Source: a virus (Duplodnaviria; Heunggongvirae; Uroviricota; Caudoviricetes). From it: a stretch of DNA of 15,634 nucleotides. Location of the stretch: the IMG/VR virus record IMGVR_UViG_2713896900_000009; one strand, written 5' to 3'. Of the stretch, positions 1 through 15,634 are shown piece by piece. A program made the translations under genes and the position numbers. Numbering within the stretch: the first letter of the stretch is position 1; each line of letters begins with the position of its first letter. A model generated the notes under the pieces. The model made no database searches, was not told the origin of the DNA, and saw nothing but the letters and a program-made list of their open reading frames with translations.

Positions 1-426
1 TTACTGAGGACGTTGAAGAAATCCGTACTGAGCGAGTGTCAGAACAATGTCATAAGACCCTTGCCTGTCTTTATAGCAAGTTTTATCAACTAACTCAGCT
101 TTGCTGATTCCGGGCAAATCAAGAATCAGATTCGCAACTTCAATTGCCCTTTGGTACAACTTACCGACCTTTCTCTCCCCATGCTGTGGTTTTACATTCT
201 TCAGATAACCGCTATCCGCCAGAGCGAGAAACGTTGCCCTTGGGCATCCTTTCTTTCTTGCCGATTCGCTTTCTGTAACCTCAGCGACAGCAGCCTCCCA
301 TGCATCACGAGGGGATAATGAATTATCAGCAACCAAATAATAAGCAATTAAAGCAGCACGCGCGTATTGAGACATAATGCATCCATATACAAAAATCTTA
401 TGGTAAGACTTTTCTAATATGAACAC
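1..426 (-). CDS. Hypothetical protein immediately downstream of the lysis cassette (141 aa; alternative start at Met18, coordinate 375)
   Basis: Complete ORF in the six-frame track with its stop at 1-3. Same strand as the lysis genes and overlaps the Rz stop by 13 nt. No family recognised from the translation and no obvious Shine-Dalgarno for either candidate start. Confidence 0.4.
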   Translation of the reverse strand: MFILEKSYHKIFVYGCIMSQYARAALIAYYLVADNSLSPRDAWEAAVAEVTESESARKKGCPRATFLALADSGYLKNVKPQHGERKVGKLYQRAIEVANLILDLPGISKAELVDKTCYKDRQGSYDIVLTLAQYGFLQRPQ

Positions 427-881
427 TGTGATCTCACATACTCTTGCAGGCCATTCAATTGGTTAGTTATGGTTTCAATGCGCTCTCTGAGAACGAAATA
501 ATCCCGTTGAGCGGTGTCAGTAAGTCTGGGGCTGGAGCCATCATCCACGCCGGAGGCGGCGGTGATTTTATGCATGTCGGGACAGACTGCTTTGACGCGC
601 AGCCACTTACGGCCAGCAGAAACATCAGCACGGAGACTTTCGATAGTCGCGTTAGCATCAGCAAGCTCCTTTGTATATCTGGCGTCAAGTTCTGCTACGT
701 CACGTTGACGCTTCTGCATATCAGAGAGCGTCGCCATAGCCGAATCTAATGCCATTGCGTTTTCGTCGCGCTGCTTTTTGTATTCAATGGCTTTATTGTG
801 GTAATGATTCGCTGAAAAGATAAAAGAACCAATGACAGTAACGAAGAAAGCAGCGATAACCAACTTATAGCTCAACTTCAT
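414..881 (-). CDS. Rz: Rz-type inner-membrane spanin (i-spanin)
   Basis: 155-aa translation has an N-terminal hydrophobic anchor (LVIAAFFVTVIGSFIF) and is alignable by eye with lambda Rz as I recall it (NHY..AI.YK.QRD.NA; RQRDVAALDAKYTKELADA; IKAVC; ASGVD...SPRL.DTA.RDYF.LRER). It sits directly after the R endolysin on the same strand. Confidence 0.8.
   Translation of the reverse strand: MKLSYKLVIAAFFVTVIGSFIFSANHYHNKAIEYKKQRDENAMALDSAMATLSDMQKRQRDVAELDARYTKELADANATIESLRADVSAGRKWLRVKAVCPDMHKITAASGVDDGSSPRLTDTAQRDYFVLRERIETITNQLNGLQEYVRSQCSY
467..658 (-). CDS. Rz1: Rz1-type outer-membrane lipoprotein spanin (o-spanin), embedded in the +1 frame inside Rz
   Basis: The track ORF 467..688 translated from internal Met11 gives MLTRLSKVSVLMFLLAVSGC ASKQSV..C.K.PPPPAWMM.P.PD..TPLNGIIS. 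That is a signal peptide plus lipobox (VSGC) and a proline-rich mature part, matching lambda Rz1 as I recall it. It lies wholly inside the Rz reading frame. The start is assigned by analogy; the in-frame ATG at 688 is the alternative. Confidence 0.7.
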   Translation of the reverse strand: MLTRLSKVSVLMFLLAVSGCASKQSVPTCIKSPPPPAWMMAPAPDLLTPLNGIISFSESALKP

Positions 882-1341
882 TTACCACCCCACCAGCCTC
901 TTCAAATCGGGCAATCAGGTCACCGATTTTATGTTCATACTGACCGTAACCAGCGCCCGGCAGTGAAGCCCAGATATTGCTGCAACGGTCGATTGCCTGA
1001 CGAATATCGCCGCGATCAATCATCGGCAAAGCGCCACGCTCTTTTATCTGTTGCAGTGCCACAGCGTCCTGGCTTTTAGGAGAGAAGTCTGTCAGCCCTA
1101 ACTGCTTGCGGTAAGCATCCCACCAGCGTGAAAGAAGTTGATAACGGCCTGCGGCTGTTGATTTGAGTTTCGGGTTTAGCGTGACAAGTTTTCGAGGGTG
1201 ATCGGAGTAATCAGTGAAGAGTTCGCCACCGACAATAACGTCATAACCGTGGTTACGTGTCGGTTGTCGCCCGTTATCCGTTCCTTCTGACCATGCCACC
1301 ATATCAAGGAAAGCTTTACGCTGGGAATTTAGTGCCTGCAT
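865..1341 (-). CDS. R: Endolysin, lambda R-type lytic transglycosylase
   Basis: 158-aa translation is near-identical over most of its length to lambda R as I recall it (NQRKAFLDM.AWSEGTDNGRQ.TRNHGYDVIVGGELFTDYSDHPRKLVTLNPKLKST.AGRYQLLSRWWDAYRKQLGL.DFSPKSQDAVALQQIKERGALPMIDRGDIRQAIDRCSNIWASLPGAGYGQ). A good Shine-Dalgarno (AAGGAG, 7 nt spacing) precedes the ATG at 1341. Confidence 0.9.
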   Translation of the reverse strand: MQALNSQRKAFLDMVAWSEGTDNGRQPTRNHGYDVIVGGELFTDYSDHPRKLVTLNPKLKSTAAGRYQLLSRWWDAYRKQLGLTDFSPKSQDAVALQQIKERGALPMIDRGDIRQAIDRCSNIWASLPGAGYGQYEHKIGDLIARFEEAGGVVNEVEL

Positions 1342-1344
1342 AAA

Positions 1345-1680
1345 TTACTCCTTCGAGCTACCAAATTTGTTACCGATTACTCTCATTGCAGCCCCACGAA
1401 TTGCATCGACCCCGATCAACCCCACCCCACCACCAATGGCAACAGAAAGCGATTTAGGCCATCCGACATACTCAAGCGCGGATGCAAATGTCAGCGTCAG
1501 AGCGCCACAGAGCAAAATTTCGAGTGATTTTCGTTTCCAGCCGCCACCACCACCAAAATAGGCAATACGCAAACCAGCCATAACAATCGACATAATCACT
1601 GCGCCCAGCGGCGTATCTCCACGCCACCAGCTCTGGAACAACTCCAGCCAGTCCGGCCAGGTATTTGGGTTATGAGGCAT
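1345..1680 (-). CDS. S: Holin, lambda S-like family (start assigned at the internal Met; the track ORF extends to 1752)
   Basis: It lies immediately upstream of R on the same strand. The translation from MPHNPNTW has three hydrophobic segments and glycine-rich motifs (AGLRIAYFGGGGGW; IGGGVGLIGVDAIRG) arranged like lambda S (AYLRGRYNGG; IGYIGTDSIGSLIKRF), with a charged C-terminal tail. GAGGTG lies upstream of the 1680 ATG, but the spacing is long, so the start is uncertain. Confidence 0.65.
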   Translation of the reverse strand: MPHNPNTWPDWLELFQSWWRGDTPLGAVIMSIVMAGLRIAYFGGGGGWKRKSLEILLCGALTLTFASALEYVGWPKSLSVAIGGGVGLIGVDAIRGAAMRVIGNKFGSSKE

Positions 1681-1757
1681 TTCGTCATCTCTCACCTCGC
1701 GATTATTTGCGGGTGCTGTGTTGGAAATAAAAAGGCCAAGCAACGTGGCCACCAGAA

Positions 1758-2810
1758 TTATTTCCCCACCAGTTCACTTACCTCTTTCACCGTCTGGTTA
1801 AACCGATCTGACTCAAGCTCAACACCTAACGCCCGACGCCCCAGCGCCATTGCTGCTTTTATTGTGGAACCGGATCCCATAAAGAAATCAGCAACCAGAT
1901 CGCCTGGTCGACTACTGGCATTAATTATTTGCCGGAGCATATCCGCCGGTTTCTCACACGGATGTTTACCCGGGTAGAATTGAACGGGTTTATGCGTCCA
2001 GACATCGGTATAAGGCACGGAGACTGATACGGAGAAATAGCGCCGGAGAGATTTAAATTCATCCAGCAATTCAGAATATTTGCGGCTCAGCGACTCATAA
2101 GTCGCCACCAGCTGGTGGTGTGAATGTTCCAGTTGATTGCGCTGAAACTTCTCTGCCGCAACGCTGGCAAACAACGCCTGCAACTTCTGGTAGTCCGCCT
2201 CGTTCGGTAATTGCCACTGACAGGCACCGAACCAGTGGGACACCATGTTTCTCTTTCCAGTAGCTTCGGCTATCTGCTTTGTCGTTATGCCCAGATCAGC
2301 ACGTGCATTCCGGAAATACGAAATCAGCGGCGCCATGACGTGCTGTTTAAGCTCTCGTTCTTTCGCCGCATAGCCGTCATCTTTAGGCCGGTATGGCCCC
2401 TGATAATGTTCCGCGAACAATATGCGTTCTGTGGCAGGAAAATACGCCCGCAGGCTTTCTTTATTACACCCGTTCCATCGTCCGGATGGTTTCGCCCAGA
2501 TGATATGATTAAGCACGTTGAAACGTTCACGCATCATGATTTCAATATCAGATGCCAGGCGATGTCCGCAGAACAGGTAAAGGCTTCCAGCTGGTTTCAG
2601 TACCCGCCAGAATTGCGCCAGACACTGGTCCAGCCATTTCAGGTAGTCTGCGTCCCCTTTCCACTGATTGTCCCAGCCGTTTGGCTTCACTTTGAAATAC
2701 GGCGGATCGGTAACAATAAGGTCAACGGAGTCATCAGGCAGGGACTGGATAAAATGCAGGCAATCAGCGTTGATTAACTCAACACTGTTTATTTTTACAG
2801 TATTTTTCAT
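1758..2810 (-). CDS. DNA methyltransferase, beta-class N6-adenine/N4-cytosine type (apparent orphan, no adjacent restriction gene seen)
   Basis: 350-aa translation has the catalytic motif IV DPPY near the N-terminus (LIVTDPPYF) and the SAM-binding motif I FxGxGS near the C-terminus (DFFMGSGST), the circular-permuted beta-class order. It is the first large gene of the late-strand block upstream of the holin. Confidence 0.8.
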   Translation of the reverse strand: MKNTVKINSVELINADCLHFIQSLPDDSVDLIVTDPPYFKVKPNGWDNQWKGDADYLKWLDQCLAQFWRVLKPAGSLYLFCGHRLASDIEIMMRERFNVLNHIIWAKPSGRWNGCNKESLRAYFPATERILFAEHYQGPYRPKDDGYAAKERELKQHVMAPLISYFRNARADLGITTKQIAEATGKRNMVSHWFGACQWQLPNEADYQKLQALFASVAAEKFQRNQLEHSHHQLVATYESLSRKYSELLDEFKSLRRYFSVSVSVPYTDVWTHKPVQFYPGKHPCEKPADMLRQIINASSRPGDLVADFFMGSGSTIKAAMALGRRALGVELESDRFNQTVKEVSELVGK

Positions 2811-2960
2811 AGATCAGTAAGCGTAACTCTGGTAGGCTCACGCTGCTTTTGCGCTAAAGCAGTGGGCCATGGTTCGCTTGTGACCAGTTAGCATGAGCGA
2901 ATGGCTGGCAGGTGCTACCAACACCCACCAGCCGCCCATTTTCACAGCAGGAAACCGCCA

Positions 2961-3164
2961 TTACTGGCAGCGTCTGAATTTATTCCCATACCCGCCGTTA
3001 TCCTTCGCCAGACCCGCCAAAACTAACTGCGTCAGTATCAACTGACACCGGGCTTCGCTTACCCCGGTAATACTCGTCATCGCACGGGGCGTTATCCACT
3101 TGTCAGCAGGTAAGAAATGAAGGACTGTGGCGGCGGTTTCTGTCATATCTTGCTGTTTTAGCAT
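2961..3164 (-). CDS. Small hypothetical protein (67 aa), possible helix-turn-helix fold
   Basis: ORF from the track with a plausible ribosome-binding site (AGGT about 8 nt upstream of the ATG at 3164). The segment ITPRAMTSITGVSEARCQLILTQLVLAGL is helix-turn-helix-like. No family recognised; could be spurious. Confidence 0.3.
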   Translation of the reverse strand: MLKQQDMTETAATVLHFLPADKWITPRAMTSITGVSEARCQLILTQLVLAGLAKDNGGYGNKFRRCQ

Positions 3165-3284
3165 GTCTTTTTACCTTTTCTGGTTAACCTGACACACCAA
3201 TAACTCTTGTCTAAAAAGCCAGCAAGATAAAAAGTCGGTATTCACCTCCACCAGCACGTTTACTGTACTGGACCGCTTTTTGGC

Positions 3285-3311
3285 ACAAAAAAACCCGCTC
3301 GGAGGCGGGTT
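3285..3311 (-). terminator. Intrinsic terminator oriented for minus-strand (late-direction) transcription; candidate tR'-like site
   Basis: Read on the - strand: GC hairpin (CCCGC/GCGGG stem, 3293-3308) followed by a run of seven U (plus-strand A-run 3285-3291). On the + strand the same hairpin has only three T after it. Confidence 0.5.
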
Positions 3312-3423
3312 TAAGCTGTGTGGCGAAGTAACCACTCTTAACACAATACAATAGTTTTTGCGTACGCGTTAGCATTTTTGTTAAAGTATAAAAATGTAAT
3401 TAAACCAGTATGTTATCACTACA

Positions 3424-4308
3424 ATGAAATGCATCCGAAAACATCCAGCAATAGCTTATACAGTAATTATTTTAGTTTTTGCCTTAATATACAATTTCAC
3501 TTGGAGCGTCAATCCAGATTCTTTCATTAAAAACAACGTTCTCAACTCTACACCTGTATATGATGCCGTTAATTTAGCATATGCGAACAATGAGGTAAAA
3601 AAAGAAGATCCTGTCAGTGTTTCGAGGGAAGTATTTGCAGAGCAAATTTTAACACTTACAAATCAATTCAATAAGATAATAATTGAAAACTTAGAACTTG
3701 AAAAAACATTATCTCAACAGCAAGAAAAATTAAAACAAATTAGTGAAAGACAATCAATAAAGTGGGGCGAAAACACCAAAAAATACATAGCAGACAGTTT
3801 GAAAGATTTACACAAAACGCTTATCACTAAAAATAGTGAACGTACTGCCATAACATCTTTAAAAAACAAAACAAATGAAAGTCAGATTAACATTATGCTG
3901 GCCGACAAAGATGAAGAAATAGCCAAAATAAACCTTGAAATAGCGTATAAAGAAAATGATGCTAATGTCTATATCTTATCTCATGTCGGCGACTTTAACG
4001 ATCCAATAATCGTTAATGAGCTTGACGCAATCAATAAAGAAATTGAGAAAACAAGAACAAAAATAATAAACAATAAAAAGAAAATAATGGAGATAAGGAA
4101 TAAATCTCAATCTATGCTGGAGAAACTCAAAAAAGATGACCTTAACTTTTGGGATTTCTTATTTTATAGCATAGGAATATCTACAACGACCACCTTTGGT
4201 GATTTGTTAGCAAATTCAAGACTTATCAGACTGATAGTTTGCGTGCAACTTTTACTATCAATTATAGTTTTAGCTAACGTAACTCAAAGGTTTTTATCAA
4301 AAAAATAA
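3424..4308 (+). CDS. AT-rich cargo (moron) gene encoding a membrane protein: N-terminal transmembrane segment, long Lys/Glu/Asn-rich predicted coiled-coil, C-terminal pore-loop-like two-helix module. Function unknown
   Basis: 294-aa ORF on the strand opposite to every neighbouring phage gene. Composition is visibly far more AT-rich than the flanks, with AAA/AAT/ATA codons dominating. N-terminal hydrophobic stretch AIAYTVIILVFALIY. C-terminus FWDFLFYSIGISTTTTFGDLLANSRLIRLIVCVQLLLSIIVLA resembles the pore-helix, filter and inner-helix of a K+ channel (for example the KcsA region LWWSVETATTVGYGDLYPVT) but with a non-canonical filter. Hairpin terminators flank it on both sides. There is no strong Shine-Dalgarno upstream. 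Confidence 0.6.
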   Translation: MKCIRKHPAIAYTVIILVFALIYNFTWSVNPDSFIKNNVLNSTPVYDAVNLAYANNEVKKEDPVSVSREVFAEQILTLTNQFNKIIIENLELEKTLSQQQEKLKQISERQSIKWGENTKKYIADSLKDLHKTLITKNSERTAITSLKNKTNESQINIMLADKDEEIAKINLEIAYKENDANVYILSHVGDFNDPIIVNELDAINKEIEKTRTKIINNKKKIMEIRNKSQSMLEKLKKDDLNFWDFLFYSIGISTTTTFGDLLANSRLIRLIVCVQLLLSIIVLANVTQRFLSKK

Positions 4309-4343
4309 AAAACAAAGCCCTCAAAAATGAGGGCTAATTTAAA
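4309..4343. terminator. Bidirectional intrinsic terminator between the convergent moron and Q genes
   Basis: Perfect 8-bp hairpin AGCCCTCA-AAAA-TGAGGGCT (4316-4335). On the - strand it is followed by a long T-rich tract (TTGTTTTTTATTTTTTT), on the + strand by AATTT. Confidence 0.6.
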
Positions 4344-4345
4344 CC

Positions 4346-4705
4346 TTAAGATAAGAACGATAAAATCCCGTCCAAAAATCCTAGTGCAGTTTGAAGTTCT
4401 TTTCTGACAGTACCATCTGAACATTTTCGTTTCTTTGCGATTGTACGGAGTGAAATACCAATAACAAAGTGAGCAATTAATAATTCATATTCTTCTGGTT
4501 TATATTTACGCAACCGCGCCACACAACCGTCTATCATGATCCCTTCATCATCATCACACTGAAGGCGTGTTTTTTTACCATGAGGTAAAAGCCCCTTGAA
4601 ACCAGCCGCTATCGGCTGCCAGTCCACACCGCTGTTATCTGCTGCTGCCCATGCTCCCCAGCGGTCTAACACCTCGTACATATCACGCATCAAATCTCTC
4701 CACAA
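4346..4705 (-). CDS. Q: Late-gene antiterminator Q (phage 82 / QuuD-like family)
   Basis: 119-aa translation matches my recollection of the E. coli prophage Q homologue QuuD and the phage-82 Q family (LDRWGAWAA; IAAGFKGLL; QCDDDEG..IDGCVARLRK; KCSDGTVRK; Cys-rich motifs). It sits between the nin-like block and the lysis genes. Confidence 0.75.
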   Translation of the reverse strand: MWRDLMRDMYEVLDRWGAWAAADNSGVDWQPIAAGFKGLLPHGKKTRLQCDDDEGIMIDGCVARLRKYKPEEYELLIAHFVIGISLRTIAKKRKCSDGTVRKELQTALGFLDGILSFLS

Positions 4706-4707
4706 AA

Positions 4708-5703
4708 TCAGGCCAGCACACCAATTGCCAGCGCGCGATCGATAAATCGAAAAATCAGCTCCAGTTGGGAACCATACTTCTCTTCAAACGCCACGGTGTC
4801 CGCATGCAGCTCGTCGTGATGCTTTCTGCACAATGGCAACACAAAGAGGTCATGCGCTTTTGTACCCATTCCACCCTGACCGTGACCTATCAGGTGATGG
4901 GGATCATCAGCAGGCTTTCCACAACATGCACACGGCTGCCTCTTAACCCAGCGCGTGTACTTTTCATTAACCCAGCGGCGGCGTTTTGGGCGTAACATAA
5001 AAGACTCCGGCGACTCCGGATCCACTTTCAGCGCCAGCACCTTTTTCGCTTTATCCTGGATGATGCTGGTGGCAGGAACCGAAGGCACAAGGTCACTTTC
5101 CCGGGTGACAGACGGCACAACAGGTTTCGGTAATCTCAGCGCCTTACGGGCTGCGCTTTCAGGTAAGGCATCCGCCAGGTCATTACGAATCAGCCACCAG
5201 CACAGTTCCGGCATTGTCACGGCATGGTTATCATCAAAACCGAGATCCCGACGGACTACAGACAACACCCAGCGGGCACAGTTATCCGTTGCCATTGATT
5301 CCAGCCGTTCCGTGAACTGATCGCGCAGCTGGTTATCGCAGTGCCAGCACAGACGGATTGCTCCCGGAGCGTGTCGCATTGTGGTCATGTTCTCGCTGTG
5401 CCAGTCGGAATGAGGCCACTGGCAGCCTTTTTCACGAAGTAACCAGCTTTCAAGACATTCCACGCCACCAGCACGACGGATCACAGCCTCATTGCGGAAC
5501 ACGGCCCGAACGGCTGGATCATCCGCCAGCGGTTGTGATGCCGCCGGAACGGCACCACTGGCGAAAGATGAATAACGTTCCGGCTCAGGCTCCAGCAGGA
5601 CACGCCCCTGCATAAACAGGGGCATCAGCTCTGAACCTGGTCTGAACAATACGATCCCCATACGCGGGGCAATTTCAGGGGTCAGTAGTGCTCTCACGGT
5701 CAC
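4708..5703 (-). CDS. DUF968-family prophage protein (YdfU-like) with a C-terminal Cys/His HNH-like motif
   Basis: 331-aa ORF packed 2 nt from Q and 2 nt from the upstream gene. The C-terminus CACCGKPADDPHHLIGHGQGGMGTKAHDLFVLPLCRKHHDELH is a Cys/His cluster typical of DUF968/HNH-like proteins of lambdoid nin regions. Assignment is from recollection. Confidence 0.55.
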   Translation of the reverse strand: MTVRALLTPEIAPRMGIVLFRPGSELMPLFMQGRVLLEPEPERYSSFASGAVPAASQPLADDPAVRAVFRNEAVIRRAGGVECLESWLLREKGCQWPHSDWHSENMTTMRHAPGAIRLCWHCDNQLRDQFTERLESMATDNCARWVLSVVRRDLGFDDNHAVTMPELCWWLIRNDLADALPESAARKALRLPKPVVPSVTRESDLVPSVPATSIIQDKAKKVLALKVDPESPESFMLRPKRRRWVNEKYTRWVKRQPCACCGKPADDPHHLIGHGQGGMGTKAHDLFVLPLCRKHHDELHADTVAFEEKYGSQLELIFRFIDRALAIGVLA

Positions 5704-5704
5704 C

Positions 5705-6514
5705 TCAATGAACGGTATCGAGCAGCTTTAACAGCTCAGGGAATCGGGATTCGAAGAAATGCGGCTGCGTCTCGCGCGGATTTGCGGGACTGGTGATGTT
5801 CTTGCCGAACATGCAGCCTTTCGCTGTCAGCGACCAGAATTTTTTGATGTTGTTAATCGCGGTACGGCTGTATCGTTCGCGCTGCTCGACGATCCCCAGC
5901 TTCACCATCTGGTGATATGCCTGATTAGCCGTCAGGCGGATACCATACTGTTTCAACAGTGCACTCAGTGACAGTGTCGGGCGACTTGAGCCATCGTGTG
6001 CATCAGCAGGAGCATCAATGGCATAGCGTGGTGCCAGATTCGGTAAGCCAACAGCCTCCTGGAGTTTCTGACAGGCCCCAAGCACAGATGAGTTAGACAG
6101 GTTTAACTCCCGGCGCATAAAGTCCAGCAGAATCACGCCAGCCTGCATCTTGTCAGCAGCCTGCCCGGATAATTTTTCCGGTGCGCTGGTTACCATATCG
6201 AAAGTACGGATCACCTTCAGATGGAATGACGGGCTGATCCACATTGCATAGGCATACACCAGTTCCTTGCAGACATAAGTTCCCCGTTCATTTCCACCAT
6301 GAATCACACTCACCGGGTCAACACCCAAATTCTGGGTGTTGGTCAATTCATGAACAAGTTCAACAGTTTGTTGGCTGGAAAGAAACTTTCCTGGCTCCTT
6401 GGTTCTGGCATTTGCACCAAATGCTACTGCTGCGCGATGCAGATCGTTCAGGCTGTAACGCCCATAAGCATCACGACGAACTTCAATACCATCAATGACC
6501 ATCAGATTATTCAT
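5705..6514 (-). CDS. KilA-N domain antirepressor-like protein (start at internal Met with strong ribosome-binding site; track ORF extends to 6616)
   Basis: Translation from MNNLMVIDGIEVRRDAYGRYSLNDLHRAAV ... TYVCKELVYAYAMWISPSFHLKV fits the KilA-N domain pattern. The C-terminal half is AntA/KilA-C-like. AGGAG lies 8 nt upstream of the ATG at 6512-6514. Confidence 0.7.
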   Translation of the reverse strand: MNNLMVIDGIEVRRDAYGRYSLNDLHRAAVAFGANARTKEPGKFLSSQQTVELVHELTNTQNLGVDPVSVIHGGNERGTYVCKELVYAYAMWISPSFHLKVIRTFDMVTSAPEKLSGQAADKMQAGVILLDFMRRELNLSNSSVLGACQKLQEAVGLPNLAPRYAIDAPADAHDGSSRPTLSLSALLKQYGIRLTANQAYHQMVKLGIVEQRERYSRTAINNIKKFWSLTAKGCMFGKNITSPANPRETQPHFFESRFPELLKLLDTVH

Positions 6515-6533
6515 ACTTCGTTTCTCCTCTTGA

Positions 6534-6923
6534 TCAGGCGGCTGCACCCGCCGTTTTCTCGTACTTACTGATAGTGATCTCGACCTTCCCTCCCGGGATA
6601 ACCGGTCCCCACTCAACCAGCATTCTTTTCACCTGACTGTCGTCTTCCCACACACCCGCATGGGTCGGGGCGTCAAACAGCGCCTTGTTATAGTTGTCCA
6701 GATCGCGGATCCGGTTATCCGGAGGAAACAACACGATCTCCACTGAAGCAGGTGCCGACGTTGGTTTCGGCAGGCGACGTAACTGCTCAACTATTGCTGC
6801 GCACGCCGCGCTCTGGAATTTGCGCCCCGCTGCGCTTATCAGACTCTTACCAGCAAACGCCCCTTTGTTGGGGTGTCGCCAGTACGTGTTCACGCTGGGC
6901 GGGAAAGGCAAGATCAGCTTCAT
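6534..6923 (-). CDS. rusA: Holliday-junction resolvase RusA
   Basis: 129-aa translation carries the RusA signature as I recall it from E. coli RusA (PPSVNTYWRH; RDLDNYNKALFDAPTHAGVWEDDSQV; VEITI). Typical nin-region position. Confidence 0.75.
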   Translation of the reverse strand: MKLILPFPPSVNTYWRHPNKGAFAGKSLISAAGRKFQSAACAAIVEQLRRLPKPTSAPASVEIVLFPPDNRIRDLDNYNKALFDAPTHAGVWEDDSQVKRMLVEWGPVIPGGKVEITISKYEKTAGAAA

Positions 6924-7246
6924 ACTTTCAGGCCCCTCTCATGTAACCAGTGGGCTGCACGCAGCCTGGCGTTTTCCTCACCGGCAAGCAGTGCGCGGAT
7001 AATCCCGACCGCCTCGCTGTCGTCGTCCTTCACCGCGGTATGAAGCGTTATCCCCCGGGCCACGCCACGCTTTATCGTGATGACGCCTTTTTTCTCCAGT
7101 GCACGAAGATGCTCTACCGCTGCATTCACTGAACGGTATCCCAGCATGGTTGCCACCTCCTGATTGGTTGGCGGAAAGCCACGCTCTTTCTGGTAAGAAA
7201 TCAGCATATCCAGCACCTGCTGCTGGCATTGAGTTAACGTCGTCAT
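6920..7246 (-). CDS. LexA N-terminal DNA-binding-domain-like protein lacking the S24 autoprotease domain
   Basis: 108 aa. The N-terminus aligns by eye with the LexA DNA-binding domain (LT..QQ.V.D.I.....G.PPT..E.A..LG.RS.NAA.EHL.AL..KGVI.I..G..RGI.L). No Ala-Gly cleavage site or Ser/Lys peptidase domain follows. Start overlaps the stop of the upstream methyltransferase gene by 4 nt. Confidence 0.5.
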   Translation of the reverse strand: MTTLTQCQQQVLDMLISYQKERGFPPTNQEVATMLGYRSVNAAVEHLRALEKKGVITIKRGVARGITLHTAVKDDDSEAVGIIRALLAGEENARLRAAHWLHERGLKV

Positions 7247-7896
7247 GCCGCCATCTCCCTGACCAGTTTTTCCGCCTGCTGGCGAACCTGCGCCAGAAAG
7301 GCCTCACCACATGCCTCAAGTTCATCGCGCCCGATGTAGCTGATTGTCGGTCCCTTCCAGGTCTTGTCGAAAACAGCAATAGCACCAGCGAAGAACGCTC
7401 CTGTCGGCACCTGCTTCTCGTCCTTCGGGATAAACCAGGCAGGCAGTTCAAAACCAATACGCCCGCGAATAAAAGCAATATGGTCCGCATCTTCCGGCCA
7501 CCACACTTCGCTGGTGGCAGCTTTGATCAGGAAAACATAGCGCCCGCCCTTATCACGCATGGCACTGGCATGTTTCATGATGTAACGCATGCCGGTGATG
7601 TATTGCCCCTCATGCTGACTGGCGCGGCTGTATGGAGGATTTCCAAAGGCAGCACCTTTAAGCTCCGCAAGACGTTCTGACCAGTCATGCGCCAGCGCGT
7701 TGTCTTCCGCCGTGTAATACGCGGCGCATTTGGCGTTATCACCGTCAGTAAACAGATCCAGAACAAACGGGCCAAACAGGGTGTTAATTCCCCAGAAAAT
7801 GTTGTCCGGTGTGCGCCACTGATCGCCCACTTCCTTCAGTTCATGGGCTGGTTTGTTTCGCAACTCCACCAGCGCCTGGCAATATTTATTACTCAT
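7243..7896 (-). CDS. Phage Dam-like DNA N6-adenine methyltransferase (start at internal Met; track ORF extends to 7929)
   Basis: Catalytic NPPY motif (AAFGNPPYS) and overall resemblance to the small phage N6-adenine methyltransferase family of lambdoid nin regions. The ATG at 7894-7896 overlaps the upstream gene's stop in a TAATG arrangement. Confidence 0.7.
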   Translation of the reverse strand: MSNKYCQALVELRNKPAHELKEVGDQWRTPDNIFWGINTLFGPFVLDLFTDGDNAKCAAYYTAEDNALAHDWSERLAELKGAAFGNPPYSRASQHEGQYITGMRYIMKHASAMRDKGGRYVFLIKAATSEVWWPEDADHIAFIRGRIGFELPAWFIPKDEKQVPTGAFFAGAIAVFDKTWKGPTISYIGRDELEACGEAFLAQVRQQAEKLVREMAA

Positions 7897-8390
7897 TAAG
7901 CCCCCACGTAATTCCCTGACAGATACCACTCATCACCCGATACAGCGCGCTTGCTGCTTTTCCGTAAGCACCGCTCACGACGTGCCAGAAAATTGTTTCG
8001 TTCTGGCTGGGAGTGGCTTTCACGGAATGCCGCCATCCACACCGTTGCAGCACGACGGTATAAGCCCCTTGACTCCAGTTCTTCAGCCTGGCGGGTCAGG
8101 CACAAAATCACCCGGGGATCGTTAGTGCCGACATAGAAATTGCGCACAGGTCTGGTTTCACGAACTGGTTGTGGTTCCGGCTCCTGCGCTCTCTCAGTCA
8201 GGCGCGGGAAATGTCTGCGTGTATCTCCTTCACAACGGTGAGCCACACGCCCACTCTGACGTAACTTGCTTGCTGACTGCAGAACGCGCTGCCGTGAGTA
8301 ACCTGCAAAAGCATCCGCAATGTCTCCGGAAGTACACCCCGGATGGGCTTCAATGAATTTCTGAACTTCATTCAAAAGACTCATAATCAC
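7896..8390 (-). CDS. PerC-like putative transcriptional regulator with an N-terminal winged-helix-like region
   Basis: 164 aa. The C-terminal segment TRQAEELESRGLYRRAATVWMAAF resembles the PerC/Pch family core (..LE..GLWRRAA..W..). The start overlaps the replication gene's stop. Assignment is from memory and weak. Confidence 0.4.
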   Translation of the reverse strand: MIMSLLNEVQKFIEAHPGCTSGDIADAFAGYSRQRVLQSASKLRQSGRVAHRCEGDTRRHFPRLTERAQEPEPQPVRETRPVRNFYVGTNDPRVILCLTRQAEELESRGLYRRAATVWMAAFRESHSQPERNNFLARRERCLRKSSKRAVSGDEWYLSGNYVGA

Positions 8391-9328
8391 CCCCTGAATC
8401 CTGCCGGGATCTGGCTGTAGTCCACATTGTCGTAACTGGCTTTGAAGTACGGGTCTTCACGTTTTTCTGTGTGCGTGCTGACGGACGGCGATAAGCGCAG
8501 GGAAAGCTCATCCCATTTTTCCCGCAACTTCGACGGGCTGAGCACGTTACGGCACCAGAACGGATCGCGGCTGACGCGGCTGTACATCTCGCAGATTTGT
8601 TTGTGAGTACGACCATCCTGCACACACATCAGGCGAATTTCGTTTGCCCAGGCTGTCCAGTTAGGTTCTTTGGGACGAACCACCTCGCCGTCACATTCGG
8701 CGGCCTGCTCGTACAGGGCGATGATTTTTTTCCAGAGCCACTGTGCGCAGGTCAAATCATCCTGCGTTCCCCACTGGCGCTTTTTAGGGCTGAATACAAC
8801 CGCATCAGGATGGCGAGTTAAAAAATCCTGTTCATCCATCTGCGTGTCCGGTTGCGAAGCGTCCGGACGAGAAGGTTTTTTATCTGATGGATCATGTTTT
8901 GATTTTACTGACGGATCCCCGCCAGATTCTGACGGGTGAAAACCCGCTTTTTTGCCAGATTTCGACGCATCAAATTTTGACGGGTCAGATTTTGATGCGT
9001 CAGATTTTGACGGGTCAGAATCTGACAGTTGAGAAAATGCCGCTGCCTGAAGCTTCGCAACGTTAAGCTGATAAACATTCGACGCATTGCGGTTACCCTG
9101 GCGACGCGCCTTACGCGTTAACCAGCCTTCTGCTTCCAGCCGTGCGATAGCCGTTCTGACGGTACTCATCCCCGCGCCAATCTGGCGGGCAATGGTTTCA
9201 ATTGATGGCCAGCACACACCTTCGTCATTACTGAAATCAGCCAGGCGGGCCATAATTGCCACGCTGGATAATTTCATGCCTGACGCTGCGCAACCATCCC
9301 ATACATAGCCGGTTAATTTAGTGCTCAT
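8387..9328 (-). CDS. Phage replication initiation protein (O-like: N-terminal helix-turn-helix DNA-binding domain, repeat-encoded linker, C-terminal domain)
   Basis: 313 aa. N-terminal winged-helix region (WPSIETIARQIGAGMSTVRTAIARLEAEGWL). The central low-complexity linker SDPSKSDASKSDPSKFDASKS is encoded by tandem 15-bp DNA repeats. The gene sits in the O position downstream of the cro and CII-like genes. Confidence 0.6.
   Translation of the reverse strand: MSTKLTGYVWDGCAASGMKLSSVAIMARLADFSNDEGVCWPSIETIARQIGAGMSTVRTAIARLEAEGWLTRKARRQGNRNASNVYQLNVAKLQAAAFSQLSDSDPSKSDASKSDPSKFDASKSGKKAGFHPSESGGDPSVKSKHDPSDKKPSRPDASQPDTQMDEQDFLTRHPDAVVFSPKKRQWGTQDDLTCAQWLWKKIIALYEQAAECDGEVVRPKEPNWTAWANEIRLMCVQDGRTHKQICEMYSRVSRDPFWCRNVLSPSKLREKWDELSLRLSPSVSTHTEKREDPYFKASYDNVDYSQIPAGFRG
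8900..9030. repeat. Tandem iteron-like repeats of about 15 bp (TCAGATTTTGACGGG and variants, at least 6-7 copies) inside the initiator gene; candidate phage origin of replication
   Basis: Seen directly: tgattttactgacgg, cagattctgacggg, cagatttcgacgcat, caaattttgacgggt, cagattttgatgcgt, cagattttgacgggt, cagaatctgacagtt. The arrangement (iterons within the initiator gene's linker-coding region) parallels ori-lambda inside gene O. Confidence 0.5.
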
Positions 9329-9337
9329 GACCGACCT

Positions 9338-9676
9338 CTATTTCCCTGAATTTACGACGAAACTGTTCGAGCGGACTGAAGCATTCATGCTCATAGCCTT
9401 CGCGGAGGTAGATAACCCGTTGTGTTTCCGGTTCCCAACGAATGACTCTGACGGGCACTCCGTAGTGATCTTTGAACCAGCGGTTAACTTGTCGCAAAGG
9501 ACTGTCTCCTTCTGCCGGTTGAAATCACCCACAGCCCACTCTGCAAAGCTGTGGGTTACAATTTCCCTGTCACCTGGTACATTCACTGCATAGCAATATT
9601 CCACCTTCGCTTTTCCACCCGGAACAGGAAGCGCAATCAGTTGCGAGCGACGGTAGTGTGTTGTTAAACTGTTCAT
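9338..9676 (-). CDS. Hypothetical protein (112 aa) between the CII-like and replication genes
   Basis: Its ATG overlaps the upstream gene's TGA (ATGA coupling at 9673-9676) and it is on the same strand as the flanking genes. Preferred over the antisense ORF 9321..9593 for these reasons. No family recognised. Confidence 0.45.
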
Positions 9677-10242
9677 GCGTTAGTTTCTCCACAACCAGAA
9701 GCAATCGACGCCACGACGCCCGGAGCTGCACACTCGCGGGCGTCATTACTTTCTGAAATGCAAAAAATTTTGTAGACAAGTGCTGCATGCTCCTGCAGCT
9801 TCGAAATTGAGAGATACAGCTCGTCGTTAATTGCTGTCTTCTCATGCGGTTCCACTACACCGTCTTCGATTGCTGAACGAATCTGTTTTGAATAACTGCC
9901 GATCTGTTCAATGACTTCCAGCAGACGCTGGTTAATATCGGCGTTGTCCACATCCTCGACGTCAGGAAGAGACACAAAGACGCCATTTGCAGACTGCGCC
10001 ACAGCATCAGCAATGAAGTGAGTGCCACCAGCACGCTGTAAAACCATTGCCCATCCCAGCGGGAAAATCTGATCGCCATCTGCACGAAGGCGGTTGAATA
10101 AAGCGTTTTCTGTTACATCGAGCCAGTCAGCCGCTTCAGCGTAACCACCCGGCAACGCCGCGATAGTTTTTCTGACAGCTTTCACGTACCACTCAGGCTG
10201 TTTTTCTATTTTCCAGTGATGCTTACCCACGATTAGCCTCAT
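9673..10242 (-). CDS. CII-like / YdaT-like early regulatory protein (putative)
   Basis: 189-aa ORF immediately downstream of the Cro/YdaS-like gene in the position occupied by cII or ydaT in lambdoid and Rac-type immunity regions. Call is based mainly on position and size; sequence recognition is weak. Confidence 0.4.
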
Positions 10243-10273
10243 CGTTCTGTGGTTAAAAATTGAAAGTGTTCTG

Positions 10274-10474
10274 CTAATCTTTCGGATAGATATCCGGTCT
10301 TAAGTCAGATTTCGTAATTGCACCTGACGTGCATTGCTCAAGTTTTTTAGCCAGCACAAAACTGGCTTTTTTATAGCCATTGAAAACCAGCCGTAAGTAG
10401 CCAGGTGTTGAGCCAACTTTTCCGGCCAACTCGCCCTGCTGTTCTTTGGTTAAAGAGTCCCAATACGCTTTCAT
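10274..10474 (-). CDS. cro: Cro-like repressor, YdaS-type helix-turn-helix (start at internal Met; track ORF extends to 10729)
   Basis: 66-aa translation MKAYWDSLTKEQQGELAGKVGSTPGYLRLVFNG...AKKLEQCTSGAITKSDLRPDIYPKD is helix-turn-helix-like with a C-terminal LRPD motif as in YdaS/Cro-like proteins. GGAGGT lies 9 nt upstream of the ATG at 10472-10474. It is divergent from the CI repressor gene across an operator-bearing 90-bp region. Confidence 0.65.
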   Translation of the reverse strand: MKAYWDSLTKEQQGELAGKVGSTPGYLRLVFNGYKKASFVLAKKLEQCTSGAITKSDLRPDIYPKD

Positions 10475-10480
10475 ACAATA

Positions 10481-10497
10481 TGTACCTCCGGTGTACA
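10481..10497. promoter_or_regulatory. Operator-like inverted repeat TGTAC-N7-GTACA (site 1) in the cI/cro intergenic region
   Basis: Seen directly: tgtacctccggtgtaca, flanked by further symmetry (atatgtac...gtacatat). It sits next to the cro start, with the cro ribosome-binding site in its spacer. Confidence 0.45.
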
Positions 10498-10530
10498 TAT
10501 TACATGATTGAAATGAACCTTCAAGATACT

Positions 10531-10547
10531 TGTACCTTAACGGTACA
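10531..10547. promoter_or_regulatory. Operator-like inverted repeat TGTAC-N7-GTACA (site 2) in the cI/cro intergenic region, overlapping a possible promoter for leaderless cI
   Basis: Seen directly: cttgtaccttaacggtacaag, with perfect 8-bp arms. It lies just upstream of a possible -10 (TTTAAT at 10553-10558) placed about 7 nt before the cI ATG at 10565, which has no Shine-Dalgarno. Confidence 0.45.
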
Positions 10548-10564
10548 AGGGTTTTAATTTCGTT

Positions 10565-11239
10565 ATGAAAACAATCCATGACATCCGGCGGTCTAACGCC
10601 AGAAAACTGAGAGATGGTGTTGGCGGGAATTCTTCCTTTGCCACTATGATTGATCGCGAGCCAACCCAGACCAGCAGGTTTATGGGAGATGGTGCTACTA
10701 AAAATATCGGTGACAGCATGGCACGACACATCGAAAAATGTTTCGACCTACCTGTCGGATGGCTCGATCAAGAACACCAGACAACGAACATCACAAAAAA
10801 ACCTGATGTTTCAATCACTAATAAACAAATCACATTAGTCCCTGTCATATCATGGGTACAGGCCGGAGCATGGAAAGAAGTTGGATATTCTGAGGTTGAT
10901 TTGAGCACAGCAGAAACGTATCCCTGCCCTGTACCCTGTGGGGAAATGACTTATATCTTGCGGGTGATAGGTGATTCAATGATTGATGAGTACCGCCCGG
11001 GAGACATGATTTTTGTCGATCCTGAAGTACCTGCCTGCCACGGTGACGACGTTATTGCATTGATGCACGATACAGGTGAAACCACCTTCAAAAGGTTAAT
11101 AGAAGATGGGACACAGCGTTATCTCAAAGCGTTAAACCCAAACTGGCCTGAGCCTTACATTAAGATCAACGGTAATTGCTCTATAATTGGTACAGTGATT
11201 TTCTCAGGAAAACCAAGAAGATACAAAATCAAAGCCTAA
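10565..11239 (+). CDS. cI: CI-type prophage repressor with C-terminal S24 (LexA-like) autopeptidase domain
   Basis: 224 aa. N-terminal helix-turn-helix-like region. Probable Ala-Gly autocleavage site (VQAGAW), catalytic Ser in the GDSM motif (RVIGDSMIDEYRPGDMIFVDPE) and downstream Lys (TTFKRL). Divergent from cro. Confidence 0.85.
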   Translation: MKTIHDIRRSNARKLRDGVGGNSSFATMIDREPTQTSRFMGDGATKNIGDSMARHIEKCFDLPVGWLDQEHQTTNITKKPDVSITNKQITLVPVISWVQAGAWKEVGYSEVDLSTAETYPCPVPCGEMTYILRVIGDSMIDEYRPGDMIFVDPEVPACHGDDVIALMHDTGETTFKRLIEDGTQRYLKALNPNWPEPYIKINGNCSIIGTVIFSGKPRRYKIKA

Positions 11240-11250
11240 TCAATGTTTAT

Positions 11251-11275
11251 GAACCTGCTTCGGCAGGTTTTTTTA
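11251..11275 (+). terminator. Intrinsic terminator immediately after cI
   Basis: Hairpin gaaCCTGC-ttcg-GCAGGtt followed by a run of seven T (11268-11274), 12 nt after the cI stop. Confidence 0.7.
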
Positions 11276-11278
11276 TAC

Positions 11279-11306
11279 TTGACAATGTACCTTTGAGATA
11301 CATAAT
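11279..11306 (+). promoter_or_regulatory. Strong sigma70-like promoter (TTGACA, 16 nt, CATAAT) with an embedded operator-like TGTAC-N7-aTACA site; candidate PL/OL for the early-left operon
   Basis: Seen directly: -35 TTGACA at 11279-11284 and -10 CATAAT at 11301-11306. The spacer contains ATGTACctttgagATACAT (11285-11303), which matches the operator motif of the cI/cro region, and a second ATGTACC follows at 11304-11310. Confidence 0.5.
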
Positions 11307-11432
11307 GTACCCAAGAGAAACAACGAACAGGCAGGACGCCCACGAAGTAGCCGCCTGGGGCATATGAAGTCCAGGATGATTCGTTGAGTCATGTTGTGCC
11401 ACTAGGCACTCATGTTAAAGCAGGTGTATGAA

Positions 11433-11708
11433 ATGAAAGTCCAGATTTTAAACAATAACTGTGAAGTCGTTTGGTCATACGACATAGCCGCCCCTGTAGA
11501 TCAGAGCGGCGATAGCTGGACCAATGGGAAACATCAGATTATGGCTGGAGTTGTGTTCTCTTTACGCCGTGCTTTGGAACAGGCTGAAGTATTTCCATCA
11601 GACCCTGAATGGAAATGGCCTTTTTCTATTTGTCCAAATTCGGAGAGCACATTTCAGAAAATTGGTCAGAAAGTCGCACTCGAAGAGCATCAGCCAACTG
11701 TTTCCTGA
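11433..11708 (+). CDS. Hypothetical small acidic protein (91 aa from the Met with a ribosome-binding site; track ORF starts at 11412), first ORF after the PL-like promoter
   Basis: AGGTG lies 6 nt upstream of the ATG at 11433. No arginine-rich motif, so it does not look like an N antiterminator. No family recognised. Its 3' end overlaps a convergent ORF. Confidence 0.35.
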   Translation: MKVQILNNNCEVVWSYDIAAPVDQSGDSWTNGKHQIMAGVVFSLRRALEQAEVFPSDPEWKWPFSICPNSESTFQKIGQKVALEEHQPTVS

Positions 11709-11871
11709 TTTTTTCAGGTAACTCGTCGGCATCGCAGAAACAACAACGCTCGATCATGTTGAAAGCCGATTCGTAGAACTGTTTCTGCTGAGTGTCGCTG
11801 AGACAGGAAAAGAGCGACGTTACGATGATTTTATTAATTGCATTATCAAGTTCTTTTTCATCAAAAGTCAT
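11626..11871 (-). CDS. Hypothetical small protein (81 aa) antisense to the early-left direction, convergent with and overlapping 11433..11708
   Basis: Good ribosome-binding site (AAGGAAA about 7 nt upstream of the ATG at 11869-11871). Acidic, with a CCFC motif. No family recognised. Not certain that both overlapping ORFs are real. Confidence 0.35.
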   Translation of the reverse strand: MTFDEKELDNAINKIIVTSLFSCLSDTQQKQFYESAFNMIERCCFCDADELPEKIRKQLADALRVRLSDQFSEMCSPNLDK

Positions 11872-11974
11872 TTGATTTTCCTTTTATGTATACGGGCTTA
11901 AAAGGATACCACCGAGCCTGAAGTGGTGAAAAGACAGGCACATAACAGCTAAGTATTTTCAACCAAAGAGAATC

Positions 11975-12300
11975 CTTAGCGTTGTGGTGAATGCGGCTCA
12001 GCGCACGCGGGTTAAGGTTGAGGCTGACAGTCAACCTTCTGTGGATACCCACCCGTCTGGTGTGCAACCTTCGCCAGGCACCGGGAGGCACCCGGCACCA
12101 CAACTTTATGCTGTGTGTAGTCCTGGCGGTACCAGTTTGTACCCTTGCTTCCGGCTGGTACCGTCCTTTTTACAAAACAGAGAAGAGCATCACCGGACGA
12201 CGGGCTCATAACCCAATCCATCCGGGCGGCTGCCACCGCAGGTGTTCTTCTCTGTTTTGTGGAGAAACTAATCGGCCTTGCAGGGTCGATATGATGAGGA
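11975..12300 (+). other. GC-rich, hairpin-dense, apparently non-coding segment; possible structured RNA or cis-acting antitermination/processing element
   Basis: No convincing protein in any frame; the in-frame 5' extension of the downstream gene is Arg/Cys-rich low-complexity. Contains a perfect 8-bp-stem hairpin AAGGTTGA-ggctgacag-TCAACCTT (12005-12029), a pair of complementary GGTACC-containing segments (12117-12124 and 12149-12156) and near-repeats GGCACCGGGAGG / CACCCGGCACC. Confidence 0.25.
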
Positions 12301-12308
12301 GCAGCAAA

Positions 12309-12671
12309 ATGGCTAGCGAACGCAGTACTGATGTGCAGGCATTTATCGGGGAGCTGGACGGCGGCGTATTTGAAACCAAAATCGGCGCAGTTCTCAGTGA
12401 AGTCGCTTCCGGTGTGATGAACACGAAAACCAAAGGTAAGGTCTCACTCAACCTGGAAATCGAACCATTTGATGAGAACCGTGTGAAAATCAAACACAAA
12501 CTCTCATATGTTCGCCCGACTAACCGCGGGAAAATTTCCGAAGAAGACACCACCGAAACGCCGATGTATGTCAATCGCGGTGGTCGCCTGACTATTCTGC
12601 AGGAAGACCAGGGACAATTACTGACTCTTGCCGGTGAACCTGACGGAAAACTCCGCGCAGCAGGTCATTAA
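12309..12671 (+). CDS. yfdP: YfdP-like hypothetical protein (120 aa from the Met with a ribosome-binding site)
   Basis: GAGGAG lies 8 nt upstream of the ATG at 12309. Same length as, and same position relative to the YfdQ-like gene as, E. coli K-12 CPS-53 yfdP. Identity is from recollection of gene order and size, not verified. Confidence 0.45.
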   Translation: MASERSTDVQAFIGELDGGVFETKIGAVLSEVASGVMNTKTKGKVSLNLEIEPFDENRVKIKHKLSYVRPTNRGKISEEDTTETPMYVNRGGRLTILQEDQGQLLTLAGEPDGKLRAAGH

Positions 12672-12736
12672 TATCGTTCTTAATTAACTGATTATTTATC
12701 TCATCACTGAATATCTTTATATAGTGAGGACTTATT

Positions 12737-13561
12737 ATGTCTCAGAACTTAGACGCAACCGCAATTAATCAAATCCATGCCCTTATTTCTGCTCAGGGTG
12801 TTAATGAAATTATCAGTAAGATTGGTGCCGATGCTGTGGCATTGCCTGAGAATTTCCACATTCATGATCTGGAAAAATTTAATTTAAATCGCTTCCGTTT
12901 CCGTGGTGCGCTTTCCACTGCCAGCATCGATGACTTTACCCGTTATTCTAAAGATCTTGCAGATGAAGGCACCCGCTGCTTTATCGATGCTGATAATATG
13001 CGTGCCGTCAGTGTGCTTAACCTAGGTACTATTGATGAACCAGGTCACGCAGATAACACCGCCACTCTCAAACTGAAAAAGACAGCACCGTTCTCTGCTC
13101 TGTTGTCTGTTAATGGCGAGCGTAACTCCCAGAAATCACTGGCAGAATGGATTGAAGACTGGGCCGACTACCTTGTGGGCTTTGATGCTAATGGTGACGC
13201 CATTCAGGCAACCAAAGCGGCTGCGGCGATCCGTAAAATCACAATTGAAGCGAACCAGACCGCTGATTTTGAAGATAATGACTTCAGCGGCAAACGCTCC
13301 CTGATGGAGTCTGTCGAAGCGAAGACCAAAGACATTATGCCAGTGGCATTTGAATTTAAATGCGTTCCATTTGAAGGTCTGAAAGAACGTCCGTTTAAAT
13401 TACGCCTCAGCATTATCACTGGCGATCGTCCTGTACTGGTTCTGCGCATTATTCAGCTGGAAGCGGTGCAGGAAGAAATGGCTAACGAATTTCGTGATCT
13501 GCTTGTTGAGAAATACAAAGACAGCAAAGTAGAAACCTTTATTGGTACTTTCACCGCCTGA
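12737..13561 (+). CDS. yfdQ: YfdQ-like protein (DUF2303 family)
   Basis: 274-aa ORF with clean coding character, same size as E. coli CPS-53 YfdQ and followed by a YfdR-like HD-domain gene. Assignment is from memory. Confidence 0.55.
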
Positions 13562-13688
13562 TTTCATTACTGCAAATGCCCCTGCGGGGGCATTTATGGA
13601 AACGTAATTAACTCAATAATCACCGAATGGTGAGGGCTTCCTTTTACCAGAATTCAGCGCGGTGCAGTGCATATACGTGGAGAACAAA

Positions 13689-14237
13689 ATGTCATTTATT
13701 AAAACTTTTTCCGGGAAGCATTTTTATTATGACAAGATAAATAAAGACGACATCGATATTAACGATATCGCGGTTTCCCTTTCAAATATCTGTCGCTTTA
13801 CCGGTCATCTTTCGCACTTCTACAGCGTCGCCCAACATGCGGTGCTTTGCAGCCAGCTGGTACCGCAGGAATTTGCTTTTGAAGCGTTAATGCATGATGC
13901 AACAGAAGCGTATTGCCAGGACATCCCCGCACCACTGAAACGCCTTCTTCCTGACTATAAACGGATGGAAGAAAAAATAGACACCATAATCCGTGAGAAA
14001 TACGGGTTACCCCCGGTTATGAGCACGTCTGTGAAATATGCCGATCTCATCATGCTGGCAACCGAACGCCGCGATCTCGGGCTTGATGATGGCTCTTTCT
14101 GGCCTGTACTGGAAGGTATCCCGGCAACAGAGATGTTCAACGTGATTCCACTGGCACCGGGCCATGCCTACGGGATGTTTATGGAACGCTTTAAAGAGCT
14201 GCATAAGATGCATAAACAATCCAGACAGCGAAATTAA
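13689..14237 (+). CDS. yfdR: HD-domain phosphohydrolase, YfdR-like
   Basis: His and His-Asp motifs characteristic of HD domains (GHLSHFYSVAQHAVL; LMHDATEAY). Start at the Met with GGAGAA 5 nt upstream (ATG at 13689; track ORF starts at 13662). Resembles E. coli prophage YfdR as I recall it. Confidence 0.6.
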   Translation: MSFIKTFSGKHFYYDKINKDDIDINDIAVSLSNICRFTGHLSHFYSVAQHAVLCSQLVPQEFAFEALMHDATEAYCQDIPAPLKRLLPDYKRMEEKIDTIIREKYGLPPVMSTSVKYADLIMLATERRDLGLDDGSFWPVLEGIPATEMFNVIPLAPGHAYGMFMERFKELHKMHKQSRQRN

Positions 14238-14280
14238 CTAGTGAAATAGTTTTGTAGCAAAAGAAATGAGGTTATCAAAA

Positions 14281-14526
14281 ATGCTTCAAATGCTGACACT
14301 TGAGGAATGGGCTGCGGAAAAATACAGAAGTAATCCTCCAAGCGTGTCCACATTGCGTCGTTATGCTAAGCAGAATTTATTTTGTCCACCGGCAATGAAA
14401 CAAGGTCGACTATGGCGAGTGCGTGAGGACGCAGAGTTAGTTGGGGAATTAGTTACTCCTGTCATCAAGAAAAATGATTCTATTATTCTACAAAGGATTT
14501 TAAGTAATGGCAGCCAGACCACGTAA
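14281..14526 (+). CDS. xis: Excisionase (lambda Xis-like)
   Basis: The translation MLTLEEWAAEKYRSNPPSVSTLRRYAKQNLFCPPAMKQGRLWRVRED aligns by eye with lambda Xis (MYLTLQEWNARQRRPRSLETVRRWVRECRIFPPPVKDGREYLFHE). Its 3' end overlaps the integrase start, as in lambda. Start is assigned at the Met preceded by GAGG (track ORF starts at 14266). Confidence 0.7.
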   Translation: MLQMLTLEEWAAEKYRSNPPSVSTLRRYAKQNLFCPPAMKQGRLWRVREDAELVGELVTPVIKKNDSIILQRILSNGSQTT

Positions 14527-15634
14527 AAATAATGTTTCAGTCCCGAACTTGTATCCGCTTTATAGTAGAAAAGTAAATAAAGTCTATTGGCGATATAAAC
14601 ATCCAGTGACCGGGAAGTTTCATTCTTTAGGCACAAACGAAGCTGAAGCCATTGCTATTGCCACTGAGGCAAATTCACGCCTGGCTGAGCAAAGAACCCG
14701 GCAGATTCTGGCTATCAGTGACAGGATCGCAACCAGCAAAGGAAAAGCAATCACAACGTCAACCTGGTTAGATCGCTATCAAGCAATCCAGGATGACAGA
14801 CTGGAAAGTGGCGATATAAAGCTAAACACCTATAAACAGAAAGCCAAACCAGTATCCTTGCTCAGGGAACGAGCAGGAATGAAATTAATTTCATCAGTTG
14901 ATGTAAGGGATATAGCACAATTACTTGACGAGTATATCACTGCCGGGCAACCGAGGATGGCGCAAGTAGTCCGCTCCGTTCTAATTGATGTATTCAAGGA
15001 GGCACAACACTATGGGGAAGTCCCTCCGGGCTATAATCCAGCACTGGCAACCAAACAACCCAGAAGAAAAATTACCCGACAACGGTTAAGTCTTGAAGAA
15101 TGGCAAAAAATCTTTGATATCGCAGATGCCCGCCATCGTTATATGGGGAATGCCATGCTGTTAGCACTGGTTACCGGCCAACGGTTAGGTGATATCTCAC
15201 GTATGAAATTTAGCGATATTTGGGATGATCATCTTCACGTCATCCAAGAAAAAACCGGGAGCAAAATCGCCATCCCGCTTTCCCTTCGCCTCAATGCAAT
15301 TAACTGGAGTTTACGCGATGTAGTAGCCCGCTGCCGTGACTATGCAGTCAGCCCATACCTTGTACATTTTTTTCGTACTACTTCACAGGCTGAACGTGGC
15401 GCGCAAGTAAAAGCCAATACATTGACGATGAATTTCAGTAAAGCGAGGGATTTAGCAGGCATTGACTGGGGTGAAGGTTCGCCAGCCACATTCCATGAAC
15501 AAAGATCTTTATCTGAACGCCTATACAAAGAACAGGGGTTAGACACACAAAAACTACTAGGCCATAAATCTCCAATACAGACGGCTCGATACCATGATGA
15601 TCGAGGGAAAGACTGGTTGAAAATTCAAATATAA
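14507..15634 (+). CDS. int: Tyrosine integrase (lambda Int family)
   Basis: 375 aa. The C-terminus LLGHKSPIQTARYHDDRGKDWLKIQI matches the lambda Int catalytic end (HxxR...Y motif; lambda ends ...YRDDRGREWDKIEIK). N-terminal arm-binding-like region. Last gene in the window, so the attachment site is expected just beyond 15634. Confidence 0.9.
   Translation: MAARPRKNNVSVPNLYPLYSRKVNKVYWRYKHPVTGKFHSLGTNEAEAIAIATEANSRLAEQRTRQILAISDRIATSKGKAITTSTWLDRYQAIQDDRLESGDIKLNTYKQKAKPVSLLRERAGMKLISSVDVRDIAQLLDEYITAGQPRMAQVVRSVLIDVFKEAQHYGEVPPGYNPALATKQPRRKITRQRLSLEEWQKIFDIADARHRYMGNAMLLALVTGQRLGDISRMKFSDIWDDHLHVIQEKTGSKIAIPLSLRLNAINWSLRDVVARCRDYAVSPYLVHFFRTTSQAERGAQVKANTLTMNFSKARDLAGIDWGEGSPATFHEQRSLSERLYKEQGLDTQKLLGHKSPIQTARYHDDRGKDWLKIQI

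What the first reader, a model, noticed from the sequence alone, without database searches (positions are those of the whole stretch)
1758..7896. Two distinct DNA methyltransferases in one prophage, one at the head of the late operon
Seen in sequence: a 350-aa beta-class methyltransferase (DPPY near the N-terminus, FxGxGS near the C-terminus, with a long intervening region that could be the target-recognition domain) lies between the Q region and the holin, and a separate Dam-like NPPY methyltransferase lies in the nin-like block (7243-7896). No restriction endonuclease gene is seen next to either. Inference: these are orphan, self-protective methyltransferases against host restriction; the late-operon one would be expressed with the lysis and structural genes. 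Target specificities are unknown.
Basis: partly seen in the sequence, partly recalled or inferred. Interest (0 to 1): 0.4.

Follow-up and report, generated by a model that had tools for sequence, protein, structure and literature searches.

The report
Two common orphan prophage adenine methyltransferases
Both methyltransferase genes are real but ordinary: the late one is a close relative of M.EcoGII, the known enzyme that methylates adenine in any sequence, the other is a common phage Dam-family gene, and the only unexplained feature is a conserved structured RNA leader in front of the late gene.

Summary
Both genes are intact at the stated coordinates.

- **Late gene:** ORF 1758-2810 (-) is a beta-class PF01555 methyltransferase. 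It is 82% identical to M.EcoGII, the characterised non-specific adenine methyltransferase, and 88% identical to the reconstructed ancestor Anc291, which methylates DNA and RNA. Non-specific m6A can therefore be predicted from homology.
- **Early gene:** ORF 7243-7896 (-) is a TIGR01712/PF05869 phage N6-adenine methyltransferase. It is the intact form of K-12 yfdM and only 31% identical to the GATC enzyme M.EcoVT2Dam.
- **Frequency:** they occur in 1595 and 2120 of 5426 complete E. coli genomes. Stx2c phages and phage PhiR40_1 carry both.
- **No nuclease partner:** no restriction gene lies nearby.
- **Position:** the late gene is second, not first, after a Q-linked pR'-like block and the tR' terminator. 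A conserved 67-aa winged-helix ORF and a 150-nt leader precede it.
- **Leader:** it has no Shine-Dalgarno sequence, no Rfam match and no annotation. It is more conserved than the coding sequence, shows compensatory base changes, and pairs with the region just before the start codon.

The finding itself is already known. The leader is a modest new lead.

The parts
1758..2810 (-). M.EcoGII-family beta-class N6-adenine DNA methyltransferase, 350 aa (DPPY 35-38, FMGSGS 309-314)
   Evidence: PF01555 at 145.6 bits. 82% identical to M.EcoGII, 88% to Anc291, 70% to SUPREM. 92-93% identical to the SfV orf48, mEp460 and cdtI phage methylases. The exact sequence is WP_059274659.1 of Escherichia albertii.
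2811..2960 (-). Conserved, non-coding, structured 5' leader of the methyltransferase gene; no Shine-Dalgarno sequence; conserved CTGATCTATG at the start codon
   Evidence: One covariance-model hit per locus, always abutting the methyltransferase ATG, in 52 sources. 13 of 30 pairs carry compensatory changes against 5.3 +/- 1.3 in shuffles. A start-region helix that was not in the model is 91% paired. Leader identity 84% against 73% for the coding sequence, higher in 45 of 47 species. 97-99% identical and unannotated in 1064 E. coli genomes. No conserved upstream ORF. No Rfam hit.
2961..3164 (-). 67-aa stand-alone winged-helix protein (phrog_331; sometimes annotated as a TrmB-family regulator), first ORF after tR'
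   Evidence: Found directly upstream of the methyltransferase in about 58 of 80 species loci. AF2 pLDDT 88, fold H-H-H-beta-beta. Best fold matches are Zalpha (TM 0.85), the SelB mRNA-binding winged helix, and IclR/TrmB DNA-binding domains. No Pfam, NCBIfam or PADLOC family.
3285..3312 (-). tR'-like intrinsic terminator (AAACCCGCC..GAGCGGGTTT followed by a T run)
   Evidence: Terminator scan. Invariant stem shared with PhiR40_1, WP7-S17 and Ayreon.
3313..3381 (-). Candidate late promoter pR' and Q-utilisation region (-10 TATTGT at 3343-3348; weak -35 CTAACG at 3367-3372)
   Evidence: This block is shared only by phages with the same Q type and differs in Ayreon, which has another Q. In species loci it co-occurs with Q proteins at least 79% identical, even when Q lies about 2.4-2.7 kb upstream. 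The promoter assignment itself is inferred; it fell below the consensus scan threshold.
3424..4308 (+). AT-rich (31% GC) opposite-strand moron inserted between Q and pR', encoding a K+-channel-family membrane protein (TTTTFGD pore motif)
   Evidence: GC profile. Ion_trans_2 hit at residues 239-290. Homologues are named 'potassium channel family protein' across Enterobacterales, and a 100% identical protein exists in E. coli. Other cargo occupies the same site in WP7-S17 and PhiR40_1.
4306..4335 (-). Terminator hairpin immediately after the Q stop codon, back to back with the end of the moron
   Evidence: Terminator scan.
4346..4690 (-). Antiterminator Q (114 aa from the ATG), PF06530, distantly related to Q21
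   Evidence: PF06530 at 152.5 bits. PDB 6jnx/6p18 Q21, E 5e-4. Homologues of 114 aa in L086-L088.
7243..7896 (-). Phage N6-adenine methyltransferase of the TIGR01712/PF05869 (T1/VT2 Dam) family, 217 aa, intact form of K-12 yfdM; in the delayed-early nin-like block
   Evidence: 31% identical to M.EcoVT2Dam. 99% identical copies in Stx2c phages and PhiR40_1. Present in 2120 of 5426 E. coli genomes.
1724..1750 (-). Terminator-like hairpin in the methyltransferase-holin spacer
   Evidence: Terminator scan. A terminator is annotated at the equivalent place in phage Ayreon.
414..1680 (-). Lysis cassette: lambda-family holin (1345-1680), endolysin (865-1341), Rz (414-881)
   Evidence: PF05106 and PF03245 hits. 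Homologue annotated as glycoside hydrolase family 24.

Best explanation
The window is the early, nin and lysis part of a lambdoid prophage of Escherichia. The exact proteins are on record from E. albertii and E. coli. It carries two unrelated orphan adenine methyltransferases that would be made at different times.

(1) The 217-aa TIGR01712/PF05869 enzyme lies in the rightward delayed-early operon, between the replication genes and Q. It would be made while the phage replicates. By family it is most likely a GATC (Dam-type) methylase, but this is weakly supported.

(2) The 350-aa enzyme belongs to the M.EcoGII family and is predicted to convert adenine to N6-methyladenine in essentially any sequence context. 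It lies on the late strand behind a Q-type-specific pR'-like block and the tR' terminator. The order is 67-aa winged-helix ORF, 150-nt structured leader, methyltransferase, terminator-like hairpin, holin, endolysin, Rz.

Proposed working:
- In the lysogen, late transcripts stop at tR', so the toxic enzyme stays silent.
- After induction, Q-modified RNA polymerase reads through. The enzyme is made together with the lysis and packaging functions and heavily methylates adenines in progeny DNA just before packaging.
- The next host's adenine-sensitive restriction systems then fail to cut that DNA.

Shown here: gene identities, motifs, order, terminators, family membership, how common the genes are, and the absence of a nuclease partner. 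Inferred: non-specific activity (by homology), the exact pR' position, the timing, and the protective benefit.
For: Identity of the late enzyme:
- 82% full-length identity to M.EcoGII, 92% in the N-terminal catalytic part and 74% in the target-recognition domain.
- 88% to Anc291 and 70% to SUPREM. M.EcoGII and SUPREM are themselves only 70% identical.
- PMC5778455 shows M.EcoGII methylates adenine in any DNA context. PMC11551740 reports M.EcoGII and its variants as largely non-sequence-specific on RNA (nanopore) and gives DNA and RNA methylation rates for Anc291 and SUPREM.

Behaviour of the family: PMC5778455 reports M.EcoGI/II as prophage-borne, unexpressed in the lysogen and deleterious when expressed constitutively. 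M.EcoGII-methylated DNA resisted 12 six-cutters and 6 four-cutters. The review PMC12707154 says the same.

Context:
- Conserved order DUF968 - Q - (morons) - orf67 - methyltransferase - lysis in 80 species loci and in phages SfV, mEp460, cdtI, Ayreon and PhiR40_1.
- In a Stx2a phage the order is Q - orf65 - methylase (94% identical to M.EcoGII) - tRNAs - stx2AB.
- A terminator lies at 3285-3312, and the block upstream of it tracks the Q type.

Dam-family enzyme. GATC specificity of M.EcoVT2Dam is stated in PMC6602927.

No nuclease partner.
Against: - There are no biochemical or expression data for this locus.
- The target-recognition domain differs from that of M.EcoGII at 20 of 78 positions, so some sequence preference cannot be excluded.
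- The proposed pR' has a weak consensus (-35 CTAACG, -10 TATTGT) and was not called by the promoter scan.
- The methyltransferase start codon has no Shine-Dalgarno sequence and is predicted to be base-paired, so the protein yield is unknown.
- The window does not include the structural genes of this prophage, and it diverges from its closest relatives to the left of position 599. The element could be defective.
- The Dam-family enzyme is only 31% identical to the nearest characterised GATC enzyme. GATC methylation adds little in a dam+ host.
- Heavily methylated DNA could become a target of m6A-dependent type IV restriction enzymes (the topic of PMC11037411, which was listed but not read).
Confidence: 0.8

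Rival explanations
1. The 350-aa enzyme is a site-specific orphan methylase with its own, still unknown, recognition sequence. This is what database annotation implies ('site-specific DNA-methyltransferase').
For: The target-recognition domain is only 74% identical to that of M.EcoGII. Small changes in such domains can switch specificity in other methyltransferase families (remark in PMC6602927). NCBI names include 'site-specific'.
Against: M.EcoGII and SUPREM are only 70% identical to each other, and the paper reports M.EcoGII and its variants as largely sequence-independent on RNA. The window protein is closer to M.EcoGII (82%) and to Anc291 (88%) than those two are to each other. The name is a generic label from automatic annotation.
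Confidence: 0.1
2. One or both methylases belong to a restriction-modification system whose nuclease lies elsewhere in the prophage or genome.
For: The window covers only part of the prophage. The DUF968 protein (4708-5703) has a weak HNH-like hit. An HNH gene lies next to the terminase in related prophages.
Against: No restriction-enzyme model hit any neighbour. The same gene order without a nuclease recurs in 80 species and in many sequenced phages. DUF968/YdfU is a standard lambdoid nin-region gene. The terminase-adjacent HNH is, from general knowledge of HK97-like phages, a packaging factor. A nuclease cognate to a non-specific methylase is hard to conceive.
Confidence: 0.03
3. The methylases serve the phage's own replication, packaging or gene control, or host takeover, rather than evasion of restriction. 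Examples would be Dam-type marking of a pac or cos region or of replication origins, or global m6A of host DNA and RNA by the late enzyme to shut the host down.
For: P1 needs Dam methylation at pac (PMC12707154). Overproducing K-12 YfdM, the remnant of the Dam-family gene, boosts a T1-type phage (bioRxiv 10.1101/413146). [quoted passage not shown]
Against: There is no direct evidence for this locus. Late timing, just before lysis, leaves little time for host reprogramming to matter. M.EcoGII-modified DNA is demonstrably resistant to restriction in vitro. The roles are not mutually exclusive.
Confidence: 0.25

Closest known systems
M.EcoGII (and M.EcoGI) of E. coli O104:H4 C227-11, the non-specific beta-class adenine methyltransferase (Murray et al. 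2018, PMC5778455)
   Same: Same length class (350 against 349 aa) and the same order of DPPY, target-recognition domain and FxGxG. 82% identity. Prophage-borne and orphan. Close relatives of M.EcoGII occupy the same slot after Q, with the same leader and small ORF.
   Different: 63 substitutions, 20 of them in the 78-residue target-recognition domain. Activity was not measured. This allele is recorded from E. albertii.
M.EcoVT2Dam and phage T1 Dam (PF05869/TIGR01712 phage Dam family, GATC)
   Same: Same HMM family above curated cutoffs, NPPY motif, small size, nin-region location in a lambdoid phage.
   Different: Only 31% identity over 144 residues to M.EcoVT2Dam, and about 40 residues longer. 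The yfdM/ST64B-type subfamily has no published specificity that I could find.
Hia5, Hin1523 and Nme1821, non-specific adenine methylases of Mu-like prophages (Drozdz et al. 2012, PMC3299994)
   Same: Prophage-encoded, non-specific m6A, proposed anti-restriction function in place of Mom.
   Different: Different architecture: FxGxG first, DPPY near residue 194. Not homologous in domain order to either enzyme here.
Phage Mu Mom
   Same: A broad-spectrum adenine modification that is toxic, silent in the lysogen, made late, and tightly controlled at both transcription and translation (control details from general knowledge; silence and toxicity from PMC12707154).
   Different: Different chemistry (acetamido-adenine) and an unrelated protein. 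The controls known for Mom (Dam- and OxyR-dependent transcription, Com-activated translation) have no demonstrated counterpart here. The winged-helix ORF plus leader is only a candidate analogue.
tR'-terminated short late RNAs of lambdoid phages (lambda 6S RNA, StxS; PMC7547250)
   Same: A constitutive late promoter followed closely by a terminator, upstream of accessory cargo and the lysis genes.
   Different: Different Q type and sequence. The predicted short RNA is about 50 nt and was not mapped here.

Membership tests
M.EcoGII family of beta-class N6-adenine methyltransferases | PF01555 domain with beta-class order: DPPY (motif IV) N-terminal, central target-recognition domain, FxGxG (motif I) C-terminal | tested here: met
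   (145.6 bits). DPPY at 35-38 and FMGSGS at 309-314.
M.EcoGII family of beta-class N6-adenine methyltransferases | [quoted passage not shown] | tested here: met
   82% overall, 74% in the target-recognition domain, no indels within it. 88% to Anc291 and 70% to SUPREM.
M.EcoGII family of beta-class N6-adenine methyltransferases | Methylates adenine in any sequence context (DNA, single-stranded DNA, RNA) | not testable with these tools
   Inferred only, because the protein is closer to M.EcoGII and Anc291 than M.EcoGII is to SUPREM (PMC5778455, PMC11551740).
M.EcoGII family of beta-class N6-adenine methyltransferases | Prophage-borne orphan, silent in the lysogen, toxic when expressed | tested here: inconclusive
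   Prophage context and orphan status are met. Silence is suggested by the position behind tR'. Expression and toxicity cannot be tested here.
Phage N6-adenine methyltransferase, TIGR01712 / PF05869 (T1/VT2 Dam family) | HMM scores above curated cutoffs over the full model, and an NPPY catalytic motif | tested here: met
   TIGR01712 at 254.9 against 97.05, 165/165 positions. PF05869 at 155.9 against 28.1. GNPPYS present.
Phage N6-adenine methyltransferase, TIGR01712 / PF05869 (T1/VT2 Dam family) | GATC specificity | not testable with these tools
   Only 31% identity to the GATC enzyme M.EcoVT2Dam. No published specificity found for the yfdM-type subfamily.
Type II restriction-modification system | A cognate restriction endonuclease gene adjacent to the methylase | tested here: not met
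   No nuclease model hit the neighbours. None in the +/-10 kb of 96.8%-identical prophages apart from a terminase-associated HNH.
Q-dependent lambdoid late operon | Q antiterminator gene, a Q-specific pR'/qut region, a tR' terminator, and downstream late genes on the same strand | tested here: inconclusive
   Q (PF06530) is met. The terminator is met. The block upstream of the terminator co-varies with Q type. Promoter activity and transcription start were not mapped, and the hexamers are weak.
Any Rfam RNA family (for the 150-nt leader) | Covariance-model match at the gathering threshold | tested here: not met
   No hit at gathering score in the whole window. No hit within 2811-2960 even at E <= 5.

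The most novel reading that the evidence does not exclude
The methyltransferase genes of the longer-leader class (Enterobacteriaceae, Erwiniaceae, Proteus, Morganella) are all preceded by a roughly 150-nt structured RNA leader that no Rfam model matches and RefSeq does not annotate. About three quarters of the 80 species loci also carry a small stand-alone winged-helix protein upstream.

The leader has no Shine-Dalgarno sequence. Its 3' arm (CGCUU..UGAUC, positions -16 to -4) pairs with an upstream segment that can alternatively form hairpin P3.

The novel reading is that this is a new cis-regulatory RNA that gates translation of a toxic non-specific methylase. It would hold the enzyme to a low dose or a defined late moment, in the way Com controls Mom in phage Mu. 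The winged-helix protein may be its trans-acting partner.
Probability: 0.35. Interest if true: 0.5.

Novelty: already known. Interest (0 to 1): 0.25.

Why it matters
The two methyltransferases themselves add little. They are among the commonest accessory genes of Escherichia lambdoid prophages, and the late one belongs to a family that is already a commercial reagent.

Three points have practical value:
- Genome annotation calls this family 'site-specific', which is misleading.
- Motif-based methylome analysis will miss its activity, so total m6dA or per-read m6A density is needed.
- The gene sits in the same Q-controlled slot as Shiga toxin genes, so its product should rise with toxin on induction.

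The conserved leader and small winged-helix ORF are present in about a fifth of complete E. coli genomes. If they prove functional, they would explain how phages keep a genome-wide methylase harmless until late. They might also offer a compact switch for controlling toxic genes.

Tried and rejected
- **PDB search with the 350-aa protein.** It found only generic beta-class methylases (8urk/9c3u, M.RsrI, CcrM), which say nothing about specificity.
- **PDB search with the Dam-family protein.** Nothing found.
- **tRNA scan.** None in the window, so this is not the tRNA-stx arrangement of Stx phages.
- **Rfam at gathering and permissive thresholds.** Nothing in the leader. There were only weak terminator-driven hits (isrK, Trp leader) around tR'.
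- **Leader as a small coding ORF.** Rejected: the reading frame from the conserved ATG is broken in most species.
- **Leader hairpin P2 as a plain terminator.** In Xenorhabdus and Photorhabdus a hairpin followed by a T run occupies this spot. In Enterobacteriaceae no T run follows it and the scan called no terminator there.
- **Default RNAalifold on the MAFFT alignment.** It gave a poor consensus because of register shifts in P2. I replaced it with hand-drawn helices, per-sequence folding and a covariance-model alignment.
- **PADLOC and Pfam on the K+-channel moron, DUF6979 and DUF968 proteins.** No defence system or restriction enzyme found.
- **Literature searches for the specificity of the yfdM-type Dam subfamily and for phage PhiR40_1.** Nothing decisive.
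- **GATC count in the window.** 60 observed against 61-71 expected, which is uninformative.
- **M.EcoGII sequence source.** It was taken from a machine-read supplement and contains reading errors, for example NHHIW where natural relatives all have NHIIW and RRRA where they have RRA. Identities to it are therefore slight underestimates.

Full report
**What the window is.** It is the integrase-to-lysis part of a lambdoid prophage. From right to left on the minus strand the genes are:
- integrase, and yfdP/Q/R-like genes on the plus strand;
- a cI-like repressor, Cro and CII-like genes;
- an O-like replication protein;
- yfdN/PerC, the Dam-family methylase, a LexA DNA-binding-domain protein, RusA, a KilA-N protein and DUF968;
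- Q;
- an AT-rich gene on the opposite strand;
- a small ORF and the 350-aa methylase;
- holin, endolysin and Rz.

The exact 350-aa protein and the exact 67-aa protein next to it are recorded from Escherichia albertii as consecutive RefSeq accessions. The Dam-family protein and the opposite-strand gene product have exact copies in E. albertii and E. coli.

**Observation check.** Both methylase ORFs are real and intact.
- ORF 1758-2810 (-) scores 145.6 bits on PF01555. It has DPPY at residues 35-38 and FMGSGS at 309-314.
- ORF 7243-7896 (-) scores 254.9 bits on the NCBIfam equivalog TIGR01712 (cutoff 97.05) over the whole model. It scores 155.9 bits on PF05869 and has GNPPYS.
- The mechanical ORF extends to a GTG at 7929. 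Annotated homologues start at the ATG and are 217 aa.
- No neighbouring ORF matches a restriction endonuclease in Pfam, NCBIfam or PADLOC.
- Prophages 96.8% identical to the window continue past Rz into small ORFs, a terminase-associated HNH, TerS, TerL, portal, protease and capsid genes, with no restriction gene.

**Identity of the late enzyme.**
- The M.EcoGII sequence printed in the supplement of PMC11551740 aligns end to end with the window protein at 82% identity. [quoted passage not shown]
- The reconstructed ancestor Anc291 is 88% identical and SUPREM (Anc284) 70% identical. M.EcoGII and SUPREM are themselves only 70% identical.
- M.EcoGII methylates adenine in any DNA context, reaching up to 99% of dA in vitro and 86% in vivo. 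It blocked all 12 six-cutters and 6 four-cutters tested. It also acts on single-stranded DNA and RNA (PMC5778455).
- PMC11551740 reports M.EcoGII and its variants as largely sequence-independent on RNA and gives DNA and RNA methylation rates for Anc291 and SUPREM.
- The window protein is closer to M.EcoGII and to Anc291 than M.EcoGII is to SUPREM. Non-specific m6A is therefore the well-supported prediction, though it is untested for this allele.
- The printed M.EcoGII sequence carries machine-reading errors (NHHIW where natural relatives have NHIIW), so the identities are slightly understated.

**Identity of the early enzyme.** It belongs to the phage Dam family that includes T1 Dam and M.EcoVT2Dam. 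The latter is stated to target GATC (PMC6602927).
- It is only 31% identical to M.EcoVT2Dam over 144 residues and is about 40 residues longer.
- Its close relatives are ST64B (70%) and the K-12 CPS-53 remnant yfdM.
- The one functional report on yfdM is a preprint in which overproducing YfdM boosts a T1-type phage. It contains no methylation data.
- GATC is therefore a family-level guess, not a result.

**How common the genes are.**
- The late gene matches 1595 of 5426 complete E. coli genomes. It is 92-93% identical at the protein level to genes of phages SfV (orf48), mEp460, cdtI and Ayreon, and 84% to those of Stx2c phages.
- The early gene matches 2120 of 5426 genomes, nearly all at 95% identity or more.
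- Phage PhiR40_1 and the Stx2c-converting phages carry both genes in the same order as the window.
- The late family occurs across Enterobacterales, with 59-88% identity in 80 species genomes from Escherichia to Proteus, Morganella, Photorhabdus and Xenorhabdus.
- Two methylases in one prophage is therefore the normal state of a large group of lambdoid phages.

**Position in the late operon.** The Q gene (PF06530, distantly Q21-like) ends at 4346.
- A terminator hairpin and a 31%-GC gene on the opposite strand follow immediately. That gene encodes a K+-channel-family membrane protein.
- Related prophages carry different cargo at this same site.
- Downstream of the insert lies a strong terminator (3285-3312). 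Everything from this terminator to the methylase start is nearly invariant among four phages.
- The roughly 70 nt upstream of the terminator are shared only by the three phages with the same Q. They differ in Ayreon, which has another Q.
- Across species loci, this block is found just upstream of the methylase module wherever Q is at least 79% identical, even when Q lies about 2.4-2.7 kb away.
- This is the behaviour expected of a Q-specific pR'/qut region followed by tR'. I assign -10 TATTGT (3343-3348) and a weak -35. PhiR40_1 has TTTACA and TATGCT at the aligned positions.
- The consensus scan did not call the window promoter, so its exact position is inferred.
- A second terminator-like hairpin lies between the methylase and the holin. 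One is annotated at the same place in Ayreon.
- A relative 94% identical to M.EcoGII in a Stx2a phage sits in the same slot: ydfU - Q - orf65 - methylase - tRNAs - stx2AB.

**Likely mechanism.**
- In the lysogen, transcripts from pR' end at tR'. This fits the report that M.EcoGI and M.EcoGII are not expressed in C227-11 and that constitutive expression harms the cell. The review PMC12707154 says the same.
- After induction, Q lets RNA polymerase read through tR' and the later hairpins.
- The enzyme then methylates adenines in progeny DNA shortly before packaging and lysis. This limits harm to the phage's own transcription and replication.
- Progeny DNA should resist adenine-sensitive restriction in the next host. 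M.EcoGII-treated DNA resisted every such enzyme tested in vitro.
- The Dam-family enzyme, in the delayed-early operon, would act during replication. Its benefit may be protection, packaging or replication control; the data do not discriminate.

**The leader (noticed beyond the finding): conservation.** The 150 nt between the small ORF and the methylase ATG (2811-2960) are non-coding.
- The ORF starting at its conserved ATG is interrupted in most species.
- The region is 97-99% identical in 1064 E. coli genomes, none with an annotated feature there. By contrast, the best E. coli match to the methylase coding sequence is 90.8%.
- In 47 species the leader averages 84% identity to the window against 73% for the coding sequence. 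It is the more conserved of the two in 45 of them.
- A covariance model built on it finds exactly one hit per locus, always ending at the methylase ATG, in 52 sources. These include loci where other genes have replaced the small ORF. It finds none in VT2-Sakai, which lacks this methylase.

**The leader: structure.**
- On the model alignment, 13 of 30 pairs show changes on both sides, against 5.3 +/- 1.3 in shuffles and 2-5 in slid controls.
- Hairpin P2 keeps 11-14 pairs through different sequences, for example GGGTG/CACCC, GGATG/CATCC and AAAGTG/CACCTTT.
- One P3 pair occurs as CG, AU, UA and UG.
- P4 almost always has exactly one of two alternative extension pairs, in 27 of 31 sequences, and never both.
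- A long-range helix was not part of the model. It joins GGUCA..AAGCG to CGCUU..UGAUC just 5' of the AUG. It is 91% paired in 52 sequences, against 19-41% in slid controls, and appears in the minimum-free-energy folds of the E. coli-type and Proteus leaders.
- Its 5' arm overlaps P3, so the two structures exclude each other.
- No Shine-Dalgarno sequence precedes the ATG.
- No Rfam family matches.
- Caveats: the sequences are related, the model alignment leans toward the modelled helices, and the Morganellaceae lineage contributes many of the changes.

**The small ORF.** The 67-aa ORF (2961-3164) has a plausible ribosome-binding site.
- Homologues (41-67% identical) lie directly upstream of the methylase in about 58 of 80 loci.
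- AlphaFold2 gives a confident (pLDDT 88) minimal winged helix. Its best fold matches are Zalpha domains, the SelB mRNA-binding domain and IclR/TrmB DNA-binding domains, so it could bind DNA or RNA.
- It is absent from several loci that keep the leader, so it is not indispensable.

**Verdict.** The finding is already known and of low interest. The conserved leader, with or without the winged-helix protein, is the only element here that is not explained by existing descriptions.

Noticed in passing
window 2811-2960 (-): A 150-nt non-coding leader sits directly upstream of the M.EcoGII-family gene. It is more conserved than the coding sequence (84% against 73% across 47 species, and 97-99% identical in 1064 E. 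coli genomes). It has covarying hairpins and a helix that sequesters the start region. It has no Shine-Dalgarno sequence, no Rfam match and no annotation.
   Followed up: yes
window 2961-3164 (-): A conserved 67-aa stand-alone winged-helix protein (motifs MLKQQDMTE and RCQLILTQL) is the first ORF after tR'. It is paired with the methylase in about three quarters of species loci. No family is assigned, and some records call it a TrmB-family regulator.
   Followed up: partly
window 3424-4308 (+): An AT-rich (31% GC) opposite-strand gene encodes a membrane protein with a coiled coil and a K+-channel-like pore (TTTTFGD). It is inserted between Q and the late promoter block. Homologues are spread through Enterobacterales, and no PADLOC defence model matches it.
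   Followed up: partly
window 3313-4345; L001 4055-5793; L004 11573-12373: The interval between the Q stop codon and the Q-linked pR'-like block is a cargo insertion site that holds unrelated genes in related prophages. This separates Q from its presumed target by up to about 2.7 kb in some species. Shiga toxin genes, by contrast, lie downstream of tR'.
   Followed up: partly
window 1724-1750 (-): A terminator-like hairpin (GGCCACGTTGCTTGGCC followed by a T run) lies in the 77-nt spacer between the methylase and the holin. With tR' upstream, the methylase module is bracketed by terminators.
   Followed up: no
L049-L081 (Photorhabdus and Xenorhabdus loci), about 80-104 nt before the methylase ATG: In these genera the spacer between the small ORF and the methylase is shorter. 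It consists mainly of a covarying GC-rich hairpin followed by a T run, a canonical-looking terminator. The covariance model built on the longer Enterobacteriaceae-type leaders (which also finds the Proteus and Morganella leaders) does not detect it.
   Followed up: partly
window 2811-2820 (-): A GATC overlaps positions -7 to -4 of the methylase start codon (CTGATCTATG) in nearly all leaders of the longer class. It forms the 3' arm of the predicted start-region helix. In Proteus the 5' arm also contains GATC.
   Followed up: no
window 1-598: Left of about position 599 (inside Rz) the window diverges from its closest relatives. It carries a DUF6979/phrog_5039 ORF (1-426) instead of their small ORFs, so whether this prophage is complete cannot be judged from the window.
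   Followed up: partly
window 1758-2810 (-), database names: Public annotation calls this protein family 'site-specific DNA-methyltransferase (adenine-specific)', although its characterised member is non-specific.
   Followed up: yes
window 6920-7246 (-): A 108-aa protein consisting only of a LexA-type DNA-binding domain, with no protease domain. Its gene overlaps the stop of the Dam-family gene by 4 nt. It is conserved in the same position in related phages, and its role is unknown.
   Followed up: no

Follow-up and report, generated by a model that had tools for sequence, protein, structure and literature searches.

A probable Q-responsive late cassette separated from its Q gene by an antisense cargo module

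Gene order between Q and the late genes

The DNA that we analysed, which we will call the window, is a 15,634-nucleotide stretch of a Caudoviricetes virus (IMG/VR record IMGVR_UViG_2713896900_000009), a lambda-like prophage. Its minus strand encodes a Q antiterminator of 114 amino acids (4346..4690), with the TAA stop codon at 4348-4346. This is a short Q of the Q21-family type, which we will call clade A. It matches PF06530 over its full length (Pfam; E = 5.6e-45, 152 bits), and it is weakly similar to the solved Q21 chains (6p18/6jnx; E = 5.7e-4). Downstream of Q, on the plus strand and so antisense to both Q and the late genes, lies a cargo ORF of 294 amino acids (3424-4308). The minus strand continues with the first late ORF (2961..3164; 67 amino acids, phrog_331, function unknown), and the rest of the late genes occupy 414..2810: a DNA methyltransferase (N6/N4; 1758-2810), a holin (1345-1752), a 158-amino-acid ORF (865-1341), and Rz (414-881). 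The methyltransferase, the holin, and Rz were identified by Pfam matches; Pfam gave no match for the 158-amino-acid ORF, which we call the endolysin from its position only.

Two terminators on the minus strand flank the cargo gene. The first is a hairpin (4316-4335) with a U-tract (4300-4315), and it would end the Q (early-right) transcript; on the minus strand, UUGUUUUUUAUUUUUU comes 3' of the hairpin at 4335-4316. The hairpin folds with -14.5 kcal/mol on the minus strand (z = -3.97; none of 200 shuffled sequences folded equally well) and with -13.9 kcal/mol on the plus strand (z = -5.9), and the convergent cargo gene, at its 3' end, shares the stem. The second is an intrinsic terminator with an 8-bp GC-rich stem followed by U7 (3287..3312), which we will call tR'. 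Across the region, we observed 7 terminator-like sites where 2.3 +/- 1.9 were expected.

A preliminary description of this locus had proposed a Q stop, two terminators on the minus strand, and an antisense cargo gene, and ORF calls, Pfam, and RNA folding place all of them as it said. Its second terminator, with seven U, was found at 3312-3287, and the ORFs and Pfam also agree with the order that it gave beyond that point (the small ORF, the methyltransferase, and the lysis genes). When we compared the region to phages and to complete E. coli genomes with megablast, coverage by any single record reached 44% at most.

The probable late cassette and its relatives

Related loci occur with and without cargo. 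In PPyecE_EH1910 and about 15 viral contigs, the slot is empty: the conserved start block, which in the window reads TTAAGAGTGG, lies 28-39 nt past the stop codon of a homologous Q. In about 190 other relatives, including the DLP12 prophage of E. coli K-12, 0.5-3.8 kb of cargo lies between Q and the cassette, almost always in the antisense orientation. An exact 20-mer scan found 125 oriented loci, and in 111 of these a short Q is upstream, at gaps of 28-3781 nt. We also assembled an independent set of loci based on Q (80 clade A loci, 79 with enough sequence) and searched it for the palindrome element TAACGCGTACGCAAAA, allowing up to 2 mismatches. The element was present in 78 of the 79 loci, 625-3751 nt past Q; it was exactly 30 nt ahead of the start block in 68, and in 10 more the start block has diverged. 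(Some contigs enter these locus counts twice, and many of the loci are closely related, so the counts do not represent independent events.) The palindrome has a constant position in the cassettes of the relatives, whatever separates it from Q.

Given these comparisons, we think it highly probable that positions 3287-3380 of the window are a complete Q-responsive cassette, and that a foreign module of about 0.97 kb (~3381-4365) came to lie between Q and the cassette by insertion or exchange. The cargo would have brought the last few codons of Q along; among the clade A relatives, the final ~6 codons of Q vary by insert type. The preliminary description offered two options for the late promoter, and in the second of these an insertion had displaced it to 3312-3423. 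Our comparisons support that position, where we find a palindrome (3360-3367) beside a conserved -10 hexamer and tR'. The word displaced is slightly off, since the promoter cassette is intact and the cargo came in between it and Q.

On the minus strand, the cassette would read: an A-rich tract, GCGTACGC with A5, TATTGT, the start site (3336-3341), a leader, and tR'. The 8-bp palindrome GCGTACGC (3360-3367) is our proposed Q-binding element, and it occurs only once in the window. It is followed directly, on the late strand, by the A5 tract (3355-3359); the two together lie at about -31 to -19 of the predicted pR'. The predicted -10 hexamer of pR' is TATTGT (3343-3348), with an overlapping second copy at 3348-3353. 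Across 45 distinct relatives, TAnnnT is present at this fixed position in 44, as 16 different hexamers. Within the hexamer at 3348-3343, A2 (45/45) and T6 are invariant. This purifying conservation of TAnnnT over 16 hexamers argues for a functional promoter.

A consensus scan of the minus strand from 3312 to 3423 found no -35/-10 pair, in agreement with the preliminary description. With our own sigma-70 position weight matrix (PWM), the best score in this interval was 6.7, and the conserved hexamers scored 4-5. These scores are low because there is no -35, which is also why neither method finds pR' unaided. The -10 hexamer of pR' is recognisable only via comparison with the relatives, and we used the two scans only for the cargo promoter and for a rival site at the Q stop (both discussed below). 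We considered the A-rich tract as an UP element, but this remains speculative because, in clade A, some or all of the tract belongs to the spacer and -10 of a divergent cargo promoter.

The conserved block at the start site and in the early transcribed region (TTAAGAGTGGTTACTTCGCC, 3322..3341) is kept in all four Q clades and in DLP12. Transcription is predicted to start at A3336, or at T3341 if the upstream hexamer is used. The start site is uncertain by about 5 nt because TAAGAGT (3340-3334), which resembles the pause element of phage 21 (TAAGCTG), has the canonical spacing only if it is counted from the hexamer at 3353-3348, which is less conserved; it begins 2 nt past the invariant hexamer. 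We found no sigma-dependent pause element at the usual distance from the invariant -10, 13-14 bp downstream. As the primary -10, the hexamer at 3353-3348 would have exactly the spacing to TAAGAGT that is seen in phage 21 and lambda, but its A2 is conserved in only 31 of 45 relatives, so we keep it as an alternative.

tR' lies about 25-50 nt past the predicted start and before the late genes, and the leader of about 50 nt is conserved. A candidate hairpin in the leader RNA (GUGG...CCAC, -6.3 kcal/mol) is lost in many variants, with no consistent compensatory changes, and we rejected it. Rfam gave no match at the gathering threshold (isrK scored 16.5 bits versus a threshold of 50); we treated the sub-threshold matches (isrK, ErsA, and Trp leader) as noise, driven by the terminator. 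A search of the full-text literature for the block sequences returned only unrelated papers.

Short RNAs that run from pR' to tR' include 6S RNA of lambda, StxS of Stx phages, and IsrK of Gifsy-1 (PMC7547250). Similarly, a short RNA is predicted from pR' of the window, ending at tR' in the lysogen. At about 50 nt, it would be much shorter than StxS (258 nt), and its leader is unusually well conserved.

The sequence downstream of the start is shared beyond the short Q family. The 67-amino-acid ORF is kept 3' of tR' in mEp460, cdtI, SfV, and Ayreon. In SfV, which has a different type of Q, homology to the window begins at 3311; just ahead of the shared tR' hairpin, SfV has its own promoter (TTGCAT-17-TAAGAT) and a pause-like element (AACGAT), and the hairpin is annotated as the terminator after pR'. 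The tR' hairpin thus directly follows pR' in SfV as well as in PPyecE_EH1910, where the slot is empty.

If the cassette works as we propose, then Q made from the early-right operon would diffuse across ~1 kb and bind the palindrome. Q would load onto RNA polymerase at or just after initiation at pR', and the modified polymerase would pass tR' and go on to transcribe the small ORF, the methyltransferase, and the lysis genes. The second terminator of the preliminary description would then be the usual Q-controlled one, and the late control region of the window would be intact, with ordinary logic, and could be annotated to within a few bases.

Pairing of Q clades with palindromes

The short Q proteins of the relatives fall into four clades, and each has its own palindrome: GCGTACGC (119 loci, clade A), GCGGTCCGC (27), TACnnnCGTA (17), and GTTATAAC (12), with no loci in the off-diagonal cells. 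Clade C contains three Q/palindrome sub-pairs. The clades differ chiefly in the helix-turn-helix half of Q. The surrounding sequence does not follow the same pattern: over the 300 nt that precede Q, clades B, C, and D match the window at 91-95% identity, whereas many clade A loci show no relation to it there; the 12-mer at the -10 that adjoins the palindrome is common to clades A and B; and the terminator variants are reassorted among the relatives. Because the palindrome tracks the DNA-binding region of Q while both outer flanks recombine, the palindrome is likely to be the Q-binding site. We infer this binding from covariation alone.

Q and its target can thus be separated by 0.5-3.8 kb with their pairing kept, and this makes the family a natural experiment on which bases Q reads. 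Within the subfamily of short Q proteins, to which QuuD of E. coli K-12 belongs, there appear to be several matched pairs of protein and palindrome. These pairs are potential orthogonal antitermination switches, and they predict a mode of DNA binding that is unlike the solved Q21 complex.

Among the closest known systems is that of phage 21 (annotation OL657228), where Q21 binds 8-bp direct repeats (PMC6606751; the system is also described in bioRxiv 10.1101/651190). The repeats, ATTGAGCA and AATGAGCA, make up a Q-binding element that takes up the promoter spacer; the -35 begins 7 nt past the Q stop, and tR' is complete by +50. The two Q proteins belong to the same Pfam family (PF06530) and share a conserved N-terminal half. 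In both systems, the Q-specific element lies between the -35 and -10 positions of a compact cassette whose terminator comes within ~50 nt of the start. In phage 21, this cassette comes directly after Q, as it does in the empty-slot relatives of the window. In contrast, the cassette of the window is ~1 kb from Q, its Q is shorter (114 versus 162 amino acids), the element is a palindrome of 8-14 bp instead of two direct repeats, the clade A pR' has no TTGACA-like -35, and the pause element is not clearly placed. Since Q21 binds direct repeats, the short Q proteins may bind in a different mode, or only a part of the palindrome may be what they recognize.

The K-12 prophage DLP12 has the same architecture as the window: quuD, the porin gene nmpC in antisense, the cassette, and then essD, rrrD, and rzpD. 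Its Q belongs to another clade (clade C) and its palindrome differs (TTTACGTACGTAAA); this is followed by TATGCT, TTAAGAGTGGTTACTTCGTC, a terminator, and the lysis genes. The porin cargo is interrupted by IS5, and, unlike in the window, tR' is followed by the holin with neither a small ORF nor a methyltransferase in between. PMC7918800 describes the DLP12 lysis operon as being under a phage Q-type antiterminator (citing Rueggeberg 2013). The DLP12 reporter primers of that paper proved uninformative as evidence for the start site: the forward primer, taken as position -121, puts the cited start ~350 bp upstream of the block, which we ascribe to the promoter of Rueggeberg 2015 that depends on RpoE, and the reverse primer did not occur within a 6-kb stretch of DLP12.

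The palindrome might instead belong to the cargo. On the plus strand of the window, we predict a cargo promoter at 3358..3387, with a -35 of TTGCGT (3358-3363), an 18-bp spacer, and a -10 of TAAAGT (3382-3387); transcription would start near 3394. Its PWM score of 9.0 is at the 99.98th percentile of the window. The -35 overlaps the palindrome GCGTACGC and is formed by the palindrome together with the adjacent T-run. The same arrangement (TTGCGT, 17-18 bp, and TAnnnT) is found at 40 of the 47 distinct clade A junctions, against a background of 0.063. So the palindrome could be the operator or -35 of a divergent cargo promoter, or the site of some other phage regulator, while Q reads another part of the block; that Q21 recognizes direct repeats and not a palindrome is consistent with this. 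We consider this explanation improbable. The palindrome tracks the helix-turn-helix half of Q and not the cargo: the same palindrome sits beside over 30 unrelated sets of clade A cargo, and it is also present in empty-slot phages, which have no cargo to transcribe. In clades B, C, and D, none of the 20 junctions with a -35-like hexamer shows the divergent-promoter pattern. Also, the palindrome does not change together with the gene that lies upstream of Q.

Even less probable is the other option in the preliminary description, which puts pR' and its Q-binding element at the Q stop (at 4300-4345, or at ~4336-4364 in the version that we considered) and has Q-modified polymerase read antisense through the cargo and both terminators. 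There is a promoter-like sequence at 4364-4336 (TTTATC-17-TAAATT), which scores 9.0 (also at the 99.98th percentile of the window) and so does as well as or better than our pR', and pR' does come directly after Q in lambda, phage 21, and SfV. But such hexamers are expected by chance in DNA with 30% GC, and our scan of the region found 10 promoter-like sites where 5.7 were expected by chance. The predicted start, near 4329, would fall within the 5' arm of the hairpin. The DNA at 4300-4345 is insert-specific: of ~200 related loci, only the viral contig L127, whose cargo is the same, has it too, and both the C-terminal tail of Q and the sequence beyond it differ with every insert type. Furthermore, the clade-specific palindrome has no copy at the Q stop, and a promoter there would leave the conserved cassette at 3287-3380 without an explanation.

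About equally improbable is that the cassette is only a leader and terminator and that Q control is vestigial, with late transcription coming from 3165-3286 or from early read-through: there are weak promoter-like sites at 3288-3262 (score 5.2), many such prophages are defective (DLP12, for instance), and if the forward primer of the DLP12 reporter in PMC7918800 is taken as -121, then the sigma-E promoter of Rueggeberg 2015 lies ~350 bp upstream of the block, but in the window nothing is missing from Q, the palindrome, the -10, or tR', all of which fit the family consensus, the conservation of TAnnnT speaks for a working promoter, and the stretch downstream from 3311 also occurs behind the native pR' of phages whose Q proteins are of other types.

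The cargo module and its slot

The cargo protein has a membrane segment at its N-terminus, then a long region resembling a coiled coil, and at its C-terminus a pore like those of K channels (TTTFGD). It is a weak match to Ion_trans_2 (E = 2.5e-5) and has no match in PADLOC or PHROG. An identical protein from E. coli is named "ion channel" in the protein database; we saw this exact cargo only there and in L127. Homologs of the cargo adjoin genes for nSTAND3, ArdC, and HD-domain proteins, or sit at the end of a prophage. From their location, these settings look like mobile or defence contexts.

A moron is an extra gene that lies between neighbours that are adjacent in relatives, with its own promoter and terminator and a deviant base composition (Juhala and Hendrix). 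The cargo of the window lies between sites that are adjacent in its relatives, and its module has a predicted promoter, the hairpin at 4316-4335, and a low GC content (0.29-0.32, versus ~0.50 in the flanks). The insert appears to be a self-contained moron, with its predicted promoter and its hairpin. The terminator at 4300-4335 is part of this cargo module; most of the other insert types also have a stable hairpin in the first 60 nt past the Q stop. In the lysogen, this hairpin would stop unmodified transcripts that exit Q and so shield the cargo from antisense transcription.

The preliminary description had argued that late transcription would antagonise the cargo wherever pR' lay, as a built-in switch between lysogeny and lysis. 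With pR' downstream of the cargo, the two do not cross. A switch by antisense interference is thus unsupported, because Q-modified transcription would start downstream of the cargo; only early-operon transcripts that read through the terminator at 4316-4335 could cross it. A similar outcome may be reached by another route. Since the -35 of the predicted cargo promoter overlaps the palindrome, Q bound to the palindrome might shut off the cargo promoter, and this occlusion may act as a lysogeny/lysis switch.

A fuller version of this idea is that the palindrome serves two back-to-back promoters that are mutually exclusive. In the lysogen, the cargo promoter would be on and pR', lacking a -35, would be nearly silent. 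Q would then block the cargo promoter, replace the missing -35 contact, and load onto polymerase, and the Q subfamily would have diversified into at least 4-6 DNA specificities, all for symmetric sites, in contrast to the direct repeats of Q21. We offer this tentatively and think it is more probably wrong than right. If true, a single protein-DNA contact would switch the defence cargo off and lysis on. The overlap between the cargo promoter and the Q site is a testable route by which a prophage could silence its own defences as it enters the lytic cycle.

A related arrangement has been described in phi80, where taiEcA/atiEcA form a "noncontiguous operon" with an antisense defence gene beside Q-controlled late genes (PMC11364771). 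In both phi80 and the window, entry into the lytic cycle is expected to silence the antisense gene. However, the phi80 gene is inside the Q-dependent transcript and is overrun by it, while the cargo of the window (3424-4308) is upstream of the predicted start of pR' (~3336).

Across the relatives, the slot between Q and pR' holds 53 non-empty clusters of inserts. We compared ten of the cargo proteins to PADLOC models, and five had matches: KwaB (1e-143), PDC-S20 (3e-177), NsnA, HEC-04/ATPase-Toprim, and PDC-S33. Kiwa is thus among the fillings. These matches suggest that the Q-pR' gap is a rich and orientation-biased defence hotspot in enterobacterial lambdoid prophages. We found no description of this hotspot in the literature that we searched, although it may nonetheless have been described. 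The gap appears to be worth mining for new defence genes, including the channel-like protein of the window.

Prophage defence hotspots are known in P2 and P4 (PMC9122126). Like those hotspots and like morons, the slot in the window holds an extra gene of lower GC content, and it has dozens of alternative fillings that include defence systems. It differs from them in that it lies between a regulator and the regulator's own cis-target, the 3' end of the regulator is taken along with the insert, and the cargo is almost always antisense.

The insert between Q and the late genes

A lambda-like prophage occupies the window, with its right operon on the minus strand. Its regulatory and replication genes include a CI-like repressor (10565-11239, + strand), a CII-like protein, an O-like replication protein, and RusA. 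A KilA-N protein (5705-6616, - strand) lies upstream of Q (4346-4690, - strand; PF06530, E = 5.6e-45), with a DUF968 protein between them. Downstream of Q are a 294-amino-acid ORF on the opposite strand (3424-4308, + strand), which we call the cargo, and a 67-amino-acid ORF (2961-3164, - strand). The late operon has an N6/N4 DNA methyltransferase (1758-2810, - strand) shortly after tR', the Q-controlled terminator; this protein is type II-like and matches PADLOC's MTase_II (E = 1e-152). It is followed by a holin, a 158-amino-acid ORF at the endolysin position that has no match in Pfam, and Rz. We found no tRNA genes in the window, and no Rfam families at the gathering threshold. A second DNA methyltransferase-like gene (7243-7929, - strand) is in the early-right operon and matches phrog_111 and also phrog_33262.

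The preliminary description noted two minus-strand terminators with an antisense gene between them, and these observations hold. The stem at 4335-4316 is followed by UUGUUUUUUAUUUUUU and the stem at 3312-3291 by a U-run. Folding energies are -14.5 kcal/mol (z = -3.97) for the first terminator and -19.8 kcal/mol (z = -2.56) for the stretch that holds the second. The GC content between them is 29-32%, versus about 50% in the flanks. We also confirmed that the minus strand of 3312-3423 contains no consensus -35/-10 pair: in a position-weight scan, the best score was 6.7, and the hexamers of the promoter that we propose below scored only 4-5.

In DNA searches, 2700 to ~3311-3389, which includes the start of the methyltransferase, the small ORF, and the terminator, matched mEp460, cdtI, SfV, Ayreon, and many E. 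coli prophages at ~92% identity; these do not have the cargo in common with the window. In phage PPyecE_EH1910 the slot is empty: "...gattagtgcggtccgcaaaaagtatgtcagtatgTTAAGAGTGGTTACTTCGCCacacagcttaaacccgccgcgagcgggttttttt" comes immediately after a short Q homolog, and the same small ORF is next. Other antisense genes lie between the same type of Q and the same late start-site block (xTAAGAGTGG) in E. coli FCI54, mEp460_4F5, phage cdtI, and Stx2a_1447. Phage SfV has a 250-amino-acid Q, then TTGCAT-17-TAAGAT, an AACGAT pause-like element, and the same hairpin as at 3312-3287 of the window. Because this hairpin is found behind different cargoes, behind an empty slot, and behind another type of Q, we predict that the second terminator is tR' (3287-3312, - strand). 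Only about 60 bp upstream of tR' vary with the type of Q.

tR' is also a recurrent mosaic breakpoint. The closest relative, which is the only one of about 200 related loci with the same cargo (L127), is 96% identical across 3291-7252, and the similarity breaks off precisely where the tR' hairpin lies. For phages that have other types of Q, the Megablast matches likewise start at 3311.

On the left, the insert begins within the final codons of Q. The Q proteins of clade A (one of four groups, A to D, of short PF06530 Q; the window's Q belongs to it) are alike up to about residue 108, and their tails vary by type of insert. In loci with empty slots, Q is 12-20 residues longer. The tails in clade A include ILSFLS, VLSML, VIITINPIMVVN, and CLAMLAYSMA, among others (window 4346-4366, - strand; L001, L004, L051, L053, L097, and L121). 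At each exchange of cargo, the 3' end of Q is rewritten. The right boundary is at ~3381, just upstream of an A-rich tract. The hairpin at 4316-4335 is part of the insert, and in most other fillings of the slot, too, a stable hairpin is found no more than 60 nt from the stop codon of Q.

Palindrome types and Q clades

We scanned viral contigs for the exact 20-mer TTAAGAGTGGTTACTTCGCC and found at least 120 loci. Among the matches listed, a short PF06530 Q (45-100% identity) was upstream on the same strand in 111 of 125 oriented loci. Among the loci listed, the block was 81 to 3787 nt past the end of the Q match, or 28-3781 nt past the stop codon of Q. We selected a second set of loci by the Q protein instead of by the motif: 80 from clade A, 79 of which had enough downstream sequence. 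In 78 of the 79, the palindrome element TAACGCGTACGCAAAA (at most 2 mismatches) was found 625-3751 nt past the Q stop. The element was exactly 30 nt ahead of the block in 68 of these 78; in the remaining 10, the block had diverged by more than 3 mismatches. E. coli K-12 has the same layout in DLP12: quuD, an antisense nmpC split by IS5, TTTACGTACGTAAAAAATTGGTTATGCTGTTAAGAGTGGTTACTTCGTC plus a terminator, and essD.

Along the late strand, the module comprises the A-rich tract, the palindrome, an A or T run, 6 nt, TAnnnT, G, xTAAGAGTGG, ~25 nt, and the terminator. The type of palindrome tracks the Q clade without exception: GCGTACGC in clade A (119 loci), GCGGTCCGC in clade B (27 loci, plus 13 with CAGTAT as the -10), TACnnnCGTA in clade C (17 loci), and GTTATAAC in clade D (12 loci). 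Clade C contains three forms of the loop and recognition helix, each paired with its own sequence: SDGHIGKK with ACGTACGT, SDTCIGKR with ACGATCGT, and SDCWVGRL with ACAATCGT. The N-terminal half of Q is nearly invariant among the clades, and the differences are mainly in residues 73-100, a predicted helix-turn-helix.

This covariation is more than simple linkage, because the surrounding sequences reassort across clades. Over the 300 nt that precede Q, clades B, C, and D match the window at 91-95% identity, and many clade A loci are unrelated to it. A 12-mer that bears the -10 and touches the A-run beside the palindrome, aacattgtaatctg, is common to clades A and B (L098 and L013), and variants of the terminator are reassorted as well. 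The pairing of Q with its palindrome is kept even where as much as 3.8 kb of unrelated sequence separates them. Together, these comparisons are strong evidence that the palindrome, which occurs once in the window (3360-3367), is the Q-binding element. In a literature search, we did not find matched Q/palindrome specificity classes.

The proposed late promoter

In 44 of 45 distinct relatives, TAnnnT occurs at a fixed position that ends 1 nt before G-TTAAGAG. Although 16 different hexamers are found there, A2 and T6 are invariant, T1 is missing from only one of the 45, and positions 3-5 vary freely. This pattern is the hallmark of a -10 element. The window's hexamer is TATTGT (3348-3343, - strand), which predicts a start at about A3336, with the palindrome at -31 to -24 and a run of five As at -23 to -19. 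pR' has no usable -35 (the hexamer at that position is TAACGC), in contrast to phage 21 (annotated in OL657228), whose TTGACA -35 begins 7 nt past the Q stop. Phage 21 has its Q-binding element at -27 to -12, AACACT as the -10, a TAAGCTG pause element at +2 to +8, and a terminator by +50. TAAGAGT in the window (3340-3334, - strand) resembles this pause element. However, the only hexamer at the canonical offset of 13-14 bp from TAAGAGT is a second TATTGT (3353-3348), which overlaps the first and is less conserved (A2 in 31 of 45 relatives). So, we place the probable start between about 3341 and 3336 instead of at a single base. The two hexamers are 5 bp apart and form a tandem TATTG-TATTG-T (3343-3353, - strand); about two thirds of the relatives have TA...T in the upstream register as well.

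The preliminary description proposed that pR' lies either at 3312-3423 or near 4300-4345, beside the Q stop. The conserved -10, the clade-matched palindrome, and the shared tR' support the former. For the latter, there is a promoter-like TTTATC-17-TAAATT (4364-4336, - strand) that overlaps the last codons and the stop of Q, from which late transcription would cross the cargo. But this site is in insert-specific, AT-rich DNA that has no palindrome close by, and transcription is predicted to start inside the 5' arm of the terminator hairpin, so this placement is not supported. If the site is active, then its RNA would be complementary to the cargo's 3' end and would escape the hairpin.

With pR' downstream of the cargo, Q-modified transcription would not cross the cargo. 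This removes the support for the proposal that late transcription antagonizes the cargo by antisense, and a switch of the kind described for phi80 tai (PMC11364771) would not apply. RNA antisense to the cargo could arise only from early-operon transcripts that read past the terminator at 4316-4335.

The predicted pR'-tR' leader of ~50 nt (3287-3341, - strand; 4725-4790 in L215, the DLP12 locus) is nearly identical among E. coli K-12 and all four clades of Q. Its small 5' hairpin is kept in some relatives and lost in others. The conservation exceeds what a terminator alone needs, and lysogens could produce the leader as a small RNA, like StxS, IsrK, or lambda 6S RNA (PMC7547250).

The logic of Q, pR', and tR' is already known, as are morons and the quuD-nmpC-essD order in DLP12. 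PMC7918800, citing Rueggeberg 2013, reports that the DLP12 lysis cassette is under Q control. For the DLP12 reporter, that paper gives position -121 for the forward primer, which maps to L215 4254-4273, in the 5' part of nmpC; the reverse primer was not found in the 6-kb stretch that we searched. The start implied by the forward primer precedes the Q-type cassette by ~350 bp, and we assign it to the RpoE-dependent promoter of Rueggeberg 2015. In that case, two promoters may lie upstream of the lysis genes in DLP12.

Cargo genes and a predicted divergent promoter

The window also has a predicted promoter for the cargo, with TTGCGT as the -35 (3358-3363, + strand; within the T-run and palindrome) and, 18 bp later, TAAAGT as the -10 (3382-3387, + strand). 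Its PWM score of 9.0 is at the 99.98th percentile of the window. TTGCGT followed after 17-18 bp by TAnnnT is found in 40 of 47 distinct clade A junctions (background rate 0.063), often with a -10 near consensus (TATAAT, TACAAT, or TAGAAT). We did not see this pattern in clades B, C, or D. The predicted cargo promoter and pR' are back to back with overlapping upstream regions. Because the cargo's -35 lies beneath the proposed Q site, this arrangement suggests that Q binding might shut the cargo promoter while activating late transcription. Our literature search did not find a cargo promoter that overlaps a Q site, or the gap between Q and its promoter as an orientation-biased defense hotspot.

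Across the related loci, we identified 53 clusters of non-empty inserts (GC content 0.29-0.46), and in 51 of these the largest ORF is antisense to Q. Among ten cargo proteins that we tested from other fillings, five matched PADLOC defense models: Kiwa KwaB (full-length, E = 1e-143, with a membrane partner), PDC-S20 (PifA-like), NsnA/PD-T4-2_A, an OLD/Gabija-like ATPase that is paired with a cytosine methyltransferase-like ORF (only the ATPase was scanned), and PDC-S33. (Example loci for the fillings are L183, L068, L201, L098, and L156; the window's slot is 3381-4365.) Several common two-gene fillings, with a protein of ~270-310 amino acids and a membrane protein of ~150-190 amino acids, had no match in PADLOC. 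The gap between Q and pR' is a defense hotspot. Elsewhere in the window, the KilA-N protein (5705-6616, - strand) weakly matches the PADLOC candidate PDC-S22 (E = 2e-5).

The window's own cargo protein matched nothing in PADLOC or PHROG. A membrane segment at its N-terminus is followed by a long, coiled-coil-like central part, and the C-terminus forms a K-channel-like pore with a TTTFGD motif; the protein has a weak match to Ion_trans_2. Within about 200 related loci, this cargo was found in just one (L127, 99.3% identity), and an identical protein is recorded in E. coli. Homologs from Enterobacterales (50-60% identity) are encoded beside nSTAND3, ArdC, or HD-domain genes, or at the end of a prophage next to the integrase. 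We consider the cargo protein to be a candidate effector of abortive infection or exclusion.

Follow-up and report, generated by a model that had tools for sequence, protein, structure and literature searches.

Among the described systems closest to the protein reported here is Hailong, whose effector HalA is reported to be a tetrameric channel that depolarises the cell when it is released (PMC13434031). The nucleotidyltransferase HalB keeps this channel closed, and HalA is DNA-gated and has a pentapeptide-repeat or cytoplasmic crown domain that binds oligo-dA. Canonical two-transmembrane (TM) channels such as KcsA, KirBac and NaK share a T-x-G-Y/F-G filter and a short turret, while K2P channels have two P-loops per polypeptide and a helical extracellular 'cap' that follows the first TM helix and precedes the first pore helix. 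Viral miniature K+ channels also exist and depolarise the host. One of these, Kcv, consists of little more than a TM1-P-TM2 pore, with almost nothing in the cytoplasm; its filter is canonical and its turret short, it forms part of the virion of eukaryotic viruses, and its proposed role is a depolarisation that excludes further infection. Kiwa KwaA, Zorya ZorAB, RexB, P22 SieA and HK97 gp15 also reside in the inner membrane, are often prophage-borne, and sense or block envelope events or depolarise the cell, with Kiwa, Zorya and Rex being multi-gene systems. To our knowledge, few defences detect infection from the periplasmic side; Kiwa and Zorya do so, with several proteins.

The sequence analysed is a 15,634 nt stretch of a Caudoviricetes virus (IMG/VR record IMGVR_UViG_2713896900_000009), referred to here as the window, in which a plus-strand gene at 3424–4308 encodes a 294-residue predicted inner-membrane protein with a K+-channel-type pore. 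The order of elements within the protein is TM1, coiled-coil hairpin, pore helix, filter and TM2, and it is identical to an NCBI protein named 'ion channel' (e.g. EGH37183.1). A chance open reading frame was rejected, as 302 stop-free codons run through the locus where 1000 shuffles gave 69 on average and never more than 145, 108 homologues were found, and comparison with the Citrobacter orthologue gave a dN/dS of 0.31; the gene is real and under purifying selection. Its G+C content is 0.304 (GC3 0.281), neighbouring genes range from 0.43 to 0.57, the window minus 3396–4340 has a value of 0.489, and the lowest-GC 885-nt segment in the whole sequence starts at 3381. The abrupt AT-rich shift that an earlier sequence-only reading had judged by eye was therefore borne out by calculation. 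Its proposal of a horizontally acquired single-gene cargo also held, as the gene is foreign and AT-rich and the neighbours of its homologues change with context. A megablast search of the locus against 5,426 complete Escherichia coli genomes returned just an 85-bp pR' block, with the cargo gene absent, and tblastn against 50,697 GenBank phages gave no match to the protein.

Between position 1 and ∼10.2 kb, every gene with a Pfam assignment is encoded on the minus strand (Rz, endolysin, holin, MTase, Q, DUF968, KilA-N and RusA), and in the near-identical locus L003 the next plus-strand gene encodes a cI-like repressor. This agrees with the description of the cargo gene as the sole plus-strand gene in about 10 kb. 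It had also been described as antisense to late transcription, which proved incorrect: late transcripts start beyond the gene, which is located upstream of pR', and do not run through it. The right boundary of the insertion site is the late antiterminator gene Q (PF06530, E = 5.6e-45; 4346–4705, minus strand), which is convergent with the cargo gene, their stop codons lying at 4346 and 4308, respectively. The left boundary is a backbone block (3313–3372, minus strand) that is kept in all phages with this Q type regardless of cargo, and which is the inferred site of pR' and the Q-binding element, with pR' being placed to within 3313–3372. An invariant TTTTTGCGTACGCGTTAG (3355–3372), which includes the palindrome GCGTACGC at 3360–3367, closes this block, and homology to other cargo classes stops after ...GCGTACGCGTTAG at 3372. 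The site is a genuine cargo hotspot, as had been supposed for the junction between Q and the lysis genes, although its position is between Q and pR'/tR' rather than between pR' and lysis.

Both hairpins that had been proposed to insulate the gene are real, and both score as minus-strand terminators in a consensus scan, but only the right one belongs to the cargo. The left hairpin (3291–3312; dG −15.7 kcal/mol, z −3.7, minus strand) is homologous to the annotated SfV terminator downstream of Q, and is therefore the tR'-like intrinsic terminator of the late leader transcript, a backbone element of the phage and no insulator of the cargo; scanning, folding and SfV homology agree on this. The right hairpin (4316–4335; dG −13.9 kcal/mol, z −5.9, plus strand) was identified by scanning and folding as an 8-bp, G+C-rich stem between the convergent stop codons. 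Its U-tract is good on the minus strand and poor on the plus strand, and it is probably a two-way terminator. We assign it to the cargo because each alternative cargo class brings its own, different hairpin at the equivalent position. The cargo-specific upstream region (3373–3423, plus strand) presumably holds a −10 element and the translation start region. A consensus scan found no plus-strand promoter upstream of the gene and no Shine-Dalgarno sequence was recognised in 3373–3423, so expression of the cargo in the lysogen is an assumption. Manual inspection of this part of the locus also gave weak promoter candidates that we do not claim: TTGCGT (3358–3363) with TAAAGT 18 nt downstream, and TGTAAT (3395–3400).

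Across 80 IMG/VR loci with the same Q, the distance from Q to pR' takes at least 14 discrete values, and the inserts responsible are all AT-rich and all in one orientation. Among these alternative modules, PADLOC matches identified PD-Lambda-5 A+B (E = 1e-92), an NsnA/PD-T4-2_A-like protein (6e-46) and PDC-M53 A+B (1e-31 and 2e-54), and another insert encodes an RTasMBL/LmuA-like MBL-fold protein. The Q-pR' site is thus a cargo hotspot with known or candidate defence systems.

Hydropathy, AlphaFold and Pfam all supported the proposed architecture of an N-terminal TM segment, a Lys/Glu/Asn-rich middle and a channel-like C-terminus. The protein has two hydrophobic segments (residues 8–28 and 265–287), and Lys, Glu and Asn make up 35% of residues 46–235. 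TM1 (residues 8–29; 3445–3510, plus strand, as are all features of the protein) was defined by hydropathy, charges, an AlphaFold helix and alignment, and its residues F19, Y23 and W27, which are invariant or nearly so, lie on one helix face. It is followed by the motif P31-D-S-F-I-x-N-x-x-L-N-x-x-P44 (3514–3555), identified from invariant columns in 41 sequences, which is predicted to lie next to the pore mouth on the periplasmic (outer) face of the membrane. The coiled-coil hairpin, or tower (3625–4125), consists of helices 68–144, 152–186 and 194–234, modelled with AlphaFold pLDDT values of 92–97, the longest being 77 residues, or ∼11 nm; it is inserted at the position of the extracellular turret of K+ channels. 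The pore helix (242–253) and the filter T254-T-T-T-F-G-D260 (together 4147–4203) were located by hhalign, HMMER and invariant columns, and the TM2 inner helix (266–293; 4219–4302) by hydropathy, AlphaFold, and alignments to Pfam and PDB profiles. Structure prediction covered the monomer; a separate AlphaFold model of the C-terminal 67 residues was poor (pLDDT 66.8), with the filter modelled as a helix, and was left out of the fold search.

Seven K/R-rich residues precede TM1 (net +3) and a few follow TM2 (TQRFLSKK, net +3), and the tails are K/R-rich across the family alignment. By the positive-inside rule the tower, the sole large extramembrane domain, is probably periplasmic: just 7 and 8 residues lie outside the membrane at the K/R-rich ends, which makes a periplasmic location of the large domain the most likely one. 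With this topology, any trigger would have to be detected in the envelope rather than the cytoplasm.

The C-terminus matches Pfam Ion_trans_2 with 24.5 bits against a gathering score of 22.5, and most homologues carry a precomputed Ion_trans_2 assignment too, so the profile-HMM check that had been suggested for a channel family came out in its favour. A whole-protein profile searched against PDB sequences gave coiled-coil noise and a weak match to Lmo2059, whereas a pore-only profile retrieved almost exclusively K+ channels, with HMMER pore alignments to Lmo2059, AKT5 and NaK. TM1, a re-entrant pore helix, a filter loop and TM2 of the K+-channel superfamily are all present, and the modelled fold is K+-channel-like. 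Alignment of the filter to KcsA TTVGYGD by hhalign placed Thr257 opposite KcsA Gly77, in keeping with the observation that TTTFGD replaces the canonical TVGYGD. The K+-selectivity signature T-x-G-[YF]-G-D is thus replaced by T-T-T-F-G-D, and all 41 of the 41 aligned family members have Thr where the first Gly would be. A filter that lacks the first glycine of GYG makes K+ selectivity doubtful. This substitution could even abolish conduction altogether, in which case the motif might serve assembly only.

Conservation is distributed very unevenly along the protein. Mean pairwise identity is 74% in the pore helix/filter, 65% in the PDSF motif and ∼20% in the tower, and dN/dS is 0.13 in the pore compared with 0.37 in the tower, the fastest-evolving part of the protein. 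GISTTTTFGD and the pore-lining residues of TM2 are invariant among sequences of only 20–25% identity. This contrast fits a fixed effector that carries a fast-evolving surface.

A survey of homologue neighbourhoods, suggested earlier as a search for enrichment at the same junction, found the same Q site in a Citrobacter prophage, where the homologue adjoins HicAB, and otherwise led to prophages of P2 type, to defence islands and to a transposon. The homologues in the P2-like prophages, from Enterobacter, Lelliottia and Pantoea, adjoin ogr, with a TIR_2 gene nearby in Enterobacter, and a Yersinia homologue adjoins an integrase. One island combines the homologue with nSTAND3, ArdC, HD/HD_assoc and OLD-TOPRIM+UvrD. 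Vibrio homologues lie beside Mrr_cat-nSTAND1 or within a TniQ-Csy (Tn7-CRISPR) transposon, and Vibrio relatives have an overlapping upstream gene for a 226-residue single-TM protein, given which some family members may need a partner. The Shewanella homologue shares its contig with a pentapeptide+Ion_trans_2 (HalA-like) gene 3.4 kb away. The neighbours change from each context to the next, save for an HD-domain gene shared by two related islands, and no partner gene common to the enterobacterial contexts was found; the channel gene stands alone.

PADLOC-DB v2.0 (2023; 5027 models), which covers RexAB, Kiwa, Zorya, PD-T4/T7/Lambda, Rst and PDC candidates among others, gave no significant match to the protein, the best being PDC-M68B (E = 0.048) in the coiled-coil part, and there is no family model for it in NCBIfam or PHROGs. 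The sequence-only reading had likewise placed it in no described defence family, and a literature search found no description of the channel-tower family and no accession match. P0024 and P0068 had no PADLOC matches, and P0085 had weak matches of coiled-coil type only (SoFic, E = 0.0066; BnzB, E = 0.038).

Comparison with Hailong revealed a shared pore module in different surroundings. Both proteins are defence-associated membrane proteins with a pore of the K+-channel clan, which in a HalA-like E. coli protein is assigned to Pfam IRK (Ion_channel clan) alongside Pentapeptide domains. The family pore profile aligned with the pore/TM2 of a pentapeptide+Ion_trans_2 protein (hhalign E = 2.6e-6), with the stretch GD(I/L)xxN(S/N) in common. 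However, the cargo gene lies between the pR' block and Q, with no HalB, its product has only 7–8 predicted cytoplasmic residues and no Pfam Pentapeptide match at E ≤ 10, and membership of Hailong was rejected for want of both HalB and a pentapeptide domain. The protein also differs from HalA in its extra, probably periplasmic, domain between TM1 and the pore helix and in its filter, TTTTFGD instead of GYG. No chain named HalA appeared in the PDB sequence or fold searches.

The remaining comparisons are more distant. Where KcsA, KirBac and NaK have the first filter glycine, the cargo family has an invariant Thr, and their short turret is replaced by a coiled coil of ∼190 residues; unlike canonical two-TM channels, the protein lacks a cytoplasmic gating/ligand domain and is found on mobile elements. 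The tower recalls the K2P cap in position and there is a weak profile match to TRAAK, but the tower is about three to four times longer and the protein has one Ion_trans_2 stretch, one pore helix and two TMs. With a single pore domain and no second P-loop, the K2P name that NCBI gives to some members is a misnomer. Kcv resembles it in being virus-encoded and nearly devoid of cytoplasmic parts, but differs in filter, turret and virion association. PADLOC, Pfam and PHROGs revealed no similarity to Kiwa, Zorya, Rex, SieA or gp15, whose folds differ, and the cargo is a single gene in contrast to the multi-gene Kiwa, Zorya and Rex.

We regard this gene as a self-contained Q-pR' cargo of an SfV/mEp460-like lambdoid prophage that most likely encodes a one-protein anti-phage (abortive-infection/exclusion) effector, a reading to which we give an even chance and in which the defence role is suggested through guilt by association. 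The protein would reside in the inner membrane, its two short K/R-rich ends being cytoplasmic, and, like other P-loop channels, would probably form a tetramer whose pore is built from TM1, pore helix, filter and TM2, with the ∼11 nm tower projecting into the periplasm above the outer pore mouth. In the lysogen, the pore would be kept shut. A superinfecting phage would disturb the envelope through tail/ejection proteins, a peptidoglycan breach or deformation of the inner membrane, and this disturbance could act on the tower and the invariant PDSF motif to open the pore. The TTTTFGD filter, without the first Gly of GYG, would pass cations non-selectively, the membrane potential would be lost, and DNA entry or phage development would stop. 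If expressed constitutively, a depolarising channel would have to be tightly gated, and the protein has no recognised gate. In its most specific form, this proposal is a one-protein envelope-breach alarm in which tail/ejection proteins displace the tower, the glycine-less pore opens and the cell is depolarised before phage DNA is established; so detailed a version is tentative, and we consider it rather unlikely.

The same topology would suit a non-lethal superinfection exclusion protein, in which a periplasmic tower binds or blocks the ejection apparatus of incoming phages (tape-measure/ejection proteins or their inner-membrane receptor), comparable to P22 SieA, HK97 gp15, T4 Imm or TP-J34 Ltp, and the channel-like part mainly serves as a tetramerisation/anchoring scaffold or causes only a local change in ion flux. 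The sole sizeable domain is predicted to be periplasmic, where DNA enters, the tower evolves as fast as expected of a surface that tracks phage proteins, the gene is borne by lambdoid and P2-like prophages, and the missing filter glycine may preclude conduction. However, a mere scaffold would hardly account for the absolute invariance of GISTTTTFGD and of the pore-lining TM2 residues, family members are also found in defence islands of chromosomes and in a transposon, alongside systems of abortive type, and Pfam, PHROGs and PADLOC show no similarity to known Sie proteins, which together leave this explanation unlikely. We also consider it unlikely that the protein is a lysogenic-conversion channel, supplying the host with a K+/cation conductance for osmotic, acid or membrane-potential homeostasis or for colonisation, with no anti-phage role. 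Membership of the K+-channel superfamily, the plain NCBI name, the frequency of fitness factors among prophage morons and the lack of any known defence phenotype are in its favour, but a presence in fewer than 1 in 5000 complete E. coli genomes is unexpected for a housekeeping-type channel. Recurrence in phage hotspots, defence islands and CAST cargo of many genera, PD-Lambda-5 and other defence candidates at the same site in sister phages, the absence of all the cytoplasmic ligand-sensing domains that physiological K+ channels of bacteria typically have, and a filter without the glycine needed for K+ selectivity all argue in the same direction.

The proximity of HicAB in Citrobacter and the occurrence of a putative pore-forming-type inner-membrane protein on mobile elements would fit a membrane toxin for prophage/island maintenance (addiction/stress-death), or a component with an unlinked or host partner that is not itself the phage sensor, and the overlapping upstream gene of the Vibrio relatives could then be a regulator. 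With no antitoxin-like partner conserved among variable enterobacterial neighbours, and with the hotspot junction on one side of the gene and its own terminator on the other, this is very improbable. Least plausible is an accessory to the lytic cycle that would tune membrane potential for holin timing or DNA ejection, for which proximity to Q and the lysis cassette and the precedent of depolarising viral miniature K+ channels such as chlorovirus Kcv can be cited; the gene runs opposite to the late operon and, being upstream of pR', lies outside it, unrelated cargos replace it in sister phages with the same lysis genes, and homologues occur outside phages. An actual late-operon or lysis gene was rejected on the same grounds of strand and position.

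If the anti-phage reading is correct, a single 294-residue protein would both detect a phage and execute the response and, with essentially no cytoplasmic part, would have to sense the attack from the periplasmic side. It would give bacterial immunity a second K+-channel pore, of a different architecture from that of Hailong HalA, and a minimal model both for turret gating and for what a filter lacking the first GYG glycine conducts. In its envelope-alarm version, this would be a new class of single-gene defence in which infection is sensed outside the cytoplasm, the first protein of the K+-channel superfamily whose only sensor is a periplasmic coiled-coil tower of ∼11 nm built into the turret, and a new way to gate a P-loop channel. 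Regardless of the channel gene, the Q-pR' hotspot, with its sharp, invariant junction, belongs to a group of lambdoid prophages that is common in E. coli, and most of its at least 14 cargo classes are uncharacterised, which provides a ready candidate list for defence screens.

The window is the right arm of a lambdoid Escherichia prophage of the SfV/mEp460 type, and megablast of the window matched phage mEp460_4F5 (85% coverage, 93% identity) and SfV (68% coverage). On the minus strand it encodes Rz (414-881), an endolysin (865-1341), a holin (1345-1752), a 350-aa N6/N4 DNA methyltransferase (1758-2810), a 67-aa ORF (2961-3164), Q (4346-4705; PF06530), a DUF968/HNH protein (4708-5703), KilA-N (5705-6616) and RusA (6534-6923). 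Of the large late-operon genes the methyltransferase gene comes first, between tR' and the holin gene, and its product matched a PADLOC type II methyltransferase model (E = 4.7e-152). No partner for restriction was apparent from the window's ORFs and Pfam assignments, and the enzyme is probably an orphan, anti-restriction methylase.

The sole plus-strand gene before the cI-like repressor (plus strand, about 10.5 kb) is the ORF at 3424-4308, which the sequence-only reading had singled out for its isolated orientation and its abrupt shift to AT-rich composition. Both features were confirmed: computed G+C was 0.304 (GC3 0.281), compared with 0.489 for the window without 3396-4340, and the lowest-GC 885-nt segment of the entire sequence begins at 3381. 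The stop-free run extends over 302 codons; when this DNA was shuffled 1000 times, the mean was 69 and the longest run 145. Comparison with a Citrobacter orthologue (82% identical) gave a dN/dS of 0.31 for the whole gene, with 0.13 for the pore and 0.37 for the tower, a coiled-coil hairpin that separates the first transmembrane helix (TM1) from the pore helix. The gene is functional, with a pore that stays fixed and an outer domain that diverges rapidly.

DNA alignment showed that 3150-3372 is common to the window and mEp460_4F5, and that a Citrobacter prophage with the same Q type shares sequence from the terminator onward. Among 80 IMG/VR loci encoding this Q, the distance from a conserved block (3313-3372, minus strand) to the Q stop codon fell into at least 14 discrete sizes from 621 to 3000 bp, and the window's own 954-bp class accounted for 4 of the 80. 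The inserts are all AT-rich (G+C 0.30-0.39 versus about 0.5) and every insert gene is oriented from the conserved block to Q. Homology always ends immediately after an invariant TTTTTGCGTACGCGTTAG (window 3355-3372), which includes the palindrome GCGTACGC, while at the Q-proximal end the Q stop codon is followed directly by a G+C-rich hairpin specific to each class. The Q-pR' interval (window 3313-3372 and 4336-4345; compared loci L030-L109) is a recombination hotspot with TTTTTGCGTACGCGTTAG as its left junction.

The variability of the Q-proximal side, together with the conservation of Q (at least 86%), places pR' and the Q-binding element within the conserved block. The hairpin at 3291-3312 is tR', a terminator being annotated at the homologous position in SfV. 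It had been proposed that hairpins insulate the gene on both sides; both do fold strongly, but the left one belongs to the phage as tR', and the one at 4316-4335 is the cargo's own, with a better U-tract on the Q strand. The gene had also been called antisense to late transcription: it does lie on the opposite strand, but late transcripts do not cross the cargo, which converges with Q and is located upstream of pR'. Many of the cargo classes have a TAnnnT hexamer (TATATT, TACAAT, TAAAAT, TAGTAT and others) 17-18 nt downstream of an invariant backbone TTGCGT (window 3358-3400), which suggests a hybrid promoter with a phage -35 and a cargo-supplied -10; the window's corresponding -10-like hexamer is weak (TTAAAG/TAAAGT).

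On present evidence, the site between Q and pR' reads as a defence hotspot. Alternative cargos include PD-Lambda-5 A+B (B subunit, E = 1.4e-92), an NsnA/PD-T4-2_A-like protein (E = 5.6e-46), the PADLOC candidate PDC-M53 A+B (E = 1.3e-31 and 1.7e-54) and an MBL-fold RTasMBL/LmuA-like protein (E = 1.6e-11), and two further classes comprise an NA37-like protein and an unassigned partner protein. The commonest class is a plus-strand pair of 308 and 182 aa (WP_000868396.1 and WP_001131905.1, the latter bearing TM segments), found in complete E. coli chromosomes (L028:3128-4589 and L029:3128-4589); in mEp460_4F5 (L001:3608-4534) the first gene (308 aa) alone is annotated. Neither protein of this pair had a Pfam match, nor the 308-aa protein a PADLOC match, and among the members scanned most cargos had no match to Pfam or PADLOC (pairs of 308+182, 273+160 and 350+179 aa; singles of 427 and 187 aa).

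The architecture anticipated for the protein was recovered, with two hydrophobic segments (residues 8-28 and 265-287) on either side of a region that is 35% Lys+Glu+Asn. The proposed profile-HMM search matched Pfam Ion_trans_2 at residues 239-290 (24.5 bits against a curated cut-off of 22.5, E = 2.5e-5), and this domain is also precomputed for most of the homologues. Structure prediction of the monomer, also proposed, gave an AlphaFold model (pLDDT 83.7, from a 41-sequence alignment) with TM1 (8-29), three long tower helices (68-144, 152-186 and 194-234; pLDDT 92-97), a pore helix (242-253), a loop (254-260) and TM2 (266-293). Foldseek matches of the whole model were coiled coils only, and a profile of the last 67 residues retrieved K+ channels almost exclusively from PDB sequences, the best being Lmo2059 (E = 5.6e-4). 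In all alignments YSIGISTTTTFGD falls on KcsA WSVETATTVGYGD, so the filter is T-T-T-F-G-D, in which Thr replaces the first GYG glycine. This glycine (KcsA Gly77) is required by the canonical four-site K+ filter, and the pore is therefore expected to be non-selective or otherwise unusual. The N-terminal seven and C-terminal eight residues each have a net charge of +3 and are K/R-rich family-wide, so by the positive-inside rule both termini should be cytoplasmic, as in the canonical K+-channel topology. The helical hairpin of ~190 residues would occupy the turret position on the periplasmic side, with a longest helix predicted at 77 residues (about 11 nm), and practically no cytoplasmic mass would be present.

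A word-indexed search returned 108 homologues of about 280-330 aa from Enterobacterales, Vibrio, Shewanella, Psychrobacter and others, named 'ion channel' or 'potassium channel family protein' by NCBI, and 1.84 billion representatives, searched exhaustively with a profile, yielded 164 full-length relatives at E <= 1e-30 and 331 at E <= 1e-10. Invariant residues are F19 and Y23 in TM1, P31-D-S-F ... N41 ... P44 directly after it, and D244, S249, G251 and T254-T-T-T-F-G-D260 in the pore region; mean pairwise identity was 74% in the pore helix and filter combined, 65% in the motif that follows TM1, and about 20% in the tower. The K2P name given to some members by NCBI was rejected because only one pore domain is present; the closest structural analogue of the tower is the K2P extracellular cap.

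The gene is a rare cargo. It was not found in 5,426 complete RefSeq E. coli genomes (query 3300-4400, megablast sensitivity); the identical protein is encoded on 61 draft-assembly contigs, and E. albertii and E. marmotae have close variants. The identical protein is always at the Q-pR' site, and the Citrobacter orthologue is at the same Q-adjacent site beside HicAB, in a phage whose lysis and head genes differ. A group at 57% identity occupies an island together with nSTAND3, ArdC, an HD/HD_assoc protein and an OLD-TOPRIM+UvrD (Gabija-like) pair, and a related Yersinia copy adjoins an integrase and the same HD gene. This convergent 408-aa HD/HD_assoc (dGTPase-like) gene follows the 56-57%-identical homologue in Enterobacterales (L009:9175-10401) and Yersinia (L018:9150-10376), which may mean that two single-gene defences travel together or that an island fragment is shared. 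P2-like prophages of Enterobacter, Lelliottia and Pantoea have relatives at 23-33% identity adjoining ogr; in Enterobacter a TIR_2 gene is close by.

Vibrio relatives are found beside Mrr_cat-nSTAND1 or in TniQ-Csy transposon cargo, and overlap an upstream 226-aa gene encoding a single N-terminal TM helix and a helical domain (L025:7331-8011, L026, L027). This protein, a possible partner of the channel protein, received no family assignment and is not present in the enterobacterial loci; in L027 the gene pair is just downstream of TniQ-Csy2/3/4 of a Tn7-like CRISPR-associated transposon. No neighbour is conserved across the enterobacterial contexts, one HD-domain gene recurring in two related islands only, so the channel gene would work alone or with host factors.

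Collectively, we are confident that this cargo of a defence hotspot is a real, selected gene and that its product is an inner-membrane protein with a pore of the K+-channel type. The sequence-only reading was largely upheld computationally, with corrections to the transcription geometry, the left hairpin, the possible sensing side of the membrane and the likely ion selectivity. An anti-phage function of some kind is the role we favour, by a modest degree. That the effector step is an ion leak through the conserved pore, leading to depolarisation, is at best an even proposition, and it seems rather unlikely that the pore is gated by an event in the periplasm that the tower senses. Under rival explanations the protein would exclude DNA entry without killing the cell, serve as a physiological conversion channel, act as an addiction-type toxin or be an accessory of the lytic cycle. 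The gene is a strong and specific candidate for a new single-gene defence.

PADLOC v2, NCBIfam and PHROGs models gave no match to the protein, and a literature and accession search found no paper on the family, although its coverage was incomplete and an earlier description is possible. We class the protein as a putative fit to the membrane-depolarising effector theme, outside every described family. The nearest concept is Hailong, in which the tetrameric channel HalA is held shut by HalB-made oligo-dA and depolarises the cell once a phage nuclease removes that DNA (review PMC13434031). An E. coli HalA-like protein combines Pfam IRK with pentapeptide repeats (PMC13092281, supplement; PMC13586616). 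The family profile matched the pore/TM2 of a Shewanella pentapeptide channel at E = 2.6e-6, compared with E = 0.021 for KcsA. Unlike Hailong, however, the channel protein has no HalB and no pentapeptide or cytoplasmic domain, its own filter differs and its insertion is predicted to be periplasmic.

A Shewanella copy of the channel gene lies 3.4 kb from the gene of that pentapeptide channel (pentapeptide+Ion_trans_2; L111:10900-11847, 315 aa). The product of the latter has an N-terminal TM1-P-TM2 pore, whose TTLGYGD filter is canonical, and after it a cytoplasmic coiled coil and pentapeptide repeats. This domain content is HalA-like, in an order unlike that of the E. coli HalA-like protein, and the downstream genes encode proteins of 87 and 387 aa.

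Follow-up and report, generated by a model that had tools for sequence, protein, structure and literature searches.

The investigated window, i.e. the whole analysed stretch of 15,634 nucleotides, is a lambdoid prophage. It carries the genes for an integrase, an S24-type cI, a Cro/YdaS-like protein, CII(CP76), an O-like replication protein, a PerC-like protein and a Dam methyltransferase. After Dam follow a LexA-like gene, RusA, KilA-N, DUF968/HNH and Q. Beyond Q an opposite-strand moron, a small ORF, an N6/N4 methylase, holin, lysozyme and Rz were found. The phage origin of the LexA-like gene, which had been proposed in an earlier note on this DNA, was confirmed by this prophage context with integrase, cI, CII, Q and lysis cassette. 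No Rfam family reached its gathering score anywhere in the window.

Some further features of the window were observed. Between Q and the late promoter region an AT-rich ORF of 294 aa (3424-4308, plus strand) runs on the opposite strand. Its product resembles a coiled coil in the N-terminal part, gave a weak match to the ion-channel family Ion_trans_2 in the C-terminal part and had no PADLOC match; the ORF may be a moron or exclusion gene. An ORF of 67 aa without Pfam match (2961-3164, minus strand) is located between a tR'-like terminator (about 3285-3310) and the methylase; its counterpart in phiSTEC1575-Stx2k is annotated as 'TrmB family transcriptional regulator'. Within the O-like gene (8387..9328, minus strand) a repeated peptide, DPSKSDASKSDPSKFDASKS, corresponds to DNA direct repeats at about 8900-9070, which are probably origin iterons.

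The LexA-like ORF (6920..7246, minus strand) comprises 108 aa plus stop and was examined by means of the ORF list, Pfam PF01726, PHROG 362 and pN/pS. Its start codon ATG occupies positions 7246-7244, with GGGAG ahead of it at 7255-7259, and the encoded protein begins with MTTLTQCQQQVLDMLISYQKERGFPPTNQEVATMLGYRSVNAAVEHLRALEKKGVITIKRGVARGITL, followed by HTAVKDDDSEAVGIIRALLAGEENARLRAAHWLHERGLKV. Upstream lies a Dam-family N6-adenine methyltransferase (7243..7929, minus strand; Pfam PF05869, E=9.8e-46), downstream the RusA Holliday-junction resolvase (6534..6923, minus strand; Pfam PF05866, E=3.5e-13). From sequence and ORF coordinates, an ATGA overlap was found between the Dam stop and the LexA-like start (7243..7246, minus strand) and another one between the LexA-like stop and the RusA start (6920..6923, minus strand); the latter is also present in the related loci L003, L007, L012 and L016. 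Judged by these overlaps, the gene is translationally coupled to Dam upstream and to RusA downstream, and it has no private intergenic space. A scan for promoters and terminators on the gene's strand from the O-like gene to RusA gave nothing above chance, and no notable palindrome was detected by an inverted-repeat scan in and around the LexA-like gene. As these scans stayed at chance level, an operator near the gene was rejected. Since no promoter- or terminator-like site above chance lies between the O-like gene and RusA, we infer that the gene is part of the PR/nin operon and yields a delayed-early product.

The LexA-like gene is ordinary in kind and already catalogued. PHROG 362, a phage 'transcriptional repressor', was matched end to end (E=1.6e-59, residues 1-108 on profile 1-106 of 106). 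NCBI/PGAP uses the label 'LexA family transcriptional regulator', and the copy of mEp460 is labelled 'LexA DNA binding domain protein', as is SfII gp44. PHROG 362, SfII gp44, SfV orf42 and the mEp460 protein represent the same gene as that of the window, nothing differs, and the labels are annotation only. With PADLOC merely a weak wHTH match was obtained for the LexA-like protein, indicating no membership in a defence system. The gene is under purifying selection, tail included. Towards all homologues pN was well below pS, and for the domain and the tail each, non-synonymous change was far under the saturated synonymous change.

Residues 1-68 (7043..7246, minus strand) were assigned as a LexA-type winged helix-turn-helix DNA-binding domain with the AF2 model and Foldseek. 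[quoted passage not shown] The Pfam family LexA_DNA_bind (PF01726) was detected with 69 bits at a cut-off of 23.7 (E=2.9e-19), residues 1-65 spanning all 65 positions of the model. In the BLASTP alignment with E. coli LexA, 43% of the residues were identical over 90 aa (E=1e-21); identity to the E. coli LexA NTD was 51% over residues 2-70. An unrelated winged-helix family, which the earlier note had named as a result that would speak against its interpretation, was assigned by none of the profile searches. The AF2 model (mean pLDDT 84.7) has the winged-helix topology of LexA; within residues 1-68 helices were predicted at 6-22, 28-35 and 40-52 and strands at 56-58 and 66-68. Among solved structures, the E. 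coli LexA NTD 1lea (E=6.5e-16) and LexA in full length matched best, with E-values of about 1e-15 to 1e-16 overall. With Foldseek the model was superposed on the LexA-DNA complex 3jso with an rmsd of 1.0 Å over 68 columns at 50% identity. E. coli LexA (1lea, 1jhh, 3jso) thus has the same winged-helix domain end to end, and the similarity continues via the hinge to Ala-Gly. In contrast to E. coli LexA, the window protein is phage-borne and encoded in the nin region, has Val at the position of Glu44 and carries a 34-residue helical hairpin after the domain.

The recognition helix comprises residues 39-52 (7091..7132, minus strand) and reads SVNAAVEHLRALEK, compared to SPNAAEEHLKALAR in LexA. Base contacts of LexA are known for Ser39, Asn41, Ala42, Glu44 and Glu45 (PMC3091678, PMC13416735). 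At these five contact positions the window protein has S, N, A, V and E; four of them are kept, and Glu44 is exchanged for Val. The wing residues R64-G65 of LexA are retained as well. Glu44 was found in 10 of the 12 full-length LexA representatives recovered by the same search. None of the aligned members of the LexA-like family retains it; they have V, A, T, F, L or Y at this position. Some clades have given up Glu45 as well (G, D, L, I), and variation was also seen at R7 and R28. In several clades the recognition helix is identical to that of LexA save position 44; the homologue of the E. coli phage mEp390 (47% identity) and many members of the p137 type thus read SPNAAAEHLKAL. The recognition surface is LexA-like with a family-specific change, and its specificity may differ from that of LexA and between clades.

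The absence of the autoprotease domain, claimed in the earlier note, was corroborated in several ways. The Peptidase_S24 profile gave no match in the 108-aa protein, while the same tool does match the cI of the window. For the TIGR00498 lexA equivalog 70.5 bits were obtained at a cut-off of 110.95, with coverage of model positions 1-91 of 203 only, which places the protein below LexA proper. Furthermore, the protein stops 19 residues past the LexA cleavage-site position. The S24 peptidase/dimerisation domain of E. coli LexA with Ser119 and Lys156 is absent altogether, and autocleavage is therefore not possible. The accompanying claim that there is no Ala-Gly cleavage site had to be corrected. 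Ala88-Gly89 (codons GCC GGT, 6980..6985, minus strand) is present and was aligned with Ala84-Gly85 of LexA by HMMER and BLASTP. The pair is not conserved, since homologues read AN, VG, ER, TR, DD, AE and others, and it is placed within a helix in the AF2 model. A functional cleavage site was ruled out by the unconserved Ala-Gly and the absent catalytic domain. Because of the lacking conservation the pair is most likely a relic, left when the gene was born by truncating a lexA just beyond the hinge.

The DNA-binding domain is followed by an acidic flexible linker (residues 69-74; 7025..7042, minus strand), which has a pLDDT <50 at 71-73 and varies in length among homologues. The remaining residues 75-108 (6923..7024, minus strand) form a family-specific C-terminal helical hairpin with helices at 75-88 and 93-103 and a pLDDT of about 90. 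Its pattern is roughly EAxx-hh-RxLh...ARxxAxxxLxxxG and is kept down to about 40% identity, A97 and L101 being invariant. In place of the catalytic domain of LexA, a conserved helical hairpin is thus found. No solved structure resembling the hairpin of residues 75-108 was detected with Foldseek. As the two-helix hairpin of the model has no hydrophobic core of its own, it is regarded as a putative dimerisation module, which may substitute for the C-terminal domain of LexA. The hairpin was missed by the earlier reader and is relevant to the question of how tight DNA binding could be achieved by a LexA DNA-binding domain on its own. LexA residues 1-87 joined to a foreign dimerisation domain repress SOS-box promoters, and the LexA bacterial two-hybrid is based on this. 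Such engineered LexA(1-87) fusions have the same layout, a LexA DNA-binding domain plus a helical dimeriser, and in them repression is restored at SOS-type operators. They are artificial, whereas the tail of the window protein is natural and a presumed dimeriser.

According to the earlier note, the prophage was to be searched for sites of the type CTGT-N8-ACAG. One such site was found in the window, the sole SOS-box-like palindrome, which reads TACTGTAAAAATAAACAGTG on the minus strand (2783..2802), agrees with 16 of 20 consensus positions and is a candidate LexA-type site. Its core (2785-2800) compares with 0.2 expected occurrences, and at least one occurrence was counted in 34 of 200 shuffled windows (17%). 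Within the gene of the late-operon N6/N4 methylase (1758..2810, minus strand) the palindrome covers codons 3-8, and relatives of it were located in L013 (565), L014 (546) and L015 (548). Both CTGT/ACAG arms are preserved in Citrobacter phiNP and Providencia PSTRCR_117lys with an altered spacer; Klebsiella KpnBHU6 has the permitted CCAG variant. These three, phiNP, KpnBHU6 and PSTRCR_117lys, contain the box and the methylase without the LexA-like gene, while SfII, SfIV and mEp390 contain the LexA-like gene without that methylase. Since the box occurs in phages lacking the gene and the gene in phages lacking the box, the site is not a co-inherited operator, and 2783-2802 is unsupported as the cognate operator. 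It may be read by host LexA, form an RNA hairpin or merely reflect constraint on the coding sequence.

Upstream of the methylase, the non-coding leader 2811-2960 (minus strand) showed higher conservation in a comparison of four genera than did the start of the coding region. Stable hairpins were predicted for it by RNAalifold, with only 2 compensatory pairs in 4 sequences. Rfam gave no family for the leader region and only chance-level matches in 2700-3450; 2811-2960 may be an undescribed structured leader. As a separate observation, near-perfect SOS boxes (18/20) were seen within cI ORFs, namely in L001 (SfII) at 5446-5465, TACTGTTTTTATATACAGTA, and in L012 at 836-855, TACTGTTTATAAATACAGTA. 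Both are about 228 nt from the cI start, and the SfII box is shared by six loci of the window clade.

The LexA-like gene is widespread. At 96-100% identity it was present in 50 phage records, and by tblastn 61 records with a relative were recovered. Carriers are SfII, SfIV, SfV, the cdtI phage, mEp460, Stx2a/2c/2k phages and phi1720a-02, as well as mEp390 at 47% identity. Of 5426 complete E. coli genomes, 2233 carry the gene. Among phage structure predictions, LexA DNA-binding domains that stand alone occur frequently, also for unrelated phages. In a survey of Stx phages the pfam01726-only pham 237 was listed without further study, and in the 'bully phage' preprint the interference by phi1720a-02, which carries the LexA-like gene, was ascribed to Cro. 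No functional study of the lambdoid LexA-like family was found in the literature.

In the context analysis 209 related loci were compared, among them the window type (88 loci), the Klebsiella type p172 (98 loci) and the p137 type (19 loci). Loci of the window type show the order LexA-like gene, RusA and DUF968, the latter in nearly all of them, preceded by Dam in 57 cases. The coupling to Dam suggested in the earlier note is real locally with respect to the ATGA overlap; across the 88 close loci, however, Dam is upstream in only 57 and RusA downstream in every one. Where Dam is missing in this clade, PerC or a replication gene adjoins the LexA-like gene; PerC, a replication protein or a C5-methylase was seen in Dam's place. 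As a general functional partner Dam was rejected, for 31 of the 88 close loci have no Dam upstream, and neither do most of the distant clades. The constant neighbour across the related loci is RusA/DUF968, RusA being constant in the window clade, and Dam is optional.

A different arrangement was observed for the distant clades. In 93 of the 98 p172 loci a canonical SOS box is followed by an optional dinI-like gene, a 96-aa ORF, the LexA-like gene, a 67-aa ORF, DUF968 and Q. The same order, with the box ahead of the LexA-like gene, was found in 11 of the 19 p137 loci. The box is usually accompanied by the dinI-like gene, which was assigned to Pfam DinI with E=1e-25. In Kp4865-4 the SOS box is TACTGTTTATTTATACAGTA and overlaps the -10 element; boxes of LexA-like units are located in L017 (3293-3312) and L010 (5560-5579). 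Through this context of SOS box and dinI-like gene the LexA-like family is linked to SOS biology. As the boxes stay canonical irrespective of the recognition helix of the phage protein, they are probably sites of host LexA. In at least one phage of the distant clades, L010, the immunity repressor lacks an S24 domain; hence the SOS-controlled unit of the Klebsiella-type relatives may include an antirepressor.

In view of the sequence features, it is still plausible that, as proposed earlier, a LexA-like protein which escapes cleavage binds to SOS boxes or to a phage operator. Our leading interpretation, to which we give a little less than an even chance, is a RecA-insensitive DNA binder of the LexA type, made during lytic growth and acting on SOS-like boxes. 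The protein would be made delayed-early from the PR/nin operon, translationally coupled between Dam and RusA. It would be dimerised by its hairpin, which would take the role of the C-terminal domain of LexA, and the dimer would bind a LexA-box-like palindrome with a half-site of the CTGT type, modified by the change of Glu44 to Val. As the cI of the window phage is of the S24 type, the early genes should be switched on exactly when RecA* is active. Since no cleavage is possible, the protein would occupy such sites after host LexA has been destroyed upon induction or in lytic growth. Repression could thus be re-imposed on promoters with SOS boxes, whether these belong to the host, to co-resident elements under LexA control or to the phage. 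The missing intergenic space, the lack of a palindrome and the freely varying upstream module fit a trans-acting factor with its target elsewhere, e.g. a site common to all hosts. Identity and fold of the domain, the four of five contacts, the wing R64-G65, the conserved helical tail and the SOS boxes of the distant clades count for such a surrogate of LexA. The invariable replacement of Glu44, the loss of Glu45 in some clades, the variation at R7 and R28, the probable assignment of the boxes to host LexA and the single box of the window, which is not co-inherited and has counterparts in 17% of shuffles, count against it.

The invariable replacement of Glu44 and the variation of positions 42-45 by clade are also in line with a drifted LexA domain on a phage operator. 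The protein would then time middle or late functions via a phage promoter as a phage-specific transcription factor, either activating or repressing. This is a possibility to be taken seriously, albeit a rather doubtful one. GIL01 gp6 of a Bacillus tectivirus, a truncated LexA homologue, activates the late promoter P3 and is the sole characterised truncated LexA homologue (PMC6182141). It is likewise phage-encoded, essentially a LexA DNA-binding domain, non-cleavable and early, and the wide distribution of stand-alone LexA DNA-binding domains among unrelated phages also speaks for a role of this kind. However, gp6 has 66 aa without the C-terminal hairpin, and host, virus type and genome position differ from those of the window protein. 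BLASTP of gp6 against the window protein gave no local alignment at E<=100. Thus orthology was ruled out, and the two proteins are independent truncations from different LexA lineages. The gp6 operator core CACA-NN-TGTG had 0 matches in the window, and a candidate operator was found neither among inverted repeats nor in intergenic space, as a gp6-type site or at operon promoters. Moreover, phages with nearly identical copies of the gene have different late-control modules (Q type, PR' region), so a co-inherited cis site would have to be inside the RusA-DUF968 block.

The same block is the basis of another explanation, in which the protein serves the recombination and repair nucleases of the nin region as a DNA-binding accessory and binds or bends DNA so as to help or direct RusA and the DUF968/HNH protein. 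No feature is conserved more strongly than the synteny, the LexA-like gene, RusA or the 67-aa ORF, and DUF968 following each other in all clades, and the link to RusA is mostly ATGA-coupled. Lambda NinH next to Rap presumably holds a position comparable to that of the LexA-like gene beside RusA. We consider such an accessory role improbable, as genes of the nin region are tightly packed and synteny need not imply a common function, and as the domain is of the classical wHTH type that reads operators, its base-contact residues being conserved. In addition, RusA is often missing in the p172 and p137 clades, where the LexA-like gene stays. Interference with host LexA or RecA in place of repression, either by co-occupancy of half-sites or as a trans-substrate or decoy via the relic cleavage-site region, is very improbable. 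It is suggested by the alignment running through the LexA hinge to the Ala-Gly position and by the existence of phage proteins modulating LexA, as reported for GIL01 gp7 (PMC4551915). But Ala-Gly is unconserved, and the segment is helical in the model and not an extended cleavable loop. In LexA, dimerisation and the contacts to RecA* are located in the C-terminal domain, and the window protein lacks this domain.

The interpretation as a LexA-type binder on SOS-like boxes can be extended to the whole family, in a form which we regard as rather unlikely. About 40% of complete E. coli genomes would then encode a RecA-proof surrogate of LexA, dimerised by the hairpin, which re-represses the SOS regulon in lytic growth. 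LexA-controlled antirepressors of rival prophages, colicins and SOS toxins would be among its targets, and in the Klebsiella type it would act in an SOS-induced negative feedback with the DinI homologue. If a phage-specific site is read instead, the protein would be one more early regulator of lambdoid development. If SOS boxes are occupied, lambdoid and Stx prophages would carry an override of the host DNA-damage response just when LexA is gone. This would bear on the induction of Stx phages, the competition of co-resident prophages and SOS-driven mutagenesis in many E. coli isolates.

Follow-up and report, generated by a model that had tools for sequence, protein, structure and literature searches.

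The replication initiator gene of an SfII/SfIV-like lambdoid prophage carries six 13-bp dyad-symmetric sites (GTCARAWTCTGAC) inside its own coding sequence, and this repeat array together with the adjoining AT-rich block (8867-9026) is very probably the replication origin of the prophage, as judged from comparison of related sequences. The window, that is the whole stretch of 15,634 nucleotides that was analysed (IMG/VR record IMGVR_UViG_2713896900_000009), comprises, in reverse orientation, the early part of a lambdoid prophage and reaches from int to the lysis genes; its gene order (Table 1) agrees with the synteny of phage SfIV. An earlier sequence-only reading had placed an origin within the initiator gene, and all those parts of this proposal that could be tested computationally have held: selection at the level of the DNA, co-variation of the sites with the N-terminal domain, the AT-rich block and the layout known from phi80.

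Table 1. Positions of the initiator gene, of its predicted domains and origin elements, and of the other genes of the window
Feature	Position	Strand	Remarks
Replication initiator gene	8387-9328	-	ORF, 313 aa
N-terminal winged-helix DNA-binding domain (predicted)	9035-9328	-	aa 1-98; Pfam HTH_36
C-terminal helical domain	8495-8824	-	aa 169-278; homologue of the C-terminal domain in phi80 gp15
C-terminal tail SQIPAGFRG	8390-8416	-	like host DnaT SQIPPGFRG-COOH
Five tandem iterons	8954-8966, 8969-8981, 8984-8996, 8999-9011, 9014-9026
Spacer from the array to the isolated iteron	8934-8953		A6 and T4 tracts; TTTT..ACCCG conserved, remainder variable
Sixth, isolated iteron	8921-8933		coding strand GTCAGAATCTGGC; 33 bp beyond the tandem array
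Conserved block of about 60 bp	8884-8944		coding strand gTTTTgACCCGtCAGAATCTGGnGGgGATCCGTCAGTAAatTCAAaacaaGATCCATcAG; downstream of the array in gene direction
AT-rich stretch, least stable of the gene	8867-8916		candidate DNA-unwinding region
Integrase	14507-15634	+	ORF and Pfam
Excisionase		+	ORF and Pfam
CI-like S24 repressor	10565-11239	+	ORF and Pfam
cro-like gene and CII-like gene	9673-10242	-
Small ORF	9338-9676	-	between the CII-like gene and the initiator
PerC-like regulator	7896-8390	-	after the initiator; Pfam
Dam methyltransferase	7243-7929	-	after the PerC-like gene; Pfam
LexA-DBD protein, then RusA, KilA-N, DUF968/HNH		-	after Dam
Q	4346-4705	-
DNA methylase, holin, Rz		-	beyond Q

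The initiator gene is 98.7-98.8% identical (megablast) to its counterparts in the Shigella phages SfIV and SfII, where it is annotated as 'replication protein / primosomal protein / O'. The protein matches phrog_391, 'replication initiation O-like', with an E value of 1.5e-135; its RefSeq label is just 'helix-turn-helix domain-containing protein', and one of its database relatives is named 'Replication protein 15'. The N-terminal helix-turn-helix domain that had been recognized from the letters alone was recovered by Pfam as a HTH_36 match (aa 23-70, window 9119-9262, 4.3e-11), accompanied by weaker matches to GntR, MarR, PaaX, DnaD_N and RepC_N, and a sequence search of the PDB with the whole initiator returned MarR-like/MarR-family winged-helix matches alone. 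The C-terminal domain may be weakly DnaD-like or replisome-organizer-like, and no family was assigned to it by Pfam and NCBIfam.

The six near-palindromes occupy the codons of aa 101-136 of the 313 residues, between the N- and C-terminal domains, and they encode the linker peptide SDSDPSKSDASKSDPSKFDASKS at aa 102-124. It had been claimed that the repeats lie at 8900-9030, inside the initiator coding sequence 8387-9328, and encode a repetitive linker; the gene, the peptide and the coordinates are all correct. The claim of at least six or seven tandem copies of a unit of about 15 bp was right in the size of the unit, whereas the copies proved to be five in tandem and one 33 bp away. The repeat core is the 13-bp near-palindrome GTCAGAWTYTGAC, and the copy at 9014-9026 is a perfect palindrome. 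Tandem copies stand 15 bp apart from centre to centre, with a spacer of 2 bp, and in the coding frame the unit reads NNG-TCA-RAW-TCT-GAC, which gives the peptide repeat (P/A)SKSD. Tandem Repeats Finder reported a 15-bp unit in 4.3 copies (8956-9019) and also a 30-bp period. When at most three mismatches were allowed, the window contained 7 matches to the consensus TCAGATTTTGACGGG proposed in the sequence-only reading (0.43 expected), 6 of them within 8918-9025, and 7 matches were attained in none of 200 shuffles; the 13-bp core GTCAGAWTYTGAC had 14 matches against 1.3 expected, and again none of 200 shuffles attained 14. Other near-matches in the window, at 14285 and 14700, are at chance level, and a scan of the window revealed no second repeat cluster of the iteron kind. 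The + strand, which is antisense with respect to the initiator, has a terminator-like hairpin (CGGGTGAAAACCCG) with a T-run at 8933-8946, and this hairpin overlaps the low end of the spacer that separates the isolated iteron from the tandem copies. It was rejected as a terminator because its stem is at best partly conserved in the relatives.

The nature of the selection on the array could be followed in related loci. We collected 80 loci with relatives of the N-terminal domain, one genome per species, and in about 65 of the 80 this domain was 69-100% identical to that of the window initiator. The genera represented among these 65 include Shigella, Citrobacter, Kosakonia, Enterobacter, Buttiauxella, Kluyvera and Yersinia, and furthermore Pantoea, Erwinia, Rahnella, Ewingella, Providencia and Proteus. 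These loci represent more than 20 genera of the Enterobacterales, and nearly all of them contain in-frame arrays of 2-8 copies (mode 5) that begin at about nucleotide 300 of the gene, against a chance expectation of 0.05 per linker, and the copy number changes by 15-bp steps with the reading frame kept. For the analysis of codons 188 units from 47 distinct loci were used, set by register rather than by match. At codon 2 of the unit, 167 of 174 Ser residues are encoded by TCA, and at codon 4 TCT accounts for 142 of 150, while elsewhere in those genes TCA and TCT make up 16% and 10% of the Ser codons, respectively. All 188 units have A or T at their centre: AAA, GAA, GAT and AAT occur there, and AAG, GAG, GAC and AAC were found at the unit centre in none of the 188. 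This codon bias was reproduced in 94 units that had not been used for the choice of the loci.

At the same time the amino acids of the repeat drift, with K, E, D or N at one codon and A, P, T, L or G at another, and the lowest conservation within the unit (0.5-0.7 bits) falls on bases 1 and 2 of the spacer codon, where changes alter the amino acid (A/P/T/L/G). In the N-terminal domain the third positions of conserved residues average 0.69 bits, i.e. they are near saturation. Since synonymous positions are held while amino acids drift, the comparison shows that selection acts on the DNA, on a 13-bp dyad-symmetric site, and that the linker peptide is its by-product. We regard it as highly improbable that the repeats are only a disordered Ser/Asp/Lys-rich linker, which arose by replication slippage and has no function as DNA. 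A low-complexity peptide between two folded domains and a copy number that changes in frame-keeping 15-bp units would suit such an origin of the repeats, but it leaves unaccounted for the third positions and the dyad, held across genera while the amino acids drift and the flanking synonymous sites are saturated, and the palindromic form of every unit, which is meaningless for a peptide.

The relatives also pointed to the part of the protein with which the sites are associated. Two unrelated C-terminal domains, one phi80-gp15-like (13 loci) and the other Phg_2220_C (53 loci), share the same iterons. Both loci with a loader-type gene downstream likewise retain the same iterons, and both lack the GFRG tail: L058 (initiator 2501-3403, DnaC-like gene 3387-4136) and L052 (initiator 2501-3343, lambda-P-like gene 3325-4062). 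The last residues of the L058 initiator, ...GGTDDDFI, recall the acidic tail of SSB. Where the N-terminal domains are 59-64% identical to that of the window initiator, variant sites are found (TTCAAAATCTGAA, TCAAAATTTGAG), and where they are at most 46% identical there are unrelated dyad repeats at the same position in the linker; the linker repeat is GTGCA-N5-TKCAC in mEp460 and GGGCAGGAGCTGCCC in the Stx phage 24B. The sequence of the sites thus co-varies with the N-terminal winged-helix domain and not with the exchangeable C-terminal domain, which makes the winged-helix domain of the initiator the natural candidate for binding the sites.

Downstream of the array the profile of 65 distinct loci, anchored on GATCCGTCAGTAA, defined a block of about 60 bp in which all three codon positions are conserved. 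Its third-codon positions reach 1.4-2.0 bits, as compared with the mean of 0.69 bits in the N-terminal domain, and the block does not vary among loci whereas the number of tandem copies does. It includes the sixth iteron, the copy that is best conserved among the relatives, where its distance from the last tandem copy is always 33 or 48 bp, and two further CC(G/A)TCAG half-sites, 21 and 24 bp apart; the half-site motifs GATCC(G/A)TCAG are at 8908-8917 and 8884-8893. Two GATC sequences, 24 bp apart, are contained in the block (8914-8917 and 8890-8893), and in the window as a whole GATC is not enriched (60 against 56 expected). A gene for Dam or another DNA methyltransferase follows the initiator in most relatives, and 66 matches to methyltransferase families were counted among the 143 ORFs downstream of related initiators. 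On the basis of the paired, conserved GATC sites and the downstream methyltransferase genes, methylation may affect the use of the putative origin. Among the 40-mers of the gene, 8870-8909 (72.5% AT) is the least stable; its AT-richness is modest, at only the 95th percentile of the window. DnaA boxes were searched for in the window and none was found.

The arrangement has a close counterpart in gene 15 of phi80 (JX871397), where annotated initiator sites likewise lie inside the gene, in the interdomain linker, and encode a repetitive peptide (KPETGRKFPKTGKSFPKSGITFPKT), and where an AT-rich stretch with GATC follows downstream of the sites. The C-terminal domain of phi80 gp15 is homologous to that of the window initiator (36% identity, E 4e-25), whereas its N-terminal domain has no BLASTP-detectable similarity to the HTH_36 domain found here. 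The two also differ in that phi80 has four gp15 sites of 15-16 bp with a pitch of 21 bp, and the window 5+1 sites of 13 bp with a pitch of 15 bp; furthermore phi80 has a P-like partner, gp14, which is missing here, where the initiator carries a DnaT-like tail.

In phage lambda the dyad-symmetric iterons, four sites of about 19 bp each with a pitch of about 20-24 bp, are inside gene O and serve as binding sites for the N-terminal domain of O, an AT-rich region comes next, and the C-terminal domain of O recruits the helicase complex. The gene order cI-cro-cII-initiator-...-Q of lambda matches that of the window, but lambda has a P gene and the window has none. The likeness to lambda that had been drawn from the sequence alone is valid with respect to iterons within the initiator gene, but not for the N-terminal domain, which shares no homology with its counterpart in lambda O; Pfam gave no match of the window initiator to the lambda O family, and HTH_36, GntR and MarR-like matches instead. 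The 15-bp pitch of the tandem iterons is not in helical phase and differs from the pitches of phi80 and lambda, so the complex cannot be assumed to have the lambda architecture. Iteron plasmids (RepA, pi, TrfA) resemble the present case in having a winged-helix initiator, direct repeats and an adjacent AT-rich region. In these plasmids the iterons stand outside the rep gene, in helical phase with a pitch of about 22 bp, and DnaA boxes are usual, while in the window the iterons are intragenic, have a 15-bp pitch and are accompanied by no DnaA box.

Plasmid iterons also serve copy control and incompatibility, which raises the question whether the sites described here are regulatory (in autoregulation, as a transcription roadblock, in handcuffing or in the exclusion of related phages), with the origin elsewhere and with the initiator or another phage or host protein as the binder. 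Up to four copies of the element are present together in one E. coli genome, and genes of DNA-binding proteins (CII-like, PerC-like, LexA-DBD-like) are nearby, both of which would be compatible with such a role. We nevertheless consider it improbable, because the sequence of the sites follows the N-terminal domain of the very initiator in whose gene they lie, the conserved AT-rich block adjoins the sites, phi80 gene 15 has the same layout, and no comparable repeat cluster was found elsewhere in the window.

Taking the array and the block as an origin, we can propose a sequence of events for which lambda O and phi80 gp15 serve as models. Each site would be occupied by dimers of the N-terminal domain, which would build up a nucleoprotein complex, this complex would destabilise the adjacent AT-rich block, and rightward early transcription through the initiator gene would probably help. 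With lower confidence we suggest that the C-terminal part would bring in host DnaB, with or without DnaC. The sequence-only reading had remarked that no P-like or DnaC-like loader follows the initiator, and this was confirmed on a larger scale: tblastn with phi80 gp14, DnaC and the 24B primase-helicase found no match in the window, and Pfam detected no helicase, primase or loader domain in any of the window ORFs from int to Rz. Of 63 related loci, 61 likewise have no loader or helicase gene directly downstream, and the 143 ORFs downstream of the initiator in the 63 loci comprise one lambda-P-like and one DnaC-like protein, the others being mainly DNA methyltransferases, PerC-like proteins, RusA and LexA-DBD. 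As the phage provides no helicase or loader, the C-terminal part would have to recruit host DnaB, and the candidates for this task are the phi80-gp15-like, possibly DnaD-like helical domain and a tail that may mimic DnaT.

Modules of this kind have been noticed before. The portion of a 2025 survey of lambdoid phages that was available to us (PMC12315714) lists 34 of 314 phages with an O homologue only, e.g. phage LLS, that is with a single initiator gene and without helicase or loader as in the window; a close relative named there, mEp460_4F5, shares the C-terminal half of the window initiator gene. According to the same portion of the survey these O-only phages are unstudied and their replication 'is not yet understood', and that portion describes no origin, iterons or mechanism for them (PMC12315714). 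Our literature search found no description of the type of iteron origin presented here, and a paper on Eru of Stx phages had no bearing on it. The putative origin is a further case of the well-known intragenic-iteron kind of lambda, phi80 and P22, and it is the loader-less module and the DnaT-like tail that set it apart.

The last residues of the initiator are ...VDYSQIPAGFRG, and those of E. coli DnaT are ...EPDSQIPPGFRG. Eight of nine residues are identical between the two (BLASTP), and the similarity is limited to about the last 9 residues. The DnaT domain PF17948 had no match to the C-terminal half of the initiator even at E 10, and a sequence search of the PDB with the 39-residue tail gave no match. 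Of the DnaT-like character for which a profile search had been suggested earlier, there is thus a short C-terminal motif, IPxGFRG, but no DnaT domain. This motif is invariant in 120 DnaT orthologues, and an ending ...GFRGAK is found in some DnaT orthologues as well as in phage initiators. The 'primosomal protein' annotation of such phage genes may stem from this short DnaT motif. The tail is carried by 41 of the 65 related initiators, on either type of C-terminal domain, and its Arg codon alternates between AGR and CGN among the relatives; this synonymous turnover argues that here, in turn, selection is on the protein. The last 76 nucleotides of the initiator gene (8387-8462) are 97% identical in phages with otherwise unrelated initiators (cdtI, Stx2a and Stx2c phages, Ayreon), and on this comparison the tail-coding gene end is a mosaic, or recombination, joint.

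It may perhaps be, and we put this forward as a tentative proposal only, that IPxGFRG-COOH replaces the phage loader by copying the C-terminus of DnaT, thereby linking the origin complex to DnaB-DnaC or to PriA-PriB. The structural papers on DnaT consulted here assign residues 154-179 no role beyond cooperativity and no partner. The motif IPxGFRG was not found in our literature search. As a full explanation of the loader-less relatives the tail was rejected: 22 loader-less loci are without it, therefore the tail is not the sole route to the helicase. The absence of an encoded loader and the identity of the tail with that of DnaT, a protein of the PriA pathway, also bear on a different course of initiation, in which the array would be an origin but replication would depend mainly on recombination or on PriA-dependent restart, the initiator opening or marking the DNA and the helicase being loaded through host PriA-PriB-DnaT. 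Related O-only phages are discussed in connection with recombination-dependent growth in the available portion of the survey (PMC12315714). We find such a course rather unlikely, though it deserves consideration; the present evidence fits direct DnaB-DnaC recruitment and the PriA route alike.

Some further features of the window were observed outside the initiator gene. Between Q and the methylase gene there is a strongly AT-rich segment (3345-4380) with an ORF of 294 aa (3424-4308, +), on the strand opposite to its neighbours, that has a weak match to Ion_trans_2 (ion channel); this ORF looks like an acquired moron. Just past the end of the CI-like repressor gene, at 11284-11322, a 20-bp unit (AATGTACCCAAGAGAAACAT) occurs in two tandem copies, which could be operator or regulatory repeats. 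The ORF at 6978-7490 (-; 170 aa), which matched no family, shares sequence with the Dam and LexA-DBD genes in a different frame and is probably not a gene. An Rfam scan of the window detected no RNA family.

Among 5426 complete E. coli genomes, 1950 (36%) have the 181-bp segment 8860-9040 with at least 95% identity, in up to 4 copies per genome; given these multiple copies, co-resident prophages may share the specificity of the initiator. This type of putative origin is also present in the serotype-converting Shigella phages SfII and SfIV. Its recognition could be used for better annotation of prophages and for predicting the replication incompatibility of co-resident prophages. With a defined cis element, consisting of six sites and the 60-bp block, and a candidate motif for the recruitment of host factors, O-only replication becomes testable, and the motif may help to find out what the C-terminus of DnaT does. 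If the mimicry by the tail is true, it would explain the replication of the widespread O-only lambdoid phages and would give the tail of DnaT a function.

Follow-up and report, generated by a model that had tools for sequence, protein, structure and literature searches.

Organisation of the immunity region

We analysed a 15,634-nt stretch of viral DNA (hereafter the window), in which the divergent genes cro and cI flank a 90-bp intergenic region (10475-10564), exactly where a first-pass annotation of the sequence had placed it. The cro gene (10274-10474, minus strand) is an open reading frame of 66 aa, homologous to ymfT/croE, and is the first gene of the PR operon. It has weak Pfam matches to YdaS/HTH_3, is annotated as ymfT by RefSeq in near-identical genomes, and shares 98.5% identity with the e14-type Cro protein of two of the compared loci (L009 and L010). 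On the other side, cI (10565-11239, plus strand) encodes a 224-aa homologue of YmfK/CohE, made up of a predicted N-terminal DNA-binding domain and an S24 peptidase domain. The gene is followed by an intrinsic terminator of the cI transcript (11251-11277, plus strand), with a stem-loop and T-run at 11251-11270, which is also annotated in the SfV and Ayreon records.

Three promoters can be placed around these genes. Just past the terminator lies PL (11279-11306, plus strand), the near-consensus TTGACA-16-CATAAT element of the first-pass annotation, which matches the consensus at 11 of 12 positions, has a predicted start near A11313, and carries a promoter annotation in phage Ayreon. The maintenance promoter PRM (10530-10565, plus strand) has a -35 hexamer TTGTAC (10530-10535), a 17-nt spacer, a -10 hexamer TTTAAT (10553-10558) and its start at A10565, which is the A of the cI ATG. 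In the opposite direction, the predicted PR (10497-10524, minus strand) combines a -35 hexamer TTGAAG (10524-10519), a 16-nt spacer and a -10 hexamer TAATAT (10502-10497). Its consensus score (8/12) is under the threshold of a generic promoter scan; nevertheless, most of 31 diverged sequences carry related hexamers at the same place (TTGATG, TTGCGG, TTGACG or TTGCGT at -35; TAATAT, CATAAT or TATAAT at -10), and we regard PR as the best positional candidate. The exact starts of PR, expected at about 10489-10492 on the minus strand, and of PL remain predictions, and the supplement of a K-12 dRNA-seq study lists no start sites near either predicted promoter (PMC4681348).

The cI transcript had been proposed to be leaderless, as its ATG appeared to lack a Shine-Dalgarno sequence and to lie about 7 nt past a -10 element. 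Both observations hold: no Shine-Dalgarno sequence precedes the cI ATG in the window, and 6 nt separate TTTAAT from its A. The -10 hexamer, a gap of 6-7 nt and the ATG are conserved in relatives, and an SD-like sequence is absent in 29 of 31 of them. Direct evidence comes from K-12, where dRNA-seq gives ymfK a leader length of 0 on an e14 sequence identical to that of the window (PMC4681348 Table S3).

A conserved RNA hairpin lies in the PL leader (11352-11378, plus strand), outside the operator system described below. Its paired cells reach 100% in one alignment (A4) and 98% in another (A5), with compensatory double changes in 14 and 30 cells, respectively, a level reached by 0 of 500 shuffles, and an invariant G-U pair favours the plus strand. 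A search of the whole window against Rfam gave no family at the gathering threshold and left the hairpin unmatched; between 10400 and 11500 there were sub-threshold matches only (E 0.7-4.9), well below gathering scores. We also considered a put-like element of the HK022 type and rejected it, as the covariance model found neither a second copy downstream of PR nor a match in HK022 nt 26000-37000.

Five candidate operators at the two early promoters

The first-pass annotation had noticed three copies of a TGTAC-N7-GTACA-type repeat, and all three are found at the positions it gave: TGTACCTCCGGTGTACA at 10481-10497, TGTACCTTAACGGTACA at 10531-10547 and TGTACCTTTGAGATACA at 11286-11302. Comparison of 75 distinct switch regions refines the motif to the 17-bp consensus TGTACC-N5-GGTACA. 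Allowing at most one mismatch on both strands, the whole window contains exactly three sites, all within the two regulatory gaps, against a chance expectation of 0.29, and only 2 of 200 dinucleotide-preserving shuffles reach three; at up to two mismatches, the count in the window is not above chance. The whole K-12 e14 element has the same three sites and no others, and another prophage searched together with its chromosomal flanks again has three only. Two weaker copies had been missed, TGAACCTTCAAGATACT at 10514-10530 and TGTACCCAAGAGAAACA at 11306-11322. The three reported copies stand, and the switch probably has five operator sites in all.

Each site lies on promoter elements. OR1 (10481-10497), an exact match to the motif, covers the end of the PR -10 hexamer together with the predicted start of PR and the Shine-Dalgarno sequence of cro (GGAGG, 10489-10485). 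The weak OR2 (10514-10530) has its centre, which contains the PR -35 hexamer, 43 bp before the PRM start and directly adjoins OR3 (10531-10547), a perfect palindrome overlapping the PRM -35 hexamer and spacer. On the other side of cI, OL1 (11286-11302) sits within the PL spacer and the weak OL2 (11306-11322), with two mismatches in the window, lies across the predicted PL start, at 20 bp from OL1 centre to centre.

Conservation of the sites among relatives

A search for the motif in related prophages had been suggested as a check, and it showed the same sites kept at the same positions. We compared 31 unique switch sequences, a set later enlarged to 75 unique regions ranging from Escherichia to Pseudomonas, Salinicola and Vibrio, and gathered homologues of the repressor N-domain from about 20 genera (52-100% identity). 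The half-sites are invariant in all loci of these homologues, where the central 5 bp drift freely and the distances of the sites from the cI ATG are fixed at -84, -51 and -34. OR1 has 0-1 mismatch and keeps a spacing of exactly 50 bp to OR3 in all 49 independent unique intergenic regions, which come from the motif-selected viral contigs described below. OR2 is kept in 75/75 unique regions as TGaACC-t.CAA-G(R)tACT, always with 2-4 mismatches and perfect in none. Within the first set, OR3, whose central N5 is free, keeps a distance of -34/-35 to the cI ATG in 25 of 31 sequences; four have it at -37/-38, and none of the rest has it farther away.

The PL side is conserved as well. The arrangement TTGACA-a-OL1-TAAT is present in 72 of 75 viral loci and in about 25 genome loci. 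In many relatives the palindrome of OL1 is perfect, as in Edwardsiella phage EPP-1, where it reads TGTACCCATGCGGTACA. The OL2 position follows the pattern TGTAcC....ag.aaca; in EPP-1, Edwardsiella anguillarum and Trabulsiella the site there has a single mismatch. In an independent test in the reverse direction, 81 of 120 viral contigs chosen by the DNA motif only carry this repressor domain immediately downstream. Invariant half-sites at fixed places and a repressor domain adjoining the motif agree with the original proposal that the copies are OR and OL sites, and the TGTAC...GTACA repeats are most likely docking sites of the prophage repressor.

The repressor and its specificity

The Ala-Gly site and Ser/Lys dyad claimed for the repressor are indeed present. 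Pfam Peptidase_S24 covers residues 93-212 of cI (E=1.5e-26), the catalytic residues Ser138 (GDSM) and Lys176 (TFKRL) align to the lambda cI motifs, and the cleavage site Ala100-Gly101 in WVQAGAW aligns to lambda HVQAGMF. An AG dipeptide at residue 100 is found in most enteric cI homologues. With the S24 dyad and the Ala-Gly linker site, cI has two features of the LexA/S24 SOS-cleavable repressors.

In Pfam, the N-terminal domain has no match at E values up to 10. By profile search it matches the N-terminal domain of SPC32H Rep (5d50, E=4.8e-7, residues 1-72 versus 2-73) and, more weakly, those of the phage CI proteins 7nkv and 8c3l. With pLDDT 62 and pTM 0.27, a single-sequence AlphaFold model gave no usable fold. 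The putative helix-turn-helix nature of this domain is therefore read from the 5d50 profile match and from the sequence pattern.

Wherever the motif is kept, in enteric, Pseudomonas and Salinicola loci, the recognition helix DREPTQxSR of cI is invariant, while in H-19B (41% identity) and mEp043 (39% identity) both the helix and the operators differ. These comparisons support the view that operator specificity tracks the repressor. Our literature searches on this type of YmfK/CI yielded neither binding nor footprinting or ChIP data; that CI itself contacts the sites, that it may do so cooperatively and that it may activate PRM from OR2 are inferred, as is a probable contact of Cro with the same sites. 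In affinity, OR1 would stand about level with OR3, both far above OR2, and OL1 above OL2.

Alternative explanations

One possibility, which we think somewhat doubtful, is that Cro (YmfT) is the main or even the sole reader of the motifs, or that the sites are partitioned, with Cro for example preferring the perfect OR3, as lambda Cro does, and CI using OR1, OR2 and the OL sites. In lambdoid phages CI and Cro normally share operators, a Cro homologue accompanies cI and the motif in every locus, and a perfect palindrome over PRM is what would be expected of a site bound by Cro first. Because Cro is co-inherited with cI in all loci, comparison alone cannot assign a reader to each site. Against a leading role of Cro, the CI recognition helix does not vary among the loci with this half-site in enterics, Pseudomonas and Salinicola, whereas the corresponding Cro segment differs (GYLRLVFNG versus AYLRQVLACG) and Cro identity drops to 32-35%; moreover, the OL sites lie at a promoter that needs to be shut off in the lysogen, where CI and not Cro is present. 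Reading by Cro is a complement to the CI model and no true alternative to it.

Two further readings would deny the palindromes an operator role altogether. Host LexA might control induction directly through weak LexA boxes, the palindromes being incidental. Such control was proposed for e14 by Courcelle 2001, as cited in PMC11228462, and AZT treatment of K-12 induces 17 of the 22 e14 genes in dependence on LexA cleavage, for which the authors invoke 13 weak LexA boxes (PMC11228462). However, the lexA3 allele cannot separate LexA repression from CI cleavage, because it blocks SOS generally. We rejected LexA boxes as the control of PR and PL, as CTGT-N8-ACAG with at most one mismatch has no match at either promoter (10475-10560 and 11279-11322); in addition, the TGT-N11-ACA spacing of the motif is incompatible with a LexA box, and the motif co-varies with the phage repressor and not with the host. 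Moreover, induction of the e14 genes is seen at about 50 min, while LexA genes respond at 10 min (PMC11002266), and ymfM/SfiC has been reported to be outside LexA control (bioRxiv 10.1101/2020.11.19.390815). Direct LexA control is accordingly very improbable. We give even less credence to chance matches or RNA/terminator hairpins, although a generic scan lists CTTGTACCTTAACGGTACAAG followed by GGTTTTAATT (10529-10549) as terminator-like and the count at up to two mismatches would suit a chance origin. The terminator-like call on OR3 was rejected as a by-product of the palindrome and the PRM -10 hexamer, which supplies its T-rich tail, and OR3 lies upstream of both the mapped and the predicted start, so that it is not transcribed from PRM or PR. 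The excess of sites at one mismatch, together with half-sites that stay invariant over dozens of diverged sequences around a variable loop, means that this reading is effectively refuted by the comparative data.

A predicted immunity switch of the e14/SfV type

We conclude, with a probability of roughly 0.88, that this DNA is the immunity switch of a lambdoid prophage of the e14/SfV type, in which a CI dimer most likely binds TGTACC-N5-GGTACA. In the lysogen, CI on OR1 (at the PR -10/+1 region) and on the weak OR2 (at the PR -35) would shut off PR, which is expected to drive cro, a CII-like ymfL homologue, the division inhibitor ymfM, and replication and late-control genes. CI on OR3 would limit its own leaderless transcript, and CI on OL1 and OL2 would shut off PL, and with it the early-left genes, xis and int. 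Upon DNA damage, activated RecA would promote self-cleavage of CI at Ala100-Gly101 through the Ser138/Lys176 dyad, parting the DNA-binding domain from the dimerisation domain and freeing both promoters. The suggestion that the prophage is SOS-inducible is in line with data from K-12 e14, where genes of both operons, intE and ymfJ on the PL side and ymfM on the PR side, are switched on at a late stage of the SOS response, a behaviour ascribed to a CI-like repressor (PMC11002266).

OR1 and OR3 look equally strong, unlike the lambda order OR1>OR2>OR3, and lambda-style cooperativity and positive autoregulation may thus not apply. Perfect OR1 and OR3 sites with a weak OR2 might point instead to tight negative autoregulation of the leaderless cI, or non-cooperative binding as in 933W, rather than OR1-OR2 cooperativity with positive autoregulation. 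It is tempting, if speculative, to extend this to the whole e14/SfV type, whose switch might run on a non-lambda logic given a Pfam-less DNA-binding domain kept along with a 6-5-6 palindrome from Enterobacterales to Pseudomonas, Salinicola and Vibrio, perfect OR1 and OR3 sites, and a never-perfect OR2 abutting OR3.

Distribution and significance

The 1.25-kb region is matched in 2152 of 5426 complete E. coli genomes, with at least 80% of its length in 1323, so that the module is found in about a quarter of them. Stx2c-converting, cdtI and Shigella serotype-converting phages are likewise under its control, as are, in K-12, e14 excision and the SOS-inducible division inhibitor YmfM/SfiC. The original prediction is sound but largely on record already, its main elements having been annotated or mapped before, and it opens no new question: the switch is a well-behaved member of the lambdoid paradigm. 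The consensus and the five-site map should be useful for reading e14 induction data, which are still sometimes ascribed to weak LexA boxes (PMC11228462), for predicting prophage heteroimmunity, and for designing reporter or ChIP experiments.

Comparison with known systems

The closest known systems are K-12 e14 and SfV. The cI/cro intergenic DNA of e14 (ymfK/ymfT) is identical to that of the window, and SfV is 98.1% identical over the 1251-bp region, for which the best E. coli chromosomal matches reach 99.7%. The three strong sites, the terminator, PL and the leader are the same in e14/SfV, and the window cI differs from K-12 ymfK and SfV cI at few positions; its N-terminal 92 aa are 100% identical to those of SfIV and 98.9% to those of SfV. 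Small differences exist in OR1, whose right half is ATACA in SfV and Ayreon and GTACA in the window. Otherwise only flanking modules differ: the first PL gene of the window resembles SfV orf33 and has no homology to K-12 ymfJ, and its late region carries other cargo genes than e14/SfV. The GenBank record of SfV (U82619) labels the equivalent of 10480-10548 "putative operator region", and the limits of this feature, which exceed the outer ends of OR1 and OR3 by one base, suggest that its authors saw the repeats. A possible characterised relative, Pseudomonas phage D3, is absent among the matches listed for this repressor family.

The Salmonella phage repressor SPC32H Rep (PDB 5d50) is the only solved structure matching the N-domain of the window repressor. 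Its C-terminal domain differs from that of cI, and it is inactivated by an antirepressor and is not known to be inactivated by RecA-mediated cleavage.

With lambda, the window shares the general plan of the switch: divergent PRM and PR with three operators over their hexamers, an arrangement kept across the 75 unique regions; cI followed by the leftward early promoter PL with its own copies of the motif; a leaderless PRM transcript, as mapped in K-12 and kept in its geometry across the family; an S24 domain with the Ala-Gly site and Ser/Lys dyad; and an OR2 with its centre about 43 bp before the PRM start. In contrast, the operator sequences are unrelated (TGTACC-N5-GGTACA versus TATCACCGCCAGTGGTA in lambda) and the N-terminal domains of the two repressors cannot be aligned. 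There are two OL sites in the window versus three in lambda, and only about 0.8 kb separates OL from OR, unlike in lambda. The OR2-OR3 and OR2-OR1 distances are 17 and 33 bp centre to centre, against about 24 and 23 bp in lambda, and OR3, as a perfect palindrome, is probably strong, which again differs from lambda.

Stx phage 933W has three OR and only two OL sites, and thus five natural sites, as in the window (PMC3317979). Its half-sites have the same G-(T/A)-A-C core (oR1 CGTACTGAAAGTACG and oR3 TGAACCATGAGTACG in the annotated genome), and the weak OR2 of the window uses the same GAAC variant. However, the 933W sites span 15 bp (GTAC-N5-GTAC) against 17 bp in the window (GTAC-N7-GTAC), and a comparison of the 933W repressor with the window cI gave no detectable N-domain similarity, with only the S24 domain aligning. 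The 933W repressor is reportedly cleaved at Leu-Gly, whereas the cleavage site of the window cI is the canonical Ala-Gly. The N7 spacing and the N-domains that cannot be aligned set the window apart from the 933W immunity type. The distinct immunity specificity proposed by the first-pass annotation therefore holds with respect to lambda, 434, H-19B and 933W, but not as a new type: with the same repressor and the same operator DNA, the window belongs to the e14/SfV immunity group.

A lambdoid prophage with the e14/SfV immunity module

Near-identity to Shigella phage SfV and to e14, the cryptic prophage of Escherichia coli K-12, indicates that the window is in all probability a lambdoid prophage with the e14/SfV immunity module. 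A 1.25-kb region was 98.1% identical to SfV and 95-99% identical to SfIV, cdtI, Ayreon, 2H10, PhiR29/PhiR49 and several Stx2c-converting phages, and was matched in 2152 of 5426 complete E. coli genomes, where its genes are annotated ymfK, ymfT and ymfL. In the alignment with E. coli K-12 MG1655, the cI/cro intergenic DNA was identical to that of e14, and near-identity extended over the cI gene, the terminator, PL and the initial ~60 nt of its transcript.

Leftward of cro lie homologues of YmfL and YmfM, replication genes, Dam, RusA, Q and lysis genes; rightward of PL are early-left genes, xis and int, the first PL gene in the window not being homologous to K-12 ymfJ. The YmfM and YmfL homologues (9338-9676 and 9673-10242, minus strand) belong to the PR operon. 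The latter carries a Phage_CP76 (CII-like regulator) domain, and the former is 97% identical to e14 YmfM (SfiC), an SOS-inducible cell-division inhibitor, so a host-filamentation function would also be gated by the predicted operators. An ORF of 294 aa (3424-4308, plus strand), weakly matching Ion_trans_2 (potassium-channel-like), is flanked by Q (4705-4346) on one side and by the methylase and lysis genes on the other, and is read in the direction opposite to the late genes. Stx phages carry cargo at the position between Q and the lysis genes, and in a related E. coli prophage a 3.1-kb metallophosphoesterase gene occupies the equivalent slot.

Predicted operator copies and promoters

The 90-bp gap between the leftward cro-like ORF (10474-10274) and the rightward cI-like ORF (10565-11239) contains two copies of TGTAC-N7-GTACA, TGTACCTCCGGTGTACA (OR1, 10481-10497) and TGTACCTTAACGGTACA (OR3, 10531-10547). 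A third, TGTACCTTTGAGATACA (OL1, 11286-11302), lies in the spacer of the PL promoter TTGACA-16-CATAAT (11279-11306; 11/12 consensus positions), directly after a stem-loop/T-run terminator (11251-11270). This is the arrangement that the first-pass annotation had described. With up to one mismatch allowed, the 15.6-kb window contains three copies of the motif and no more (0.29 expected; three or more in 2 of 200 shuffles), and the search beyond it, which that annotation had proposed, likewise gave only three copies in the entire K-12 e14 element and in another prophage searched together with the flanking chromosome. A weak copy, TGAACCTTCAAGATACT (OR2, 10514-10530), directly adjoins OR3, the site at -34.

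PRM comprises a -35 element TTGTAC (10530-10535), 17 nt, a -10 element TTTAAT (10553-10558) and 6 nt before the A of the cI ATG, a layout without a Shine-Dalgarno sequence that is kept in almost all relatives. The suggestion that cI is leaderless was borne out by K-12 dRNA-seq, where ymfK is one of just five E. coli mRNAs without a leader, transcription beginning with the start codon's first base (leader 0), and where the authors remarked on the parallel with lambda cI (PMC4681348). In Edwardsiella phage EPP-1 the deposited repressor gene start (1435) falls inside the operator region, and the true start is likely the conserved leaderless ATG at 1501.

The best placement of PR (minus strand) has a -35 element TTGAAG (10524-10519) in the centre of OR2, 16 nt, and a -10 element TAATAT (10502-10497) whose last base is the first of OR1. 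Most of the diverged sequences show this geometry again, their -10 variants reaching TATAAT. The cro Shine-Dalgarno sequence also falls within OR1 and would account for the invariant CTCC in the centre of that site. From these elements we infer the PR placement and a PL start at ~11313; the supplement of the K-12 dRNA-seq study lists no start sites at predicted PR or PL, as expected of repressed promoters.

Phylogenetic footprint of the predicted operators

Diverged relatives were taken as a phylogenetic footprint, using the N-terminal 92 residues of the repressor as tblastn query. Homologues were found in EPP-1 (61% identity), Pseudomonas aeruginosa phages (55-59%) and H-19B (41%), and searching genomes, one for each species, gave 29 further loci, covering Atlantibacter, Leclercia, Pantoea, Enterobacter, Klebsiella, Kluyvera, Serratia, Rahnella, Proteus, Morganella, Edwardsiella, Salinicola, Pseudomonas and Amphritea. 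In nearly all of the 31 unique intergenic sequences the copies of the motif kept an essentially constant distance to the start codon of cI, -84/-85 for one and -34/-35 for the other, and stood up to 3 nt further away in the Symbiopectobacterium and Salinicola loci. Across these sequences the half-sites were invariant and the central bases free to vary, giving a refined consensus, TGTACC-N5-GGTACA.

OR2 was present at -51/-52 in most of the 31 sequences; across 75 unique regions it reads TGaACC-t.CAA-G(R)tACT, always with 2-4 mismatches and perfect in none. Downstream of cI, the pattern 'terminator - TTGACA - a - TGTACC-N5-G(G/A)TACA - TAA - TGTAcC....ag.aaca' is kept in ~25 genome loci, which points to a second OL site, OL2, at 11306-11322; it has two mismatches in the window and one in EPP-1, Edwardsiella anguillarum and Trabulsiella. 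The three copies originally noted are thus real, but the two weaker ones, OR2 and OL2, had been missed, and the footprint gives five sites.

In a reverse test, IMG/VR was scanned with CTTGTACCNNNNNGGTACA and at least 120 contigs matched. Among the matches listed, the repressor N-domain was encoded directly downstream in 81 of 120 contigs, OR1 (0-1 mismatch) lay exactly 50 bp from OR3 in 49/49 unique intergenic sequences (frequencies for OR1 and OR2 being free of bias from locus selection), and the PL/OL1 arrangement was found in 72 of the 75 loci with enough sequence (position frequencies for OR3 and OL1 being partly so biased).

CI as the probable reader of the sites

The C-terminal residues 93-212 of the repressor form an S24 peptidase domain in which VQAG (Ala100-Gly101), GDSM (Ser138) and TFKRL (Lys176) align with the cleavage site and catalytic dyad of lambda cI, confirming that these are retained. 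For the N-terminal domain, Pfam gave no match up to E<=10; a four-sequence profile of it matched the N-domain of Salmonella phage SPC32H Rep (PDB 5d50, E=4.8e-7). Its predicted recognition segment, (I)DREPTQxSR, does not vary among the homologues that retain the motif, save that Vibrio phage Va_PF430-3 has DRSETQVSR in its place and also retains the motif. In contrast, H-19B (LGVSPSQLTQ) has different operators, and mEp043 (EREPSYVSR) has the operator TTACC-N4-GGTAA.

Cro is co-inherited in all loci and is more diverged than cI; in Pseudomonas and Salinicola it is 32-35% identical, with a different HTH segment and an unchanged half-site. Because the recognition segment tracks the motif while Cro diverges and the half-site stays constant, the comparison points to CI as the conserved reader. 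Cro and CI share operators as the norm in lambdoid phages, Cro normally binding the same sites; that it does so at these predicted sites as well is probable, but that they are read mainly or only by Cro, or are divided between Cro and CI, we consider possible, if rather doubtful. Assignment of the sites as OR and OL operators for this repressor is accordingly well supported by sequence comparison, with half-sites and spacing conserved and specificity following the recognition segment.

SOS induction

In K-12, induction of genes of both e14 operons (intE and ymfJ on the PL side, ymfM on the PR side) comes at ~50 min, against ~10 min for LexA-regulated genes, a delay that the authors ascribed to a slowly cleaved CI-like repressor (PMC11002266); it agrees with the SOS-inducible prophage proposed from the sequence. 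SfiC/ymfM has also been reported as not LexA-repressed (bioRxiv 10.1101/2020.11.19.390815). A 2024 study instead ascribes e14 induction to weak LexA boxes (PMC11228462). However, CTGT-N8-ACAG is absent at PR and PL at up to one mismatch, and the lexA3 allele in that study shuts off the SOS response as a whole, so that its result cannot separate the LexA from the CI model; we regard induction through weak LexA boxes as highly improbable.

The nin-like region, from Dam to RusA, encodes a 108-aa protein (6920-7246, minus strand; RefSeq 'LexA family transcriptional regulator') with the LexA DNA-binding domain only (Pfam PF01726, 2.9e-19; TIGR00498 residues 1-91) and without an S24 cleavage or dimerisation domain. 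Such a non-cleavable domain from an induced prophage could disturb the host SOS regulon. The sole perfect CTGT-N8-ACAG in the window is a near-consensus SOS box, TACTGTAAAAATAAACAGTG (2784-2803, minus strand), over codons 3-9 of an N6/N4 DNA methylase ORF (2810-1758, minus strand); it could be a coincidence, mark a LexA-controlled cargo gene or be a target of the phage LexA-domain protein.

A conserved hairpin in the PL leader

Directly downstream of PL is a ~60-nt non-coding leader (leader and hairpin region 11313-11385, plus strand), conserved even where the downstream genes differ and found in K-12 e14, SfV, several Enterobacterales genera and 39 of 100 IMG/VR loci. Its hairpin (11352-11378, plus strand) has a 7-bp stem with three to four covarying base pairs and a conserved 12-nt loop (GGCRUAYGAA..). 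Paired cells made up 100% in 11 sequences and 98% in 26 independent distinct sequences, with 14 and 30 double-change cells, respectively, numbers reached by 0/500 shuffles. An invariant G-U pair in the stem favours the PL-transcript strand. Possible roles are in processing, stability or antitermination. The hairpin matched no Rfam family, and no second copy was found in the window, including downstream of PR, nor a counterpart in the region of HK022 searched (nt 26000-37000).

Comparison with known systems

The finding is correct and already known. The SfV GenBank record U82619 has a 'putative operator region' feature equivalent to window 10480-10548, one base past the outer edges of OR1 and OR3; the PL promoter is annotated in the Ayreon record; a 2014 publication reported the leaderless ymfK transcript; and the SOS-sensitive CI-like repressor of e14 is standard knowledge (PMC11002266; bioRxiv 10.1101/2020.11.19.390815). 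Of the distinct immunity specificity originally proposed, it holds that the operators are unlike those of lambda, but the type is already that of e14/SfV, the K-12 e14 intergenic DNA being identical. Modest increments come from the refinement of the consensus, from a map of five sites that includes OR2 and OL2, and from the finding that module and motif are conserved across several orders of Gammaproteobacteria.

The switch shares with lambda its divergent PRM and PR, three sites at OR, PL downstream of cI, a leaderless cI transcript and a repressor with Ala-Gly and Ser/Lys. Unlike lambda, it has another operator sequence, two OL sites, centre-to-centre spacings of 33 bp (OR1-OR2) and 17 bp (OR2-OR3), and an OR3 as perfect as OR1. 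Phage 933W, whose annotated operators are CGTACTGAAAGTACG, AAAACTTTCAGTTCA and TGAACCATGAGTACG, shares the G(T/A)AC half-site core (933W 4776-4846 against window 10481-10547), in a 15-bp GTAC-N5-GTAC rather than a 17-bp GTAC-N7-GTAC format. The repressor N-terminal domains of the two are not alignable, with undetectable sequence similarity, so the resemblance would be functional or convergent and no sign of membership. With three OR and two OL sites, adjacent ones apparently bound non-cooperatively (PMC3317979), 933W is the closest of the experimentally characterised systems in how its sites are organised.

Follow-up and report, generated by a model that had tools for sequence, protein, structure and literature searches.

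Beyond the cI gene of an SfV-like prophage, two small ORFs converge and overlap at their 3' ends. This raises the question of whether both are genes and, if so, what such a pair does at this position. The window, the whole stretch of DNA that was analysed, comprises 15,634 nucleotides, and the ORFs are listed at 11412-11708 on the + strand (98 aa, ATG) and at 11626-11871 on the - strand (81 aa, ATG). The initial annotation described a 91-aa + ORF and an 81-aa - ORF with an 83-nt 3' overlap and a ribosome binding site each, and this was confirmed from the sequence and the ORF list. On the + strand, AGGTG (11422-11426) ends 6 nt ahead of the ATG at 11433, and on the - strand AAGGAA (11883-11878) is located 6 nt ahead of the ATG at 11871-11869. 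The homologues of the + protein all begin with MKVQIL, and the true start of the + gene is therefore 11433, as first proposed, giving a product of 91 aa. The ATG at 11412, which is the start of orf33 in SfV, is not conserved in the homologues and was rejected. A GAGG or AAGGA motif is found at equal spacing upstream of the + gene in all homologues. The translation signals judged plausible for both ORFs hold up, as start codon and Shine-Dalgarno sequence are kept in all variants. It should be noted that the window contains 118 ORFs of at least 40 aa, many of them 80-190 aa long and placed within genuine genes or on the strand opposite them. ORFs of 80-100 aa are thus common by chance, and the mere presence of the pair proves nothing.

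Over 11240-12310, the identity to Shigella flexneri phage SfV is 99.4%, and hundreds of E. coli chromosomes carry near-identical copies of this region. The element that hosts the pair is an SfV/e14-type lambdoid E. coli prophage. Gene order was obtained by transferring the SfV and RefSeq annotations to window coordinates. In brief, cro (10274-10474, - strand) and cI, encoding a ymfK-like S24 repressor (10565-11239, + strand), are separated by three OR operators (10480-10548), and the pair is located between cI and yfdP (12309-12671, + strand). Downstream of yfdP are yfdQ, yfdR and further genes, and then xis and int. SfV and RefSeq/PGAP annotate only the + ORF, as orf33 and WP_021563905.1 respectively (phrog_3195); the - ORF is absent from these annotations. 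It must have been called in other phage records, since it exists as a PHROG of its own, phrog_3311.

A scan found the intrinsic terminator of cI at 11251-11270 on the + strand, an 8-bp stem followed by a T-run that is also annotated in SfV, and this terminator separates the pair from cI transcription. It is followed on the + strand by a promoter at 11279-11306, TTGACA-16-CATAAT, with 11 of 12 consensus matches in a promoter scan. Two operator copies are located at 11286-11302 (TGTACCTTTGAGATACA) and 11306-11322 (TGTACCCAAGAGAAACA); in direct-repeat families they group with the three OR operators, which they resemble in a 17-bp repeat, TGTACC...GTACA. As the promoter is overlapped by two OR-type operator copies, the site is OL/PL. 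The + gene lies beyond both the cI terminator and the operator-covered promoter, and is therefore the first gene of a repressed early-left operon, in the position held by N in lambda. The - gene is antisense to PL, and it alone is in a sieB-like antisense position. Exclusion genes of the rexAB type are located between cI and OL/PL and are transcribed with cI from the maintenance promoter. The rex position given in the initial annotation must be abandoned, since the pair is located beyond the cI terminator and PL, and the + gene holds the N position instead. Genes of the rexAB type, co-transcribed with cI, were likewise rejected, as the terminator follows cI and the promoter is upstream of the pair.

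When both strands were scanned from 11271 to 11907, no terminator-like site was found except for a weak one inside the leader of the + gene. With no terminator between the genes, any two transcripts must be complementary, and the antisense coupling suggested earlier is thus structurally unavoidable. The leader itself, the 5' UTR of the + gene at 11319-11390 (+ strand), is a structured RNA that matches 49 phage records from at least 8 genera. It shows compensatory changes at 8 of 16 consensus pairs, is present as a single copy in the window and matches no family in Rfam. We considered the leader as a relative of the put antiterminator RNAs of HK022 (putL and putR, downstream of PL and PR) and rejected this; a covariance model finds nothing in the HK022 nun-cI-cro region, and a short-word BLAST gave chance matches only. 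The leader belongs to the scaffold, outside the cassette.

Diverged relatives were retrieved from a large protein collection, directly for the + protein and by profile for the - protein, and the contigs were then compared. The relatives of the + protein are 61-68% identical and those of the - protein 56-64%, and they come from Salmonella, Klebsiella and Yersinia. Among the diverged loci that were fetched, either gene is always accompanied by the other. Eight distinct cassette sequences, from prophages of E. coli, Salmonella, Klebsiella and Yersinia, have amino acid identities of 49-68%, and both ORFs are open in all eight. The distance from start to start is 439 nt in all loci (tblastn), the same as in the window (11433 to 11871). 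Not one indel is found between the two starts across the eight variants; the flanks align only with many gaps. The variants, at 50-60% divergence, span at least five phage backbones and the pair is never split in them. Both ORFs are also intact in all 80 copies found in IMG/VR. There is no match to the window cI gene in 62 of these 80, and there the cassette therefore follows a different repressor gene. Complete E. coli genomes carry the cassette in 425 of 5426 cases (about 8%).

The eight variants were used for codon-position and pN/pS analyses, with cassette nucleotides counted from the + start codon. In nt 1-192, the mean pairwise difference is 0.23, 0.14 and 0.39 at + codon positions 1, 2 and 3, respectively, and from about nt 211 the most variable sites are those at - codon position 3 (0.42-0.55). 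The pN/pS is 0.32 for codons 1-64 of the + frame, compared with 0.76-1.6 in four of the other five frames and 0.42 in the fifth, and 0.28 for codons 1-54 of the - frame. It should be noted that the other frames overall give values of about 0.35-1.6, the lowest two of which (0.35 and 0.42) are near the selected values. Judged by these substitution patterns, both ORFs are genuine protein coding genes, each constrained by purifying selection in the frame that it uses (pN/pS about 0.3). The pair stands above chance because both ORFs are intact in the eight variants and the 80 IMG/VR copies, because the 439 nt are fixed, and because selection is frame specific. Conservation and dN/dS of each frame had been put forward in the initial annotation as a check of the pair, and both frames are found to be conserved and selected.

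Within the coding overlap (11626-11708, nt 193-276), the + frame has a pN/pS of 0.96 and the - frame one of 0.55; the extension of the + frame past codon 91 has a value of 1.2. The + stop varies among the variants, which encode products of 91, 93, 122 or 162 aa. In brief, the + gene has a selected core at about 11433-11640 (about 68 codons), beyond which its frame continues without constraint into the - gene. The 83-nt overlap looks incidental, a by-product of tight packing with no dual coding selection. The + frame meets no stop codon until it has already entered the - gene.

Phages SfIV, PhiR29, Kati and e14 match the window up to 11385 and again from 11903-11909. In e14, the flanks are 95% identical to 11200-11385, upstream of ymfJ, and 90% identical from 11903. 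These comparisons define 11386-11902 as an exchangeable cargo slot just downstream of PL. The slot of the window and SfV holds the + gene of 91 aa and the - gene of 81 aa, with a 3' overlap of 83 nt. That of e14 holds ymfJ on the + strand (102 aa) and ymfI on the - strand (113 aa), with an overlap of 63 nt. SfII has an unannotated + gene of 68 aa and SfII_36 on the - strand (63 aa), overlapping by 39 nt, and SfIV and Kati have a + gene of 68 aa and a - gene of 144 aa, overlapping by 29 nt. Four unrelated convergent pairs with overlapping 3' ends, those of the window, e14, SfII and SfIV/Kati, use the same slot. PhiR29 carries a - strand gene of 242 aa as annotated, and no + gene is convincing, as the only + ORFs of the slot fall inside the - strand gene. 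In ST64B, about 270 nt of unmatched DNA are located between the leader and an STnc100-like region, with no gene annotated on either strand. The locus had been called a hotspot from the outset, and rightly so: the slot is swapped in SfII, SfIV, Kati, PhiR29 and e14, and empty in ST64B.

A BLASTP comparison of the proteins of different cassettes gave no significant similarity, and the alternative slot genes had no matches in Pfam and PADLOC. Homology of the window pair to YmfJ/YmfI or SfII_36 was rejected, as there is no significant BLASTP match (best E 0.53). A tblastn match in SfII (35% identity) was considered as a diverged homologue and turned out to be a recombination remnant covering the first ~70 nt of the + ORF.

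A shared upstream element, GCCTGTCTTTTCACCACTTCAGGCTCGGTGGTAT (- strand, 11903-11941), precedes every - strand cargo gene of the slot. It can form two 5-bp stems that are interleaved, one pairing 11916-11920 with 11935-11939, the other 11908-11912 with 11923-11927. In these stems 96% of the cells are paired, compared with 21-40% for slid partners, and three cells are compensatory. The paired-stem signal, from a small sample, is suggestive, and the element looks more like an RNA structure than a promoter. Between it and the - gene, folding predicts a cassette-specific hairpin at 11879-11906 on the - strand (TCCTTTTA...TAAAAGGA), the 3' arm of which is, or abuts, the Shine-Dalgarno sequence AAGGA of the - gene. 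A hairpin at this spot is predicted in 9 of 10 folded sequences, the exception being SfIV_36. Its arms differ (TCCTT-T/C/G with A/G/C-AAGGA), and those in SfII, e14 and Yersinia are unrelated.

A scan for sigma-70 consensus promoters (at least 9 of 12 matches) upstream of the - gene found none. A weak TTCACC-N16-TATCCT upstream of the gene overlaps the conserved RNA-like structure, and no terminator follows the gene. We rejected this motif as a promoter for the - gene, since SfIV and Kati keep the stems but not the -10, and since the hairpin further downstream begins within the motif.

The two products are acidic, soluble proteins, with a GRAVY of about -0.4 and a maximum 19-residue Kyte-Doolittle hydropathy of 0.8-0.9 (0.80 for the - protein). 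The + protein has a pI of 4.95, and its N-terminus, MKVQILNNNCEVVW, is not basic and contains no arginine-rich motif. The + ORF gave no match in Pfam (E up to 1), including the N family and nucleic acid binding domains, and its AlphaFold2 model is unusable (pLDDT 44). A lambda N-type antiterminator was rejected for the + protein on the basis of the Pfam search, the N-terminus and the pI. This agrees with the earlier statement that neither ORF resembles N.

The AlphaFold2 model of the - protein has a pLDDT of 77.6, and three helices are predicted, at residues 5-22, 26-47 and 53-75. Comparing this model with PDB and BFVD using Foldseek gave no significant structural match, and no PDB sequence was significantly matched in profile searches. 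The protein contains a CCxC motif that is kept in close relatives only. We considered this motif as a metal site and rejected it, as the cysteines are missing from distant relatives. A few such relatives, 26-50% identical and without CCxC, came from a profile search of the whole library. Two of them, on IMG/VR contigs, are solo genes, antisense between Q/RusA and holin genes and with no + partner; the Q/RusA-holin interval is another classical cargo site. IMG/VR scans with two distant relatives gave no match, and two scans of genome contigs gave no confirmed loci.

Searches of Pfam, NCBIfam and PADLOC with both ORFs gave no significant match. The best were a marginal match to SspC (E 0.035) and four Pfam matches (E 0.07-0.11) that fall short of their cut-offs. 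No HEPN or other domain was found in either ORF using Pfam, and a PHROGs scan gave only phrog_3195 and phrog_3311, families without assigned function. SieB, a superinfection exclusion protein, is larger and membrane-associated. We rejected SieB as the identity of the - protein, which has no Pfam, PHROG-function or PADLOC match and no hydrophobic segment.

The locus belongs to the antisense-coupled cargo cassettes that prophages carry at early-operon hotspots. Excludons are convergent neighbours whose transcripts must overlap and whose expression is reciprocal. The genes here show the first of these features, with an 83-nt overlap of the coding sequences and no terminator-like site between or within them on either strand. 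We suggest, with arguments for and against in even balance, that the pair is an excludon-like, two-gene cargo cassette of 439 bp with reciprocal expression in the lysogenic and lytic states. The + and - genes are probably expressed in opposite states of the life cycle. In the lysogen, the cI-type repressor would close PL, so that the + gene is silent and the - gene free for expression. Upon SOS induction or infection, PL would fire and the + protein would be made. Converging polymerases and the fully complementary PL transcript would then silence the - gene, making expression mutually exclusive. We infer reciprocal expression by proxy, from the position of the + gene behind a repressor-controlled promoter and from the SOS induction of ymfJ in e14 (PMC11002266). 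In the SOS response, ymfJ is late-induced (log2FC 4.05 to 4.83) and the YmfJ protein was detected (PMC11002266). Convergent excludons of strain MG1655 include ymfI-ymfJ and the sieB-ydaF pair of Rac, the set being defined by detection in 50% or more of 58 transcriptomes (PMC12288877). We speculate that the - protein may have a cargo function in the lysogen, e.g. host modulation or exclusion. The + protein could be its early-lytic counterpart, possibly an inhibitor preventing self-harm, as in the Tha/Ith system with reversed polarity. Domain, profile and structure searches gave no homology supporting a defence, toxin or inhibitor role.

In phage 80alpha of Staphylococcus aureus, the lysogen-expressed defence gene Tha and the small overlapping antisense inhibitor gene Ith form a noncontiguous operon, an arrangement required for the balance between immunity and autoimmunity (PMC11087260). 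The window pair likewise combines a cargo gene of the prophage lysogeny module with a small, overlapping, convergent antisense gene. Mutually exclusive expression, brought about by convergent transcription, ties the products of Tha/Ith to the lysogenic and lytic states, and by analogy it may do so here. However, the two systems are unrelated in sequence and fold. Tha is a HEPN RNase, an effector that tail proteins activate, and Ith a small protein inhibitor; the products here are a helical protein of 81 aa and a protein of 91 aa. The polarity is also reversed. In 80alpha the effector is on the cI transcript and the inhibitor is expressed from a constitutive antisense promoter, whereas here the + gene is on the repressed PL transcript, with the - gene as the antisense partner. 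The likeness to Tha/Ith, as we compare them, is one of architecture only.

The e14 genes ymfJ/ymfI occupy the same slot in a shared scaffold of promoter, operators and leader, are convergent with a 63-nt 3' overlap, and have the same conserved element before the - gene. Their proteins are unrelated to those of the window, and relatives of YmfJ and YmfI are unevenly distributed, whereas the window pair is always found together. In Rac, too, an antisense gene of the early-left region, sieB, converges on a small promoter-proximal ORF, ydaF (PMC12288877). Unlike SieB, the - protein is soluble and has no SieB-family Pfam match.

Morons are extra DNA with a promoter and a terminator of their own. 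The moron concept of lambdoid phages reportedly goes back to Juhala et al. in 2000. Like a moron, the cassette is an insertion separating genes that are neighbours in a sister phage, the slot of ST64B being empty, and the flanks shared with related phages extend up to 11385 and from 11903-11909. The - gene is oriented against the surrounding operon, as expected for a prophage-expressed gene. A scan detected neither a consensus promoter nor a terminator of the cassette's own, and unlike a moron it carries a second gene in the sense of the operon. The antidote of BstA is a DNA element. The BstA/aba system, a prophage defence with cognate self-immunity (PMC8585504), shares with our proposal the concept of a prophage function that has to be neutralised at the induction of its own prophage; the link is conceptual only, as BstA is a large protein and, according to PADLOC, has no homology to the window pair.

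A coupled cassette has to be reconciled with the absence of a promoter consensus for the - gene, the solo relatives of the - gene, the neutral + tail and the e14 partners that are not co-distributed, all of which count against it. In view of the last three, the main rival is a pair of independent, tightly packed genes. The + gene would be an ordinary early-left gene that abuts a stand-alone antisense moron, the - gene; linkage alone would explain their co-inheritance, and convergence would have no regulatory meaning beyond keeping the moron separate. We regard this as possible but doubtful. It fits the distant - homologues found solo at the Q-holin cargo site, the + frame that is neutral in the overlap with a variable stop position, and PhiR29, where the - strand gene has no convincing + partner (none annotated). 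It also fits the separate distributions of YmfJ-like and YmfI-like genes, the N-terminal domain of YmfJ being widespread in phages and YmfI having no match in the phage collection. It does not readily explain a pair that is unsplit in eight variants on at least five backbones with no base gained or lost between the starts, nor a convergent overlapping design that recurs with four unrelated pairs in one slot. We consider it quite unlikely that the + protein is instead a regulator of early development in the role of N, for example one that affects PL read-through or the choice between lysis and lysogeny, with the - gene or its transcript mainly an antisense brake. The + gene is indeed the first behind PL/OL, no N homologue is seen at the N position, and the terminator hairpin at ~12125-12172 between cassette and yfdP implies that these phages need a read-through device. 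Yet ST64B leaves the slot empty, and sisters with the same downstream operon have unrelated genes there, so the + protein is not an essential regulator, and it has no arginine-rich motif or nucleic acid binding domain. Protein-level selection makes the - ORF more than an antisense RNA.

Type II toxin-antitoxin systems are co-directional two-gene operons with a recognisable toxin or antitoxin fold, and in type I systems an antisense RNA represses a small hydrophobic toxin peptide. A classical toxin-antitoxin or abortive infection pair of either type is very improbable here, even if small linked genes with an antisense overlap, in a prophage hotspot beside the repressor, are suggestive of one. 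We rejected type II, as the genes converge and form no operon, no significant match to Pfam, NCBIfam or PADLOC was found for either ORF, and the - model has no fold match in PDB. Type I was rejected because both products are acidic and soluble and both strands are under protein coding selection. A maximum 19-residue hydropathy of 0.8-0.9 means that neither is a membrane toxin, and homologues of the - protein occur without a partner. The toxin-antitoxin or exclusion module of the initial annotation is therefore not upheld, given convergent genes with no membrane segment and no match in PADLOC, Pfam or NCBIfam. Its other alternative, that one ORF is a gene and the second an antisense shadow, has next to no probability left. 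RefSeq/PGAP and SfV annotate the + ORF alone and the pLDDT of the + protein is just 44, but a single conserved frame was not what we saw. Each ORF has a codon-position signature of its own where the other is absent, both keep start codon and Shine-Dalgarno sequence in all variants, and both are intact in every copy examined.

The excludon-like cassette could be part of a wider pattern, although we think this unlikely. The PL-proximal slot would then be an exchange site for life-cycle switch cassettes, each consisting of an antisense effector made in the lysogen, such as a small anti-phage or host-modulating protein, and a cognate PL-driven early protein that counters it at induction, with the RNA element at 11903-11941 and the Shine-Dalgarno hairpin in common. 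If so, the pairs of the window, ymfI/ymfJ, SfII and SfIV/Kati would be four unrelated Gram-negative counterparts of Tha/Ith with reversed polarity.

The cassette is spread over about 8% of complete E. coli genomes and over prophages of Shigella, Salmonella, Klebsiella and Yersinia, and a conserved gene, that on the - strand, is missing from the SfV and RefSeq annotations. If expression is reciprocal, the pair would be a simple Gram-negative example of a prophage that ties cargo to lysogeny and turns it off at induction. It would also provide a working hypothesis for the long-unexplained ymfI and ymfJ of K-12, which occupy the same slot. Otherwise, the pair would be two more small phage genes without assigned function.

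The right flank of the slot contains an STnc100/PasD-like sRNA region at 11959-12174 on the + strand, a family described in bioRxiv 10.64898/2026.05.13.724894. It matches Rfam RF02076 (E 1.6e-6) with 39.9 bits, short of the gathering score of 47, and its fold has a z of -3.3. The region ends with the terminator hairpin at ~12125-12172, followed by U5, and is context, located outside the cassette.

The slot that holds the convergent pair of the window (11386-11902) is also occupied by four further, unrelated small-gene pairs, all of them convergent with a 3' overlap, as in the window. In brief, the pair of e14 (locus L013, 5498-6085) overlaps by 63 nt, that of SfII (L012, 1552-1911) by 39 nt, and those of Kati (L022, 875-1487) and SfIV (L020, 1435-2047) by 29 nt each. 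The plus strand partners in SfII and SfIV are not annotated. The plus strand gene of the e14 pair is ymfJ (L013 5780-6085). Over its first approximately 40 residues, YmfJ is 56-80% identical to relatives from Cronobacter, Serratia, Aeromonas, Pectobacterium and Stx phages, and the C-terminal parts differ among the proteins sharing this stretch. A search with YmfI, encoded on the minus strand, against the phage collection gave no match.

A structured leader of approximately 70 nt (11319-11390, plus strand) is located directly 3' of the early-left promoter and its operators, PL/OL. We found it in 49 phage records at 80-100% identity, from Escherichia, Salmonella, Yersinia, Klebsiella, Pantoea, Pectobacterium, Citrobacter and Providencia, with compensatory changes at 8 of the 16 consensus pairs. 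The leader matched no family in Rfam, and its covariance model detected nothing related in the HK022 put regions. In the Yersinia prophage locus L014 it lies on the opposite side of the cassette. A role in read-through or antitermination would be our guess. SfII 1387-1569 (L012) matches window 11319-11503 at 93.5% identity with indels; the leader and the initial approximately 70 nt of the plus strand ORF are retained and joined to a different cassette. The junction is a recombination scar within the plus strand gene.

On the other side, an element with two interleaved stems (11903-11941, minus strand) lies upstream of the minus strand cargo genes and is common to four unrelated ones, namely the minus strand ORF of the window, SfII_36, e14 ymfI and SfIV_36/Kati. 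In all of these except SfIV_36/Kati, it is followed 3' by a variable hairpin (11879-11906, minus strand), which either sequesters the Shine-Dalgarno sequence or lies against it. Together they could be a shared translational or stability control for any cargo of the slot. No consensus sigma-70 promoter was identified upstream of the minus strand ORF of the window. The SfV record, in which the minus strand gene is not annotated, places a "putative rho-independent terminator" at 11859-11891, a stretch that takes in that gene's start codon together with its Shine-Dalgarno sequence; our terminator scan gave no support for this terminator.

To the right of the cassette, a match to an STnc100/PasD-like prophage sRNA (RF02076) at 11959-12174 (plus strand) scores 39.9 bits, short of the gathering threshold of 47. 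At its 3' end, just 5' of yfdP, are a 13-bp hairpin and a U5 run (approximately 12125-12172), a terminator that PL transcripts traversing the cassette would meet. The PGAP pseudogene overlying this stretch (11984-12294, "frameshifted hypothetical protein") is probably spurious.

Distant relatives of the minus strand protein are encoded alone and antisense on two IMG/VR contigs (L104 3501-3734 and L105 3501-3719), with RusA/Q-like genes on one side and holin-like genes on the other. This late-operon cargo site is the location of stx in Stx phages.

Follow-up and report, generated by a model that had tools for sequence, protein, structure and literature searches.

What occupies the G+C-rich, apparently geneless block between the PL promoter and yfdP in the early-left operon of this phage, positions 11975 to 12300 of the 15,634-nt stretch of DNA analyzed here (the window)? 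The window is 99.8% identical to Shigella phage SfV, and its gene order runs cro, cI, PL, orf33, the block, orf32 (yfdP), orf31 (yfdQ), and onward to xis and int. An original prediction, made from the letters of the sequence, had described the block as one hairpin-dense noncoding element that might be a structured RNA, with an HK022 put-type antiterminator as its favored example and a small RNA (sRNA), an RNA antitoxin, or a terminator among the other options.

A structured noncoding block at the entry of the early-left operon

The compositional and structural features first noticed in the block are largely borne out. In 200-nt windows the G+C content is 0.545 to 0.57 over 11900 to 12199, against 0.385 to 0.39 just upstream and 0.475 to 0.48 in yfdP, and the PL-like promoter at 11279 is readily recognized (TTGACA-16-CATAAT, 11/12). 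The predicted RNA fold of 11975 to 12300 has an energy of −141.4 kcal/mol on the plus strand compared with −114.0 ± 5.8 kcal/mol for shuffled sequences (z = −4.7), and the minus strand gives z = −3.8, indicating self-complementarity above chance. The individual stems that had been named do exist, although their coordinates had been set 9 to 11 nt too low. The perfect stem AAGGTTGA/TCAACCTT, originally placed at 12005 to 12029, is the 8-bp core hairpin of Table 1, and the two GGTACC segments (12128 to 12133 and 12158 to 12163) are both arms of a terminator hairpin. The supposed near-repeat GGCACCGGGAGG/CACCCGGCACC is not a repeat; these letters belong to a CCGGG-AGGCA-CCCGG hairpin (P5) stacked on the closing stem of the core.

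We interpret the block as two adjacent plus-strand RNA elements, an sRNA gene of the STnc100/PasD/sRNA-17 kind followed by a cis-acting leader of the first early-left gene, and assign this reading a probability of about 0.65. Both elements lie on the strand of the early-left operon. The noncoding nature, structure, homology, position, and distribution of the block are matters of observation, and the prediction of a structured noncoding RNA agrees with the covariation and with the absence of codon periodicity described below. Compensatory base changes, which had been proposed as a comparative check, were found in both the sRNA core and the leader. The block is not the single element first envisaged: the leader motif in its 3′ third stands apart and has a distribution of its own.

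Table 1. Features of the block and its flanks, in window coordinates
Feature	Position	Strand	Basis or content
Conserved upstream element (module 0), CCACCGAGCCUGAAGUGGUGAAAAGACAGGC, two interleaved 5-bp stems	11909-11939	+	Homology
Possible weak promoter, AAGACA / TATTTT	11931-11936 / 11954-11959	+	Read by eye; under scan threshold
Small-RNA unit, ~190 nt	11980-12171	+	Closing stem, multi-hairpin pseudoknotted core, conserved single-stranded linker, intrinsic terminator
Structured core, STnc100/PasD type	11981-12104	+	Rfam RF02076 match, fold, compensatory variants
Core closing stem (P1), GUUGUGGUG/CACCACAAC	11981-11989 / 12096-12104	+	Fold
Core hairpin P2	11993-12008	+	Fold
Core local hairpin (8 bp)	12014-12021 / 12031-12038	+	Fold
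Pseudoknot, AAGGUUG / CAACCUU (P4 loop)	12014-12020 / 12065-12071	+	Compensatory versions in family
Core hairpin	12042-12053	+	Fold
Core hairpin P4	12057-12062 / 12072-12077	+	Fold
Core hairpin P5, CCGGG-AGGCA-CCCGG	12081-12095	+	Fold
Single-stranded linker (conserved part UGCUGUGUGUAGUC, 12109-12122)	12105-12124	+	Conservation in relatives
Intrinsic terminator: stem 12125-12137 / 12153-12165 (−20.5 kcal/mol), T-run 12167-12171	12125-12171	+	Fold
Leader	12172-12290	+	20-bp stem with three-way junction, then tetraloop hairpin before yfdP ribosome-binding site
Leader motif (module B), three-way junction	12172-12260	+	Covariation, covariance model
Leader P1, 20-bp stem	12172-12191 / 12241-12260	+	
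Leader P2	12193-12197 / 12221-12225	+	
Tip of leader P2, CGGGCUCAUAACCC, GGG/CCC stem and 7-nt loop CUCAUAA	12201-12214	+	Equals E. coli initiator tRNA anticodon arm
Leader P3	12226-12229 / 12236-12239	+	
Leader 3′ part, up to yfdP ATG	12261-12308	+	Includes Shine-Dalgarno 12296-12301
Conserved GGAGAAAC in leader 3′ part	12261-12268	+	
Leader hairpin P4L, UGCA tetraloop	12271-12278 / 12283-12290	+	Fold
yfdP start	ATG 12309	+	Shine-Dalgarno GAGGAG, 12296-12301

The 5′ element is a probable small RNA unit of the STnc100 kind

The covariance scan of Rfam that had been suggested as a check gave a split result: the 5′ element found a family below threshold, and the leader matched none. A permissive search aligned 11959 to 12174 (plus strand) with the full length of STnc100 (RF02076) at 39.9 bits (E = 6e-7), which is below the gathering cutoff of 47 bits, and at gathering thresholds no Rfam family matched in the window. 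Model positions 1 to 206 align, including the closing stem, P4, P5, and the terminator, with core P2 flagged by the model as noncanonical. Homologous loci in phiES15, 118970_sal3, mEp460_4F5, and ST64B score similarly (35 to 41 bits). The exact 22-nt motif CACCGGGAGGCACCCGGCACCA at 12079 to 12100 retrieved at least 120 viral contigs from IMG/VR, nearly all of which follow the plan of core, 25- to 45-nt linker, and terminator; when 10 retrieved or related loci were rescanned, 6 scored 57 to 132 bits against STnc100, so that the window shares this primary-sequence signature with clear members of the family. STnc100 and the window unit have in common the order of closing stem, AAU, hairpin, variable hairpins, P5 hairpin, linker, and terminator, the identical 3′ motif, and a lambdoid prophage setting. 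They differ in that the window has a P2 beginning GCGGC instead of CCCCC and a longer closing stem, and in that it lies in the early-left operon beside the immunity region, whereas described STnc100 copies are found in the late region near Q, stx genes, tRNA genes, or an esterase gene.

Two relatives of this unit have been studied experimentally. PasD, a structural relative of STnc100, has been detected by Northern blotting and RIL-seq (PMC8550237), is stabilized by Hfq, and forms RIL-seq chimeras with mRNAs (PMC8550237; bioRxiv 10.64898/2026.05.13.724894). The sRNA-17 of E. coli K1 (strain RS218) is a 193-nt plus-strand RNA mapped by RACE and Northern blotting in an mEp460-type prophage (Sun et al. 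2020, PMC7719688). We placed sRNA-17 on the sequence by means of the published full-length, RACE, and Northern primers, which span CGTTGTGGTGAATGCG... to ...GGTACCGCTCTTTT; the window contains both, at 11980 and 12170, and the 3′ RACE end of sRNA-17 is the homologous T-run (PMC7719688). The two RNAs occupy the same slot, on the plus strand between the repressor region and yfdP, and agree over their first 16 nt, in the 3′ strand of the closing stem, in the terminator, and in size (191 nt in the window versus 193 to 194 nt). Only the ends are common to both, however: the ∼100-nt interior of sRNA-17 is of different sequence, the linkers differ (AGCCACUGCU versus UUUAUGCUGUGUGUAGUC), 21 nt are inserted between the upstream CTAAGT that both have and the closing stem, and BLAST similarity of the window to mEp460 begins only at 12124 and does not extend over the whole 193 nt. 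The layout of the sRNA-17 interior is nevertheless comparable, with a P2-like GCGCA/UGCGC and a P5-like CCGG/CCGG pairing, and the published alignment of "degenerate sRNA-17s" includes sequences bearing the 3′ part of the window unit (PMC7719688). The sRNA option of the original prediction thus fits the 5′ half of the block, given the subthreshold STnc100 match and the experimental mapping of a homologous unit, and by its sequence element 1 is probably a further member of this known kind of sRNA. Nothing observed here points to the RNA antitoxin that the prediction also listed. A discrete transcript of ∼190 nt and Hfq dependence, both demonstrated by others in relatives, may be expected of the window unit by analogy.

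The structure of the core is supported by variation among its relatives. MAFFT alignment of the cores (module A) misplaces P4 and P5 between subgroups, so we counted variants of the pseudoknot, P1, and P2 sequence by sequence. The closing stem and P2 each occur in several compensatory versions, and P5 is changed to GGUGG/CCACC with an unchanged loop in the Klebsiella and LLS relatives. The P4 loop can pair with a strand located ∼29 to 33 nt from the 5′ end, and this pseudoknot pairing exists in at least 10 compensatory versions among 70 distinct family bodies (for example, AAGGCUG/CAGCCUU in phiES15), with a mean helix length of 5.0 within sequences versus 3.7 across sequences. The pseudoknot and the local 8-bp hairpin noted originally are mutually competing. 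Such a multiway, pseudoknotted, and strongly conserved core is atypical of a plain base-pairing sRNA, and its form hints at a protein or RNA polymerase partner.

Downstream of the core, the linker is conserved in SfV, ST64B, phiES15, and the Klebsiella and LLS relatives and also in loci without the sRNA core, and its sequence UGCUGUGUGUAGUC is a candidate base-pairing seed or Hfq contact region; a search within the window for a complementary target returned only a match at chance level. The hairpin that follows, which a simple terminator scan missed on account of its 15-nt loop, abuts the T-run in 61 of 62 related loci that carry a T-run, with differing stem sequences. The terminator option was therefore also well founded for the 5′ half of the block: this hairpin closes the small-RNA unit on its 3′ side and stands as a barrier before the early-left genes.

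The 3′ element is a conserved leader with an initiator tRNA-like tip

Module B, the folded part of the leader, has strong comparative support. In an alignment of 24 sequences, 94.4% of the paired cells could pair, against 36 to 52% when the partners were slid; eight pairs changed on both sides, and the observed score was reached by none of 500 shuffles. A covariance model scores 119 bits on the plus strand and 43 bits on the minus strand, and the opposite strand would have A-C mismatches in place of the G-U pairs, one of which is a U-G in 21 of the 24 sequences. The inner pairs proposed by RNAalifold were replaced by P2 and an anticodon-like hairpin, since column pair 35-59 covaries (G-C, A-U, G-U) only in that arrangement. 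In the 3′ part of the leader, (G/U)GCA is the commonest predicted tetraloop (39 of the loops tallied), on stems of varied sequence, and 55 of 60 leaders contain GCAG. No Rfam family covers the module B stretch at E values up to 10 save a chance-level match to the hairpin ribozyme (E = 9.6), and the leader is apparently a conserved folded RNA that has been described nowhere so far.

The leader is distributed independently of the sRNA core and of the gene behind it. Module B precedes unrelated first genes, either yfdP-like or rdgC-like, and in Mixta tenebrionis it directly follows a PL-like promoter without the sRNA core. Its exact core occurs in representative genomes of at least 12 genera of Enterobacterales, where, as for the sRNA core, the apparent invariance in large collections arises largely from retrieval by exact patterns. 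Two further possibilities were examined and dropped. A leader peptide starting at GUG 12259 (AUG in relatives) has unconserved frames and peptides and no ribosome-binding site on inspection, and boxA- and boxC-like strings in the 3′ arm of P1 were judged coincidental, as that arm covaries with the 5′ arm and SfV deviates from boxA.

The tip of leader P2 is a 14-nt exact match to positions 29 to 42 of metZ, a length reached in none of 2,000 shuffles of the block, and its sequence is retained in relatives retrieved by BLAST alone (for example, ST64B, Klebsiella, and LLS) despite their diverged flanks. Only the anticodon arm is copied; in the window and in 20 related loci, among them those carrying a tRNA-like cargo, ARAGORN called no tRNA gene. 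The operator of thrS is one of the tRNA anticodon arm mimics known from mRNA leaders. The two are alike in that a hairpin of the 5′ leader reproduces the anticodon loop of a tRNA together with neighboring stem pairs; they differ in that here the copy is of the initiator tRNA, the mRNA is that of a phage operon and not of the cognate synthetase gene, the mimic stands ∼100 nt from the start codon, and any binding partner is putative.

Alternative readings of the block

Could the block instead encode protein, whether as a frameshifted small protein on the plus strand, as YfdP extended N-terminally to ATG 11991, or as a phrog_3651-type ORF on the antisense strand? Long stop-free frames are present on both strands, one of them (226 amino acids) continuous with yfdP; PGAP calls a frameshifted hypothetical protein (a pseudogene) at 11984 to 12294, and PHROGs holds ORF families over the block (phrog_3651, E = 8e-50, minus strand; phrog_33599, E = 1e-15, plus strand). 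Stop-free runs of 51 to 120 codons are indeed common among 46 representative loci, but such frames are expected in G+C-rich DNA, no Pfam family matches, and the phrog_3651 frame would overlap the conserved yfdP on the opposite strand. Alignment with relatives, which could have revealed a conserved frame, shows no third-position bias: substitutions relative to ST64B fall 26/24/25 by codon position (P = 0.96; P = 0.62 to 0.96 against three relatives), while the adjacent yfdP, used as a control, gives 27/34/79 (P = 4e-8). Indels are mostly not multiples of three (5/5 versus ST64B, 10/11 versus the Klebsiella phage, and 7/9 versus LLS), and segment lengths vary freely modulo 3. On these sequence grounds we reject a coding function, which we consider extremely improbable; the original statement that the block has no credible ORF is right in substance even though long stop-free frames exist. 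Scarcely more probable is that the block acts as DNA, as a recombination hot spot, a cassette exchange site, or a protein-binding DNA structure, with a conservation unrelated to RNA. The segment from GTTGTGG to CCACAAC is swapped among phages, with STnc100-like, sRNA-17-like, tRNA-like, or short cargos, hybrids join exactly in the conserved GCGTTGTGGTGAATGCG, and a cruciform could arise from the long inverted repeat in module B. Cassette exchange accounts for this mosaic pattern but not for the covariation, and the retention of G-U pairs whose DNA complement is A-C, the strand asymmetry of the covariance model, the mapped transcript of the homologous unit (PMC7719688), and an architecture of hairpin plus U-tract that makes sense only in RNA all argue for function as a transcript.

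Among the RNA-level alternatives, the put-type antiterminator originally favored, in which nascent module B or the STnc100-like core would bind RNA polymerase and promote read-through of downstream terminators, finds no support and appears unlikely. Like put, module B would be a structured RNA acting in cis, encoded downstream of PL by a lambdoid phage without an N-type protein (PMC9378689): its place is invariably after PL and before whichever gene comes first in the early-left operon, it stands right after the promoter in M. tenebrionis as putL does (PMC9378689), and sequence conservation is far stronger in its junction and loops than in its stems, as for a protein-docking surface. The observation that no arginine-rich N-like protein is evident also stands, no such ORF occurring between PL and yfdP, and an 11-mer, GCGGGTTCAGG, is common to putL and some STnc100 variants. 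Against this, a put RNA is ∼70 nt long with two stem-loops and a triple helix, and neither module resembles it in fold; nothing aligns with putL, read from the HK022 genome, beyond the 11-mer. Rfam holds no put family. The paired copies downstream of PL and PR are absent: pattern searches with three mismatches and a covariance model with filters off returned no further copy of either module B or module 0 on either strand of the 15.6-kb window, its PR side included. Module B is also placed downstream of the terminator most in need of suppression, whereas put is not, and the homologous sRNA-17 transcript ends at that terminator (PMC7719688). We judge it quite improbable that the P2 tip serves as an initiator tRNA mimic, recruiting a factor that recognizes anticodon arms to the early-left mRNA as a translational operator, decoy, or sensor; from sequence, such mimicry is a candidate role. 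Possible partners would be the 30S P site with IF3, MetRS, or a toxin that cleaves tRNA-fMet (VapC/MvpT of Shigella and Salmonella). The match spans three G-C pairs and the CUCAUAA loop and folds as a 3-bp stem with a 7-nt loop, no relative seen has lost GGG, CAU, or CCC, those retrieved by BLAST alone included, and there is general precedent in the thrS operator and in VapC of enteric bacteria, which cleaves the anticodon loop of initiator tRNA. The likeness was, however, spotted post hoc among ∼40 possible tRNA anticodon arms, it comprises three stem pairs only, with tRNA pairs 27-43 and 28-42 mismatched in the leader, position 37 is A or U among relatives, ARAGORN calls no tRNA, and a literature search returned no described precedent in phage leaders.

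A proposed role for the two elements

In our preferred reading of the block as an sRNA gene followed by a leader, element 1 (∼11966/11980 to 12171) would be transcribed in lysogenic cells from a weak promoter immediately before it or cut from longer transcripts. The sRNA would end at its own terminator and act in trans as an Hfq-associated base-pairing regulator through the linker adjoining the terminator, which in turn would stop sRNA transcription, and some of the transcription from PL, before it enters yfdP-yfdQ-yfdR...xis-int. Deletion of sRNA-17 raised yfdP ∼95-fold, an effect that could be due to a cis-acting function of the locus or simply to transcription continuing out of the resistance cassette. 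A homology block common to SfIV, SfII, and others begins at 11905 to 11909, and module 0, present once in the window, is found upstream of 63 of 147 module B loci and may be the promoter/operator region of the sRNA or an RNA element of PL transcripts. A promoter scan upstream of the small-RNA unit gave none at threshold, and the mapped 5′ end of sRNA-17 could be a processed end.

Element 2 (12172 to 12290) would be the cis-acting 5′ leader of the first early-left gene, our best guess being that it controls the processing, stability, or translation initiation of early-left mRNA extending past the terminator. The lambda N leader contains an RNase III hairpin, and similar processing stems occur in phage early mRNAs. 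The long, near-perfect stem of the leader (20 bp, about two helical turns), which likewise follows PL and precedes the first early-left gene, is of the type that RNase III cuts in that system, although simple RNase III sites lack a sequence-conserved three-way junction as a cap. The promoter, the trans targets, the leakiness of the terminator, and all leader functions are inferred. A bolder proposal, which we consider unlikely, is that the leader at 12172 to 12290 represents a new class of cis-acting phage RNA, either an initiator tRNA mimic coupling early-left expression to the translation initiation machinery or to a host nuclease targeting tRNA-fMet, or a second, structurally unrelated protein-independent antiterminator.

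Distribution and significance

The block is widespread, with a match in 2,864 of 5,426 complete E. coli genomes (about half) and further occurrences in prophages of Shigella, Salmonella, Klebsiella, Citrobacter, Enterobacter, and the Erwinia group. In E. coli K-12 the block has been lost from CPS-53, so K-12 transcriptomics are uninformative about it. Despite this spread, annotation pipelines label the block as a hypothetical or frameshifted protein. Recognizing it as RNA removes spurious ORF families, joins STnc100, PasD, and sRNA-17 in a single modular scaffold with a pseudoknot and an interior that differs by exchange between phages, and exposes a conserved leader motif at the entry of the early-left operon, with its recombination, excision, and integration genes, in lambdoid phages lacking N. 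At this operon entry, an RNA with covariation support and an initiator tRNA-like tip is a concrete object for studies of early-left control.

Two conserved RNA structures upstream of yfdP

The GC-rich block between the PL-like promoter and the yfdP-like gene contains two conserved plus-strand RNA structures, the first (a small-RNA unit, ~11980-12171) homologous to known prophage small RNAs and the second (module B, 12172-12290) a distinct leader. The original prediction of raised G+C (0.545-0.57 versus 0.385-0.39 upstream) and of self-complementarity beyond chance (fold z -4.7 on the plus strand, -3.8 on the minus strand) was borne out; its example stems exist, but 9-11 nt further right than placed, and its "near-repeat" is a hairpin. 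That the block has no credible ORF agrees with the substitution and indel pattern, although long stop-free frames are present and ORFs are called by PGAP and PHROGs. Between the block and ST64B, the 75 substitutions are spread 26/24/25 across codon positions (p 0.96) and 5/5 indels break the frame, whereas the adjacent yfdP, as control, gives 27/34/79 (p 4e-8) and one 12-nt indel. Segment lengths among relatives vary freely modulo three, and by these measures the evolution of the block is not gene-like. Minus-strand frames in 12012-12574 match phrog_3651 (E 8e-50); such a frame would be antisense to the leader, terminator and yfdP start, and phrog_3651 probably groups ORFs that were called in error on structured RNA.

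By BLAST, 11850-12350 matches Shigella flexneri phage SfV at 99.8% identity, and the SfV record has the order cro (-), cI (+), cI terminator, orf33, block, orf32, orf31, orf30 ... xis, int. SfV orf32/orf31/orf30 are yfdP/yfdQ/yfdR in RefSeq E. coli prophages, where PGAP labels 11984-12294 a "frameshifted hypothetical protein." The proposed PL-like promoter at 11279 (TTGACA-16-CATAAT) was the top match of the region in a promoter scan. A strong cI terminator, GAACCTGCTTCGGCAGGTTTTTTT, occupies 11250-11274 (+); Rfam matches to rsmX and istR there are weak, cover the terminator only and are not genuine family members. Two convergent ORFs between PL and the block overlap by 83 nt, the minus-strand one head-on to PL transcription. 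Matches to the block occur in 2864 of 5426 complete E. coli genomes. E. coli K-12 CPS-53 (locus L237, 3400-3604) has lost the entire block, retaining only the final ~22 nt leading up to the yfdP ATG, with iteron-like GACGGGTCAGATTTTGA repeats on their 5' side; because of this loss, the RNA elements have never been seen in K-12 transcriptomes.

Features in and around the block
Feature	Position	Strand	Description
orf33	11412-11708	+	98 aa; full-length PHROG match phrog_3195
Unannotated ORF	11626-11871	-	81 aa, good ribosome-binding site; full-length PHROG match phrog_3311
Module 0	11909-11939	+	conserved 31-nt element CCACCGAGCCUGAAGUGGUGAAAAGACAGGC
Pseudoknot partners	12014-12020 / 12065-12071	+	complementarity across family
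Intrinsic terminator	stem 12125-12137 / 12153-12165, then five T	+	fold, -20.5 kcal/mol
P2 tip of leader	12201-12214	+	CGGGCUCAUAACCC, identical to E. coli metZ positions 29-42

Nucleotide comparison depicts the block as a mosaic of modules. In BLAST searches of phage genomes its two halves move independently: Cronobacter phage phiES15 has only the 11982-12122 equivalent plus a terminator, upstream of kil; in Stx2c phages, mEp460 and cdtI the similarity is confined to 12124-12310; and LLS and relatives share only ~62 nt around 12167-12228. In a nine-phage alignment the order is a closing stem, whose interior varies, then a linker that is conserved, a sequence-variable hairpin with T-run, a long stem whose cap is conserved, a short sequence-variable hairpin and the ribosome-binding site. 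These BLAST-derived relatives supply the unbiased evidence of conservation; our larger locus collections were gathered by exact patterns, which makes those patterns invariant partly by construction.

A probable STnc100-type small RNA ending at a conserved terminator

A permissive Rfam search gave a full-length STnc100 (RF02076) match at 11959-12174 with 39.9 bits (E 6e-7), below the 47-bit gathering cut-off; in four other phages the homologous loci reach 35-41 bits. The 22-mer at 12079-12100 retrieved at least 120 IMG/VR contigs. Since 6 of ten retrieved or related loci score 57-132 bits for STnc100 on re-scanning, the window's element lies at the divergent edge of a genuine family. The plan is constant over 85 distinct cores: an xUGGUG...CACCAx closing stem, AAU, a 5-bp hairpin, variable hairpins, GCGCGG, another hairpin, CCGGG-AGGCA-CCCGG, 25-45 unpaired nucleotides and an intrinsic terminator. 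Compensatory versions occur in the closing stem (CAUGGUG/CACCAUG, UGUGGUG/CACCACA, UAUGGUG/CACCAUA), in core hairpin P2 (CCCCC/GGGGG, CCGCG/CGCGG, GCGCA/UGCGC, UCCUUUC/GAAAGGG) and in P5 (CCGGG/CCCGG to GGUGG/CCACC, loop unchanged). At least 10 sequence versions exist of a pseudoknot in which the penultimate-hairpin loop pairs with a strand lying 29-33 nt from the 5' end; in the window, this pairing and the 8-bp local hairpin originally noticed are in competition. Many cores carry a TTGACx-N17-TAnnTT promoter ending ~7 nt upstream of the closing stem, and the scan found none at or above threshold upstream of the window unit.

A T-run lies just upstream of module B in 62 of 65 related loci examined, and in 61 of these 62 a stable hairpin of differing stem sequence abuts it, even in loci without any small-RNA core. 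The first element ends at this conserved terminator.

In E. coli K1, sRNA-17 is a 193-nt RNA mapped by 5'/3' RACE and Northern blot, encoded in an mEp460-type prophage and repressed by ArcA (PMC7719688). The published primers assign it to the yfdP strand, beginning CGTTGTGGTGAATGCG... and ending ...GGTACCGCTCTTTT (PMC7719688). Both boundaries are present in the window, at 11980 and 12170 (span 191 nt), while the interiors differ, and hybrids of the two types exist, joined exactly in the shared 5' segment. By these matches the window unit is the positional homologue of a mapped small RNA, with an STnc100-type interior. Deletion of sRNA-17 raised yfdP about 95-fold, a result consistent with the locus protecting the early-left genes, although an artefact of the cassette would explain the rise equally well. 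PasD, judged to share ancestry with STnc100 (bioRxiv 10.64898/2026.05.13.724894), is stabilised by Hfq, and many mRNAs are recovered with it as RIL-seq chimeras (PMC8550237).

Bona fide STnc100 copies in loci L111, L103, L029 and L114 adjoin phage tRNA genes (the closest to the L111 copy is on its strand, about 80 nt away or less), which suggests co-transcription and tRNA-type processing; L114 has an isrI match in the same stretch. ST64B has an isrK match (locus L003, 19-95, -; 64 bits, above the gathering score) in its early-right region near sb41. In IMG/VR loci L218, L221 and L177, the slot closed by GUUGUGG/CCACAAC (homologous to 11981-12104) contains tRNA-like cargo with D-arm GUAGCUCAAUUGGUUAGAGC, T-arm GGGUUCGAGUCCCGG, a CAU-containing loop and a long insertion; ARAGORN made no call on it. 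Within the STnc100 scaffold, the arrangement of closing stem and P5 is reminiscent of an acceptor stem that stacks on a T-arm.

Upstream of the unit, module 0 comprises two interleaved 5-bp stems (11908-11912/11923-11927 and 11916-11920/11935-11939) in H-type pseudoknot geometry with an A-rich third loop. It precedes 63 of 147 module B loci, some without a small-RNA core, and marks where the homology shared with SfIV and SfII begins on the left. It is a candidate small-RNA promoter or operator, or RNA element of PL transcripts.

A distinct leader at the operon entry

The leader model, from 24 non-redundant sequences over 12163-12268, consists of P1 (20 bp), P2 (5 bp, carrying a hairpin of 3 bp with a 7-nt loop) and P3 (4 bp, length variable). 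Pairing holds in 94.4% of cells, against 36-52% with slid partners. Both sides changed in 8 pairs; doubly changed cells numbered 40, against 13.4 +/- 2.5 in shuffles, and 0 of 500 shuffles reached the observed score; column 18-115 is G-C in 13 sequences and C-G in 11, and P2 pair 35-59 is G-C, A-U or G-U. The covariance model scores 119 bits on the plus and 43 bits on the minus strand and found no second copy in the window; the permissive Rfam search matched no family to the leader. Conserved GGAGAAAC lies 3' of P1, followed by a hairpin of differing stem sequence whose commonest predicted tetraloop is (G/U)GCA (39 of the loops tallied); GCAG occurs in 55 of 60 leaders.

The first downstream gene is yfdP-like in most loci and rdgC-like in others, so the motif is a feature of the entry to the operon and is not tied to a single gene. 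Module B stands directly 3' of a promoter in Mixta tenebrionis, and after a promoter and terminator, without the small-RNA core, in several IMG/VR phages. Representative genomes with its exact core come from Escherichia, Shigella, Citrobacter, Enterobacter, Kosakonia, Mixta, Buttiauxella, Leclercia, Pseudescherichia, Pseudocitrobacter, Erwinia and Klebsiella.

In the initiator tRNA, the metZ stretch matched by the P2 tip supplies the CAU loop of the anticodon arm together with its three G-C pairs, and 0 of 2000 shuffles gave such a 14-nt match. As this is a similarity spotted post hoc, with just three stem pairs formed, we treat it as a lead rather than a finding; we found no precedent described in the literature.

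Proposed function

The original prediction offered, as an example, an antiterminator of the HK022 put type, an RNA that acts without protein. Such a reading is unlikely for the leader, which shows none of the put membership features tested. We favour a small RNA followed by a separate leader. Relatives yield a discrete ~190-nt transcript in lysogens, and one family member depends on Hfq. The small RNA would be made independently of PL and may act in trans through the linker beside its terminator, which would also limit transcription entry into yfdP...int. Polymerase passing the terminator would produce an mRNA whose structured leader may set processing, stability or translation initiation.

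Follow-up and report, generated by a model that had tools for sequence, protein, structure and literature searches.

The genes described here have counterparts in the cryptic prophage CPS-53 (KpLE1) of Escherichia coli K-12, in the Shigella flexneri phage SfV and in the Salmonella phage ST64B. [quoted passage not shown] A plasmid carrying yfdQR only, pBS17, failed to suppress hda-185, and the authors concede that the initiation block may be an overexpression artefact (PMC4776307). K-12 YfdR binds domain I of DnaA at Phe46 (PMC4776307). Its affinity for nucleotides is reported to be low (PMC4776307, citing Zimmerman 2008). [quoted passage not shown] The yfdPQR trio is common in lambdoid early-left operons, and the function of YfdP and YfdQ is unknown (PMC12315714, Genome Res 2025). 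A preliminary description of the present locus stated that YfdR binds DnaA and that overexpressed yfdQRST inhibits initiation, which agrees with the published account (PMC4776307).

The window, that is, the whole stretch of viral DNA analysed here, is 15,634 nucleotides long, and the features given below from 11251 onwards lie on its plus strand. It carries yfdP (12309..12671, 120 aa), yfdQ (12737..13561, 274 aa, DUF2303) and yfdR (13689..14237, 182 aa, HD-domain 5'-deoxynucleotidase). The open reading frame list opens yfdR at a GTG at 13662, while the annotated ATG at 13689 agrees with the K-12 and RefSeq starts. The preliminary description saw three co-oriented genes with good ribosome-binding sites, and this holds: the reading frames have exactly the limits it gave, and GAGGAG, GTGAGGA and GGAGAA, all Shine-Dalgarno-like, precede the three starts. 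It had called the cluster YfdP/YfdQ/YfdR-like. A BLASTP search against the MG1655 proteins gives 119/120, 271/274 and 165/176 identities (99%, 99% and 94%). The genes are therefore alleles of the K-12 genes, a closer relation than likeness. E. coli prophages that are 98% identical have these three genes in their RefSeq annotation too, and a match is present in 3112 of 5426 complete E. coli genomes, more than half. Since the three are near-identical copies of E. coli prophage genes described before, the cluster is real but ordinary.

The trio sits in the early-left operon, between cI and xis-int, as first proposed. The cI-type repressor gene (10565-11239) is followed by an intrinsic terminator (11251..11270; stem GAACCTGC/GCAGGTTT, then a T run), and the annotation of phage SfV places a terminator at the equivalent position. 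A probable pL promoter, TTGACA-16-CATAAT, matches 11 of 12 consensus positions (11279-11306). Two operator-like sites built of TGTACC..GGTACA half-palindromes overlap it (11286-11302 and 11306-11322), and the same half-palindromes recur at OR (10480-10499, 10512-10530 and 10531-10547). Repression of pL would act through these sites. The first reading frame of the early-left transcript (11412..11708, 98 aa) corresponds to SfV orf33 and matches phrog_3195 over its full length (E = 6.4e-70). Past the trio, xis (14266-14526, Exc family in Pfam) starts 28 nt after the yfdR stop and is followed by a lambda-type integrase gene (14507-15634; Pfam Arm-DNA-bind_1 and Phage_integrase). Both are of the e14 type. 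The closest matching E. coli prophage adjoins icd, and in a 98%-identical prophage of strain AHB3 xisE and the integrase are annotated next to icd. In the visible 15.6 kb the lysis, Q, replication, immunity and int/xis genes are intact. The replication region has an O-like initiator; a helicase loader is not recognisable in it. From this layout, we infer that yfdPQR is not expressed in the lysogen and that its transcription starts soon after induction, when the terminators of the leader are passed. An internal promoter may lie ahead of the STnc100-like element described next, or ahead of yfdR.

Between the first reading frame and yfdP lies a structured leader. Positions 11959..12174 match the Rfam family STnc100 (RF02076) below its gathering score (39.9 bits against 47, E = 8.5e-6), and the match ends in a terminator hairpin, T1 (about 12123-12170, then U5). 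The RF02076 match recurs in SfV and, in part, in ST64B. Compensatory changes keep the T1 stem across related phages, its two strands being GGCGGTACCAG/CTGGTACCGTC, GTCGGCGTC/GACGCCGAC or GGCGGCATC/GATGCCGC in the copies compared. A second element, T2 (12173..12259), was recognised by folding and covariation; it is three-armed, with an 18-bp basal stem bearing two arms. At the tip of arm 1, positions 12202-12214 (GGGCUCAUAACCC) are identical to the top of the initiator-tRNA anticodon arm, and direct comparison gives a 14-nt identity to metZ. The window contains a single copy of this motif, where 0.01 copies would be expected. The minimum free energy of T2 has a z-score of -3.15. Across 19 variants (RNAalifold and pair counts), 96.9% of cells are paired, against 37-48% in slid controls, and seven pairs show compensatory change. 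The variants are 94-121 nt long, with lengths that are not multiples of 3, so T2 is non-coding.

Other identities of the leader were rejected. PGAP annotates a frameshifted hypothetical protein here, and a reading frame from 11991 runs in frame into yfdP. A coding leader was discarded because this 106-aa extension has no PHROG match, the stems covary and the variant lengths differ by non-multiples of 3. A comparison of 11240-12320 with the whole HK022 genome (blastn-short, nhmmer) gave only chance matches, and a put antiterminator RNA of the HK022 kind was rejected. The window has a single STnc100-like match and a single T2 core, not a nutL/nutR-like pair. ARAGORN finds no tRNA gene in the leader.

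The preliminary description read HD motifs in the last gene, and these are legible in YfdR as the metal ligands H50, H69-D70 and D119, to which E73 and D78 can be added. The protein is orthologous to K-12 YfdR (b2361), and RefSeq names it yfdR, 5'-deoxynucleotidase. The two alleles differ only in the last ~8 residues, so a recombination junction is located there. Its H...HD...D motif aligns with that of PDB 2gz4 (E = 1.3e-13), which places it in the HD-domain phosphohydrolase superfamily. It has HD_3 and YfbR-like Pfam matches, and it matches phrog_318, 'deoxyribonucleoside 5' monophosphate phosphatase', with E = 2.4e-107. The dmp product of phage T5 is likewise an HD dNMP phosphatase. Carried over from the 94%-identical K-12 protein, the only one for which they are known (PMC4776307, Zimmerman 2008 as cited there), both dNMP phosphatase activity and binding to DnaA domain I are predicted for YfdR of the window.

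YfdP belongs to the family PF27127/phrog_204 (phrog_204, E = 1.2e-49), and all YfdP homologues carry PF27127 in precomputed annotation. YfdQ matches PF10065 (DUF2303) over model positions 2-269 of 269 (E = 4.7e-92; 308.5 bits, cut-off 26.6) and is also assigned to phrog_210. Nearly all members of its family, which forms 1770 clusters at 50% identity, are single-domain proteins of 265-285 aa. YfdQ is related to PDB 9o7m, a Xanthomonas-phage 'YfdQ Protein' (E = 1.2e-44), and that entry holds 36 YfdQ chains. Searches with phmmer and with a five-sequence profile find no YfdP chain in the PDB, 9o7m included. A literature search found no paper on 9o7m or on DUF2303 function. The AF2 model of YfdQ (pLDDT 74) has no significant match to solved folds, nor does that of YfdP match any, and no DNA-binding motif was detected in either protein.

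Comparison across phages separates the three genes into two units. In the window yfdP and yfdQ lie on the same strand, 65 nt apart. A YfdP homologue stands directly upstream of YfdQ in 7/7 diverse phage loci inspected, and the HD gene follows the pair in only some of these. The pair is present in Salmonella, Stx, Pseudomonas, Vibrio, Xanthomonas and Psychrobacter phages, with YfdP homologues 36-61% identical. It neighbours ssb, exonuclease and recT genes in TL-2011c and in Vibrio and Xanthomonas phages. TL-2011c and JUN5 carry it together with complete Rec modules, so it does not stand in for a recombinase, as PMC12315714 also argues. The idea that YfdQ is a hidden recombinase or RdgC homologue was dropped, with an HHalign probability of 0.1, these coexisting Rec modules and the argument of PMC12315714 against it.

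Viral contigs that carry the leader and extend at least 2.2 kb beyond it number 96, a set dominated by closely related enterobacterial prophages whose events are not independent. Of these, 72 carry yfdP, yfdQ and yfdR, ~11 carry rdgC and yfdR, in ~9 yfdR comes straight after the leader, and a few lack all three genes. In related phages yfdR is nearly always downstream of the leader, and yfdP-yfdQ is sometimes replaced by rdgC or missing. In the ~11 viral contigs and in phage F1055, rdgC (PF04381, E = 1.5e-115 and 1.4e-30) occupies exactly the slot from the leader to yfdR. A stem-loop lacking a U tract lies between yfdQ and yfdR (13574..13595; AAATGCCCC-TGCG-GGGGCATTT). In loci with yfdR straight after the leader (L014, L025, L028 and others) the junction falls at this hairpin, which marks the 5' edge of the yfdR module. 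The replacement by rdgC at the yfdP-yfdQ position is circumstantial only.

The reading we favour, with a probability of about 0.6, is that yfdPQR is a segment of the pL operon of an SfV-like lambdoid prophage with e14-type xis/int, that yfdS and yfdT were lost or never present, and that the segment consists of two modules. The genes are identified, they lie behind a strong, operator-covered promoter, and their conserved leader has at least one covarying intrinsic terminator. The constant module, yfdR, would encode a metal-dependent HD phosphohydrolase whose substrates are 2'-deoxynucleoside 5'-monophosphates. In the early part of the lytic cycle, YfdR would act on host DNA metabolism, by dephosphorylating dNMPs, by mildly interfering with the DnaA-DiaA/DnaB contacts, or both. 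The yfdP-yfdQ pair would be a separate, widely conserved two-gene cassette. Its products probably form a higher-order assembly acting on DNA replication or recombination intermediates.

The preliminary description went further and suggested that the cluster may redirect host replication. In such a takeover, YfdQ and YfdR together would keep DnaA from initiating replication at oriC once the prophage is induced, and host replication proteins would become available to the phage. Multicopy yfdQRS or yfdQRT does inhibit initiation in vivo, and extracts do so in vitro (PMC4776307); with an O-like initiator and no recognisable helicase loader, dependence on host initiation proteins is conceivable. 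However, the minimal set needs yfdS or yfdT. The preliminary description found neither before xis, and tblastn with K-12 YfdS and YfdT finds no homologue in the whole window (best E = 1.9 and 0.16), where yfdR and xis are 28 nt apart. Because yfdQR alone (pBS17) fails, the published block is not transferable to this cluster. Deletion of yfdQRST has no replication phenotype, an overexpression artefact is allowed for by the authors (PMC4776307), and competition by YfdR alone is only moderate. The YfdR-DnaA contact and the yfdQRST block behind the suggestion stand, but the missing genes weaken it, and we consider takeover unlikely. Counter-defence, in which the HD protein would degrade a nucleotide messenger or deplete a nucleotide used in defence while YfdP and YfdQ inhibit another defence, is very unlikely. 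The early accessory-gene position and the HD fold are all that favours it. The preliminary description had raised hydrolysis of a nucleotide signal, and this finds no support: YfdP, YfdQ, YfdR and their neighbours have no match in PADLOC-DB at E <= 0.01, the nearest relatives that have been characterised dephosphorylate dNMPs (PHROG 318), and K-12 YfdR is reported to bind nucleotides with low affinity. A literature search finds no link of yfdPQR to defence.

Two further alternatives concern yfdP-yfdQ and the lysogen. The products of the pair might act as RdgC does, binding DNA as an oligomer and modulating RecA or recombination on phage or host DNA, with yfdR an unrelated neighbour. The presence of rdgC at exactly this position in ~11 viral contigs and F1055, the ssb, exonuclease and recT neighbours, the weak sensitivity to MMS and H2O2 reported for strains lacking yfdQ (PMC4776307) and the 36 chains of 9o7m all point this way. 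Yet YfdP and YfdQ have no sequence or fold similarity to RdgC and no detected DNA-binding motif, and a mosaic swap at one position does not prove equal function; the analogy is unlikely. Expression in the lysogen for tolerance of oxidative or alkylation stress, as proposed for K-12 CPS-53, is very unlikely. It would fit the deletion phenotypes of K-12 yfdQ and yfdS (PMC4776307) and the finding that K-12 expresses its yfdPQ operon in stationary phase in dependence on SrsR (PMC9181523), but the SrsR-box-carrying yfdO-yfdP spacer of K-12 is not in the window, where the genes are instead preceded by an operator-covered pL and the two hairpins of the leader. A more speculative joint reading, quite unlikely as a whole, makes YfdP-YfdQ a new high-order DNA-transaction complex doing the job of RdgC in sister phages and T2 a regulatory RNA that mimics initiator tRNA. 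The three G:C pairs and CUCAUAA loop of T2 may then engage a partner that recognises tRNA-fMet. Candidates may include the 30S P site/IF3, MetRS or a tRNA-processing enzyme, and through such a partner T2 may govern whether the early-left operon is read through or translated.

The cluster itself adds nothing new, being known in E. coli, SfV, ST64B and many Stx phages and discussed in print. What changes is the functional expectation, which is corrected: the replication block on record depends on yfdS or yfdT, and the prophage has neither. PHROGs 204 and 210, abundant phage families with about 1800 clusters at 50% identity, gain sharper handles in a unit separate from the HD gene, its alternation with rdgC and a 36-chain structure. 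The upstream leader may repay study more than the proteins do, because it is conserved, covaries and is not in Rfam.

Several known systems resemble parts of the locus. YfdR shares with YfbR, the housekeeping 5'-deoxynucleotidase of E. coli, the H...HD...D metal site, the small single-domain size and a dNMP phosphatase naming (PHROG, RefSeq). The kinship is remote, however, with YfdR below both curated cut-offs for the YfbR type (PF12917, 24.7 bits against 25.9; NCBIfam equivalog NF003009, 19.5 against 122). The nucleotide affinity of YfdR is reported to be far lower than that of YfbR (PMC4776307), and DnaA binding is known for YfdR only. In some related phages RdgC is encoded where yfdP-yfdQ would otherwise stand, after the conserved leader and ahead of yfdR, but it is one gene against two and has no homology to YfdP or YfdQ detectable by HHalign. 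The alignment of 11959-12174 with the STnc100/PasD family of prophage sRNAs covers the entire model, from its outer helix and CCGGGAGGCACCCGG hairpin to a 3' terminator hairpin. The window element scores below threshold and lies in the early-left leader, whereas canonical copies lie in the late region, downstream of stx2 (PMC12370729).

Among whole prophages, K-12 CPS-53 agrees with the window in how yfdPQR are ordered and spaced and in how they are oriented with respect to the excisionase gene. It differs in having yfdS and yfdT. Upstream, it has the yfdO-yfdP spacer with SrsR boxes where the window has the pL leader, and homology between the two reaches no further upstream than about 25 nt from the yfdP ATG. 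The integrase is of another type and the integration site is not the same, K-12 having argW and torI where the present prophage has icd and xisE. The Salmonella phage ST64B (sb37-sb36-sb35), LLS and phiNP carry the trio after a long non-coding leader with an STnc100-like core, T1 and T2. Their proteins are merely 57-66% identical to those of the window, they have no reading frame from cI to the yfdP homologue, and extra accessory genes precede xis. SfV (U82619; relatives SfII and SfIV) keeps orf29 (yfdS) and orf28 (yfdT), has its own xis/int and contains a C4/isrK RNA region within the immunity region that is absent from the window. It nevertheless shares the order cI-terminator-orf33-terminator-orf32(P)-31(Q)-30(R) with the window and is 99.8% identical to it over the leader (11880-12308).

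The three genes at 12309-14237 are alleles of the named K-12 genes and not distant relatives, since the identities are high and the same annotated arrangement occurs in E. coli genomes. yfdP (12309-12671, +) encodes 120 aa, yfdQ (12737-13561, +) 274 aa and yfdR (13689-14237, +) 182 aa. For yfdR the ORF list starts at a GTG (13662), but the ATG at 13689, behind GGAGAA, is the biologically sensible start. All three appear in the ORF list and have BLASTP and PHROGs matches, and YfdQ and YfdR also match Pfam. A preliminary description had proposed a YfdP/YfdQ/YfdR-like trio here and asked for a sequence search on its identity. The trio was borne out by BLASTP against E. coli K-12 MG1655, with 119/120 identities for YfdP, 271/274 for YfdQ and 165/176 for YfdR. 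YfdQ matches DUF2303 (E = 4.7e-92) and YfdR matches YfbR-like/HD_3. YfdP and YfdQ fall in phrog_204 and phrog_210, both labelled 'unknown function', and YfdR in phrog_318, 'deoxyribonucleoside 5' monophosphate phosphatase'. The HD motifs noticed earlier in the last gene are borne out: its ligands H50, H69-D70 and D119 line up with Atu1052, a homologue of solved structure (2gz4). By megablast with 11350-14600 as query, the yfdP-yfdQ-yfdR-xisE-integrase arrangement is found at 97-98% identity in 305 complete E. coli genomes, and some part of the query is matched in 3112 of 5426. The cluster is thus already known and widely annotated, a real but ordinary finding.

By sequence comparison, the cluster divides into two modules, a yfdP-yfdQ cassette on the one hand and yfdR plus the hairpin upstream of it on the other, because yfdP-yfdQ occurs elsewhere without an HD gene and leader-linked yfdR occurs in some contigs without yfdP-yfdQ. 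A YfdQ profile search gave 1770 clusters at the 50% identity level; with few exceptions these proteins have a single domain and 265-285 aa. The 181 phage records with a YfdQ homologue cover Stx, cdtI, ST64B, Vibrio, Xanthomonas, Pseudomonas and Psychrobacter phages, among others. In every neighbourhood opened, a YfdP homologue (115-135 aa, 36-61% identity) lies directly upstream of YfdQ, often with ssb, exonuclease, recT or gam as neighbours. Among these neighbourhoods an HD gene directly follows YfdQ only in ST64B-like phages; a Pseudomonas phage has one three genes away, and the others have none near. The opposite holds behind the leader, as counted in the 96 viral contigs that have it and extend far enough downstream; most of these are related enterobacterial prophages, so that the counts are not independent. 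yfdP-yfdQ-yfdR is present in 72 of the 96. In about 11 (L017, L035, L040, L046, L047, L087 and others) an RdgC-family gene (PF04381) precedes yfdR, as it also does in phage F1055 (L012, 2001-2918). In about 9 (L014, L023, L025 and others) yfdR comes directly after the leader, starting 187 nt after the core of the T2 leader RNA. A few contain none of the three genes; yfdR is almost always kept. Between yfdQ and yfdR lies a GC-rich hairpin of 9 perfect base pairs that lacks a U tract (13574-13595, +). In loci lacking yfdPQ it coincides with the recombination boundary of the yfdR module.

AF2 models of YfdQ (pLDDT 74) and YfdP (81) gave no convincing match to solved folds, in libraries that do not include 9o7m. 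The PDB sequence file contains one YfdQ relative, 9o7m 'YfdQ Protein' (E = 1.2e-44), and no YfdP-like chain. All 36 chains of this entry share a single 274-aa sequence, which has 98.8% identity to a Xanthomonas phage MET23-P3 protein. So many copies suggest a large homo-oligomer; we found no paper on 9o7m.

The analysis demonstrates the identity of the genes, their place in the genome, the structure of the leader and the limits of the modules, and onto these we place the reading we favour (probability about 0.6). The genes would be pL-controlled early genes, YfdR would act on host DNA metabolism, and an oligomeric YfdP/YfdQ complex may serve in DNA transactions. K-12 YfdR has dNMP phosphatase activity and binds DnaA (PMC4776307). 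In the same study, multicopy yfdQRS or yfdQRT suppressed hda-185 and inhibited initiation, and yfdP was dispensable. A genuine takeover of host replication by the present cluster is nevertheless unlikely, as the published block needs yfdS or yfdT and the window has neither: tblastn with the K-12 queries found no homologue of either in the whole window, which upholds and widens the earlier statement that both are absent before xis. yfdQR alone (pBS17) did not suppress hda-185, deletion mutants showed no phenotype in replication, and the authors accept that overexpression may have produced an artefact (PMC4776307). The two YfdR activities, and the need for yfdS or yfdT, come from literature on near-identical proteins.

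An RdgC-like role of YfdP-YfdQ would fit the replacement of this pair by an RdgC-family gene behind the same leader in those 11 or so contigs, but HHalign showed no relation to RdgC, and we consider this role doubtful. A study of the trio in lambdoid early-left operons describes the two proteins as lacking a known function and as unlikely recombinases, given that the trio is found alongside full Rec modules (PMC12315714). That the cluster benefits the lysogen is improbable, and counter-defence by nucleotide hydrolysis still more so. Together with the early-gene reading that we prefer, these explanations are not all mutually exclusive.

Control from pL is suggested by the sequence upstream. An intrinsic terminator directly after the repressor gene (11251-11270) is followed by the best sigma-70 match of the region, TTGACA-16-CATAAT (11279-11306). 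Two TGTACC..(A/G)(G/A)TACA sites (11286-11322) overlap and follow this candidate promoter, and three operator-like TGTACC-N5-7-GGTACA sites lie between cro and cI (10480-10547). We infer that promoter and sites form pL/OL. Transcription from there would cross a 98-aa ORF (phrog_3195) and a non-coding leader of ~350 nt before it reaches yfdP; yfdPQR would be repressed in the lysogen and expressed early after induction. The candidate ORFs 11412-11708 (+) and 11626-11871 (-) are convergent and overlap by 83 nt. The former matches phrog_3195 and the latter phrog_3311, each over its full length and both without known function; the minus-strand counterpart in E. coli AHB3 is called as only 49 aa.

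Rfam gives one match in the leader, STnc100 (11959-12174, +), at 39.9 bits, below the gathering score of 47 (E = 8.5e-6). It is matched in SfV too, and partially in ST64B. This family of prophage sRNAs is related to PasD (bioRxiv 10.64898/2026.05.13.724894) and has its canonical copies downstream of stx2 (PMC12370729). A weak promoter-like TTGACA/TATAAT pair (8/12) lies just upstream (about 11925-11953), so the element could be either a separate sRNA or part of the pL leader. Its 3' part is T1, a hairpin (about 12123-12170, +) with U5 behind it. Related phages carry different yet complementary sequences in the stem of T1 and keep the CUUUUUAC tail, as expected of a real terminator, so T1 is best read as a covarying intrinsic terminator.

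T2 (12173-12259, +), a conserved, covarying three-armed RNA, directly follows T1 and ends 49 nt upstream of the yfdP ATG (MFE -53.6 kcal/mol, z = -3.15). Scanning IMG/VR with a 27-nt core pattern returned >120 contigs, thinned to 19 variants. RNAalifold and explicit pair counting gave an 18-bp basal stem and two arms, with 96.9% of cells paired against 37-48% with slid partners. Compensatory change is seen at seven pairs (one position, for example, has C-G 10 / G-C 9), and the covariation score of 0.175, against 0.091 in shuffles, was reached by 0/500. Part of the invariance of the core among IMG/VR loci stems from the collecting pattern itself. However, the most distant relatives, LLS, phiNP and Phi06, which are BLAST-only matches, keep just this block (query positions 288-349, 230-349 and 294-348). 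ST64B has CUCAUUA where T2 has CUCAUAA. The tip of arm 1, CGGGCUCAUAACCC (12201-12214), equals the top of the anticodon stem and the loop of initiator tRNA, as checked against metZ. Its 13-mer GGGCUCAUAACCC (12202-12214) is expected 0.01 times in the window, and ARAGORN found no tRNA gene. T2 has no Rfam entry. A nut- or put-type antiterminator is unsupported, because the leader has no similarity to HK022 put, and neither Rfam nor a motif count found another copy in the window. The T2 variants are 94-121 nt long, and their differences in length are not multiples of three. This speaks against both the PGAP/RefSeq 'frameshifted hypothetical protein' (L001 6635-6945, window about 11984-12294) and an ORF from 11991 in frame into yfdP. 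That annotation and several N-terminally extended YfdP calls of 148-199 aa (among them P0122, P0123 and P0128) look like artefacts of an open frame across structured RNA. We found no prior description of T2 with its initiator-tRNA look-alike or of the yfdP-yfdQ/rdgC alternation, and both deserve separate follow-up.

The remaining window has a lambdoid layout on the minus strand, with cro-like and CII-like genes, an O-like HTH replication protein, PerC/YfdN, Dam, a LexA-DNA-binding protein, RusA, KilA-N, DUF968, Q, a DNA methylase, holin, lysozyme and spanin. The replication region (7896-9328, -) has the O-like protein followed by PerC/YfdN and Dam; no helicase or helicase loader was recognisable in the window. 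Between Q and the late genes, on the opposite strand, lies an AT-rich insert (3424-4308, +; 31% G+C against about 50% around it). Its 294-aa product has a membrane segment at the N-terminus, then a long stretch rich in Lys and Glu, and at the C-terminus an Ion_trans_2 pore-like domain (24.5 bits), with no PADLOC match; a moron or abortive-infection gene is possible.

In AHB3 the counterpart, 98% identical, is flanked by a ymfK/ymfT/ymfL-type immunity region on one side and by xisE, integrase and then icd on the other. Homology between K-12 CPS-53 and the window reaches back no more than about 25 nt before the yfdP ATG, which makes the SrsR-regulated yfdO-yfdP spacer of K-12 (PMC9181523) irrelevant here. 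To the right of cro, SfV (L009 755-943) and ST64B (L003 617-805) have genes for C4 antisense RNA and isrK, a secondary immunity of the P1/P7 type; the window has different genes there and no C4/isrK match. Shigella phage SfV is 99.8% identical to the window over 11880-12308. Its annotated order is cI, terminator, orf33, terminator, orf32, orf31, orf30, orf29, orf28, xis, int, and Noguchi and Katayama assign YfdQRST homologues to ORFs 29-31 (PMC4776307). By this identity and gene order, the window carries an SfV-type immunity and early-left region without orf29/orf28 (yfdS/yfdT), and the junction with an e14-type xis/int falls in the last ~30 nt of yfdR, the stretch over which the C-terminus of YfdR diverges from that in K-12.
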